The notes under the pieces were generated by a model, which did not search any database, had not been told where the DNA came from, and worked only from the letters and a program-made list of their open reading frames with translations. Both the position numbers and the translations under genes were made by a program. Shown in pieces: positions 1 to 64,000 of a stretch of 64,000 nucleotides of DNA (the first letter of the stretch is position 1; each line of letters opens with the position of its first letter). Origin of the DNA: Octopus sinensis (Eukaryota); the NCBI RefSeq assembly GCF_006345805.1, contig NC_043007.1, positions 61,504,001 through 61,568,000 of the forward strand, given 5' to 3'.

Positions 1-565
1 GCTTTACTCTGATCCATGTTGATCAAAGCCCCACCCGCGCCAGCGTCGTTACCCACCCTCTCTATGATGTAGCGCATGAGATGGAGGTTGTCGTGTATCG
101 ACCTGGTCGGCACGGCGCATGTCTGCGTCCCGCCGACCAGCTTGTCCACGACAAGCGCCAATCTCTTGGCTAGCACCTTGGCCAAAATCTTCAACTCTGC
201 ATTGAGCAGAGTGATGGGCCGGAAATTCCCTATAACGTCCCCCTTGTTTGGGTCCTTCTTTAGCAAAGCCACCACCCCTCGACAGACAAAAGCAGGAATT
301 CTCCCGTTTTGCTGCCAGTTGCAGTAGACGTTTGCCAACAGGTCCGCAAACAAGTCTGGCATTGAAAAGTAAAGCTCGTAGGGCAGACCATCCAAACCCG
401 GCGATCTACCTCTCGTGCAACTCTTCATCGCTTCCTGTACTTCCCAGGCAGATATCGGTCCTTCGCAGCACTCTGCCTCGCTGTCCGAGAGTTGCGGCAG
501 TCCGTCCAGGTACACACCGAAGTCTGTACCGTTGGTGTCCGTTCCACCGCTCGTCCCAAAACGGT
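1..565 (-). mobile_element. L1/Tx1-like LINE reverse transcriptase fragment
   Basis: Minus-strand translation NFRPITLLNAELKILAKVLAKRL...QTCAVPTRSIHDNLHLMRYII...GALINMDQSKA matches the early RT motifs of the L1/Tx1 clade; runs off the window edge. Confidence 0.85.
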
Positions 566-647
566 ATTATGGTTGATAATAATATTAATTGTATTAACAA
601 TAGTAGTAATAGTAGTAGTAGTAGTAATAATAATAATAATAATAATA

Positions 648-686
<39 letters not shown>

Positions 687-719
687 GTATTATTAATAAT
701 AATTATAATAATAATAATC

Positions 720-1210
720 GTAGCAATAAAAACTTGGTTTCGATCTCTGAGGAAAATCCCAACAGAATTAAATTTTTGTCTAATAACTCTAAGATCAAGA
801 ATTCTATATACCAGTGTAAAATTTCTTTGGTACCGATGTCTCATTCTATATAGGCGCGTCCACTTCCCAATTATCCATTTAGGGATAGCAGAAAACGCCA
901 CAGGGCTAAGTAAATTAGTTTGGCGTCTTAAAGACAACAATATAGATTTTAAGTTAGATTGGTTCATACTGTCCGTATCTTTTCCTTACGATAAGGGCAA
1001 GAGAGTTTGTAACATTTGCAACTCTGAACTCTTCCATATTCTCTTCTCGAAGAATCCCCTTGTAAACACACTTATGGAGAGATCGTACAAATGTAAACAC
1101 TGGCAGAAACATACATTTTACTCATATAAGTGATTTCGCCAGTCATTATAGTTTGAACAATTAGTTTAACTTGCACTTCACTTCAATAGAGGAATTTTTT
1201 CCTAAGCCTT
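720..1210 (+). mobile_element. Penelope-like element, GIY-YIG endonuclease/C-terminal fragment
   Basis: NSIYQCKI... followed by TGLSKLVWRLKDNNIDFKLDWFIL...YDKGKRVCNICNSELFHIL...KCKHWQK resembles the PLE GIY-YIG C-terminus; frameshifted. Confidence 0.65.
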
Positions 1211-1440
1211 TGAACATTCTTTTAATCAACGTATCCCTCTCTCTCTATTTGTTTCCTAATTACTACCCCTTTAACCCTTCTCCTCCTTCTATCTGCCTTT
1301 GACGTCAAATCTACTAACGGTTTTTTTAAATACTTAATAACGTTCTGTTTATCATTTAGGCAGCCATCGTAAATATTATAATGTCTTATTGTTGAGAGAG
1401 GCTCTCTTTCTTTCCCGATGAGAAGATTGCATCTTACACC

Positions 1441-1484
<44 letters not shown>

Positions 1485-1485
1485 T

Positions 1486-1810
1486 GAGATCCTCTTCGGT
1501 CATGACTGGCCGTGGGATTGCAGCTAGAAAGTTACTCTCCCAGGCACAAGTCCGGGCAAGATTGTTTATGGAAGACCAGCAGTCGCCCATGCATACCGGC
1601 CTCTCCTCTCCACGCCACCAGTGTTATCCAAAGGAAAGGCAACACCAGATACAGCTTGGCACCTGTGACGTCGCAACTCATTTCTACAGCTGAGTAAACT
1701 GGAGCAACGTGAAATAAAGTGTCTTGCTCAAGAGCACAACACGCAGCCCGGTCCGGGATTCGAACTCACAACCTCGTAAGCTCGACGCTCTAACCACTGA
1801 GCCATGCGCC
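1486..1810 (-). mobile_element. tRNA-derived SINE (family A)
   Basis: Minus strand begins GGCGCATGGCTCAGTGGTTAGAGCGTCG...GTTCGAATCCCGG (A/B boxes); same body at 18390, 30845 and 32708. Confidence 0.8.
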
Positions 1811-1849
1811 TTCACACACACACACACACTCACACATACACACACACAC

Positions 1850-1898
<49 letters not shown>

Positions 1899-2471
1899 TG
1901 TTTACTAAGAAAAAGAATTGACTACAATTTTTTCCAATTAGGCATGGCTCTGTGTTTGATGTATTTTAGGAGATTCTTTCACAACCATTCAATTTCTGGT
2001 TCAGTTCCCCTGCACTGAAATGTGTGCAAATGTTTTCTACAAGATATTCGAGCCAACCAATGGTTTTAAGTAAATATCCGTGTTGTGTATGGAAACGAAG
2101 CTTTAAGTGTCTGGACATAGCAACGATGCTTTGTTCAGTTTCTCTGGGTCAAAATATTTGCTTTCAGTGATCTGCAGTAATGATCGATTGACACAGACAA
2201 CATACTTGCCGGCAAATGCTAGGGCAAATTAGACTCTGATCGAAAAGGTTTGTCTAATAGGAGAATGCCGAAACTCACTTTTGTCAGTGATTTGTCTCTG
2301 TGATCATTTCAAAAACTCTTAAACTACTTTGTCTACTGTAAACTGACCTTGCATCGATGTTAAAATCAGTAAACTGAAGCCTGACAAGACATTCCCTTTC
2401 CGTGACCGCGTGTGTACCGTTGGCAATTTTTTTCCTCCGTCTTCCTTTCTTTGGATCTTTCCTTTTCCTAT

Positions 2472-2506
2472 GTTTCTGACGAAGAGCTCCGCTCGAAACG
2501 TTAAAC
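2472..2506 (+). ncRNA. Minimal type I hammerhead ribozyme-like motif (Penelope pLTR type)
   Basis: GTTT-CTGACGA-A-GAGC(TCC)GCTC-GAAA-CGT-T-AAAC: catalytic core, stem II hairpin, palindromic ACGT stem III and 4-bp stem I. Confidence 0.6.
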
Positions 2507-2635
2507 CCTCCTTATTTCCTTCTTTCCTGAGCGTCCAATAATACTATACTTGTTCCACGTCCTCGCGTTGTTGTGTTTTCTCTTTGTGTTTTCATGTTTG
2601 GATTAACTATGTATATATGTATATATATATATAAT

Positions 2636-2692
<57 letters not shown>

Positions 2693-3860
2693 GGCAGAAC
2701 AGTTGTAGTGCTATGGATAGTAGAAAAGTAATTGGGAACGCTGTTCGGATGCCATCACTGCTGTAATCTTTTCCCTTAAGACCTGCTTGACGAATACGTT
2801 TAAGAAGATATTTTTTCCTTCGAAGTCAAGGAAATGAATGATAGTCTACACTGGAATTATTTTGTCTAATACATATACACTGACAAGAAATTTGCATCAG
2901 GGGTACGTGCTAGTCATTGACTGAAAAACCTACTGGGACCTGGTTTTTTTACTAACGATGTCATCAGTCGTCAGTTGTAAAAGATAACGGCTGTCATCTG
3001 ACGTGTCTTTTCGTAGTATATGCCGTGACCTATTCCTCTGTCTCTCTGTCTAGCACTCTCAGGCATACAGTTTGGCCGAAATAGTTAAGAAGTTAGCTTC
3101 TTAAAGAGGAGATTTCGGGCTCGATCCCACTGTGTCGTCTTGGCCAAATGTTTCCTGTCAGAAACCCGTCAGATCCTTACCATGTGGCTTAAATTAGGAA
3201 ACTATATAGAGGCTTGTCGGGAGGATTGTATCTGCAATTCCAAAAGCTACATTCTTGTCATTTGCTCGTGCCATACTGATTCTGCCTGGGAATTACACTA
3301 AGGAGACATGTTTCTCGGGAATACCCAACCACTTAAAGGTTATTTCAGAAGCAGGTTGTTCACCTGATTGGTCAACTGAATCCTCATTATCGAACAATGA
3401 AGACACACCAAACGCACGCACGCAAAATGCACGCACGCACAGAGAAACGCCGTCACAACCAACGCAAACATACACAGATACACATACACATATATGCCCC
3501 CAACCCACATACATACACGCTCATACACCTACACACCTACACCAAGACTAGACATACGTACACATGTCCTACTGCATATAGCAAAATCAACGGTTAACCT
3601 GTACGGAAAGAACCACAGAGGTAGTTGCCACATAAACAATAATAACTGTGACTGCGTTTCAGTCCCCACTAAGAACCGGTTTTCCCAACGTTACACGTCT
3701 GTACCACTTTCCGGTTTGTAACAGCGAACACACTGAATTAAACAAAGAAAGTGATTGACATATTGACATTTAACCCTAGTAAAGATGTGGGAGATGTTGC
3801 GCATTAGAACTTAACAAGTGATCAGTAAAATCTGTTTGGAAAGCATCTTTTAGTTATTAC

Positions 3861-4007
3861 CTGTAATTTTCGGGAGAGGGCATATCGCTTCGGTGCACAC
3901 AACAGCTCCGGTGGACTTGCATGTACAATGATTGCATTTATCAATGGCTATGAACGTTTGGCCAATTACGTATACTTTTCCGTTGTAGTGGCATTCTATT
4001 TTAGTTA
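3861..4007 (-). CDS. Cys-rich repeat exon D13 (3'-most found)
   Basis: tttcttttcag|TA ... ACA G|gtaata; 147 nt. TKIECHYNGKVYVIGQTFIAIDKCNHCTCKSTGAVVCTEAICPLPKIT. Confidence 0.9.
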
Positions 4008-4204
4008 CTGAAAAGAAAAAAAATGTTGTGCACGAATTGAAGACGAAATTGAATATAACAACAAAAATATTGATCAGGTCGGCCTTATACACACACATAC
4101 ACAAATACGCAGAGACACGCACATATACAGATATGATGAGGAGAGCCTTCCATACACACACACACACATATATAGGAGTGGCTGTATGGTAAGAAGCTTG
4201 CTTT

Positions 4205-5498
4205 TCACATGGCAAAGAACAAAGATAAACTTATGGAAAGGGAAATAGCACCACCTAAAAAATGGTTAGAGGAATTTGGAAAGAAGACAGTGGTGTTGAG
4301 GACTTACTCCAAGTCCCTCGACACCATCGTCGTCTTCGAAAAACAAATGATTGAGGAGTTGGCAGAATATATGCCAACTATTAAGTTTATCTCTCGGGGG
4401 ATCAAATATGCAACGGTGTGGTTGCTGTTTGACTTCCCCGAAGAGGCTTGCGAATTCGTGACCCAGTCACTGGAGGGCAAGGAAATTTTGTTTCTTCTCA
4501 CTTGTGGGAAGAAGCTGACGAGGGCTTTGGGTCTGCGGTTTGCCACTCGGAATTGAGTCCGAGTGGATAGAGGATACTATCCGCCAGTGTCTGGGTGACA
4601 GCAGTACCAATCTCCCAAATGTGAACATTCTGCCTGCGGCTGATTGGGAGGGGTCAAAAGCTGTTTTGACCCTATGAACCCAATCAGCAGAAAATCTGGT
4701 TTTTCCAGATGATTTAAGAATGGCCGGGTCTAGGTATCCAGTGATGGTTGAGGGATGCCCCCACCCCAAGTGTCATCTGTGCCTGGAACCGGACCATATA
4801 AAAAAGAACTGCCCTAAGGACTAAAATAAGGTCCTGGAGCATTTGATAAAGATACCACTCTCTGCTCCCTCATTGGAGGGAGAGAAGGAGGATGTCGAGG
4901 ACCTCTTCGAAAAGAGGAAAAGAACGAAAGGTGGCCAACAATGGTTGCCCACCGAAAGATCCGAAGGCTGCGGGAGGGAGGGAGGATCTGCTGGACAAAG
5001 CGGAGGAACCCCACCCTCCCGTGGCTCAAAGGAAAAAAAGAAAAACAAAGAAAAAAAGAAAAACGGGACATTGCCGGCGGTTTGTGACACTCTGCTGGCG
5101 TGTCCCGAAGCACCTTCGGTGGGAGTTGTGCCACCAAAGGTGGACACTGTACATCCCCTTGGTGCCCCAGTTGCATTGTTTCATTGATTTATAATTAACT
5201 TGTATTAGCGGTTTATTGCCTCACAATGGCTTTTTGTGTTGTAAATGTAAGAGCTTTATTGTCTCCTTGATGTTTTACTTTGAAATATGTAAGAGGTTTT
5301 ATTTTGAACTATGTGAGAGGTTTGTTCCCTCAAATATGGTACTTATAAAGAACAATGTGCTCGGGTAAACAGCAATCGGCGGGTGTTGCTGTTGCCCTCA
5401 TTATTATTATATCGTCTATCATTTCATCTCATTATGTCCTTGTTCAGCCCGCACCTTCCTTTCTTTGTAAGGCCTTTCTGGCCAATTTAATAAATAAG
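4205..5498 (+). mobile_element. ORF1-only (HAL1-like) L1-derived retroelement with 13-bp TSD, inserted in a SINE
   Basis: AGAAGCTTGCTTT at 4192-4204 and 5499-5511; ATG at 4209; CCHC knuckle CHLCLEPDHIKKNC at 4771-4812; ends AATTTAATAAATAAG; no RT or EN sequence inside. Confidence 0.7.
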
Positions 5499-5644
5499 AG
5501 AAGCTTGCTTTCCAACCACTAGATTCCAGGTTCAGTCACACTGCATGGCATCTTGGGCAAGTGTCTTCTACTTTAGCCTCGGGTCGACCAAAAATTTGTG
5601 AATGGATTTTGTAGAAAGAAATTGAAAGTCCGTCGTATTTGAAT

Positions 5645-5706
<62 letters not shown>

Positions 5707-5802
5707 TTTAAAATAGGATAAAATCTTTATAAGAAAGTATCAAGTAGTTAGCGTGAAAAACCTCGTAAGAGAAAAATCTGTAAATTTTTTCAACTTTGAA
5801 AA

Positions 5803-6318
5803 TACTTATTTATATTATATAGAGGGTACTATTATTCATAGGTAACGCACGCTAGGAGGGACTTTTACAGTCAAAACTACTAAAATTCGGTACAATTTGT
5901 TTATTTTAGTAGTTTTGACTGTAAAAGTCCCTCCTAGCGTGCGGTACCTATGAATATTTTGTTCTGAGTAGGCAAGTTGTTACCGAAATACATTGCGAAA
6001 AAGCCCGCCATTTTCATAGATATGTAAAGATAAACATTCGTACATGCTGCGGCGAATTCTACGGTTGGTTGTCGGGTATGTGATGTTGTGTTTTTTCTTA
6101 CATGTCTTGAGTTCGTTGCACTGAAGAGCATAGAATGCATATTCTGCATTGATTGCGAAATCACAGGTGATATGTAACTAAATTTTGTTTTTAAATGACT
6201 CGCTTTGACGTTTTGCATTCGGTACAATTTGTTTATTTTAGTAGTTTTGACTGTAAAAGTCCCTCCTAGCGTGCGGTACCTATGAATAATAGTAGCCTCT
6301 ATATAATATAAATAAGTA
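5803..6318. mobile_element. MITE-like element with about 84-bp terminal inverted repeats and an internal duplicated arm
   Basis: 5803-5886 is the reverse complement of 6235-6318; 5885-5956 is directly repeated at 6217-6288. Confidence 0.7.
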
Positions 6319-6320
6319 CC

Positions 6321-6382
<62 letters not shown>

Positions 6383-6609
6383 TGTGTGTCTGTGTTTTTC
6401 CCACATCACCATTTGACAACCAGTGTCGGTGTGTTTATGTCTCCTTAACTTAGCGGTTCGGCAAAGAAACCGATAGAATATATACCACACTTAAAGCATA
6501 AGTACTGGGATCGATTCCTTCGACTAAAAATTCAAAGCAGTGCCCCAGCATGGCTGCAGTCTAATGACTGGGACAGGTAAAAAATGAAAGATAAAAGATA
6601 AATATATAT

Positions 6610-6820
6610 GGGAGAGGGTGCTGAAATGTTCCTGGCTTCAAGGGTATTTCGAAAGTCCTGGCTGGAGGCCACACCTTCCGAGCCCTTTTACACATAAAAA
6701 TTGAAGGTTAGTTGCATTAAGTGTGTTAATGTGAGAGTGGAATATGTTGAATAAAATTATAATTAACTGATTCTTTTACTTCTTTTAAGCCAGGAACTGT
6801 TCGGTCCCAGCTTCTTATAT
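6610..6820. mobile_element. mariner-type MITE
   Basis: Imperfect TIRs GAGGGTGCTGAAATGTTCCTGGCT / AGCCAGGAACTGTTCGGTCCC in a TA-rich context. Confidence 0.5.
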
Positions 6821-7039
6821 ATATACACATATAGTTAATATACCGTGATGCCTGGAGTGTGCATTTAGTAAGAAAAGACAGACTTCAAGCCTGTTTAAAA
6901 TTAGGCTTGGCTATGTGGTAAAGGATTTTACTTCTCAACCGCGTACTTTCTAATCCATTTCCACGGCACGCCGCTGTGGACAAGTGTTTTCTACTATATA
7001 GAATGACGTTTTAAGCTAAAACGAAAGAGTTCATGCAGA

Positions 7040-7420
7040 AAAATGTTGGCAACTGGAGGCGTTGCACAAAAATCTGCAGAGAAAGCATCCATTATTGGTC
7101 AATCATGAAGTAGTGTTGCTCTTACAGGACAATGCAAAGCCATATATTTTCCCAAGACATTCAGGAAAAGATTATGGACCTAAAAATGGAAGTTTTGCCT
7201 CATTCTCCTTATACTCCTGACTTTTCCCCATGTGACTGTCATCTTTTCAGATCATTAAAATATTGTTTAGAAGGTAAGCAGTTTATTAAGAAAAATGATA
7301 TTCAGTGTTTCTTTGCTTCGAAACCTGGAGAATTTTATGGCTGATAGTTTACCAACTTGCTAAATAGATTAGGTTTTCAATAATGAGGGGAAATGTATTT
7401 ACCTTGATTAAATACATTAA
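7040..7420 (+). mobile_element. mariner transposase C-terminal fragment
   Basis: LLQDNAKP...EVLPHSPYTPDFSPCDCHLFRSLK corresponds to the mariner HDNA and YSPDLAP.D motifs. Confidence 0.85.
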
Positions 7421-8031
7421 TATTAACCAAAAAAGCATTTGTTTCTTTCACTTTTTGAAATCCATTGGGTCTTTCTTTCTAATGTAATATAACATGATAT
7501 ATATATATATATATATATATCAGTATATCTCTTATATAAAATAGACCTCTGTGTGTGTATTCGCTTTTCACGCGAAAACAGCTGCACGAATTGCTTCCGT
7601 ACTTGTGATGCAGGAATAATTTGACCTCGGATACATAAGGTCTTCAATTTTATTTTTTGTATTTAAAATAAATAATATTGCCTTATATATATATGATTCT
7701 CTTTAAAAAGATTTCTCAATGTCAACTTCTGGTATTGACGTAGCAACGGCGAAATTTTCCGTTTTCATTTGTATACGTTTATTATGTGTATGTGTGAAAG
7801 AGAGAGAGAGAGACAGAGAGAGAGAGAGTAAGTAAAGAGGTGTGTTGTCACGTATACGTACATACATAAATACATATGCACACATCTTTTTGTATGTGTG
7901 CATATTTTTTTAACGTAACTCATTTATTCTTTTAATCCCCATTTAATCTCTCACACACATACATCCACTTCATCCAATGTTTGATATTGTATGTATGTAT
8001 GTATGTATGTATGTATGTATGTATGTATGTA

Positions 8032-8070
<39 letters not shown>

Positions 8071-8194
8071 GCATGCGTGTGGCGTTTCACAATCGCCATT
8101 TATGTCAATCGCTCTTGTGAATTTTTTTAACGTAACTCATTTATTCTTTTAATCCCCATTTTAATTTTCCAAGAACAATGTTCTCATTCTCTAC

Positions 8195-9200
8195 AAGAGG
8201 GAGACGTGGTAGTTATAGATGGTCAGTATTCTACAGTGAAGCGAAGACGAGTACAGGTAGCCAGAGTCAGTGTTGAATTCTGCAACTCTGTTAAGTATGT
8301 TTGCAAATATATAAACAAAACTTTAGATGCTGCAACATACACTCTTATGCAGAATGGCAGTCAGTAGATAGATAAAAATGACGAAGTTGCACAGTATGAC
8401 AGAGAAAGATACATCAGTACCAATGAGGCTTTTTGGAGCATCTTCAATTTTCCCATTCATGAGAAGCACCCAACCATCATTCATTTAAGTGTCCATCAAG
8501 AGAATGGCTACAGGGTTAACTTTACAAAACAAACAGCCTTACAACAAGCACTTTCTGCAAAAGAAACTACCCTTACTGCCTTTTTTAAGTCGTGTCAAGT
8601 AGATGAAGATGCAAGAAAACTCCTTCACCCAAAATTACCCAAGTATTGCACCTGGAGAAACAATAAATGGTACAAGAGGGAACGTGGGGCTGACGATCTT
8701 GCAAGAGTTTACAGTGTCCACTCAAGCCAAGCAGAATGCTACTACTTACGGCTCCTTTTGCATGAAGAACGTGGTCCACAATCACTCCAAGATACGAGGA
8801 AGGTAAATGGTCAGCAAAGTGTTTTAGAAAATGGTGAGCATCAGGGCCTTGCATTGACTGAAGAATCAATATCAGATTCTCAAAGGAAACTCAGTAACCT
8901 TTTTGCAGTTATACTGAACATGTATCAACTTAGCAGTCCCCTACAGCTTTGGATGAAACATTGAAACATCATGAGGACATGGCTGATGATTTAAAGTATG
9001 CAGTTCAACAGGCACACCTAGATATCAATATTCGTTCTCTGAAACAATTTTTAACCAAGCACTGATTGAAATTGAGCATCAAGTTTTGGCCATGGGAGGC
9101 AAAGATTTGCAAGTGTCTGGCTCTGGACTGCCAAAAACAAACGATCAAATTCGTGATTTAATTTCAAGAGACATAGTAAGCGAGACAAATTATGACATCA
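8195..9200 (+). mobile_element. Helitron RepHel fragment
   Basis: VKYVCKYINK; RYISTNEAFWSIFNFPIHEKHP; ETTLTAFF; LARVYSVHSSQAECYYLRLLLHEERGPQS; multiple frameshifts. Confidence 0.85.
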
Positions 9201-9558
9201 CATAGCTGGCAGCATTTGTATATACAGACACTTACCCATACTCTCACTCATACACGTATAGACGTCCATCTGCATATAGCAAAATCAACGGCCAGCCTGT
9301 ACGGAAAGTACCATACAAGTTGTTGCCACATAAACAATAATAACTGTGACTACGTCTCAGTCCCCACTAAGAACCGGTTTTCCCAACGTTACACGTCTGT
9401 ACCACTTTCCGGTTTGTAACAGCGAACACACTGAATTAAACAAAGAAAGTGATTGACATATTGACATTTAACCCTAGTAAAGATGTGGGAGATGTTGCGC
9501 ATTAGAACTTAACAAGTGATCAGTAAAATCTGTTTGGAAAGCATCTTTTAATTATTAC

Positions 9559-9702
9559 CTGTAATTTTTGTGATAGGGCATATCTCTTCGGTGCACACAA
9601 CATCTCCACTAGCCTTGCATGTGCACTGATTGCATCTATCTATCGCTTCGAACGTTTGGCCAATTATGTATATTTTTCCGTTGTAGTGACATGGCATTCT
9701 TA
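9559..9702 (-). CDS. Cys-rich repeat exon D12
   Basis: ttccttttcag|TA ... ACA G|gtaata; 144 nt. RMPCHYNGKIYIIGQTFEAIDRCNQCTCKASGDVVCTEEICPITKIT. Confidence 0.9.
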
Positions 9703-9864
9703 CTGAAAAGGAAAGAAAAATGTTGTGCACGAATTCAAGATGAAAATGAAGCTCTCTCACTCAAAGAACATAGGTACAAAGACTTTGATCAGCTTGACTT
9801 TACACATACAAAACTACAAAAATACTCATAGCCAAACACACATATATGTATGTGACGATGAGAG

Positions 9865-9908
<44 letters not shown>

Positions 9909-10447
9909 CCTTGTTCCCTTTTTTTTTCTTCATCTGTCCCTCTTTTCCTCCCTCTTCTCCTCACACGTGACTAACTGACCTTTTCGTGGTCAGCAGCCGT
10001 CGAGGCTAGACACATTTTTTCTCTCTCTGCCCCAAGGCATTTTTCTAATGCGCCAGCTCAAGTTCACCCGTCCTGTCGAAAAGACGTCTGTCTGTGACGT
10101 CCTGTTTTTGTTATTATTATTTATTACTATCATTATTGTTTTTATGTTTTTTCGTATTCTTATTCGTGTTATCATTATTGTTTTTACGTATTTTTGTATT
10201 CTTAGTCGTGTAACATCGTCCTTTTTCCCGTCTTTGTTTTGTATACATTCGAGGCTTTCTTCCAAGGAATCTAATGCGCTTGGCTTAGATTTTCCTTTGG
10301 GGCTGGCCAGGTCGGAGCAATCTCAAGATTAATCAGCCGAAATTGCGAGGATGTTCTGGTTCTTGACTGAAGATTGAAGGCTTCGAATGTCCCGTCCGTG
10401 TTTTTTGTATCGTCTTCTAAATGTTTTGCGTTCTTGTCCCAGTTTGT

Positions 10448-10589
10448 ATATCAGGGTAATAAAGATTTTAGAAATTTCTACTACCTGTGGCCTAGCGTGT
10501 AGAAAAATTAGTCAATAGACTATATATTATTCGTATAAATACACTGTACAGGTAGTAAAAAAAATTTTAAATCTTTATTACCCTGATAT
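10448..10589. repeat. Short inverted repeat (about 42-bp arms), MITE-like
   Basis: ATATCAGGGTAATAAAGATTT...TACTACCTGT at 10448-10488 is mirrored at 10548-10589. Confidence 0.6.
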
Positions 10590-11009
10590 TATTAGTTATT
10601 GATAATTTTTCCTGGAAAATTTTTCAAAGAAATGCCGTTATTTTTTTGCTGCCGACAAAAAACTGCGCCCGTGCGGTGGATTTGAAAAATTATAATGTAT
10701 AAGCAAGAGGCACATGCTGGATTTGCCTCGTACTTATATGTTTAATCTACGCGTATCTGTTGATGAAGACTTTCCCCTAGCAAATTATTTTATTTGCTAA
10801 AAAGAGTCTGAAACCATGGTCCAGGAAATAGATGGTAAATGTTTTTATTTTTCATTCCCTTCGAGTTTTTATCTATAATATTGGTTTGGACTTTAGCTGT
10901 TCCTTCTAGCGTCAATGGAATCCTATGACGGATACCTCTTATGTGTTTAAATGTACACTGTATTTATATGAATAATACACACACATATATATATATATAC
11001 ACACACATA

Positions 11010-11254
11010 CAGTCGGGTGCAAAAGTAGGTATACAGTATCACATCAATGTTATAATATTTAATGCATTAAAATTATTAGCACATCAAATTAGTTAGCGTC
11101 ATTTTCGACTTTTTCAGTGTCATTATTCATAATAATACATTTATCATAAGTGTAATAATACTTTTATGGTAACTTTTAATTTTTTTGATAAAAATAAATG
11201 AGTAATGTACATGTTATCTTTTTTCATAACTGTATACCTAATTTTGCACCACCC

Positions 11255-11256
<2 letters not shown>
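11010..11256. mobile_element. Tc1/mariner-type MITE
   Basis: 28-bp TIRs CAGTCGGGTGCAAAAGTAGGTATACAGT / ACTGTATACCTAATTTTGCACCACCCTG; left end preceded by TA. Confidence 0.75.
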
Positions 11257-11325
<69 letters not shown>

Positions 11326-11429
11326 ACATATATATATATAAACAATTGCAGCATGGAAGGTGTTTATAAGCCATTTAAAAACACAAAAACCGCCAGAATC
11401 ACTTCAACATTTTAATTTAATTTACCAAA

Positions 11430-11800
11430 ACATGCAAACCCACATGTGAACTGCAAAACGAAGAGCATTGTATACCAGATTAAGTGCCAAGAAGGAGCTT
11501 GCGCGATTATCCCAGGGTCATATATTGGTGAGACTTCTGGGAGCATCAATGATAAGTTCAAAGAACATCTGGACAACTACATTGAAAAGAAACCAAACTC
11601 CATCTTTTATCAGCATGCTGTAGACTGCCGCAAGGGCTCCTTAGGGAGTTAAACATCTTATCTACACATCCCACTGATGCAATGCTGACACAAGTCACTG
11701 AAGCTGTCCGTATACAAGAATACAAACCCACTCTCATCTGTAAATCCGAATGGAGTAACACTCAGATTCCACCCAGGAGTACCCCTCTATAACCACCCCT
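11430..11800 (+). mobile_element. Penelope-like GIY-YIG endonuclease fragment
   Basis: NCKTKSIVYQIKC...SYIGETSGSINDKFKEH...IFYQHA. Confidence 0.75.
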
Positions 11801-12738
11801 TTCTCTCATTTACATATAGAAATCCAAACATTCATGTTGAGATGCATGATACTAAAATACATATATGTAATTATATATAACCGTATGAGCATACATAGTT
11901 TGATACGTATTTACATATGTGCGTGTGTACGTGTGTGTATGTGTATGTGTTGTGTATGTGAGTGTATGAGTATGTACATATATGCACGTATGAGTACGTG
12001 TGTAGATATATGTATGTATTGTACATGTATATGTGTATAAAAAATAACTAAAAAATAAAAATAAAAAGAAGCAAATTTGAATTTTAACCGTTATCCGCGA
12101 AAATAATATCATATATATGTATAGATGGATAAGGGTATATGTGTGTGTACTTTAAGATTATGCGTATATCTGTGAGTGTGTGTAAGTGTCTATATGATTG
12201 TGTATACTTGTATATATGTATAAGTAAGGTTATATTTGCATATATGTATCTAAGACGTTGTATCCATTCACCGTTAGACGTTGGTGAGAGGGACAAAGTC
12301 ACACACACATCCAAAGATATATATATATATATATATATGTATGTCTATATATACATTATACATGTATATGTGTGTATAAAACTTTCAAGAAAGTAAGTCA
12401 TGTATACAACTTGAACAGACACATATCAGCACATAAACATACGTTCACATGTACATATGTACACACACACACAGACACGTCTACACGCCTAAATATTGAG
12501 AAACGTACATAAGTACATACATACATACAAACATGCATGCATACATGCGTATAGGCATGCACACATGCATGCGCATGTTCACATAAACATATGCACATAC
12601 ATATAAAGGCTACATGTATTATCTATTTAATAATAACATCGATGAAATGAAGGATAGTAGTAACATTACATTAGCTATGATCAAATTTAAATTTCAATAT
12701 TCAGTACATTGTGATTGTAGTACATATTTTGTAATTAC

Positions 12739-12894
12739 CTTGAATTCCTGTGCTAAGGCAAATCCTTTTAGTACACACTACACTTCCTTTGGTCATACAA
12801 GCGCACTGATTACATTTATCTATGGCTGCGAATGTTTGCCCAAATTTGTAGACCTTTCCATTGTAGTGGCATGATATGAGCGTGATGGCAGTTC
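12739..12894 (-). CDS. Cys-rich repeat exon D11
   Basis: ttttctttccag|GA ... CAA G|gtaatt; 156 nt. TAITLISCHYNGKVYKFGQTFAAIDKCNQCACMTKGSVVCTKRICLSTGIQ. Confidence 0.9.
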
Positions 12895-13039
12895 CTGGAA
12901 AGAAAAAATATACCGAAATTCTGTATGAAACTAAAGACAATATAGGCGTTCCAGCCCAGTGAGACGTAAACTGGAGCAAAGCATGACAGTCAAACGATAA
13001 TATATGACAGGTGATGTATGTAATTACCATCTCTGCTCG

Positions 13040-13560
13040 ACCTTTCAGGGATAGCTTTCTCTTGGGCCATTTCTAGTGAGAATGACCACCCTGTTTGTCA
13101 CTTCGTCTCAGTTCTCCACTTCCAGATCTGGAGCAAACCAGACCCCGAGTAATTTAACCGGCTCGCCTGTCCAGCGTCTCACGATACAATTAGACGGCAT
13201 GGACCTACCTTCCAGGTGTCGAACTGCAAGCCCACAGACTTTCTTGTTCGATCTTTACTCCTATCACCATCTTGTATTTTTCGCGGCGTGTGGGAACAAA
13301 TGATTCTGCTATGCTTAGTGAGATGCATTTCTTCATCTCTTAATGCCTTTTCCGTAATTTTTACTGACTCTAGTTTGTGGCATGCATATACGAAGCCGTT
13401 TTCATTTTTCTCGGTTGCTGTTTTCCTGTTGATAATGTTTGTGCTGGTGGTGAAAGTCGAATTGTATCATTGTTCTCTTTACCTTGCTTGTTATTGCAGC
13501 TGCAACCGCTTTAATTAACTAAACATTTTCCCCAATTATAGTAGGTAGTGCACAGAAGCT
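13040..13560 (-). mobile_element. Decayed L1/Tx1-like fragment
   Basis: GC-richer, stop-ridden coding-like stretch resembling the other L1/Tx1 remnants; no intact motif. Confidence 0.3.
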
Positions 13561-13809
13561 AAATTTATAATGACTGTTCCAAGAGCCATCTCGCCCGACA
13601 ATTTGGGAAACCATATTATCCTTTGTCACAAAGATATGGCATTTAACAATTTAAAATTCCTCATAATCGAACCCCTGAGGCGCGAATATGTCATATCCCA
13701 ACTAGTATATGCGAGTCCTAACCGGCCTATTAACAAGATGACACATCAGAAATACAAATGATGTTTTTATAAAACAATGAAATTTAGCAATACTCCCGAG
13801 TTGCAAACA

Positions 13810-14042
13810 GATAGGCTTTCCTTGTAAGTACAACAACAATTAGGCTTGGAATTTTTGGGGAAAGGGCTAATCGATTTCATCGACTCTAGTGCGTAACTGG
13901 TACTTAATTTATCGACCCCGAAGGGATGATAGGCAAAGTCGAACTCGGCGGAATTTGAACTCAGAATGTAGCGACGAGCAAATTACCGCTAAGCATTCCC
14001 TCCAGGGTGCTAACGAGTATGCCACCTCACCGCCTTAATCAC

Positions 14043-14106
<64 letters not shown>

Positions 14107-14135
14107 GTGATGATGATGATGATGATATGATGATG

Positions 14136-14198
<63 letters not shown>

Positions 14199-14390
14199 GT
14201 TTCAAATTTTGGCACAAGGCCAGTAAGTTCGGGTGAAGGGGTCGATTACATTGACCCCAGTGATCAACTGGTACTTATTTTATCGACCCATAAAGGATGA
14301 AAGGCAACGTCTACCTCGGCGGAATTCGAACTTGGACAAATGCCGCTAAGCATTTTGCCCGGCGTGCTAACGATTCTGTCAACTTACCGC
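13810..14390 (-). mobile_element. Two SINE family C copies separated by (AAT)n
   Basis: Shared body ...GGTACTTATTTTATCGACCC...AAAGGCAAAGTCGACCTCGGCGGAATT...GCTAACGATTCTG...CCGC; also at 19500-19690 and 49570-50225. Confidence 0.65.
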
Positions 14391-15340
<950 letters not shown>

Positions 15341-15378
15341 TAATAATAATAATAATATAATAATAATAATAATAATAA

Positions 15379-15409
<31 letters not shown>

Positions 15410-16099
15410 CTCACATGTGCCGCTACAGCAACACGTGCGTGAAAATGTAAACACATGGAACGCAATACATCTATACAAAAATTGCAAACCTGTGGATGAA
15501 TTTTTATCACATATGCATCCATATCTATACAAGTCCTCTCTCTATATGCACGTTGCTGTTTCTTTTCGGTCTCTCGCTTATACATCAATTTATATGATAA
15601 ATACAAAAAAAAAAAACATCAGCACATGTCCATGGGCGATGATCTGTGAAAAAGTAAACACCGTAGAGACGGACCATAACAAAACCAACCAAAAAGGAAC
15701 GATGGACAGATAACTATGAATACTATGAAATGGTTGGTTTATGATTTACAGCATATGCAACACTCCTCCGAAAACATACAGGAATAAACTCATACAGTAA
15801 ATATCCAATAAAACGAACAAAGCACACAACATGTGCCATAGATGTCCGATACCCAACAGAAGAACACATCCTGCACTGCACAACCTGCACTGCACAAACA
15901 GCGCAATACAAAAACTAATACAACAGAAAACTCAAACCAAAGCCCATAACGTAAAATTCTGATGCAATACAATATTCTACAAGGGAGAAAAAGGAAGGAC
16001 ACACCTCACCAGCACAAGTGTGCAGCAAGTGATGCAATAAAAAGTTACTTGAAACTATTAGCTGTCGAAAATAATAGTGGTGGTGACGATGGTGACGAA

Positions 16100-19000
16100 T
16101 GTTACCTTACCTCAGTTTATGAGAGACAAGAGTTTGCGTAGAAACTCTGGTATAACAGTGAAAATGATGTTGGACCTCAGTAAAGATGCAGACTGACCAC
16201 AGCTGTTATCCTAATACAGTATCAACAGATAATAGAGTAAGGAGGAGGAAGTAAACCAGCAAATAAAACAGGATAGTGATGCAGTGCTACTTAGAAAGGT
16301 CTGTTTAAAGTGACTGAGCAGGGACTAGTAGATCAAGCTAATGCTTTTAGGAGAAGAAAGCGAATGACAGAATTGGAGGTGGAAGAGATCACAAAGAACT
16401 GGAGAAGAAAAAACAGGCAGTAGGAAAGACAAATAACAACATAAGAGATACAACTCAAACCAAAGAGGAACCTAAAGGAAAAAATAATAGCACTAAGAAT
16501 AAGGAAGAGACAACTGGCACTAGCGATTTAAGTGATTTATGTGAGAAAGCTCAGAAGATTTTGGATGAGTTGCAAGAAGTAATGACTAAAGAAGTAAGGA
16601 AAAGATTGCCAGCATTCAAAAGTATCAACAGAAGGAAGCTGCTAGAAATGACAAGGAAAGTAGATTCTGTTATCGGTAGGATAGATACTAAAAATATAGG
16701 TGATACTTACTTATGATCTATGCAGGAGGAGTAGTTGTTACTAGAAGATTAGATATTCCACAAGGAAAGATCAGAAAAGAGCAAATGTGGAAAAGGAAAC
16801 TACAAAATAAAATGAAGATTTTAAGAGTAGAATAGAAACCTGGAAACTGAACAAGTTAGGAAACACGAGATTTGAATCTTCTCTTGAAAAAAGATACTTA
16901 GACAAAGAGAAAGGATTTGGGACCGTCATAAAAGATTGGAACAGCGTATCATATCAGTAGCAGGTAAGTTTTCCAGATATCAGAAAAGAATAGATCAGTA
17001 TCAACAGAATAGATTATTTGAGACTGACTAGAGGAGATTTTATAAACAAATAAATAGTGGAGAAAAAAGTACTGAAGATGAGAAACCTAAAGTAGAAGCT
17101 AGAAAGTTCTGAGATAATATTTGGAATAAGCCAGCCAATCATAATGGAGATGCAGCATGGTTAAAGTGAGGGAAGAAGAAGGGGGTAAGAAGCAGCTAGA
17201 TCTAAGATTAACTAGTGCATTAATAAGTAAAGTGTTAGGGAAAATGACGAATTGGAGGACCCAGGACTGGATTTAGTTCAAGGGTACTGGTTAAAGAAAT
17301 TTAGTAGTTTATATGGGAGGATCAGAGAACAACTTCAGGATTGCCTTAATGGAGAAATAATACCAGATTGGATGACTACAAGGAGAACAATACTCCTTAT
17401 GAAAGATAAAAAGAAGGGTAATACAGCTAACAATTATAGATCAATCACTTACCATTAGTGTGGAAGCTGTTAACAGGAATGCTTTCAGAAAGCATTTTAT
17501 AGCACCTTGACAACCAGAATTTACTGTCAGAAGAACAAGAAGGCTAGGGGAATGCATGATTTATTATATACAGATAAAGCAGATCTAAATGAAGAAAAAT
17601 CTAGAAAGAAAAAATCTAACAATAGCATGGATAGAATATAAGAAGGCCTATTCAGAAATAGTAAAGGAAAAATGAATAATTTCCTCTACGTGGATGATCC
17701 GAAGCTTTTTTAAGGAAAAATGAAAAATAGATTCCTTAATACAGACTGTAAGACACTTCAGCAAAGATATAGGCATGGAATTCGGCATAGATGAGTGTGC
17801 AATGTTAGTTATAAAAAGGTGACAAGTAGTCAACAGTAAAGGCATCCAATTACCAGATGGCCAGACATTAAAATCATTGAGAAAAGGAGAGAGCTATAAG
17901 TACCTAGGAGTATTAGATTCTATATAGAAATAAAAACGAAAATTGAGGAATACATCAGAAGGGCGAGAAAGCTAATGAAGTCAAAGATAAATGGTCCGAA
18001 TCTAGTGGAAGCTGTAAATACTTGGATAGTATCATTACTTAGATACTCAGCAGCTTTTGTAGATTGGACAAAAACTGAATTAGCAAAGCTAGACAGAATA
18101 ACTAGGAAGGAATTTAATATGAATGGAAGACTCCACCCAAGGGCAGAAGTAGCAAGATTATATTTGCCTAGAAAGGAAGGTGAAAGAGGGTTAATATCAG
18201 TAGAAGGCTACGTTAACTAGAGGAGATATAAGATTCCTATGTTGGTAATAGTGAAAAAAGTCTACAAGGAGCTGATAGAGTCACAGCAAGACAAAGGGAG
18301 ACCAAAAGCTAAACGAAGTTAAAAACCAGAAAAACGAACAGAAATTATCTGACTGGCAGGAAGTGTTGTATGGTAGATTTCCAAAGATAAAGACCCCCTT
18401 CGGTCATGAATGACCATGGGATTGCACTAGAAAGTTACCTTCCTAGATACAAGTCCGGGCAAGGTTGTTTATGGAAGGCCAGCAGTCGCCCATGCATACC
18501 GGCCTCCCCTCTCCACGCCACCAGTGTTATCCAAGGGAAAGACAAAGGTCGATACAGCTTGCCACCAGTGACGTCGCAACTCATTTCTACAGCTGAGTGA
18601 ACTGGAGCAACGTGAAATAAAGTGCCTTGCTCGAGAACACAACACGCAGCCCGGTCCGGGATTCGAGCTCACAACCTCACGATCGTAAACTCGACGCTCT
18701 AACCACTGAGCCATGCGCCAAAGATAGTTGCAGCAAATAGTAGTAGTGAGACATGACTCTGGTTTCAGAAAAGAAAGCTGAAAAGGGAGACAGAAGTTTT
18801 GTTAGTAGCTGTATAAGATCAAGTATTAAGGGTAATTGGATAAGAGCCAAGATATACTAAAGCCAAGTAGATTTCCATTGTAGGTTATGCAATTCAAAAG
18901 AGGAAATCGTTACTCATAATGTAAGTAAATGTAGTATGCTGGCACAGAAATAATACAAGAAAAGACATGACAACTTAAGGAGAGTAATTCACTGGGAGAT

Positions 19001-19420
19001 ATGCAGAAAGTTACGATTTGAACATACTGAAAAATGGTATGAACATGAACCTACTAAAGTGCTAGAAAGTAAGAAATATAAGATGTTGTAGGACTTCAAT
19101 ATTCAGAGTGGCAGAATAATAGAAGCTAGAAGGCCTGATTTAGTAGTAGTAAACAAAGAGAATAGAAAGTGCCAGATAATTGACTTTACAGTCCCAAATG
19201 ATGAGGAAGTCAATATGTAAGGTACCTAACCATTGAGTTACAGAGACTATGGAAAGTGCAAGTAAAATGTATCCCGGTAGCTATAGGTGCATTAGGAACT
19301 ATGCTTAAAGATTTGAACAGATGGATAGAGAAAACAGGCATAAAAGCCAGTTTAGGAGAGCTACAGAGAATAGTATTATTAGGGACAGCTAGGATACTTA
19401 GGAGGTTTCTTGGCATCTAA
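16100..19420 (+). mobile_element. R4/Dong-like LINE, near full length, decayed
   Basis: RT pieces (PGLDLVQGYWLKKF, NYRSIT, YVDD) and RLE RPDLVVVNK; 5' end shared with the copy at 45105. Confidence 0.8.
18390..18719 (-). mobile_element. SINE family A inserted in the LINE
   Basis: Matches 1486-1810; AAAGATA duplicated at 18383-18389 and 18720-18726 (TSD). Confidence 0.8.
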
Positions 19421-19688
19421 GGTTATTTGTTGTAGCCCGATGTTAAGAATTTTTCTTTTCCAACAGTCTAATCTGTATATGGATAATAATAACAATAATA
19501 ATCCTTCCTACTATAGTCACAAGGCCTGAAACTTGGGGAAGGGATTACGTCGATTACATCCACCCCAATGCTTAACAGGTACTTATTTAATCGACTCCGA
19601 AATGATGAAAGGCAAAGTCGACCTCGGTGGAATTTGAACACAACGTAAAGACGGCGTGCTAACTTACGATTCTGCCAACTCACCACCT

Positions 19689-19747
<59 letters not shown>

Positions 19748-19779
19748 ATAATAATAATAATAATAATACCATAAAAATT

Positions 19780-21600
19780 GTGCATGCCCTGGATAGACTT
19801 TAAAAAGTCTTACGACAACATTCAGGGATTTTGGAAACACTCGACATGTGTGGAATAGCTGAATGTGTGTGCACTAATTAAGGACAGCATGCCTAGTTGG
19901 AAAACACGTCATTTATATAAAAGCCAGAACTTATCGAAGGTAACAATCAAAAGAGGTGTCTTCCAGAGAGACTATTGTTCCCCTTTGTTATCTGTTATAA
20001 CCTTGATCCCACTTTCTGTAGCTCTACGCAAAGTCAATGCGCACTATGCGCTGAGAAAGAACTGACTTCGTCTCAATTACCTTCTCTTCGTGGATGACTT
20101 AAGACTGTTCGCAAAAACATAGCCTTAAATGGAGAGGCTGGTTGAGACTGTACAGATGTGCAGCAAATATATAGGAATGAAATTCGGTATCTCGAAGTGT
20201 GCGTTTCTCACTTTGAAACGGGGGAAAAGAGCAGATTGTACGAGCATAGAATTGCCAAACGGAGAACGGAGATAGAATGGAAGACCCGGATGGTGATGAT
20301 GGGTACGAGTATCTTGGGATCTTGGAGCTGGACAATATCTTGCACAGAGAAATGAAAGACAAGGTCATCACGGCATATTTGAAGCGCCCCAGATTTCTCT
20401 TCAAATCAAAGTTCAGCTTAAGGAAACTTGTGATAGCCACCAACATATGGGCTGTTGCTGTAATCCACTAAAGTGCACCCATCCTAGAATTGACACAAAT
20501 GGAGATTAACCAACTCGGTCGAACTACTAAGGCGGACGTACACAGACTTGACATAAAGAGGTGTAAAGGTGGACGTGAGCTGATTAGCATACGGGAGTGC
20601 ATCAACAGTGAAAGAAGAAACATGGCAGAATATTTGGTAAACAGCAAACAAGACCCGCTACAGTATGTTACTAATGCAGAGGGATTTACCAAAAACTGAT
20701 TTGAGAGTGCTTATGAATTTCCGATCACGAATAGCCAACGAGAGAGAAGAAAACTTACTCCGTATGGAATTACATGGTCAGTTTCACCGTGAAACTAACA
20801 ATTAAAAGACCAAGAAGCATTATGGAGGAGGATCAGCAAGGGTGACTTAAAAAAGGAGACTGAAAGCCTAATCATCGCTGCCCAGGATCAGGCATTGAAT
20901 ACCAATTCAGTGAAAAGGGATATGTATCACACGAGCAGAACGAACCTCTGCAGAGTGTGTGGGAAGAGGGTCGAAAACGTGACTCACATTGTTAGTGTTT
21001 GTGAAAGTTTTGAGCAGAAATAGTACAAACGCAGACACGACAAGGTAGCCCAAAACTTTCTCTGGCTACTATGCTGGAAGTATGAATACGAGGTAACAGG
21101 TGCTTGGTACCACCATACGCCAGAAAAGGTAATGGACGAATATTGGAAGGCAAAAATCCTCTGGGACTTTGACTTCCAAACAGACAAGGTGTTAGAGCAC
21201 CGTAGGCCAGATATAGTAACCTTTAGGAGGGACAAACAAAAGTACCTAATAATCGACGTGGCAGTGCCAGGAGATCAACATATGATGAACGAAAGAGAAA
21301 AGTCTGATGAATATGAAGATCTAAGAATTGAGATCGCCTAGATGTGACAGCTACGAGAGTCAAACATAAAGGTTGTCCCTGTTGTCATCGGAACATTGGG
21401 TTCAATATCACCCAACCTGAAAAAAACATCTAGAAATTTTAGAAATACCATACAATCTAGGTGTATTGCAAAAATCGGCACTACTTGGAACTGCACGCAT
21501 ATTGCGTAAAATACTGTCTGTCTGAGGTCCTTGTTGTGATTTAACAGACGGTACACAACCCCCGGTAGACACAATATCTTCAATCAACAACATCACGATA
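19780..21600 (+). mobile_element. R4/Dong-like LINE fragment
   Basis: GVFQRDYCSPLL, LFVDDLRLFA, CRVC, ILWDFDFQTDKVLEHRRPDIV. Confidence 0.85.
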
Positions 21601-21662
21601 TTAGATACTGCGTCACGCAATAAATAACAACAACAACAACAACAGTAATAATAATAATAATG

Positions 21663-21782
<120 letters not shown>

Positions 21783-21789
21783 CAGTAGA

Positions 21790-22475
21790 AGCACATAATG
21801 AATAAAAATACAAGTCAGAATATGTCTCTAGCTGCCCAGTTCTGGCTAAGAAGGAAGGAATATATCCACAGACATGACAGAGTTGGGACCTGTATACGCT
21901 GGAAGCTATGCCAACGTTATGGAACGGCAATAGAAAAAAGATGGTATAGGCACACCTCAGAAAAACGTTTAAGAAAATGACAAAGCAACCATACATTGGA
22001 GTATGCCAATACATAGAGATAGAGAAATCAAGGATAATAGACCAGATATAGTTATCAGGGATCACACACACATACACAAAAATAATAATAAAATGCCTTT
22101 TAATTGATGTATCAATATCAACATGTGATAATGTATCTCTAAAAGAAACTGAGAAATTCCCAAAATACAAAGGTCTGGAAACAGAGGTAACGCGAATGTG
22201 GAGTCTAAAAACAGAAACAATCCCTATAATAATAGGTACATTAGGTATGATTAAAAAACATTCAGACGAATACATAACCAAAACACCAGGTCTTACGAAT
22301 GTTTATAATGTAAAGAAAATAGCACTACTAGGCAGCCACCGCACACACCTTACGTAAAGCACTTTCAGTACAGTAAAAATAAGAGCACCACAACAAACCA
22401 CAGTACATATCTAACGCACACAGAGCTGCACTCGGCAGTGCAGTGAAAGCACGTAATAAAAACAAGACTACTGAA
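21790..22475 (+). mobile_element. R4/Dong-like LINE 3' fragment
   Basis: Homologous to 23640-24262; sits between (AAT)n tracts. Confidence 0.8.
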
Positions 22476-22501
22476 TAATAATAATAATAATAATAATAAT
22501 G

Positions 22502-22554
<53 letters not shown>

Positions 22555-22555
<1 letters not shown>

Positions 22556-24260
22556 GAACTGGATGCGGATATAAATGTTACGGCAAAACGATCAGCCACC
22601 TTTTATATAGGGATGACCTAAAACTATACGCTGCAAATGACAAACAGCTGGAAACACTATTAAACACAGTTCATGGATTTACCAAAGAAATAGATATGAA
22701 ATTTGGATTAGAAAAATGCGCCAAAGTAACCATGAAAAGAGGAAAACTAGTTAAGAGTAACAACATCACACTAGATAAAACCAATGAAATAAAAGAATTA
22801 GACCAAAGCCAAACTTACAAATACTTAGGAATCCATGAACTAGATAAGACACAACACACACAAATGAAAGAGAAAATAAAAAAAGAATATTATAGACGAG
22901 TTAGATCAATACTAAAAACAGAGCTCAATGCTAAAAACAAGATAATAGGTATCAACACTTTAGCTGTCCCAGTTATAAGTTACAGCTACAATATCCTTAA
23001 CTGGACACGAAATGAACTGTTCAAAATAGATAGGAAAACAAGAAAAATACTGACAGGATCTAGGATGCATCACCCAAAATCTGACATAGAAAGACTATAT
23101 ATACAACGTATAGAAGGTGGTAGAGGCCTTATACAGCTGGAAAACTACTATAAAATAACCACCATAGGACTGCAAAAATACCTACTTCAGAAGGAAGGAA
23201 AACTGATCCAGATAGCAGCAAAACACGAGCAAAACAAAAAACTGTTCTCAGTATTTAAGGAAGCTGACAAATACAAACAAGAAATCATACCACCTAATAA
23301 ACACAAAGAAGAAGAAGATGATGAAAAAACAACAAAAGCTATAAAACAAATGATATCCAAACTAAAAATAGAACAGCAACGAGCCATGATAAAACGATGG
23401 CAAGAAAAGCCCCTTCATGGTAAATACTGCACTAAACTAAACGCAAAAGAAATAGACAAAGAAAAATCCCAGCAATGGTTGAGAAGCTCAGGACTCAAAG
23501 CAGAAACAGAGGGATTTTTAATTGCAGCACAAGACCAAAGCCTCCCCACCAGAAATTACCAAAAACATGTAATGAAAAGAAATATTACAAGTAACTGCAG
23601 AATATGTGGAGATGGACAAGAAACAATAAATCATATTATCTCTAGCTGCCCAGTCCTGGCTAAGAAGGAATATATTCACAGACAAGACAGAGTTGGAACC
23701 TACATACATTGGAAGCTATGCCAACATTATGGAATAACAACAGAAAAAAGATGGTATAGGCACACACCAGAAAAAGTCACAGAAAACGAGAAAGCAACCA
23801 TACTCTGGGATATGCCGATACACACAGATAGAGAAATTAAGGCCAACAGACCAGATATAGTTGTCAGAGATCATGAAGAAAAAAAATGCTTTCTAATTGA
23901 TGTATCAATACCGGCAGATGACAACGTGTCTCTAAAAGAAATGGAGAAACTCTCAAAATACAAAGACCTGGAAATAGAGGTAACTAGAATGTGGAACCTG
24001 AAAACAGAAACAATTCCTATCATAGTAGGTGCATTAGGCATGGTAAAAAAAATATTCAGACAAATACATAACAAAAACACCAGGACTTACAAACACATAT
24101 AACATACAGAAAATTGCACTACTAGGCACTGCACACATCCTACGCAGAACATTTTCCATACAATAACCATCAGAGCATCACAACAAATCACAGCACATAC
24201 CCAAGGCACACAGAGCTGCGCTCGGTAGTGAAGTGAAAGCACGCTATAAAAATAAAACTA

Positions 24261-24262
<2 letters not shown>
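22555..24262 (+). mobile_element. R4/Dong-like LINE, 5'-truncated, longest open frame (about 22561-24102)
   Basis: LLYRDDLKLY (RT YxDD position), FGLEKCAK, CRICGDGQETINHIISSC (CCHC), ILWDMPIHTDREIKANRPDIVV (RLE); (AAT)n on both sides. Confidence 0.92.
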
Positions 24263-24313
<51 letters not shown>

Positions 24314-24552
24314 TAATAATTTAATAAAATCTATATTGCTAAATACTTAAAAAAAATCAACAACAAACAGACAAATAAACTGAAAAACAAAAAATGCGAA
24401 GCAGAACAATTTTACAATCTGTATGTTGGTGTTCTACTACTATGAGGGTACATTATTACTTCAGTATTATTATATTCTATATTGAACAAAAGTAGTCAAG
24501 ATTAACATTCAGTTCAGTCCATCGTTTTTCTAATATATCTTTTATGAATTAC

Positions 24553-24720
24553 CTTGTGTATTCATTGGAAGGCATTTTTTTTTGGTGCATACTGTATTGC
24601 CTTTACGCTGGCAAGTGCATTGATTACATCTATCTACAGATTTGAACGACTGTCCAAATAAATATATATGTCCGTAGTAGTGGCATACCGCGAAAATGTC
24701 GATCTTGTGTGTGGTAGTTT
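24553..24720 (-). CDS. Cys-rich repeat exon D10
   Basis: ttttatttcag|AA ... CAA G|gtaatt; 168 nt. TTTHKIDIFAVCHYYGHIYLFGQSFKSVDRCNQCTCQRKGNTVCTKKKCLPMNTQ. Confidence 0.9.
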
Positions 24721-25621
24721 CTGAAATAAAAGTCTTATATGAATTCCATACGAATAGGAACACCGGTCATGAAGTATTTAGCCAGGCAATAAAAAAAGAG
24801 AAAGTACAAACTTCTTTTGAAGTTTGTTCATTGAAAATACTAGTCAAGGTTAACACACACACGCACGCACGCACACGCACACGCACACGCACCCACACGC
24901 ACACAAAACGTACATGTTAAGCGCACTGGAATTTACGACACCTTATCAGTTAATTTGGGGACTCAGTAATCTGTTCCACACACCATTCCAATACTTTACG
25001 TGGTGTGAAACCAATGATCATATCGCGAGACAGGCAGGTACACAGAGTTCGATCTACGTAATATAGTAATAAAAGCTGCAGAGAAACGTAAATGGTATTT
25101 TAAAGCTTTTTATAATATATGTGTGTTTCTATAAGCCGATTGACTTTCATCCTCGACTAATTTCATTTTCAGTGTTTCTTATTGCTTTGTGTGTGTGTGC
25201 GTGCGTGCGCGCGCGTGTGTGTGTTTAATCTACAAGAAATAATTTCATAGCCTTTATATCTTCAACTATATTTCGAAATTGATTTATTCATTACGATAGT
25301 TTTAGACAATAGCTTATTTTGAATTTATTCCACCAACAAAAGGTGTTTAAGCTGAAACATTTGAGTTAACAAGAGACTCAATTACGTACTCATTGGTCGG
25401 AAGTTCATATTAACTATAGATCTTTCGTTTTGTCTCGAGGAAGGAAAACTAAAACAGACAAATCATCATTCCTATCTTTAGGTGACCTGTATTAGCTAAG
25501 ATGGGGCATATTATTTATCAGGCATTTAAAGTCATGAGACTAGAAATAAAGATCAGCTTTTGGAGAAAGCTAAATATTCTCAGCACCAAAGCGTTCAAGC
25601 GCCGAAACATTCTATTATTAC

Positions 25622-25768
25622 CTTGACTTCCTGAGGAAAGGCATATTCTTTTCGTACATTCTACAATTCCTTTGGGTTTGCAACTGCATTTATTGCAGTT
25701 ATCAGCAGCTGGGAACGTCTCTCCAACGATATATATTTTAATTCCGTACTTGCATTTTACTGATATCT
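25622..25768 (-). CDS. Cys-rich repeat exon D9
   Basis: ctttctccttag|AG ... CAA G|gtaata; 147 nt. ISVKCKYGIKIYIVGETFPAADNCNKCSCKPKGIVECTKRICLSSGSQ. Confidence 0.9.
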
Positions 25769-26502
25769 CTAAGGAGAAAGAAAACACAAATTTAAAAAGC
25801 TTTTAAATACAGAGTCACTGCTCTCAAAAGAAATTTTTGTTTACTTCATCATACATTTGTTTGACTAATGATAAAATATATGCGATCATAAAAGACAAAC
25901 AGAAAAATTCAGTTGTTTAAATCAATTCTGTGACATCGAACAAAATTGACGTGTGATGAAGATATATAAATCAGACAGAAATGCGATAGTCGTAAGAAAA
26001 GTCACCCACAATAAACTTAATATGGATTGAAATAGGTAATACTGAACTAGAATTAGATTCCACATTTAAAGATTTCTGTCTTATAGATCTACTTGTCAGT
26101 TATGTAGAATAGATATTGACAAAATACTGCAAAACTGAACGGGAGCTCTTCAAACTGCTCAGTGTTTAGCAAACGTAATGAATATTAAAAACGGTATTCC
26201 TTGGTATAATCCATATTTTCAGTTTTATATGAAAATATGCATTCATTCACTGGAGCTAGAAGAATCTGCCGTTGGAGTCAAAATTCCTTGTCATAGAATA
26301 GTACATCATTTCGGTTAAAGTCTGGGCATCTTGACATCTTCCAACGAGTAATGAAATTGCTGTTGCACTTAGGGGAAACGGAGCTCCTACTTTATTAATA
26401 ATCGTGGAATTTTCAAGGATCCTGTTGGATTTTATAAAATTTCGACTGACTTAACATGTGATGGACACTATAATCTGCTATAATGCTAACTTTTAGTATC
26501 AT

Positions 26503-26655
26503 CTTCATTTCCTTCAGATACACATATCTTTTTGGAACACAGTACGCTCCCTTTAGGTTTACAGCTGCACTGATTACATTTATCATTAGCTACAAAGGTC
26601 TCTCCAATGACATACATTTTCCATTATATAGATTGGTTCTGTCACTCAAAATCGC
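26503..26655 (-). pseudogene. Decayed pseudo-exon of the same Cys-repeat family
   Basis: The 3' part reads MYVIGETFVANDKCNQCSCKPKGSVLCSKKICVSEGNE, but Cys1 is absent and the YNGK segment is shifted by -1 nt (in-frame TGA and TAA). The donor-homologous site is G|ATGATACTAAAAG, versus G|GTAATACTAAAA in D2 and D4. Confidence 0.75.
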
Positions 26656-26953
26656 CTAAAAACATGGTATGATGAATTGACGAGAGGAATGTTAGCTGTA
26701 TGAAAATACCCTATAAAGTTATTCATTGAAATAGATAACTGAAGTAAAACAAAATCAAAATTCATTAGATCAACATTGAAAGACGTCTTTTTTACAGTTC
26801 CAATTGCCATTTATTTATAAAGGTTAGTTATAACAAGACGTATTACTAACCGATTGGCGTCAAATTTCCTTAATCGTAAATATTTCATTTTTTTTTTATA
26901 AAACCATGATTAAGTTTTTATAAATTGTTTAAAAGAATAATTTTTAATGTTAC

Positions 26954-27100
26954 CATGAGTTTCTGAGAAAACGCATATCTTTGTGGTACAGTCAACATTT
27001 CCTTTTGCCTTGCAAGTGCATTTATTGCATTTGTCAGCAGCATTAAACGTAACTCCAATGGTATATGTTTTGCCATTGTAGTGGCATTTTACTGAAATTT
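26954..27100 (-). CDS. Cys-rich repeat exon D8 (not in ORF track)
   Basis: cttttctttcag|AA ... CAT G|gtaaca; 147 nt. ISVKCHYNGKTYTIGVTFNAADKCNKCTCKAKGNVDCTTKICVFSETH. Confidence 0.88.
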
Positions 27101-27971
27101 CTGAAAGAAAAGATACAAAAAAAAAAAAAGAAACCCAGAATTACACGAAGATTTTGAATAGAGTGTCATTCCATAAGAAGCAGTAATTTAGTTCATAAGA
27201 TATTAGCATGTCAAATGAGACGACATCATGTGTGTTGCCATTTTTGAAATCAAGTCAAACTATAGACAAGAAAACTGAAATGTTTACCACAGTCCAAGAC
27301 TTGTCTAACAAAAGAAACGTGTGAAGTATAAATTTTTGAAATGAATCAATGACTGCGGAACGTTGGTCATTGAAACAGATAATGCAAACAAAAGAGCGAG
27401 ATCATATGAGATCAACATTCTAAGATCCTGTCTTAGAATTCAAATTGGCATTTATTTATAGTTACAGTTTATTTTAGTATTTAACTTCTGCAGGGAGGAC
27501 ATACTTTGTGATGCCCACGACACTTATAGTAATAGAATCCATTGAAGTCCTGACTTTCGCAACACCACATAACGACTCACACAGCAACCACACGAGGGAA
27601 TCAAGAAATTAGTATCACAAGAATATAATAGATTAAGATAGCCCAAATTATTAAGCACCATTTGTTCTAAATGGAACGAGAGTTTAGAATTTAAACTCAT
27701 TTTTTCCAACGCATGTTTCAAATAATTTTGTTTTGTAAACAAAATATTTGTTCCAATCCGAAAATTATGCTTCACAATAGAACACCAATTTTGTTAGAAT
27801 ACGAAGAAAGGAAAGAAGTATATTGGAGGATGATTTTAAAATTAGTATCAGTGCATGTTACTAATGTTACCAAGCTCGTCTTTTTATAATTCGTAGAGGA
27901 ATTGAAAGTTCGGCAAGACTTTTAGACGCAATTCTGTGCAAGGTCTTCTATAAATAACTTTTAGTTATTAC

Positions 27972-28142
27972 CTGCTATTGTTGGAGAACACACTGGCTTT
28001 TTGGTACATATTACTGCACCTTTTCTTTTGCAACTGCATTCATTACATTTATCTTCGGCTGTGAACGTTTCCCCAAGTACATAAGTGCGTCCTTTGTAGC
28101 GGCATACAGCGAAAATGTTGATCTTTCTTTCACCACCAGATT
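27972..28142 (-). CDS. Cys-rich repeat exon D7
   Basis: ttatcttacag|AA ... GCA G|gtaata; 171 nt. SGGERKINIFAVCRYKGRTYVLGETFTAEDKCNECSCKRKGAVICTKKPVCSPTIA. Confidence 0.9.
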
Positions 28143-28662
28143 CTGTAAGATAAGCTGTATACAAATTCCGTATGAATTTAGGGGCTATAAAATACACCCC
28201 ACCTCACGAAAAAAAGAATAATTCACTTCATCATTCTTGTAATTGTAAAATAACGAGATAATATCATACGCGTACATTGTCTCTGGGATTGTTGAGAAAA
28301 AAATAGACAGGAAAAGTTAACTGTTTACTTAATTCCGTGTCTCTGACCGTATCGACGCAGTATATAAGAATTCATAGAATTAAACGTGTAAGAGCACGGC
28401 TAAGAACACACAACAGCCATTTTAATTCTCTTTGTTTTTCAAAATTGTTTTCAATATAGACTTCAAAATATTTTCGTTCCGTTAACAGAAATCTAAATAC
28501 GGCAAAAACAACTATGAGACAGCTTTTTAAATCACTGTTAGGAGGTTGTCAGAATGATGCCAAACTATATTTCATATTTTAGGTGCGATTTAAAATCACA
28601 AGATTCTCTCATTTAGAAACAAACTTAATACTTAAAGTATGGAAGAAAGACTGTTAAAGTGT

Positions 28663-29060
28663 AGGAGTGGCTGTGTGGTAAGTAGCTTGCTTATGAACCA
28701 TATGGTTCCAGGTTCAGTACCACTGCGTGGCACCTTGGGCAAGTGTCTTCTACTATAGCCTCGGGCCGACCAAAGCCTTGTGAGTGAATTTGGTAGATGG
28801 AAACTGAAAGAAGCTCGTTCTATATATGTATATATGTATGTGTGTGTATATGTTTGTGTGTCTGTGTTTGTCCCCACCAACATCGCTTGACAACAGATGT
28901 TGGTGTGTTTACGTCCCCTAACTTAGCGGTTCAGCAAAAGAGACCGATAGAATAAGTACTAGGCTTACAAAGAATAAGTCATGGGGTCGATTTGTTCGAC
29001 TAAAGGTGGTGCTCCAGCATGGCCACAGTCAAATGACTGAAACAAGTAAAAGAGTAAAAG
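28663..29060 (+). mobile_element. tRNA-derived SINE family B, intact
   Basis: GGAGTGGCTGTGTGGTAAG...GGTTCAGTACCACTGCG head, central (TA/TG)n, tail ending GAAACAAGTAAAAGAGTAAAAG. Confidence 0.8.
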
Positions 29061-29227
29061 TGTGAGCTAGACGTAGCTTCAAGTTAAGGTTAGAGAAAGA
29101 GAGAGGTAAAAGAGTTGTAGTAAAGAGTTGTAGTAAGTCACAAAATCTCATAGGGAGTAGTAGTGGAGAGAAAAATTGGAACAGTGGCATACATGCAGTC
29201 GCTCGACTTACAAATCAAATACTATAC

Positions 29228-30070
29228 TAGGGTGTGCCCAAAAGAAATCGAAATTTTGCAATATCATTTTATTCACTTAGTTTTACACGTTTACACTTTT
29301 ATCGATTTCTAAGTATTCTCCATTTGTAGCAATGCATCAACCCAGGCGCCTTTTCCACTATTCGAAGCAGTAGAGGAACTCTTGCGAAGTGATGCTTTTT
29401 AACACCTTCGTCGTTTTTTTCTTCACCTCTTTCACATCTGCAAGTTCCGTAGCAGCAACTTTCGTCATCAATGATAACCTTCGAAAAGAAAGGTCCGGAT
29501 CAACTTCCAATTTTTCTATCATTTAACGAAATACATTCACCCGTGACTGCTTTTGATCTTCCGAGAGCAAGCGAGGCACAAATTTTGCTGCAACTCTTTT
29601 CATTCACTATTCCTTGCTCAAAATTCGTTGGCAGGAGCTCCAGGACACACCAGTCATATCAACCAATTCGTCAATTGTTCGGTAACAGCCCTCCAAGAAC
29701 AGTTCATGAATTTTCATGATGGTTTCATTCCTTCAGGGAGGTCGACGGTCTTCCTGAACGACGTTTATCCTCAAGCGACAAGTGACTCTTCCTAAAGCAT
29801 GAAAACCACTCACGTCCTTGTGAGTTGTTTGAAGTATGTCAATTGTTTCGCCGCTGTTTTCCCCAGCATAAAACAGAATTTCACGGAAGCATGCTGTTCC
29901 TTCGTTTCAGCCATCACAAAAATCGACTAACAGGGGAGAACATCGCAAAACAAAGACGCATCACGTGGCAGTACGACCCGACGACGTCGGTGAGTAGGCT
30001 GATCCCTGAGGGTCGCATCAAGTGGGTTCCAACGGTGGAAAGCCTGAATTACAACGAGCTTGTCCCTCAG
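29228..30070 (-). mobile_element. mariner-like element remnant
   Basis: TA-flanked terminus and decayed transposase N-terminal/HTH-like segments; no intact ORF. Confidence 0.45.
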
Positions 30071-30111
30071 AGAACATTTCCAGTTGCTATTGAGTACCTC
30101 TTCGTATGTGC

Positions 30112-30151
<40 letters not shown>

Positions 30152-30844
30152 CTGTTTGTGTTTTTCCCTTGCAACCGCTTGACAACCGGTGTTGGTGTAT
30201 TTACGCAACTTGGCATTTTGGTAAAGATACTGATAGAATAAGTACTAGGCTTAGAAGAAAAAAAAGGTTCTAAAATTTTTGAAGGCGGTACTTCAGTATG
30301 GCCACAGTCTAATGACTGAAATAAGTAAAAGAGAAAAGAGATATGATGTATATGTTCATGTATATGAATGTGTGAATATGTTCAAAGACGCTCTCCAGTA
30401 GTTATGGGCAGTGCCCATGACCTTTCACAGAGCCAATGAGACAAATAGGAGAGAAGGACAGAAGTGTCCTCAGACGACATCTGACCCGAATGCTTGCAAC
30501 AAAGTAGACTCTACTAAAGAAATCCAAAATGCTACCTGGTGTTGATCTTAAACCATGAGACGAATTAAACATACAATATGCTACTATGCATAGAGCACTT
30601 ACTTATATACATACAAAAGCCAATGAAAGTGTCACAATTTAGTTGATTTGATATACTAGAAGTAATGGTAAAGTCTCTTTCATATAATAATCTTAAACAT
30701 AGTGCATCTGAAAAGAGTCGAGATGGTTTACACATTTGTACACAAAAACGTGCTCAAGTAAATATACATTTATTCATGTCATAAGATACACTTATGAATG
30801 TGTATTGAGTGCATACTGAAGTACACTCAGTATCATTCATATAT

Positions 30845-31150
30845 GAGACTGGCATTCCATTGATTGCGACGACGAGGGTTCCAGTCGATCCGATCAACGA
30901 GACAGCCTGCATGTGAAATTACCGTGAGAGTGGTTGAGCATGCATAACCTTAACATGGTTCTCAGGGAGACTCAGCGTGACACAGAAAGTGACGAGGCTG
31001 GCCCTTTGGTGTTAGAGGTACAGTTCATTTTTGCCAGTTGAGTGGACGGAGCAACGAGAAATAAAGTGTCTTGCTGCAAGGTACATCACATCGCCGGGAA
31101 TTGAACACACGACTTTACGATCGTGAGCTGAATACCCTAACCACTAAATT
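30845..31150 (-). mobile_element. SINE family A-related copy
   Basis: Shares GGAGCAACG.GAAATAAAGTGTCTTGC...ACCACTA with 1486-1810. Confidence 0.6.
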
Positions 31151-31271
31151 AAAGCAATTACATGATCCAGCAAACCTTAGTTCACCTTGAACACCAATAC
31201 TATACATACTGCTATAAACACACACATACACACATATCTATAACATGACAGAAATACTTATCATATATATA

Positions 31272-31325
<54 letters not shown>

Positions 31326-31327
<2 letters not shown>

Positions 31328-31488
31328 ATCAAAACAATTTGATTCAAATTCGTTGGTGCTCTTGAGTTTCAAGTGTAATGCTAGTCTTCAGTCATTTTGC
31401 ATTTGAATTCAAATTCAAAATGGCTGAATACTAGCATCGCACTTGAAACTCAGAGTACCAACGAATTTGAATCAAACTATTTTGAGCC
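31326..31488. repeat. 163-bp near-perfect palindrome (foldback MITE)
   Basis: Left arm GGATCAAAACAATTTGATTCAAATTCGTTGG...CATTTTG is the reverse complement of right arm CAAAATGG...TTTTGAGCC; lies in a (TA)n context. Confidence 0.85.
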
Positions 31489-31543
31489 ATACATCTAACT
31501 CCCAATAAATTTGTTGAGTGCCCTTCTTTTGTTTGTCCCCCCA

Positions 31544-31615
<72 letters not shown>

Positions 31616-31937
31616 AGCTTAAAAGCCGCACTCTGCGATCTTTTAACCTAGCTTCTGCGGAGGGCTAATAAGGCCTGCAGCCCAAAACTAAAGAGGGCTA
31701 AATAGCATGACTATAATACGTCTATAATGACTATACGTCTCGGTGGTGTTTGATCAAAGATTAAGGACGGATGAGAATTAATTCTGTAAAGCAGCCATTC
31801 TATTGTTCCAGTTCCACATTGAATTCCTACTGATTTTCAATCCCAGGATCATTCTGATTCCAAAAGGGTATAATATGTCTACGCAGAGCATATGTAGAGT
31901 GAGATACAGGGATCCCGGAAAGAAAGAATTTCGCGAC

Positions 31938-31985
<48 letters not shown>

Positions 31986-31986
<1 letters not shown>

Positions 31987-32536
31987 GAGTGAGAGAGCAG
32001 TGCATGTCATCAAAGTAACACTGGTGCAAAATATACGAAGCCCAGTATACCCATCATGACTACCCGTCTGATAAGGGTACACTAGGCACATGCATCACAA
32101 CCATATGTGCGTGACATGGTGATCTCATATCAAGATAAACAGCACATGACCTTGTAGGTGGGGCCCAGTTAGAATTTTCTTCTGGTCGAGTTACCCATCC
32201 CTTTCAAAAGGTCCCTGAATAAGGGTTGTTTAAGGATGTTGAACGAACCACCCATGTTTCCAGAGGTGAATTATTCAAACCCCAAAGAATCCCTCTCAAC
32301 ACATGGCTATGATGCTCCCCCACTACTTCTGCTCGTGACCAGAGATGCACATATCGTCAGCCACTAAGGGACATGATCAGCTGGTTAAGGTCAAACAACT
32401 GAGAAGCAAATCTGTGGTATTGAGCAGAATATTTGCTGCAGCCCATCTTTTATACCAAGACAAAGCTACATGATAACACTTCCAATCAGTTAAGATCAGA
32501 ATCCATGAGAGCCACTGCCTGGTACTGCATCAGGGC

Positions 32537-32545
<9 letters not shown>
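31986..32545 (-). repeat. About 560-bp (AAT)n-associated dispersed repeat, inverted copy
   Basis: Reverse complement of 59125-59690. Confidence 0.8.
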
Positions 32546-32574
<29 letters not shown>

Positions 32575-32579
32575 TATTA

Positions 32580-32640
<61 letters not shown>

Positions 32641-32707
32641 CATTACCATTATCATTATCATCATCATTATTATTATTATTATTATTATTAATATACATAC
32701 ATACATG

Positions 32708-33025
32708 AAAGACTCCCTTCTGCCATGGATGACCATGGGATTGCACCTAGAAAGTTACCCTCTGAGGTACAAGTCAAGTCTGGGCCAAGTTGTTTTATAG
32801 AAGACCAGCAATCACCCATGCATACCAGCTTTCCTTCTCCACTGATGTTTTCCAAGGGAAAGGCAAATGTCGATACAGTTTGGCACCAGTGACGTCGCAC
32901 CAGTGAACTCTGGAGCAACGTGAAAATAAAGTGTCTAGCTCAAGAACACAACACATAACCCGGTCCTGGAATGGAACTCACAACCTCACGATTGTGAGCC
33001 CGATAATCTTACCATTGAGCCAATT
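32708..33025 (-). mobile_element. SINE family A
   Basis: Matches 18390-18719. Confidence 0.75.
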
Positions 33026-33071
33026 GCTCTCACACACATGTACACACATACACACATGTACACACGCACAC

Positions 33072-33140
<69 letters not shown>

Positions 33141-33159
33141 ACACACACACACACATGTA

Positions 33160-34169
33160 CTAGCGAAACTCCCGGCCTTCGGTTCGGTCTGTACTGTGTT
33201 AAAATGCATTCATAAGGTACATATTGACAGCTATCGTAATGCCCATTTTCCTTACAATAAAAGTTGTAAAAGAGTATTTAAATATTGCATGACAAAATTT
33301 TAAGGATTTATTTACAATATCTATATACAAAGAGTAATAAAGATAATAATAGAGAAATGTATTGTACAACAATTACAAAACATTTACGGAACTTCAGTAT
33401 ATACAATGTTTTTAACTTTTTACGTTGGAGCATATATGAAGAGTTTCTGTGGGCTTCCTACATACAACTGGCCATGTGAGAAACAACCCTCTTCTAGATG
33501 GAGACAGACATCCTGCAGTGTTAGACCTTGGGACTTATTAATGGTCAATGCATAACTGACTCTGACTGGGAATTGCAATCGTTTGAAACGAAAGGGGACA
33601 TCTGTTTGTGATATTCTAGGTATAAATACAATGTCTCCGTTACCACACCCAGTGAGAATTTTTGCTTCGATAATGTGAGGCTGTAATCCAGTCACAATCA
33701 TACGTGTACCATAGCACAACCTTGGCTGATCCAGGTTTCTGAGAAGCACGATGGCTGCGCCCTTCTTCAATTCAAGTTGGGTGGCGGCAAACAGGACGGT
33801 TCCACACTGTTGAGGAATTCAACAGAATAATGAACAGTATCGTCCTCGTGAACAACTTTGTCGATAGATTTATAGATATAGTTATCTCCATCTCCCCTCT
33901 GTCACACTTGTTTTTTCTCCCTAACCCACTTTCTATCTGTCTCATATTTTATCTCTAGAGAGAAAAAGAGGTAGAGGTAGTGAGAGAGAGACACACATAT
34001 GCAACTAGAGTGAGAGAGAGAGGGACATATATATATAAAGAGAAAGCAGAGGTCCGGCATCTCACTTGTTTTTTCTTCGTAAGCCCCTTTCTCTGTCTAT
34101 CTCGCATGTGTTTTTTTCTCTAGAGAGAAAAAGAGGTAGAGGTCGTGAGAGAGACATACACATACTATC

Positions 34170-34200
<31 letters not shown>

Positions 34201-34559
34201 TAATGAAAGAGATAGAGACATAGAGAGGGACATATAGAAAGCAGAGGTCCGGCGGTGACTTCAAAGGAATAAATATAACGTATTAAGTTAGAGAAAGTTG
34301 GGAGTGGATTGAGTGGTAGGTAGAGTACTTTTTCGCTATAAAAACATTATGGTGAAATAGGCAGTAAGTGGATTGCTAGAAATAGGAGCCAATACACCAT
34401 CAACTGCCCCCCCCCCGATCCGTTTTCGGAAAATAAGTGCACAGTTATCTGCGGAATGGTGAAATCAATTTAAATGACACGAAAAACTTGAAATATCAAT
34501 TTTATTTAGTGTTTTCATTGGTCAACGTACAATCAAACAAATTTTGCTTTTTATAAGGA
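33160..34559 (-). mobile_element. Non-autonomous Helitron with PIF1-like helicase remnant
   Basis: Minus strand A|TCCTTATAAAAAG ... CCGAACCGAAGGCCGG (imperfect hairpin)-GAGTTTCG-CTAG|T; internal LLRNLDQPRLCYGTR...RLQFPVRVSYALTINKSQGLTL (33420-33890). Confidence 0.75.
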
Positions 34560-35051
34560 TATATATATAAACACTCGCACTTGAATATGCACGCCCTGTC
34601 TCTCACATTCACTCACGCATTCACTCACGCATTCACTCACACACATACTCACAGGATTGGGGTTTGGGTTATGTTTTAAGGCTACAGTTTAGGAGTTGGG
34701 ATTTAGGGATAGGGTTATTTTAGAAGCTAGGGTTTGAGGTTCGGGTTTGAAGTGGGGGATTGAAAAAAACCCTGAATTTATAGATTTTCTTCACAATTGC
34801 AATCACAACTGTAATTTGTTTAGAATATAGAAATCCAGAGGAAAAAATAGTGTTGTTTAATCCGAAATTTTCCGCTCACATTTAACCAAAAAGCATTGCA
34901 ATAATTTAATTATTTTGTGAAGCTAACATTAATTTCTTGAATTTTGATCCCAACCAACACTGAATATTTCGGCTAGCTATTTATGTAATGATGTTCAAAT
35001 TTAAACATATAATCGTCAGTACGTGTTTTTACAAAAGTTTTTCAATATTAC

Positions 35052-35222
35052 CTTCCTTTTGTGGGGGTGGGCATGTCTGTTTGGTACATATTATAATGCC
35101 TTGAGGCTTGCAGCTGCAACGATTACATTTATCTATAGCGACAAATATCTGTCCAATTATGTATACTTGTCCATTATAACGGCAAACTGAGGAAGATTTC
35201 CTGCTCTTCTGCGCTGTATTTT
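35052..35222 (-). CDS. Cys-rich repeat exon D6 (not in ORF track)
   Basis: tttgtttcag|AA ... GAA G|gtaata; 171 nt. NTAQKSRKSSSVCRYNGQVYIIGQIFVAIDKCNRCSCKPQGIIICTKQTCPPPQKE. Confidence 0.88.
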
Positions 35223-35835
35223 CTGAAACAAATTTTATAAAAAATTCAACAAAATTTCAGTTTGCTACCTTCTATACAAAATATACATCGGTTATTGGAG
35301 CAGGCAATAGAAAATAGAATGCTTCCTGTTTATTGTATTTATGTTCTTGACCTTTTCCTTGACGCCTTTGCTCGTTGTCAACGTTGCCGTCAATTCTTTG
35401 ATAGTTCTACTGCTTTACATGTGGAGGTAGTTTAGTTTGAGAATTGGTGAGCTGTAATTTCTAATGTAAATTGTAAGAGATGTATGTATGCATGTATGTA
35501 TGTATGTATGTATGTGTATGTATGTATGTATGTATGTATGTATGTATGTATGTATGTATGCATGTATGTATGTATGAACGCCCCACTTTGAAATATATAT
35601 ATATATATATATATATATCATTCAGATTTATTAAAACTATCCCTATTTCTGGAGGTGGCAATTCGTACTAACTGTAAACGAGAAGGTGAATCGAGAATTT
35701 AACAAAACTGACATTACATTAAAGAAAAGACTGTCTGGGTGCCTGACGACATGAGGACGCTATGGATACATATTTCTAGAATAATTTAGCATATAATTTT
35801 CAAATATATTTTACTTCCAAAATAACAAGTATTAC

Positions 35836-35976
35836 CTTGACATTTCTCTTTGGCACATACTATTTTTCCTTTGGATTTGCAGCTGCACTGATTGCATTTA
35901 TCTGTGGCAAGGAACGTCTGTCCAAATACATATGATTTCCCATTGTAGCGGCACTCTACAGTAATGTCGATTTTTT
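35836..35976 (-). CDS. Cys-rich repeat exon D5 (not in ORF track; 5' end ambiguous, 35976 or 35979)
   Basis: Manual translation KIDITVECRYNGKSYVFGQTFLATDKCNQCSCKSKGKIVCAKEKCQ; donor CAA G|gtaata; tandem CAGCAG acceptor gives 141 or 144 nt, both phase 1. Confidence 0.8.
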
Positions 35977-36298
35977 CTGCTGCTCTCGCAAAAAAGGAAA
36001 TAAAATAAATGTTTTAAACAAATTAAATAAAACTTTGAATACAGCACCCTCTCCCCAGAAGATAATAGACAAGAGATTAACTGGTTGAGTAGTTTGTGAC
36101 ACAGACAAGAGGGATGAAATAGAAGAGTAACAAGAGATGATGAGAGTAAAAGAGGAGAGTGAGAAACAAGAAATAAGCCCGACAATTAAGAATTAAAAGT
36201 ACTGTAAACCTTCATTTAGACGTAAACGATATATTTTATATAAAACAATGAACATAGCATTCAGTGTCAGATATTCCATAAATATCTTTTAGTATTAC

Positions 36299-36466
36299 CT
36301 TGCATTTTTTGAGGGGCGCATGTTTTCTTGCCACAACTTATAACTCCTTTGTTCTTGCAGCTGCACTGATTACACTTATCTACGGATGGGAACGTTTGTC
36401 CAAATATATATATGCGTCCATTGTAGCGGCATTCAGCGTAAAGGTTGACCTTTTCTGTTGTAGTTT
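36299..36466 (-). CDS. Cys-rich repeat exon D4
   Basis: catcttttag|AA ... CAA G|gtaata; 168 nt. TTTEKVNLYAECRYNGRIYIFGQTFPSVDKCNQCSCKNKGVISCGKKTCAPQKMQ. Confidence 0.9.
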
Positions 36467-37065
36467 CTAAAAGATGTGCTTTATATAAAAAAAGAAAAAA
36501 AAAGTGTGATTGTTGACGATCCAAGTGACGCCCCACACCCACGAAGAAAAGAAACATTCAGCTCATTACCCTCGTATATGTAAGACAATGAGATAATATA
36601 TTTACATTGTTTCTTTCCGTATCTAACAAAATACCCACAATATAACAAATTATTAATATGATTAAACGACCAGAGTTAGTGCTTTGTAAGAAAACAAAAA
36701 CTACACATTTCATATTATACTTTGAAAAGCATTTTTAGGAAGTACAAATCTCAAAGTCAAAATCAATTTTCATTAGATCACCATTAAAGGAAGTAATTTA
36801 ATTCTAATTTATTTTTCGAAATTTTTATCTTTACTTCAAGATATTTTCGTTTCGTTAAAAGAACCCTAAATGTGGCAAAATCAAATATAGCGCAAGGCAA
36901 TTTTAAATCAGTAGCATGCTGTTCTCTGAATGACAATGACACAAAACTATATCTATTTCACATTTTATGCACTACTTAAAATTACAAGATTCTTTCATTT
37001 AGTTGCAAACAGTAAATTATATTTATTGTGCTTAGTATGTCTTATAAAAATAGCGCTGACATTAC

Positions 37066-37230
37066 CTTCACTTTGTGGAGAGCATATTTTCTGGGTACAC
37101 TCCACGTTTCCTTTGGACCTGCAGCTGCACTGATTACATTTATCTATAGAAATAAATGTCTGTCCAAATATGTATATTTTTCCATGGTAACGGCAAATTG
37201 CAGAAGTGTCGCCCTTCCTTATTGGAATTG
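37066..37230 (-). CDS. Cys-rich repeat exon D3
   Basis: tactttcag|CA ... GAA G|gtaatg; 165 nt. IPIRKGDTSAICRYHGKIYIFGQTFISIDKCNQCSCRSKGNVECTQKICSPQSE. Confidence 0.9.
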
Positions 37231-38349
37231 CTGAAAGTAAAGTTTTACAGGAATTGAGTTTTAATTTCAATATGCCACATTGCCTCAAGTATAAGCTTTT
37301 AGTCAGTTCATATGAAATGCAATATCTTAAGTATAGTTGTATCCGAAATATGGATGAAAGGTAGACATGAAACGTCAATTGTTTATGTTTTCTGGCCCTA
37401 AATGCAGCTATTGGAAGAGGCAACACTAAAATGGTAAATAAATTTAAATATAGAGAGAATGCAAGGAAATACAGTTTATTTTGAATCTGTTCAACAAATA
37501 ATACCGTAAAGCTGAGATAGTTGAGGTACTATAACAGTAATGGTGTTAAGCTCATAAGAGCTCCACTCCGCCTCCGATGTGAATACTACTTGCAATAGAT
37601 TGACATAACTACCTCTCGTCCATTTAACACCTTGGAACTGGAGGGTCGGTTCGGTTTTATGAGTTTCTGGTTACTTCAAGAGGTATTTATCTTACTTATT
37701 GATAAGACTGGAAGTTGTGTGTCACACTCTACAGGCAAAAGGCATAATCTATCAAGTTAATACATTGTTTTATGTGTATAATACTTCACAAACACCACAC
37801 AAATAATTTTATACGGCAAGCACTAATGGAATTCTAAGGTCTAACTTCCACAACACAGCGTAGTTATTATGTTAGAAACTGACTAGGTTCACACAATGAG
37901 GCACCGAGAAAATTGGAATTTTTAAATTATTAAATTATAAAAGAAATCATTAAAAAACGATGTATTAAATTTATGGTTGACCTTCGTTTTTTTTTCTTTA
38001 TTTAGTTTTAAAAACATTTCACTTCCGCTAATAATACTCTTTATCAAATCCTATTATTCTTCATAGTAGTATATCTGACTTGTTATAATATTCAGCATAT
38101 AAAACAAGACCATGGTCACCTTATTAAGGAAATTTATATTAGAAAAGATTCTGGAAACAAATGTAATGCAGAAAAATTTTCCAAACGAAATTAGGGAAAT
38201 GATTTCTATCTATGTATTTTTTTTTATTCCATGCAGGTTTGAAAATAAATTCTCACTTTGATAAGAACAATAAGATTTTTTTTATAAAACGGTGATCACA
38301 TTTATCATAGCTCAGTGCATCCTATTTCTCAAACATTTTTTAGTATTAC

Positions 38350-38511
38350 CTTTAGTTGTTGTGGCAGGGCATATAGTTTTGGTGCATACTATGTTTCCGT
38401 TGGCCTTGCAACCGCACTGATTACATTTATCTACAGCTGTGAACGTTTGTCCAAATATATATATTTGTCCATTGTAGCGGCATACTGAGGAAGTTTTCTT
38501 CTGTCTTGATT
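38350..38511 (-). CDS. Cys-rich repeat exon D2
   Basis: ttctttcag|AA ... AAA G|gtaata; 162 nt. SRQKKTSSVCRYNGQIYIFGQTFTAVDKCNQCGCKANGNIVCTKTICPATTTK. Confidence 0.9.
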
Positions 38512-38835
38512 CTGAAAGAATTGTTTTACACGAATTCAATATGAACTGAAGATCCGCTTTCTTACTTCCTTAAAAATATTTTGTCAGCTCATCTTGCTTT
38601 AATCTATTTCTGTCTATCCTATGCACTTGTCTCTGAGATGAAGCCAAATGACAGACACGAAAGGTGAATTATTGTTTAACTTAGTTCATCACACAAAAAA
38701 GATGTCACATAACGAATGGCAATGACTACAATCTTGTTGTTTTGCATTGAAATACGTTCATCGTAAGTGCTGAACTCAAAGTCAAGATCATCAATGTCAG
38801 CAGCAAATAACACTAAAAGAAAAGAGCACACTTAC

Positions 38836-39009
38836 TTTCAGCATTGCATTTTTTCTTTGTGCAAATGATTTCTTTAGAAAGCATACAGTAACACGTGTCG
38901 CAGCCGTTGATAGACATGAATTTGACACCAATTTTATAAACAACATTATTGTAGGTGCACGACTCAGACAAGTATATCTTCTTTGTAGTGGATAAAGAAC
39001 GTTTCATTG
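38836..39009 (-). CDS. Cys-rich repeat exon D1 (5'-most, divergent pacifastin-like/half-VWC module)
   Basis: Acceptor tttattatag|CA ATG, donor GAA A|gtaagt; 174 nt, phase 1-1. Peptide MKRSLSTTKKIYLSESCTYNNVVYKIGVKFMSINGCDTCYCMLSKEIICTKKKCNAE has 6 Cys with the family spacing. Confidence 0.8.
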
Positions 39010-39907
39010 CTATAATAAATGACAAAAATACCAACCCCCCAAAAAACAATGTAAGACAGTAACGATTATGTTAGATGATTAATTATTTTTACAGTTGATG
39101 AAACAATGTGCTTGGATATTTATCTTTTAATTAAATATCACCGTTTACTTATCTATAATTATATAGAATTCCATATGACTTTCTACTTGATTAAATATCT
39201 GCGATATGTTATTTTTAATACGATTAGAAGTTTTGGAAATATTTAAATCATCGTTACAGTTGAAAAATACCCTAATATTTACATCGACGCTGCGTTTCGA
39301 CTTGTTTGATCGTCGATAGCTATTAGGTGTCTCATTCCTGAATGTTAAATATTAGCTGGCTGGATCTGGCTCCTGTATTTCTAAATCAAGTGAACTAACG
39401 TTATTATCCACGTGGTCACTGATGCATAATAATTTTTCATTTAAATATATTTTAAGTAAAAGACTCCACATTGATATCTTATTAGTGATGGCTTCACTGC
39501 TTGTATTTTCAACGAGTTAATTGGCGTTTTTGATTTCGCTAAGTGGTTGTCTATAAATTATGGATATATACTCCATAACGAATATGATTTCCTTTATCAT
39601 ATCATATAGTTTCAGTCATTCTCGACTTAGATCTCTCTGTTCTTTGAAAGACTTCGATATTTTTTCCTGAAACTTTAGTGTTTCTCATTATTTTAATGAG
39701 ATTTTCTGTAAATGCAAGGGAGTTATCAGTTTGTTCATGTTTGAGTTATACCTGATTAGGCTTAATTACGATGAATTTGCAACACTCTTCCATTATTTCA
39801 GAAGAGTTTAAAATTATGTCGTGTGAGGAACGAGGATGGTTTGTAGCTAGATTCATGATATCATATATGACTGACGTGTAACAACAACAACAACGATAAT
39901 AATAATA

Positions 39908-39967
<60 letters not shown>

Positions 39968-39969
39968 GC

Positions 39970-40490
39970 TAGTCGTTGAAGGTAAAAATGTCACTATCCT
40001 CTGGGATTTTCCAGTCAACACTGACAGAACGATCCAAGCTAATTATCAAACGATCCAGGATAATTATCAAAGATAGGGAAGACAATACATGTAGACTAAT
40101 AGAGGTAAGTGTTCCCACTGATAAAAATATATCTATAAAGGAATTTGACAAATTAAATAAATATAAGGACCTGGAAATTGAAATACAAAAGACGTGGCAT
40201 CTTAAAACGAGAACTGTTCCTGTTAGATAAAAAAAGGGATGCTAGAAACGTCTAGATAAGATCCCAGGAGAACCATGTCTCAGAGAAATCCAAAAGATTG
40301 TGCTGACAAGTATTGCCTACATCCCTAGAAAAACCGTGTCCATTTAAATGTCTGTGTTCTATTACATGAAGATATTTCGCTACTGCTCCTGTCACTTCCC
40401 TCCCCAAGCTTTCAGTCATACTGTAACACTTCTTATCCTTTACTCGCCCTAGGACGTTGGGTGTGTCTCGGCAAGTCATGCAGATTAAAA

Positions 40491-40495
<5 letters not shown>
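39970..40495 (+). mobile_element. R4/Dong-like LINE 3' fragment
   Basis: IIIKDREDNTCRLIEVSVPTDKNISIKEFDKLNKYKDLEIEI; ends in (AAT)n. Confidence 0.8.
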
Positions 40496-40564
<69 letters not shown>

Positions 40565-40565
<1 letters not shown>

Positions 40566-43500
40566 GTCTAGGGAAGATAATAAAGAAGTTCTTGCGGCCT
40601 TCTACCTTGCCATATATTTCCCCACAGATAAATCTAACACTGTACAAACATACTTAAACTGGAGACAGAAACACCCTGAAGTAAGACCCTACACAGACAG
40701 TAACAAACTTGCCAACGTCAGAAGAAACTTTATAAAAAAAAAATTACTGACTGAAGTAGAGATTGATTAAGTTAGACAAGCAGTAACGGATAAAATGAAC
40801 GTAGCTGCAGCTAGAGAAGATAATACAGAGTAAATAATTATAGACCAGCCCAGGGCTGATAAAAACGAAGTAAAGATTGAAAGAGTTAGTATAAGTAGTA
40901 GGCAAAGTGAAATATTCCCTGAACCAATCATAAACACTAAGACAGATGAACATCAAATAGATAAAGATAGTCACACAAATATTGACCCAACAGAACTACA
41001 TGAGCTAAAAAATCAAATCATGATTGAATGGCTGAAAATTAAAGAAACCAGCATGGATGAACGGGATACACTCCCTAAAATCCGCAACTCTAACCAAAAC
41101 ATGAAAATAATTGGTAAAATCCGGCTTGCACTAAAGGATATAATTTCAGCTAATGATGTTGATATCACAGATCTCAACCACCTATACTATGCATCCGCGA
41201 AAATCTCAACGATCCTATGTGGTGTAAAGATTAGAAAACGGCAACATTCCCACAAAAAGCCTCCTTGGCAAGAGCGTTTGCAACAACAAATTAAACTATT
41301 TAGATCTGACATTGAATATTTGAAAAACCTTAAGGTTCACAAGACTACCAAACCTACAAAAACCCAAAAATTAATGTAAAAATATAATATGAAAACTATA
41401 CTTGATATTGATGCCACCATAGAAACCATCAAACAAAAGGTATCTGCTAAAGCTGCCCGCATAGCGAGGTATGAAAAGCGTGTTAGATTTTTCAAGGACA
41501 ACAACATGTTCAAAAATAACCCCAAAAGTTTTTACAGGAAGATAGGAAAAACAGCAGTTACAGTAAGGTCTGTACCATCAAAAAAAGTGCAGGGATTTTG
41601 GAATAAAATTTGGGCAGAAGAAAAAACACACAACGAAAAGGTCCCCTGGATTGATAGAATATCTACAGAACTGGACTCCTTAGAAGAGCAAAAGTGAGAG
41701 GGTGTCACGGTAGAATATATAAGATCTACTCTCAGGAGGTCAAGCAAATGGAAGTCTCAAGGAAAGGATAAAATTCCTAACTTCTGGCTGAATGCCTTCC
41801 CAGAGAGCCATGAACTGCTAACAGAACTTTACAATGATGTTTTGCAACGCCCTAGTAGGATGCCTCTTTGGCTAGTTAATGGGTTAACATTTCTGCTTCC
41901 AAAAAGTGAAGAAACAAATGAACCGAAAAACTATAGACCCATAACCTGCTTAACAACTATGTATAAAACGATAACATCTGTCCTGACGGAATATACTTAT
42001 AGTTTTTTTAACAGACAGCAGCATATTCCCTAATGAACAGAAAGGATGTAAACGTGGATCATACGGTTGTAAAGATCAACTACTTATCAATAAGATGATC
42101 TTAGAAGACTGTCACAAACAACACAAAAACTTATCAATAGCCTGGATAGACTATAAAAAGGCTTTTGATAGCCTACCACATAGCTGGATTAAGAAATGCC
42201 TGGAAATGTATAAGATAGCTCCTACTCTGCGAAACTTTTTGACTGTAAGTATGAGATCATGGAGAACCATACTAACTTTGAACAGTGACAATGAATCTCT
42301 AAACGCTGGAGATGTAAAAATTTCATGTGGCATTTTCCAGGGTGACTCACTATCACCACTTCTCTTTTGTTTAGCCTTAATACCTCTCTCAAAACTGCTC
42401 AATGACGCGTAGTACGGGTATAAAATGTTTGATAAAAGAATTAGACCCAGCGGAGAGCTACAAGCACCTAGGGGTAATTGATGGGGACAGAATAAGGCAT
42501 TCGAAGATGAAGGGAAGGATCAGGAGAGAATGTTATCGAAGAGTGAGAGCAATACTCAAGACAGCTGAATGCAAGAAACAGGATCGAAGCGATCAATGCT
42601 TTAGCCATACCAGTCGTGACTTACAGTTTCAATATCGTTAACTGATCAATTACTGAAATATGTCAGCTTGACAGAAAAATACGAAAACTGTTGACAATGC
42701 ATAGAATGCACCACCCTAAGGCAGATACAGAACTACTTTATCTGCCAAGAAAAGACGGGGGCCGTGGTCTTTTACAACTGGCAATAACAATGAAGATTGC
42801 TACAATTGGCCTAGACACCTACCTGAAAAAGTCTGAGAACTGGATGTTAAAACTTGTCTCAAAACATGAAAACAAGAAAGCATCATACTCAGTAACAAAA
42901 CAGGCAAAGGAATATCTAAGTGAATTCCGAGTACAACAATTTTCGGAATTAGAGATAGACATACAAGAAACAAGCACAGAAAAAGCTAAGCGCATGAAAA
43001 CCCGTGCTAAAACTGCTGTCTTAGATATTCTGAATGATAAATGGCAAGAAAAACCTCTCAATGGCAAATACCCAAAGAGAGCGAATAATGCAGATATTGA
43101 CAAAGCCCTGACCCATCAATAGCTAATGACCTCTGGCTTAAAATCTGAAACAGAGGGTTTATCATAGCAGCTCAAGACCAATACCTACCAACAAGAAACT
43201 ACCAGGCCAACATATTAAAGAACGGCAGTAGCCCAACATGTCGTGTATGTCGACAACAAAATGAAACCATTGATCATGTTGTCTTCAAGTGCAGTCTTCT
43301 AGCGCCTACAGAGTACCTCAACAGGTATGATAGAGCTGCACAATATATTCACTGGGTAATTGGCAAACACCTGGATTTGCCCCATGAAAAAAACTGGTGG
43401 GAACACAAACCACCTCCAGTGCTTGAAAATTACCACATCTCACTCCTCTGGAACTTTACCATTCAAACTGACAGAAAGATAGATGCAAATAGGCCAGACA

Positions 43501-43990
43501 TCATATTGAAAGACTTCAGACAAAGAACATGCCTCCTCATTGATATGACTGTCCCAATCGATATAAACGTATCTGTCAAGACCTACCAAAAACTGAGCAA
43601 ATATAAAGATCTTGAAATAGAAATCAGCAAAATGTGGAACCGGAAAACTAAAACAATACCTGTTGTCATAGGTGCCCTGGGAATGATAGCGAAAGGGGCT
43701 GATTACTACCTAACTCAGATACCAGGAAACCCCAAAATGGCAGAAATTCACAAGATAGTGCTCATGGGAACTGCTCATATCCTACGCAAAATACTCTCTA
43801 TGTAATCTCAATGTTTAAAACAAACAATTTAAAAAAAAATTTATTTATTAGACATTCACTAGTACAACACCAAAAACCCCCAAATATATGGCACACTGGG
43901 CATAACAACAACGTGAACTTCCAACTTGTTGTCTCTTGTTGTCTTGGAGCCAACTTGTACAAACATAAAGCAAAAGTCAAACATAGAATA
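40565..43990 (+). mobile_element. R4/Dong-like LINE, near full length (about 3.4 kb), with stops and frameshifts
   Basis: [50 protein letters not shown]; (AAT)n at both ends. Confidence 0.9.
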
Positions 43991-44004
43991 ATAATAATAA
44001 TAAT

Positions 44005-44545
44005 AAATGCCCTTATGCAGTACGACGTAGTGGCTCTCATGGTTTCTGATCTTAACTGATTGGTAGTGTTATCATGTACATTGTTTTGTCTTGGTATAAA
44101 AGACGAGCTACAGCAAATATTCTACTCAATACCACAGATTTGCTTGTCAGTTGTTTAACCAGTTGAGCATGTCCATTAGTGGTTGATGATATATGCATCT
44201 TTGATCATGAGCAGAAGTGGTTGGGTAGCATCATAGGTATGTGTTGAGAGGAATTCTTCGGAGTTTGGATAATCACCTCTGGAAACATGGGTGTTTTGTT
44301 CATCCTAAAAAAAACCTTACTCAGGGACCTTTTGAGCGGGATGGGCTGCTCAGCCTAAACAAAAAATTCTAACTGAACCCGCACCTGCATGTCCTGTTTG
44401 TCTTGATATAAGATCACCATGTCATGCAGATATGGTTGTGATGCACGTGCCTAGTGTACCTTTATCGGACGGGTAGTCATGATGGGTATATTGGGCTTCG
44501 TATATTTGCACTCCAGTGCCACTTTGATGGCATGCATTGCTGCCA
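44005..44545 (+). repeat. About 560-bp (AAT)n-associated dispersed repeat
   Basis: Collinear with 59125-59690. Confidence 0.8.
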
Positions 44546-44569
44546 CTCAACAACAACAGCAACAACAAC

Positions 44570-44620
<51 letters not shown>

Positions 44621-44654
44621 TATTATTATTATTATTATTATAATAATAAGAAGA

Positions 44655-45070
44655 AGAATGATAGCAAAAGGGGCTGATGAATGATAGCAAAAGGGGCTGA
44701 TTGCTACCTAACTCAGATACCAGGAAACCCAAAAATGGCAAAAATTCAAAAGATAGTGCTCATGGGAACTGCTCATATCCTACGCAAAATACTTTGTATG
44801 TAATCTCAGGGTTTAAAACATACATAATTTTCGTTCTTTTTTTTTAGACATTCACTAGTACAACATAAAAAAACAACAAATATATGGCACACTAGGCATA
44901 ACAACAACATGAACTTCCAACCTGTTGTCTCTTGAGGTCTCTGGGTGAAACTTGGAGCCAACTTGTACAAATATAAAGCAAAAGTCAAACATAGAATAAG
45001 AATAATAATAATAAGAAACTACAGCACATACCAAGATATACAGAGCTGCGCTCGGTAGTGCAGTGGAAAC
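44655..45070 (+). mobile_element. Short 3' end of R4/Dong-like LINE
   Basis: Matches 43680-43990; 23-nt tandem duplication GAATGATAGCAAAAGGGGCTGAT at its 5' junction. Confidence 0.75.
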
Positions 45071-45104
45071 ACGAGGTAAAAATAAGAATGAACATACACG
45101 AACA

Positions 45105-46230
45105 TTGCCTTACCTCAGTTTATGAGAGACATGAGTTTACACAAACTCTCGTGATAACAGAGTAAGTGAGCCTGACCTTTAAGGGAAGGCCTGTTGCTTG
45201 GCAGTGGTTCGAGAAAGAAATGGATAAGCGAAGGGAACAAGGTAGTGATGCAGTACTACTTGGAAAGTGAACCCAAATTAACGGCTTACAGAAAGCGTAT
45301 GTTAGCACTTTGGGTAAAGAAAAAAAGGTGTGTTTGAATTAACAGAGTTAAGACTTCTACCCCCAGTTCTGGATGGAAGAATTGGGGGTAGAAGAAATCA
45401 CAAGAGAACTAAAAACAAAAGAGAAATCAAGAAGTAGAACAAACAACTAACATTAGTGATACAGTTGAAGCCAAAGAAGAAACTAGAAGAAAAAATAATA
45501 GCACCACCAATCCAGAAGGGAAAATTGCCACCAGCGACTTAAGTGAGGTAGATTAGAAGAATTTAGATGAGTTGTTAGACGCAGTGGGTAAAGAAGAAAG
45601 AAAAATATTACCAGCATTAAAAGGTGTTAATAGAAGGAAGTTACTAGATATTAATAGGAACGTAGATTCTTTTATCAATATGATAGGTACTAAAAATATA
45701 GGTGATACTAACTTTACTGATTTTTGCATGAGGGGGAGTAGTTACTAGCAGAATAGGTATTCCCCGAGAAAAGATTATGAAGGAACATTTGTTAAAATGG
45801 AAATTAGAAAATAAAGCGAAGACTCTATGACAAAATCTGAGTAACAAGGTAAGTTCTGAAAGAAGATTTAAATTTTGTCTTGTGAAAAACTACTTAGTCA
45901 AAGAGAAAGGATTAGGGATAGTCATGGAAGAGTTGAAACAGCGTATCATAGCAATAGCAGGTAAGTTTTCCAGATAACAGAAAAGAATAGATCAGTTAGT
46001 CACAATGAAGATGCAGTACGGTTAAAGAAAGCGAGGGAAGAGGTGGTTAGTGAGAAACAGCTAGATCTAAAAGGATCTAGTGCATTAATGAGTAAAGTGT
46101 TGGGAAGAATGCCGAACTGGAATAGCTCAGGACCAGATTTAGTTCAAGGGCACTGGTAAAGGAAATTTAGTAGCTTACATGGGAGACTGAGGGAACAACT
46201 TCAGGATGGCTTGGATTTACCATTGAATTG
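45105..46230 (+). mobile_element. 5' part of R4/Dong-like LINE (same family as 16100)
   Basis: Starts CCTTACCTCAGTTTATGAGAGACA, as at 16105; truncated by the neighbouring L1-like element. Confidence 0.7.
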
Positions 46231-46259
46231 TATCGTTTTACCTTTCCAGGTACCAAGCT

Positions 46260-49200
46260 GCAGGCTCACCTCATGTTACTTTTTGCTCTTGTCACCGCCT
46301 TGTATTCTCGTTGTATCTATCACTTCGATGTACTTGGTTTCTGTCTCTATTACACTGACGTTGTATGTATGCGCAAACCTGGGTCTTCCTTTTCTTAGTT
46401 CTCGCAGGATGCCCCTCGAAACCTCCAGCTTCCGCAGTAGTGGCTCTAGGGTCAATACGTACAGAAGGGAAGAGAGGACGTTCTTGACGGATTGATCGCA
46501 TGATGCTGAACTTTTCTTACAAGTAAACATTTACCCTGACCATTAAGTAATGTCACTGTCGTGATCCGACTTCCGAAAATGGGCCTGAAACCATCTGCCT
46601 TCAGAATAGCCGCAAAGTATTGATGGTCGACCCCATCGAAATCTTTCGAGTAATCTAAATTTATCAGGGTTCCTCTCATATCAGGTTCTTTACCCACACT
46701 TTCTATGATGTATCAGTTGAGGTGACGGTTGTCACGGATAGATCTGCTTGGTATGGCACATGTCTATATCTCACCTACTAGAGTATCAATGACAAGCATC
46801 AACCTCTTAGTTAATACCTTGACCAAAATTTTACATTTAGCAGAGTTATGGCTAGAAGTTGTTAAAATCATTTCCCCTTATTCAGGTCCTTTCTCAGCCC
46901 CACCACCACAATCTTTTCTCTGAATTGGGAGTTCTCTCGTTCTTCTGTCAGTTGCAGTTGTCAAGAAAACCCCACGGACATGAAGATAAATCTCGTAAAG
47001 CAGACCGTCAAGCCATTTCTTCCCTTATTTCATCAGTTGTATTCAGCCTCAGTCGAGAACGGTGACAGGCTGTTGAGGTAGGCGGTAAATTTCACCCCGC
47101 TCTCCAGTCTACCGCCTGCCTCAAACACTTGAGCGAAGTGCCATTGGAAAACCACACGCATCTGCTTGGAATGGAATAGCACGTACCCTCACAATCTGTC
47201 AAAGACCAAATTGTGACTTTGTTGCAACGCTGTGCCTCTGCTACTCGGACCTATCGAACAGCTTTTATTCTTCATGAAACAGAGCACGTATCATAACTAG
47301 TTTTCTAATCCGGTCTGTGCGTTCAGTTTCCAGTTGCCGAGTCTCTGTCTATAAAAACTATCTAGGTCCCAAATTTGTTGAGCGTGTGACCGACAATTTC
47401 GACTTGTAGATAATCTATGCTTCTCGTTTTTACTGGCCATAGAAAACTATTTGGATACGATATGAATGATCCGATGCTCTTGCTTCCTGTCCGTATGGAG
47501 GGATTCGGTGATCTAGTTGGTACCTATCAAACAACTGGAAACGATTGAGTACAGTTGCTAGGCTTTTATACCCACCTCTTCTTGTCAGACCCACGTAACC
47601 CAGACGTGCAATCAATATAACATTCCAATTTCTCGCTGGCTTTAAAGGATGTTGTCAGGAAAACTGTGAAAGGTCTGAAAATATCCGGTCGCCTCTCCCA
47701 GTCGGGCAATCACTTTGACTAGTTTGAAGACATCACTTTCATTATTGTTCACGACTAGAACCATATCTTATCGTCCAGGTCCAAAGACATCGACCATATT
47801 TCAAGGCCTTGGCCTTTCTGAAACAACACAGCCGCTCCGTCCCGCTCCATTCCGGGCTGAGTAAGAAATGCGAAGATTTCAAAATCGCAGAAAGTAGGTA
47901 TTATGGTGCGTGTGTCAGAAATCCTGGACTTGCTGATGATTATCACATCCGAACCTAGCGACCTGAGGTCATCGAGTAAATGACCCCACCTCCAGGATGA
48001 TCCCAGACCACGGGCATTTATACACCTCACTCTCAGAGCTGTTGTGTTTGTAGATAGTGGAAAAGGAGAAAATGAAACGGGTGACTTGGTGTCCATGGAA
48101 GTTTGAGTTTATATGTTTCTAAGTTCACCCTTAATAATTTCAAAATTTTGGCGTAATGAAAGTGCTGAACCTGAAAATCTCTACTTCAATGTTTTCCTTT
48201 TTCCTTGAAGAACATCATTTTATTCCTGCACCTTAACAAAGTTCGAGAAGAATGTGCTTTGCTCATGTGTTTATGTGTTAGTCTGCTCATACTGTTCGTG
48301 TGTATATTCAATTTTAGTTGAGTGGGGTGTTAGTAGAATTGTGGATTTTCTGTGTTTGGTGTGGGTGTAGATTCGATGAAGATTTTTATTTGTTTTTATC
48401 AGCTTAGCTGTACCGCCCCACTCGCAAGATGATATGACCATGTCGGAAAGATCCGATTTGGGAAGAGTGGAGGTATATTTGCGTGCGTGTCCATGTGTAT
48501 GTTTGAAAAGGAGTGGGGGAGAGGATTGTAATTGAGAAGAAGTTAAACACGAAATTTTCCTAGGTGACGGGTTTGGTTCTGTTGTGGGTCTCGTTGTTGC
48601 TGTTGCTGGTTTTGCTGCTATTGCCGTCGTTGTTTCTGTTCCCTTCGCTACTGATGTTACTACTGTACGCTGCTACTGCTGTTGGTTTGCGGCGTCGGCA
48701 GCATTGGGGTCCTTTTCTCCTCATTGTTGATGATAGGAATTCCTCTGAAATGGTTTTCATACCACACAAGTAGCATCTTTCGTTGTTTACCCTCAATTGC
48801 AGATTCATTCAATTGGACAGGTGGATAAGATTTGGGATCTTTTCAAACTAGTCCGGTTTGACCAGCAGGAAGATGGCCGCTGTAGTCCCAGAACAAAATT
48901 CCTTCTCCGTTCCTTTTACTTTGGAGAATATGTCACTTCCGTTCTAAGTGATACAAGTCAACTACTACTAGATGTTCAACCAAGGTAGAACTTTGTCAAT
49001 CTCAACGCGACACATCCATCTCCTTAAATATGCTGAGTAGGGAGTTAGTTCCCTGTTGCTGTTTCGCGAGCCTCCTTGTTGTTTAGGATAAGTTAGAGGT
49101 ACTGAGTACCACCATACCAGTAAACGATTGCTTGCCTTTGAAGTCACCCCGTTGCCGTTGTTATTTTTGTTGTTGTTGCTGTTACTGTTGCTTTTGTTGC

Positions 49201-49450
49201 TGTTGTTGTTGTTGATGATGTTGCTATTGCGTTGTTGTCACTGTAGCATGTACTATTGTTGCTGTTGGTTTTCTCGTGCAAGTTTGTAGTAGTACGAGAA
49301 TTTCCCGCTAACTTTTCGTTAAATCTGTTGGTGGATGTTGTCGTCACTTCATTTCCAAACAGGCGAAAAGAAAACAGACGAAAGCAAATAAATATTACAA
49401 ATATCGTGCCCTTTACTCCACAATTAGTTAGTATCTCGTATCACACAGTA
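46260..49450 (-). mobile_element. Decayed L1/Tx1-like LINE (ORF1 remnant, APE endonuclease start, RT remnant)
   Basis: LRVRCINARGLGSSWRWGHLLDDL (APE N-terminus, ORF 47755-48096); GTLINLDYSKDFDGVDHQY (RT). ORF1 assignment of 48540-49450 is positional only. Confidence 0.7.
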
Positions 49451-49569
49451 AAGTAGGGGCCTCCATCTAATGTTTCAACCAAAAATTTTCTATAGTAAAC
49501 AAATAATTTCTTCAAAACTTAACAAACATTCGGGAGCCAATGTGAAGCACAGCCAAACCAAAGGTTAAT

Positions 49570-50225
49570 AATAATTCTTTCTAATTTTGGCACACGGCCA
49601 ACTATTTTAGGGGCAGGGTTAAGTCAATTATATCGAACTAAGGCAGTAAAGGCGGCGAGCTGGCAGAAACGTTAGCACGCCGGGCGAAATGTGTAGCCGT
49701 ATTTCGTCTGCCGCAACGTTCTGAGTTCAAATTCCGCCGAAGTTGACTTTGCCTTTCATCCTTTCGGGGCTCGATAAATTAAGTACCAGTTACGCGCTGG
49801 GGTCGATGTAATCGACTTAATCCGTTTGTCTGTCCTTGTTTGTCCCCTCTGTGTGTATCCCCTTGTGGGTAGTAAAGAAATATATATCGAACTAACCCGA
49901 AAGGATGGAAGTTGACCTTGGTGGAATTCGATGTTAGAACGTAAAGATGCAAGAAATACCGTCAAGCATTTTAACAGACGCGATAACGATTCTGCCATCT
50001 CTACACCTTAATAATTTGCTTCAAATTTTGGCACAAGGCTAGCAGTTTTATTGGCAGGGGTAAGTCAATTACATTGTGCCTTAGTGTTCAAGTAGTACTT
50101 ATTTTATCGACCCCGATGAAAGACGAAGCTGACCTCTGCGGTTTTGAACTCAGAACGTGATGACGGAAGAAATACCGCAAAGCATTTTGTCCAGTGTGTT
50201 AACGATTCTGCCGGCTCGCCGCCTT
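49570..50225. mobile_element. Cluster of SINE family C copies in both orientations
   Basis: GGCGGCGAGCTGGCAGAAACGTTAGCACGCCGGGCG head at about 49650, with inverted copies on either side. Confidence 0.65.
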
Positions 50226-50331
50226 ACTAATAACAATAATAATGATAATGATGATGATGATATTGATTTCTTTGTTATTGCATTAGGAGAGGTTGTTGTG
50301 CGACTTTCCTATAAAAAGTGAAAGACGTAAA

Positions 50332-51636
50332 CGAGGCTCGTTCAAAAAGTATGCGATATTTGGTCATAAATAAACCCCAACAATTTTGTACTTTTCACAA
50401 ATTTTATTTAAACACCTTCAAAGTGCTTCCGTTGAGAGTTCACACATTTCTCCCAGCGGAACCCCTTGTATGGAATGATATGGAACTTCGTCGTTTTCTC
50501 ATAATTTCCTCTCACGATTCAAATCTTTTTATTTACAGCGTGGCTTTCAGCTTGGGGAAGAGCCAGATGTCATGCGGTGCCAAGTCGGGAAAGCAGGGAG
50601 CCTGTTGAACAAGTGGTGTGTTGTTCTTGACGAGGAAAGCTTGGATTATGTAAGCGGAATGAGCAAGCGCATTGTCATGGTGAAGTTGTCAATTCTTCGC
50701 CGCCCACATGTCCTGTCGCTTTCGAGGCACAACATCGTGAAGGCGACGTATATCCTCCAGGTAGGATTCCTTATTGATTGGTTGGCTTTTTGGTGGGTAT
50801 TCATGATGTACAATACCACGGGAGTCATAGAAACAAGTTAACATTACCTGCACATTGCTGCGAACCTGTCGTGCATTTTTGAGCCTTAGTGATAATAGAT
50901 GCTTCCATTGGGAGGACAGCGACTTGGTTTCCGGGTCGTAACCATAAACCCATGTTTTATCATCAGCGATGGTGGTTTTCATAAGTCTGCATCGTGGTTT
51001 GCATAGTCCAGCGTGGCCTAAGCGATTTCCATGCGGAGTTGCTTCTGTGACTCCGCCAGCACCTTGCAGACGAACTTCACTGATACTCTCTGCATGTATA
51101 AATCCTTCGTTAAAATGGAATGCATTGAGCCTGTACTTATTCCCACTTAATGAGCAATTTCCTAGATTATTACTCGACGATCTTCCATGTTTATTCGCCG
51201 AATCGTCTCAATTGGCTTCTCGTTTCCGCTTGTGGATGGCCTGCCTGAGCTTGCCTCGCTCTCCATTGAGGAACGGCCATAATTGAAGCGGTTGTACTAC
51301 TTCTTGAGCTGAGTTTTGCCCATTGCATCATCACCAAACTCCAACTAAATCTCCTGAAAGGTTTGAGATTAAGTATCCCCAAGCTTTTGGCAAAACCTGA
51401 TGCAATATCTCTGCTCTATGCGTTTGGTCATGTTGCGTGAAAATGAAAATCCAACGATCGTGCACTACACGTCTGTCCAGTAGGCATAACAGCAGGGAAC
51501 TGATGCGGTCTACTGGAGCGAAACTTTTCTCGCATGCGAAGGAAGGTGGAATCGTCTCCCACCCAAAGGAATCTGCCTACGTGGTATTAGCTTTGAAGGG
51601 AAAAAATAAAGGCAGATACTTTTCGAACACATTTCG
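50332..51636 (-). mobile_element. Full-size (1.3 kb) mariner transposon, inactive
   Basis: Imperfect TIRs CGAGGCTCGTTCAAAAAGTATGC / GCAGATACTTTTCGAACACATTTCG-TA; transposase DDKTWVYGYDPETK...VMLTCFYDSRGIVHHEY. Confidence 0.85.
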
Positions 51637-51714
51637 TATATCATGTCGTTGACAAAAACAAATTATACGTATTATAATTGACTTTTTTCTTGTTTTCTGG
51701 AAAAGAAAAGAGCC

Positions 51715-52500
51715 AGTTGTTGCTTGCTGATGATACAGCACTGGTGGTGGATTCGGAAGAGCAACTGAGGAGACTGGTGATAGAGTTTGGAAGAGTGTGT
51801 GAGAGGAGGAATCTGAAAGTGAATGTAGTTCAGAGTAAGGTGATGAGATGTTCGAGAGATGGAATGGCTGGTAGGATGGATGTGAGTATAAATGGTGAGA
51901 TGTTAGAGGAGGTGAGTGTTTTTAAGTATTTGGAATCTCATGTGACGGTGGACGAGGGGGGGGTTGGCTGAGGAAGTGAGATACAGAGTGAGGGAGGTGA
52001 GTAAGATACTTCGAGTTGTGGAAGGTATGCTGAGAGATAAAAGGTTGAGTATGAAAGCGAAAAGAGGTGTGTATGAGGGCCGACAATGTTATATGGTGCA
52101 GAGACGTGGGGGATGAAAAAGCGGAAAGGAGGCGACTAGATGTGTTTGAGATGAGATGTCTGAGGGCTATGGTTGGTGTGACACGGATGAATAGGATGAG
52201 GAATGAGGAGGTGCGAAGGCAAACAAGAATGAGAGAAAAACTAACAACCAAAATGGATAGACGAATTTTGAGGTGGTTTGGCCACATAGAGAGGATGGAC
52301 AAGGAGTGGATGGTAAGGAGGGTGATGAAGGCAGAAGTGGTAGGCAGCAGAACCAGAGGCAAACCTCGGTTTGTGTGAATGGATGGAATGAGGAAAGCTT
52401 TGGTGGTTAGAGGTGTTGGAGTGAGAAAAGCGAGAGAGTTTATAAATGATAGGAAAGCTTGGAGAGTGTTTGTGAGCGGATGAGTGAATTTGATGTTGCT
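51715..52500 (+). mobile_element. RTE-like LINE 3' fragment
   Basis: LLADDTALVVDSEEQLRRLVIEFGRVCERRNLKVN...FKYL...RRLDVFEMRCLR...LRWFGHIERM. Confidence 0.8.
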
Positions 52501-52659
52501 CAAAGTGATACAGAATCAAATGCGGCGGGGGTAAACCAGCATATGCTGTTGGGCCCTACTGCTGATGTTGGGGGTTGCATTCTATGCCCTTGACCCGAGC
52601 ATAGGACGGTGCTCTCCTCTTTGAGCTGGGAAATGAATGGAATGTCTGGTGTGTGTCTT

Positions 52660-54220
52660 GTTGTGACTATCACTTCCTAAAATAATGGGGAATAGGCCTG
52701 GGTATATATAAAAAAATAATTGACGTGACATTTCCATTTGAAACGAGATAAAAAAAAAAGAGAAAAAGAAATGAAAAATTTATAAAAATCATCAAGATTA
52801 GGAACGGGGAATTTAACATGCACATGGTCTTCAACTGGGAGCAGTTGTAGTACATGTTTACTAAGTTCGGCATGAATTATCCGCGAAGTCCTCAGTATGA
52901 ACATATATGAAGAAATGGAAAAAGGAAGGCGTGTATGTAGTAGTGGGGTTTGAGTTATCGGATGGAGATTTAATTAGTGACCCTGAGGATAGTGGATACA
53001 AATAGCTTGGCATTTAGGAGCTGGATAAAGTTCTATATGAGGAGGGAAATGTAGAAGACGTCTATCTAAACAGGTTAGAGCTGCAACTGAAAGCGTAATT
53101 GAATGGGAAGAACTTAATTACTGCTACCAAAATCTTGGCTGTGCGGGTTATTAGATAAAGTGCAGCTATTGTGAATTGAACCAATGAAGAGATAAAAAAA
53201 GTTGGATAGGTTAATGTGAAAGAAAATTGTTGACAGAGATGCATTGCACCCAAAGGCAATTGTTATAAGGCTACCTACATCGCGAAACGTATGAAGACGT
53301 GGACTTATCAGAGTGAAAGATTGTGTGGCTAGGGAAAGCATGTCTTTAGATTTGTATTTGGTCAGCAGTAGAGAACAACGTTTACGGTATGTTACCAAAG
53401 GCGGAGGCTTATGCATTGAGACTATTGAAGGTAAACCGAAAATTACAAACAAAGGCTGTTAGCTGAGAATCTGAGTACGAGGGAGGGTACGGTCGATTCG
53501 GAAGACAAATGAAGGATGTAAAAGCAGAATCTTCGTGGAATTGGTTGCCAACAAGTGATCTTAAGAGATAGACAGAAAAGTTTGTTGATGGCTCCTTAGA
53601 ACCAAGCGTTAAACACAAACTCGATAAGGAATGTTTATTTAACCCAGATGAAATAAATAAATATAGATTACGTGGGAAGAAGGTGGAAAGTATGAGACAT
53701 ATTGTGAGTGCTTGTGACATGCTTACACAGAGGGAATGTAAAAGTGTACTTGCACCTCCAATAGTCTTTATGTAAGGGATACGGCTTTCAAATCACCGAG
53801 AAATGGTAACTGCACAACTCAGAGAAAGTTCTAGAAAATCAGACAGGAAAACTCTTGACAGACTTTACAATCCGGACTGCTGGGGTTCTTGAACATACAA
53901 GGCTAGACATAACTTTGGTGGCTAAAAGTATTGTAAGTAGGTGTTTGTTGATCGGTGTAGCTTGCCCAGGAGCCAATTACGTCAATGATAGATAAAACGA
54001 GAAAATCGTACAGTATACATATTTAAGAATTAAATGTCTAAAGAATGTGGAATATGAAAGTGAGAATGGTACCAGTTGTGATTGGAGTACATAGACTTGT
54101 GACGAAAAACCTTCAGGAAAGCCTTGACACAATTGGAGCCTGTTCCAGCATTATGACATTGCAAAAGACCGCATTTCAGGGAACAAAATAATGACTGTCT
54201 GAGTTTACATAATGTAATAA
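52660..54220 (+). mobile_element. Internally deleted R4/Dong-like LINE
   Basis: KVESMRHIVSACDML and an RLE-like C-terminus; ends before (AAT)n. Confidence 0.6.
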
Positions 54221-54273
54221 GGAATCATTCAAACGATTCCAGTATCAACAAGAGCACCACTGTGCAAATGAAG

Positions 54274-54305
<32 letters not shown>

Positions 54306-54356
54306 TAATAATAATAATAATAATGATGATGATGAGGATGATGATGATGATGATAT

Positions 54357-54424
<68 letters not shown>

Positions 54425-54439
54425 ATAATAATAATAATA

Positions 54440-56640
54440 ATAATAATACTAATAATAAAATTCCCAAATTGGAAGAGCCTAGAATCTGATGGAGGTCCAA
54501 AGTTATTGGATAAAGAAGCTGAGAGGGCTCCTTGAAAGGATAGCTCAACAGCTAGATGAAAGCTTGCAGGAAGGCGTAGTACTCAGCTGGATGACAAAGG
54601 GAAAGACATTGTTATGTGCCAAGGATCCCGAAAAGGGAAATGTTGTATTCAACTTTCGTTCATAACGTGTCTACCGCTAATGTGGAAACTAATGTCAGGT
54701 GCTTTGGCCGGTGAACTGAATAGATACTTAGAAAAAGTGGGATGCTACCTATTGAGCAGAAAGGGTGCCGAAAGAGGAGCCGGCGAACGAAGGATCAGCT
54801 TTTAATTGATAATCTAATTATCAGGAAGTGCAAGAGAAGACGCACAAACCTGAGCCTGGCATGGATTGGCTATCGTAAAGCATAGGATATGATACCACAC
54901 TCCCGGATAATAAAAACAATGGAAATGCATGGAGTAGCAGAAAACTCGAAAAGCCTTATATGGAATAGTATGAAACGTTGGAGAACCGAATTGGCAGCAA
55001 GGAATCAAGTATTAGGAGAGGTGAAAACCAAGAGAGGAATCTTCCAGAAGAACAGTGTGTCCCTACTGATCTTTGTGATGAGAACGATCCTCTTGAGTGA
55101 AATACTACAGAAAACAAATTTGGCGTATGATCCGGGAAGAGGTAAAGAAAAACTGAACCACTTGATATTCGTGAACGACTTGAAGCTATTCACAAAAACT
55201 GAGGCAGAACTGGACATAGCTCAGCCTGTGCGGGTTTTCTCCAATGATATTATAACGGAGTTTGTGCTACGATGGTGATCAGACGAGGAAAACTTGTCAG
55301 GACAGAATGCATATGGTTGCCAAGTGGTGAAATGATGAAGGCAATTCAACCTCAATCCAGCTATAAATACCTGGGAATACGTGAGGCAGATGGAATTAAA
55401 TACAACGAGATGAAGGAAAGGACAAAAAGAGAGCACCTGCGGTGAGTGCGAAAAATATTGGCTTCAAAGCTGAATGCCAAAAATATAATTTCGGCAATAA
55501 ACTCTCGTGCAGTCGCAGTAGTTCGGTATGGCGCTGGAATCCTGAAGTGGACAGAAGAGGAGCTAAAGAAGAGGGACAGAAAGTCAAGAAAGATCTTAAC
55601 AATGCATGGAGCCCATCATCCAATGCAGACACTGATCGCATATACATGAAGAGAGCAAATGGAGGTAGGGGACTGATAAGTATGGAAGACTGCGTACATA
55701 TCGAACTCGAGAGCTTAATGAGATACTTAGTCCAATGTAAGGAAACCTTGCTAGGTGTCAGTTAGGAACGAGGGAATATTGAAAGCAGAAAAAGAAGGAA
55801 AAACAAGGGAAGAAATACAAAAAGGACACGAAGAAGTACGCAACAAGGGACTACATAATCAATTCCATGTAGCCATAACAGAAGTTGCTGAAAAACATAG
55901 GTAGGATTGGCTGAAGAAAGGAACACTAAAAAAGAGACCGAGAGCACTATATGGGTGTACATGACCAATCTTTGGGCACTAACTGGAGGGTCAACCTTAG
56001 GAATGAACAAGTGTTTCCGTTATGCCGCATCAGTAACAGAATGGATGAAACTATTGCCCATATCACGAACGAATGCTCTAGGCTTAACCAAAACCATTAC
56101 AAGTTGTGACGACACGATCAAGTAGCGAAAGTGCTACATTGGAAACTGTGCGAAAATGTGGGGGCTAGAGAGAGGCAAGAAGTGGTATGAGCACAAACTG
56201 CAGAGAGTGGCGGAGTTGGAGACTAGCAAAATCCTCTGGGATTTCCCAATCCAAAAAGATCAGATGTTAGAGCATAACAGACCTGACCTAGTGGTGGTCG
56301 TCAAGATGATAGTTGATGTTGCGTGTCCCTTTGAAAAAAGGTATATATATACAACCCTCTTAAGTATGAAATAGCTCAGCTATGGAAAATGAAGAAGGTG
56401 AAGATAGTGCCAATTGTTGTTGGATCCTTGGGAACAGTATCAGAAGACATCAAGAGGAATATAAAGGAAATTGGAATAGAGTGCCCAGTAGAACTGTTAC
56501 AAAAGGTTTGCCTCTTTGGCATGGCTAGAACAATCAGGAAAGTACTAGACAACTGAAAAGAACGGAGAGCGTGGTACCGTAGGCTACAGATATTAAGCCC
56601 GCTACGCATGCAAGACTCCAGGAGTTCCAGCAAAAATAGT
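54440..56640 (+). mobile_element. R4/Dong-like LINE fragment
   Basis: [53 protein letters not shown]. Confidence 0.8.
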
Positions 56641-56948
56641 AATAATAACGAAGATCGAGAAATATCTCAGAAAAATCGGAATTGACATGAGAGCAGAGCA
56701 AGTCCAAAAAACTGCTCTGGTGGGGACAGCTAGGATTTTAAGATTGGCATTTGGATGTTGAAGGTCTCCCACGATAATCATCCAAGTATCAAAGCTTATA
56801 ATGTGCGGAAAGAGACTCTGCGAGACCTCTTAACAGCAGGCTGCTGCCGCTCTCACAGTATCTATCAGAACAAACAAGACCGAACTTTCTGAGAAGTGAA
56901 ACAACAACGACAACGACGACGACGACGATGATGATGATGCTGCTGCTG

Positions 56949-57014
<66 letters not shown>

Positions 57015-57044
57015 ATAATAATAATAATAATGATAATAATAATA

Positions 57045-57450
57045 AATGCTTTGATGCAGCAGCAGGTACTGGCTCTCATGACTTCTGATCTTAACTGATT
57101 GGAAGTGTTATCATGAACGAGCAGAAGTAGTGGGGGAACATCATAGTCATGTGTTGAGAGGAATTCTTTGGGGTTTGAATGATCAACCCCTGAAAACATG
57201 GGTGTTTTGTTCTACATCCTCATTCAGGGACCTTTTGAGTAGGATGGGCTACTCAACCTGAAGAAAATTCTAACTGGGTTCCACCTTCAAGGTCATGCAC
57301 TGTTTATCTTGATATGTCGCGCACATATGGTTGTGATGCATGTCCCTGGTGTAGCCCTAACAGCCGGGTAGTCACGATGGGTATATTGGGCTTCATATAT
57401 TCGTACCCCAGTGTCACTTTGATGGCATGCACTGCTTTCTCTCTTTCACT
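57045..57450 (+). repeat. (AAT)n-associated dispersed repeat (deleted copy)
   Basis: Collinear with 59125-59690 with internal deletions; joined directly to the LINE at 57465. Confidence 0.7.
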
Positions 57451-57464
57451 CACTCACTCACTCG

Positions 57465-58855
57465 CGAAAAACAGGATCGAAGCGATCAATGCTTTAGTCA
57501 TACCAGTCGTGACTTACAGTTTCAATATCGTTAACTGGTCAATTATTGAAATATGTAATCTTGACAGAAAAATACGAAAACTGCTGACAATGCATAGAAT
57601 GCACCACCCTAAGGCAGATATAGAACTACTTTATCTGCCAAGAAAAGAGGGAGGCCGAGGACTTTTACAACTGGTAATAACAATGAAGATTGCTACAATT
57701 GGCCTAGACACCTACATGAAAAAGTCTGAGGACTGGATGTTAAAACTTGTCTCAAAACATGAAAACAAGAAAGCATCATACTCAGTAACAAAACAGGCAA
57801 AGGAATATCTAAGTGAATTCCGAGTACAACAAATTTCGGAATTAGACATACAAGAAACAAGCACAGAAAAAGCTAAGCGCAGGAAGACCCGCATGTCTTA
57901 GATATTCTGAATGATAATGGCAAGAAAAACCTCTCAATGGCAAATACCCAAAGAGAGCGAATAATGCAGATATTGACAAAGCCCTGACCCATCAATGGCT
58001 AATGACCTCTGGCTTAAAATCTGAAATAGAGGGGTTTATCATAGCAGCTCAAGATCAATGCCTACCAACAAGAAACTACCAGGCCAACATATTAAAGAAC
58101 GGCAGTAGCCCAACATGTGTATGTCAACAACAAAAAGAAACCATTGATCAAGTGCAGTCTTCTAGCGCCTACAGAGTATCTCAACAGGCATGATAGAGCT
58201 GCACAATATATTCACTGGGTAATTTGCAAAAGCCTGGACTTGCCCCATGATAAAAACTGGTGGGAACACAAACCACTTCCAGTGCTTGAAAATGACCACA
58301 TCTCACTCCTCTGGAACTTCACCATTCAAACTGACGGAAAGATAGATGCGAATAGGCCAGACATCATAGTAAAAGACTTCAGACAAAAAACATGCCTCCT
58401 CATTGATATGACTGTCCCAATCGATATAAACGTATCTGCCAAGACCTACCAGAAACTGAGCAAATATAAAGATCTTGAAATAGAAATCAGCAAAATGTGG
58501 AACCTGAAGACTAAAACAATACCTGTTGCCATAGGTGCCCTGGGAATGATAGCGAAATAGGCTGATTACTACCTAACTCAGATACCAGGAAACCCCAAAA
58601 TGGCAGAAATTCACAAGATAGTGCTTACGGGAACTGCTCATATCCTACGCAAAATACTTTCTATGTAATCTCAAGTTTTAAACAAACATAATTTTCGTAT
58701 GTTTTTTTAGGCATTCACTAGTACAACACTAAGTACAAAACCAAATATATGACACCCTAGGCATAACACCAACACGAACTTCCAACTTGTTGTCTCTTGA
58801 GGTCTCTGGGTGAGACTTGGAGCCGGCATGTGCAAATGTAAAGCAAAAGTCAAAC

Positions 58856-58860
<5 letters not shown>
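57465..58860 (+). mobile_element. R4/Dong-like LINE 3' fragment, same subfamily as 42580-43990
   Basis: Near-identical peptides (MHRMHHPKADIELLYLPRK; ANRPDII). Confidence 0.88.
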
Positions 58861-58923
<63 letters not shown>

Positions 58924-59092
58924 CCATGATCCCACACTCATAGATAAGTGAATGTTTTGGCATATTCAGTATAGCAGGCAACATAGCTAGGGTAGTTAGG
59001 AAGGTTCATGGTATCTAAGGTAATAATAATAATAATAATAATAATAAAAATAATAACAACAACAACAACAACAACAACACAACAACAACAAC

Positions 59093-59124
<32 letters not shown>

Positions 59125-59129
<5 letters not shown>

Positions 59130-59683
59130 GCCCTGATGCAGTACCAGGCAGTGGCTCTCATGGCTTCTGATCTTAACTGATTGGAAGTGTTATCATGTAC
59201 ATTGTTTTGTCTTGGTATAAAAGATGGGCTACAGCAAATATTCTGCTCAATACCACAGATTTGCTTGTCAGTTGTTTGACCTTAACCAGTTGAGCATGTC
59301 CCTTAGTGGCTGACGATATGTGCATCTCTGATCACGAGCAGAAGTAGTGGGGGAGCATCATAGCCATGTGTTGAGAGGGATTGTCTGGGGTTTGAATAGT
59401 TCACCTCTGGAAACATGGGTGGTTCTTTCAACATCCTTAAACAACCCTTATTCAGGGACCGTTTGAGCGGGATGGGCTACTCAACCTGAAGAAAATTCTA
59501 ACTGGGCCCCACCTGCAAGGTCATGTGCTGTTTATCTTGATATGAGATCACCATGTCGCGCACATATGGTTGTGATGCATGTGCCTGGTGTACCTTTATC
59601 AGACGGGTAGTCATGATGGGTATATTGGGCTTCGTATATTTTACCCCAGTGTCACTTTGATGGCATGAACTGCTCTCTCACTC

Positions 59684-59723
<40 letters not shown>

Positions 59724-60120
59724 GTAATAACAACAATAACAACAACAGGCAGTGGCTCTCATGGCTTTTCTTCTTAACTAATTGGAAGTGCTATCATGTA
59801 CATTGTTTTGTCTTAGTGTAAAATATGCACTACAGCAAATATTCTGCTCAGTACCACGGATTTGCTTGTCAGTTGTTTGACCATGACCAGTTGAACATGT
59901 CCCTTGGTGGCTGACAATATGTAGATGTCTGATCACGATCAGGAGTAGCGGGGAGCAGCATAGCCATGTGTCAAGAGGAATTCTTTGGGGTTTGAATGAT
60001 TCACATCTGGAAACATGGGTGTTTTGATCATCCTCCTTAAACAAAGCTTATTTAGCGACCTTTTGAGCGGGATGGGCTACTCAGCCAGAAGAAAATTCTA
60101 ACTGGACTCCACCTTCAAGG
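59125..60120 (+). repeat. Two tandem copies of the (AAT)n-associated repeat (59125-59690 full, 59745-60120 partial)
   Basis: Both begin ...GGCAGTGGCTCTCATGGCT...; separated by (AAT)n. Confidence 0.8.
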
Positions 60121-60124
60121 TCCT

Positions 60125-60940
60125 GAAAGACCGAGTCTGATAAACGGCGGCTACACCCGCTCACCGCCAAGGAAGCGCCACTGACTTTTCTTGATTAACA
60201 TTTACTCCTGTCACCGCCTGTTATTCTTCTAGAGCGGTGCTGGTCAGGTCTATGTGCCCGATGTTCGGTACTGTGACGGTGACGTCGTCCGCATATGCCG
60301 ACACGGTTCTCCCAGGTCCTAATTCGCGCGAGATGATTCCAATTTTCGCAGTTGTAGCTTTCAAGCCCGTACGTACAGAAGAGATGCGAGGTAATAACAT
60401 TGATGGACTGAGCGTATGATGCTAAATGGATAACCATTCATCCAAATTATCGATCAAATGTTGCCTACAATGCGGCGATCCAACCACGGGAAACAGGACT
60501 GTAACAGGCCAAAGTGAGGATGGCTGCCAAAAATTGGTCGTCGATCCTATGGAAGGCATTAGATTAACCTAAATTGATCAGGACCCCAATGCCAGCTTCT
60601 TTGTCCACCCCATCTATGATGTATCGCATGAGGTGGAAGTTGACTGGATAGTTCTGCTTGGGTTGGTGCATGTTTACAAATCATCAGTCTATTCCTTGAA
60701 CGACAAGCGCCAACCTCTTTACCGCTCATTGGCCAAATTTTTACGCTCAGCAGCGTTATGAGCCTAAACATTTCTATTTGATACCCCTTGTTTGGATCCT
60801 TTCTCAGCAGTGCCACCGTCCTCGACATAAGATATCTCCCATTCTGCTGCTATTTGCTGTAGATATATGCTAAGAGGTCACCAAACAGGTCTGACAAAAG
60901 TAAAGCTCATAGGGCAGACCATCCAAACCAGGCAGTTTGC
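60125..60940 (-). mobile_element. L1/Tx1-like RT fragment
   Basis: Minus strand SAYADDVTVTVP (YADD) at about 60265-60300; upstream region homologous to 1-420. Confidence 0.8.
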
Positions 60941-61225
60941 CCACCGAGTTGCCCGTCATTGCATCCCGTATTTCTGGAACTGTTATCAGACTTTCGAAAC
61001 GCTCCTCCTTTGTCGAGAGTAATTTTGTTTATCCCCCCCCCCCAGGTCGTGATGTTAATAACTCACAAACATATTTCTGCTCATGCATTTTGAGGATTGG
61101 AAGTGTAGTAGGTCAAGAATATTTTCTGAGAATATGCACTTTCAAGTCTTTTTCAAAATTACAGCCGTTTGATGTAAAATGTTCTGTCGAACTACTGTTA
61201 TCGTGCCTGACGTCATACCTGTGCC

Positions 61226-61370
61226 CAAAACTAGGGGAATTTCATCACATTTACACAAAACTGGGGGAATTTCATCACATTTACACAAAACTGGGGGAAT
61301 TTCATCATATTTACCCAAAACTGGGGGAATTTCATCAAATTTACACAAAACTAGGGGAATTTCATCACAT
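61226..61370. repeat. 30-bp minisatellite, about 5 copies
   Basis: Unit CAAAACTGGGGGAATTTCATCACATTTACA. Confidence 0.9.
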
Positions 61371-62349
61371 CTGATTAAATATTCTTTTCCCTTTTCTCTT
61401 TTCTTTTTTCTCTTTTTTTTTTGCCAGTTGCAAATTTGAAAATTGAAGACTGATTATGTCATTCCATCACCGGGGGAATACTGGTTGCTCTCGTTCAAAT
61501 TTTGGAATTTGAATTTCTATAATTTTGAATTTCTACATATCTCTTTTCCATCTTGAACTCGACAAAGACAGGCAAGCTGTTGAAATATCGTTCATCAATA
61601 AACTATCTCTTGCAATTGCATCGCTCTCTCATATTGTTTATTTACCTTTGTGAAGGGTTACATCAATCCTTTAAAAGATAATGATGATGATGATAATGAT
61701 GATGATGATGAAGATGATGATAACAACAACAAAAACAACGACAACAACAACAAGAGTACTCAGAGAGCGCAAATCTCCGCCAAGGCAACACCAACGCCCT
61801 CTCAACGATTACCCAGCGATGATTTTTAAAATGTGAATATCTAAAATAAACTCGACTGATCTCACAAACGGAAATACTAAAAACTAGCCTGATCGCTCTC
61901 AAAACTTAATTAAAAAAAAAAAAACGGAAAAATAATCCAGAATCCTTGTCCGGTACCTGATCGATTCCAATGGTAGTCATGGAATGTGAAGGTGACAGTA
62001 GAAAATGTAGTAACAGTAATAAATAGTTTATCCTTATCTAATACAAGCCACAGTTAACAAATTCATCATTCAAAATAGTTACAGCTAAAGAGAGATAATT
62101 GAGAAAAAATTGAAAGTTAACGTAAGATCGTAATCATGTAAAGTAAAGTAAATATAACAAATAATCCAGAATCCTTGTCCGGTACCGGATCAATCCTAAA
62201 ATCAAATCAGTCCGTGCCAGTCACGAGGCCACACATCCCTGAAAGTTTCATCCGAATCTAATCTATCCAGCGGTTCTTGAGATATCTTGTCCACGGGAAA
62301 ACAGACACGACTGAAAACTATACCTTGCCTTCGCTAAAGCAGAGGTAAT

Positions 62350-62751
62350 AAATCTGCTCAATACCACAAATTTGCTTTCAGTTGAGCATGTCCCTTAGTG
62401 GCTGACGATATGTGCATCTCTAATCACGAGCAGAAGTAGTGGGGAGCATCACAGCCATGTGTTGAGAGGAATTCTTTGGGATTTGGATAATTCACCTCTG
62501 GAAACATGGGTGTTCCATTCAACATCATCAAACAGTCCTTATTCAGGGATCTTTTGATTGTTGATGGGCTACTCGACCTGAAGAAAATTCTAACTGGAAG
62601 GTCATGCGATATGAGATCACCATATCGTGCACACATGGTTGTGGTGCATGTGCCTGGTGTACCCTTATCAGACGAATAGTCATGATGGATATACTGGGTT
62701 TCATATATTTTACCCCAGTCACTTTGATGACATACGCTGCCCTCTCATACA

Positions 62752-62760
<9 letters not shown>
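62350..62760 (+). repeat. (AAT)n-associated dispersed repeat (partial)
   Basis: Collinear with 59235-59690; ends ACACTG(AAT)n. Confidence 0.75.
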
Positions 62761-62821
<61 letters not shown>

Positions 62822-63333
62822 TTGATGATGATGATAATGACGACGACGACGATGATTTCTTTTATTTGCCACCAAGGCAAATAAAATACGTCAACCATTC
62901 CCGGTTGGCATATTTTTCTGTAATATCTGATTTGCACTTCCTTCCTTCACCCTAACTTTCTATATTTTTCCTGATTGCTAACTAAATATAAACACTTCAT
63001 CCAAATATAAAATTTGTTTAGTTAAATTTCTGATAGAAGAGTTTCTAATAGGAATTTTCCTACATGCCTATCTCGCATGTAAAATTATATAATTCCTGTA
63101 TTCAAATGTAACATGTGTAATGGTGGATAAATAATACCAACAAATTTTCCAACTTCCTGTTTTGTCGTACAATAAAACTGTCAACAATATTTCTAGAATT
63201 TTCAACGTTAGTATGCAACTTGCATCTATACAACGAGAGCAGCTACATATGAGATTGTAATAATGGAATAAACAGATGTGCTCCAAGAAGGCACAAGTGA
63301 GATTTTACCCTACCTACCCAATACATATGTATG

Positions 63334-63367
<34 letters not shown>

Positions 63368-63379
63368 ATGTATGTATGT

Positions 63380-63590
63380 ACGGGTGCGAGTGCTGAAAAA
63401 TTCCTGCCTTTGGTTAACAGCAAACACAAGTAGATCAGTAATGATTTTATTCAACATATTCCCCTCTCAGATTCCCACAGTTATTGCAGCGGTCCTACAG
63501 TTTTTCTTAGCCCTGTAAAATACTCGAAGCTTGGGCTTGTAACTGCACCTTTCGCGATACTCGTAAAACTTTTCAGTACCTCTTCGTCTA
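63380..63590. mobile_element. mariner-type MITE
   Basis: Imperfect TIRs GAGTGCTGAAAAATT / AACTTTTCAGTACCTCTTCG. Confidence 0.45.
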
Positions 63591-63615
63591 CATTTGTATA
63601 TATAATATATATATC

Positions 63616-63647
<32 letters not shown>

Positions 63648-63747
63648 ATCTATATATTATATATATATATATATATATATCATATATGGTATATATATAA
63701 TATATATATATATAGATTATATAATATATGCGTATATATATATACAT

Positions 63748-63778
<31 letters not shown>

Positions 63779-63854
63779 GCGTATTATATATATATAATAT
63801 AATATATTATATATGCGTATATATATTATACATATATATATATATATATATATG

Positions 63855-63887
<33 letters not shown>

Positions 63888-64000
63888 ATAAATATATGTA
63901 TGTATATATATAAATGTATTTATTATATATATGTATGTATGTATGTATTTATAACTATGTACATAATATACACACACACTACACACACACACACACACAG

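Follow-up and report, generated by a model that had tools for sequence, protein, structure and literature searches.

Two neighbouring paralogous exons of one octopus gene, D12 and D13, are followed by an identical 194-nt stretch of intron, which is best explained by a recent, short ectopic (intragenic) gene conversion whose tract measures about 194-212 nt and terminates at the splice donor, an event that we consider probable. The window analysed is a 64,000-nt stretch of Octopus sinensis DNA (contig NC_043007.1, positions 61,504,001 to 61,568,000 of the forward strand). Within it, the two copies of the block match at 194 of 194 positions with a fixed offset of 5698 nt and are bounded by mismatches at 3658 and 3853. 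A preliminary description of this DNA had reported an identity of about 192 nt starting at 3661; the identity is real and begins at 3659, and the two mismatches counted in the adjacent 35 nt (3624-3658) are found at 3654 and 3658. No mismatch falls within the 194 nt of the block compared with 32 in the 235 other ungapped homologous positions (Fisher p = 1.6e-9), and random placement of the 32 mismatches yielded a run of at least 194 nt in 0 of 200,000 permutations. The longest identical runs of the D12/D13 pair are 194, 30 and 22 nt; elsewhere in the window, repeat pairs with about 90% identity have longest runs of 30-101 nt. The 95% upper bound on block divergence is 1.5%. In a GENECONV-type comparison, the identity of the segment is thus significantly above that of its homologous flanks. 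The edges of this island are sharp and contain no indel, and the flanks on either side are homologous and colinear. The features are listed in Table 1.

Table 1. Coordinates of the D12 and D13 exons, the identical intron block and neighbouring homologous sequence (window positions).
Feature	Position	Strand	Partner	Mismatches	Description
Distal homologous intron	3566..3658	-	9264-9356	12/93 (13%)	
Block copy 1	3659..3852	-	9357-9550	0/194	Intron +9 to +202 downstream (sense) of D13
Hairpin	3687..3770	-	9385-9468 (identical)		Imperfect, on sense strand; 84 nt, 31 bp, -27.9 kcal/mol
Probable tract continuation	3853..3870	-	9551-9568		Crosses the 5' splice site and includes the final 10 exon nt
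D13 exon	3861..4007	-		19/134	147 nt, phase 1-1; one six-cysteine VWC/pacifastin-like module (VTKIECHYNGKVYVIGQTFIAIDKCNHCTCKSTGAVVCTEAICPLPKIT)
D13 splice sites		-			Minus-strand reading: acceptor AG 4009-4008, donor GT 3860-3859
Upstream homologous intron	4008..4150	-	~9703-9868	~4/37	3' splice-site side
Block copy 2	9357..9550	-	3659-3852	0/194	Intron +9 to +202 downstream of D12 (D12-to-D13 intron)
D12 exon	9559..9702	-			144 nt, phase 1-1; module paralogous to D13 (VRMPCHYNGKIYIIGQTFEAIDRCNQCTCKASGDVVCTEEICPITKIT)

Copy number and block edges argue against an insertion. Independent insertion of a young multicopy transposable element behind each exon, named by the preliminary description as a potential refuter, is scarcely credible. 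Interspersed repeats are abundant in the window, but otherwise only the identity itself speaks for such an element. Just two copies of the block are present in the 64-kb window, with no third copy on either strand even when 7-nt words are used, and a 27-mer from the block was not found in the two collections scanned. The edges carry neither indels nor target-site duplications. In addition, other modules have introns whose first bases are homologous to the donor-proximal ~45 nt of the block, so this part is old intron sequence rather than an insertion. An artefact of assembly or polishing, where reads of one copy corrected the other and created artificial identity, is quite improbable. Perfect identity is a product expected of over-polishing near-identical paralogous stretches, but polishing cannot make sequences with 13% divergence identical because such reads map uniquely. 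The block must consequently already have exceeded its flanks in similarity, which leaves the anomaly in place. The window contains no Ns and both copies are located in colinear, copy-specific flanks.

The block, not the exon, is the outlier in divergence. Homology between the D12 and D13 units is short, extending from about 3566-4053 against 9264-9750 at 90.6% identity and weakly as far as ~4150. The remainder of the 5.7 kb spacing between the copies is unrelated, and the introns are dissimilar beyond about 585 nt. On the distal side, homology ends at a CA-rich microsatellite in the D13 copy and at unrelated sequence in the D12 copy. The upstream intron is about 11% diverged beside the exon and 25-30% diverged with indels farther out. 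Background divergence next to the block is thus equal on both sides, and the D12/D13 exon (14%) has diverged no faster than homologous intron outside the block (13% distal, 11-30% upstream). The 18 nt adjoining the block toward the exon (3853-3870) contain a single mismatch, at 3853 (intron +8), while 3854-3870 is identical and includes the Ile codon of a 'KIT' tail common to D12 and D13. The end of the tract is located between 3853 and 3871, at most 10 nt from the donor.

The host gene lies on the minus strand and encodes an octopus 'kielin/chordin-like' protein with a long tandem array of single-exon phase 1-1 VWC/pacifastin-like modules. Its Octopus bimaculoides counterpart spans about 132 kb. 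The D12 and D13 exons were called by translation and splice sites, D12 being one codon shorter N-terminal to the first Cys. The module is predicted to adopt a VWC-like fold, with a profile score above the curated cut-off (PF00093, 28.8 bits against 27.6 for a single module; 172 bits for twelve modules together), the profile match covering only positions 1-39 of 57. The top Foldseek matches of an AlphaFold module model (pLDDT 85) are VWC domains with query-normalised TM-scores of 0.67-0.69, and the best structural matches comprise the VWC domains of NEL, CCN3 and collagen IIA, the TIL'/E' modules of mucin and VWF, fibronectin type I and locust pacifastin inhibitors. A full VWC domain possesses ten cysteines including a C-terminal CC-x-x-C subdomain; in contrast, the octopus module has six and lacks the CC-x-x-C half. 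The modules also resemble pacifastin-type protease inhibitors, a putative assignment. The Pacifastin profile (PF05375) scores 34.4 bits against a cut-off of 27.9, the Pfam match over 12 modules reaches 2e-71, and D13 by itself gives 1.9e-8 for Pacifastin_I and 1.6e-6 for VWC. The pacifastin pattern is C-x(9-12)-C-N-x-C-x-C-x(2-3)-G-x(3-6)-C-T-x3-C, with six cysteines. The motif found in the octopus module, C-N-x-C-x-C-x3-G-x3-C-T-x3-C, fits this pattern exactly from C2 to C6, whereas the C1-C2 spacing of 18 residues indicates a longer first loop. The match to solved pacifastin structures spans only about 30 residues and sequence matches to PDB entries are marginal (E = 0.004-0.1).

Exon divergence between D12 and D13 does not carry a signature of positive selection. 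The comparison covered 44 codons (132 nt), beginning with the first Cys codon and running to the end of the exon; 19 nt and 11 of 44 residues differ, as the preliminary description had counted. The differences had been described as mostly amino-acid-changing, but the 12 non-synonymous and 7 synonymous changes are fewer non-synonymous changes than expected from the site ratio of 104.5 : 27.5. The Nei-Gojobori method gives a dN of 0.125 and a dS of 0.311 over the 44 codons and a dN/dS of 0.40, falling to 0.31 on the C1-C5 core. dN/dS is below 1 for every module pair in the window, with a median over all pairs of 0.23. Diversifying selection, with faster evolution in exons than in introns, was previously the leading interpretation and therefore fails, both on these counts and because a dN/dS below 1 is accompanied by a conversion breakpoint at the donor, the combination that the preliminary description itself had named as refuting. 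Such a history would consist of a recent duplication after which positive selection split the exons while the intron stayed unchanged, as in toxin genes. In its favor are the pacifastin resemblance of the modules, a report of pacifastin-like proteins in the posterior salivary glands of octopus (PMC7693380) and variation between module subfamilies at the inhibitor-like P1 position. It is nevertheless highly improbable and already contradicted by the present results: divergence in the non-coding sequence flanking the island on either side matches that of the exon, which selection at the protein level cannot explain, and O. bimaculoides has a separate orthologue for each of D12 and D13, so that the duplication is not recent. 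In conotoxins and snake PLA2 genes, exons evolve fast and introns are conserved. The octopus gene is similar to these venom genes in possessing an intron stretch more alike than the adjacent exon and a cysteine-rich secreted-type module. It differs in that dN/dS is below 1, the conserved part is a 194-nt island and the other homologous intron has diverged as much as the exon. We find no evidence for a venom role of the gene in these results. An intron more alike than its neighbouring exon can thus mimic positive selection on a toxin-like module, and a block that stems from a local homogenising event is uninformative about adaptive protein evolution.

The duplication that generated D12 and D13 is old and predates the split from O. 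bimaculoides, as judged at the protein level. D13 aligns to residues 970-1019 of O. bimaculoides XP_052827939.1 at 88% (tblastn) and matches module 16 at 35 of 38 residues. D12 is assigned to module 15 based on position, a shared one-residue-shorter linker, 'YIIG' and 'CTEEIC'. Because both exons have their own counterparts, the duplication is old and the block identity recent; similarly, at a D12/D13 dS of 0.31-0.39, a block divergence of at most 1.5% must be secondary. In the automatically annotated protein sequences used for the comparison, both orthologues end in KTT, and all O. bimaculoides modules of this subfamily have a KTT or KTS tail. The 'KIT' codon shared by D12 and D13 within the identical stretch adjoining the block may consequently be a signature of concerted evolution and hints at paralogues grouping by species.

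Of the three readings offered by the preliminary description, the best supported is intron-confined conversion, based on the identity island, its sharp edges and the diverged flanks. We infer conversion rather than constraint as the mechanism. The D12 and D13 units would have been duplicated long ago, before the O. bimaculoides split, and exon and flanking intron alike would have drifted about 13-14% apart, with the protein under mild purifying selection. Much later, a break in one intron may have been repaired using the paralogous intron as template, and this non-allelic conversion would have overwritten about 194-212 nt of one unit with the sequence of the other, located 5.7 kb away. The tract would run from about intron +202 up to the splice donor, or about 10 nt across it, erasing the differences within it and leaving the rest of the exon untouched. 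Published conversion tracts range from a dozen to several thousand nt (PMC3409193); the tract proposed here fits this range, which counts for conversion. The stop at the exon may be due to chance or to selection against conversions that homogenise the two modules; we estimate that a random tract of this size stays within the intron about 25% of the time. Against conversion, similarity of the copies beyond the tract is only about 87%, a low value for ectopic recombination to proceed efficiently, and the DNA evidence comes from one genome, that of O. sinensis.

Gene conversion is an ordinary process, and a related situation is found in the primate L/M opsins, where paralogous introns are more alike than exons and exon divergence is higher; the conversion tracts detected statistically are mostly intronic and the duplication is older than intron similarity suggests (PMC3213168). 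The octopus units share with the opsins the tandem arrangement of copies, an exon divergence above that of the intron and a duplication older than intron similarity would indicate. In contrast to the opsins, they are two exon modules in one gene with a single tract of about 200 nt instead of accumulated kb-scale conversions, and the case is drawn from one genome. If conversion is the correct explanation, sequence exchange between module units is still going on in this large octopus VWC/pacifastin-like repeat gene, and converted stretches would distort both the dating of module duplications and dN/dS scans in this gene.

The sense strand of the block contains a hairpin that could represent a regulatory element. 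A functional intronic RNA or DNA element, such as a splicing regulator for cassette modules or a structured or small-RNA precursor, held by purifying selection since the duplication, is unlikely as the explanation of the block. The hairpin has a z of -3.9 on the sense strand compared to -1.3 on the other strand, and inclusion of the D13 counterpart, and likewise of the module after it, is optional among O. bimaculoides isoforms. Most modules of the array share a recognisable sequence over the first ~45 nt of their downstream intron (GTAATAnTAAAAGAT...ACTGA), and some donor-proximal intron sequence is therefore probably constrained. The earlier proposal of a functional conserved intronic element keeps a small probability. 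However, 0 changes in 194 nt while neutral sites changed by 13-31% would demand constraint at every base, and the hairpin covers only 84 nt. It is also no stronger than those in neighbouring, unrelated introns, where the best folding windows of other modules reach a z of -2 to -3.6. Rfam returned nothing for the block at gathering threshold or at E up to 10, with two chance-level matches (E = 1.1 and 4.4) outside of it; ARAGORN predicted no tRNA, and the hairpin arm sequences are absent from the supplements of an octopus microRNA survey (PMC9699675). No significant complementarity of the block to either exon, no excess folding of the 501-nt unit (z = +1.1) and no block homologue past +45 downstream of ten other modules were found. 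Because the block contains a strand-specific stable hairpin and the D13 counterpart is optionally skipped, selective constraint could still contribute. In a combined scenario, which we regard as doubtful, the block would be a functional RNA element built around the 84-nt hairpin and placed immediately after the donors that compete at skipping or inclusion of D13-type cassettes, and it would be identical since both donors need the same regulatory context; conversion would be the means and selection the reason for persistence. If true, a functional element would provide a handle on exon choice in cephalopod tandem-repeat genes.

In arthropod Dscam, duplicated exons lie in tandem arrays, are alternatively spliced and are controlled by elements within the introns. 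Docking-site/selector complementarity of the Dscam type was not found in the block, the exons or the 501-nt unit, and unlike in Dscam most octopus modules are included constitutively and do not exclude one another. Similar to Dscam, the octopus gene carries similar symmetric exons in tandem, annotated isoforms in O. bimaculoides vary by the presence or absence of entire modules, and a short motif near the donor is conserved across modules.

The two adjacent six-cysteine repeat exons D12 and D13 are followed by intron sequence that is identical over 194 nt. This block recurs at an offset of 5698 without a single difference and is bounded by mismatches at 3658 and 3853, in agreement with the identity of about 192 nt noted in the preliminary description, which also correctly placed two mismatches in the following ~35 nt (3624-3658) and estimated about 19 nucleotide and 11 residue differences between the exon cores (19 of 132 aligned nt and 11 of 44 residues by our count). 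Homology between the two units, each comprising the exon and its homologous flanking intron, extends over only ~490-585 nt (3566-~4150 and 9264-~9868) while the remaining ~5 kb between them is unrelated. Exon divergence is at background level and the block represents a zero-divergence island (Fisher p = 1.6e-9, with none of 200,000 permutations matching its run). The longest identical runs in other ~90% repeat pairs of the window are 30-101 nt compared with 194 nt in the block, whose divergence has a 95% upper bound of 1.5%. The exon had been thought to evolve faster than the intron, which is not the case as the exon differs by 14%, the distal intron by 13% and the upstream intron by 11-30%.

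Coordinates of the features discussed (nt, window numbering)
Feature	Position	Strand	Remarks
Distal intron	3566-3658		12/93 mismatches (13%)
Block, after D13	3659-3852		0/194 mismatches (0%)
Block, after D12	9357-9550		
Exon, ungapped part	3861-3994		19/134 mismatches (14%)
Upstream intron adjoining exon	4016-4052		4/37 mismatches (11%)
Upstream intron, farther out	~4058-4128		25-30% diverged, indels
Exon D13	3861-4007	minus	
Exon D12	9559-9702	minus	
Further upstream exon, same gene	38837-39010	minus	91% match to O. bimaculoides residues 380-437
Degenerate module copy	26516-26620	minus	Between exons 26954-27100 and 25622-25768
Intron-start motif sites (first ~45 nt, examples)	3816-3860, 12694-12738, 24508-24552, 36254-36298, 38305-38349	minus	
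Broken reading frames	8206-9180	plus	Inside D12-D13 intron
1.4-kb direct repeat	42576-44006, 57469-58880		91% identity, ~14.9 kb apart
Interspersed repeat family	31940-32651, 43987-44610, 59016-59739, 62379-62838, 57117-57441	both	300-700 nt

We find no evidence of diversifying selection on the D12 and D13 exons. Nei-Gojobori counts over 44 codons give 12 non-synonymous and 7 synonymous differences at 104.5 and 27.5 sites, respectively, corresponding to dN = 0.125, dS = 0.311 and dN/dS = 0.40, or 0.31 on the C1-C5 core. The D12/D13 ratio is not significantly below 1 (p = 0.12; 44 codons only), and all module pairs of the array, of which D12/D13 is the closest, have dN/dS values below 1 (median 0.23). 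These ratios do not support diversifying selection as in toxin genes, the lead reading of the preliminary description. Its remark that the differences are mostly amino-acid-changing stands as a count (12 vs 7) and fails in its meaning, since the count reflects an approximately fourfold excess of non-synonymous sites.

The duplication is old and the identity of the block is young. D13 shares 35 of 38 core residues with Octopus bimaculoides module 16 and D12 is the counterpart of module 15 by position, both of the latter having a linker one residue shorter than that of D13 as well as 'YIIG' and 'CTEEIC' in common. As each paralogue has its own orthologue, the duplication is older than the species split, in agreement with a dS of ~0.3-0.4. 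Given the upper bound of 1.5% for the block, its identity must be far younger than the duplication. D12 and D13 both end in '...KIT', whereas KTT or KTS is the ending of both orthologues and of all remaining O. bimaculoides modules in the subfamily. The KIT codon is located in an identical stretch (3854-3870) adjoining the block and interrupted from it only by the mismatch at 3853. Spread of a single substitution by conversion is a more parsimonious account than the same change arising twice in parallel.

The block is best explained, and probably correctly so, by a recent gene-conversion tract that is short (194-212 nt) and intragenic. A conversion tract in the intron had already been listed as an alternative, and the zero-divergence island within an 11-30% background supports it. 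Such a tract would extend over ~200 nt at the start of the intron and end no more than 10 nt from the splice donor. This is similar to the primate L/M opsin genes, in which conversion homogenizes introns while exons remain distinct (PMC3213168), and tracts as short as about a dozen nucleotides and as long as thousands have been recorded (PMC3409193). By rough estimate, a tract of such size placed randomly in the homologous unit misses the exon ~1/4 of the time, so that selection against homogenizing the D12 and D13 modules is possible and not required. An assembly or polishing artefact is unlikely to account for the identity, as polishing could sharpen existing high similarity but not create it from 13% divergence. 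The process itself is known and the finding adds a fresh case in a hitherto unstudied gene, useful chiefly as a caution when the VWC/pacifastin-like repeat family is scanned for selection.

No third copy or inverted partner of the block was found in the window using 7-nt words. An independently inserted transposon is excluded within the window by this lack of a third copy and of edge indels, and is also contradicted by the homology of the ~45 donor-proximal nt of the block to most other module intron starts (GTAATAnTAAAAGAT...ACTGA). A 27-mer of the block was absent from JGI metagenome and IMG/VR contigs, and exact look-ups of two ORFs overlapping the block gave no match. ARAGORN and Rfam searches (gathering, then E up to 10) returned nothing relevant for a tRNA-/SINE-like or other known RNA. 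Two observations would fit a functional intronic element: an 84-nt hairpin on the sense strand lies within the block (-27.9 kcal/mol, z = -3.9), and O. bimaculoides is annotated with a constitutive counterpart of D12 but with optional skipping of the D13 counterpart and, likewise, of the next module. We nevertheless consider such an element unlikely: the introns of other modules, although unrelated, have best hairpins that are just as good, neither an Rfam family nor a catalogued octopus microRNA corresponds to the block, exon-intron or long-range complementarity was not found and constraint at all 194 bases is implausible. A microRNA precursor was likewise rejected: the hairpin is stable, yet other module introns fold comparably in their best windows, and the octopus microRNA survey lists neither arm in its supplements. 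Exon-intron pairing, as an RNA-editing complementary sequence or splicing selector, was discarded, as the 501-nt unit showed no better folding than its shuffles (z = +1.1); exon-block duplexes were no better than shuffled controls.

At least 13 similar short segments, D12 and D13 among them, form a family in the window, which is eukaryotic in character with 31-44% G+C in 2-kb windows and dense microsatellites and interspersed repeats. The segments are single minus-strand exons of 144-171 nt, AG/GT bounded and all of phase 1-1, each encoding one six-cysteine module (consensus C-x-Y-N-G-x-x-Y-x-x-G-Q-T-F-x-x-x-D-K-C-N-x-C-x-C-x3-G-x3-C-T-x3-C). Joined together, twelve modules give Pfam matches to Pacifastin_I (2e-71, 12 stretches) and VWC (3e-51). 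The nearest protein is the O. bimaculoides 'kielin/chordin-like protein' XP_052827939.1 (1459 aa, 82% identical to the query, gene range ~132 kb), of which the window covers residues 380-1019. The further upstream exon codes for a more divergent module with 'NGCDMCYC', and at E 1e-3 or better the stretch 39011-64000 yielded no exon for any residue below 380. In O. bimaculoides about ten further modules, of the 'VTKIEC...CTEKIC' type, follow in the array; these fall outside the window, as it stops in the intron after D13. A degenerate thirteenth copy with in-frame stops, a lost first cysteine and no GT donor looks like a dead pseudo-exon. In a protein-guided scan of metagenome contigs, the sole match was a distant relative, 38% identical, encoded at 1491-1601 of JGI contig LSQX01003088.1 (L001).

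AlphaFold predicts a small all-beta fold for the D13 module (pLDDT 85). Among PDB structures the model comes closest to the VWC domains of NEL, CCN3 and collagen IIA, followed by mucin/VWF TIL'/E' and fibronectin type I modules; locust pacifastin inhibitors also match across ~30 residues, and PDB matches by sequence are marginal. The most fitting description of the module is a six-cysteine subdomain, the N-terminal one of a VWC repeat, that is also the pacifastin-like core. Pacifastin-like proteins have been reported from octopus salivary glands (PMC7693380), from which we draw no inference about the membership of this gene. The position matching the pacifastin reactive-site P1 (C-T-X-x-x-C) is lysine in 8 of 12 modules, and by alignment glutamate in D12, D13 (e.g. 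3880-3897, 9578-9595) and all O. bimaculoides 'VTKIEC' modules. This recently expanded Glu-bearing subfamily may have a different specificity or no inhibitory activity at all.

Twenty annotated O. bimaculoides products (P0001-P0006, P0018-P0031) differ by whole modules. Counterparts of D13, the next module, 24553-24720 and 38350-38511 are present in some and absent in others while the D12 counterpart is present in all twenty, a pattern suggestive of individual repeat exons being skipped as cassettes. The motif GTAATAnTAAAAGAT...(T/C)ACTGA is found at ~+8 to +46 of the downstream intron in ~8 of 12 modules on the minus strand. Its conservation between modules whose exons differ by 30-60% may point to an intronic splicing signal. 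Several modules carry an in-frame stop after the donor (GGT AAT AAC TAA), and some O. bimaculoides products end in '...GNN', as if this were read through. The 1.4-kb direct repeat and the interspersed 300-700-nt family probably represent transposable elements situated upstream of the module array. The broken frames between D12 and D13 include '...VKYVCKYINK...' and '...ALIEIEHQVLAMGGKDLQVSGSGLPKTNDQ...' and resemble a rolling-circle (Helitron-type) transposase remnant. Pfam returned nothing significant for them, the sole match being Phage_GPA (E = 0.02), and a transposon-derived coding remnant as the homology boundary was rejected on this basis. A weak PIF1-helicase match is located just past the 3' end of the O. 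bimaculoides locus.
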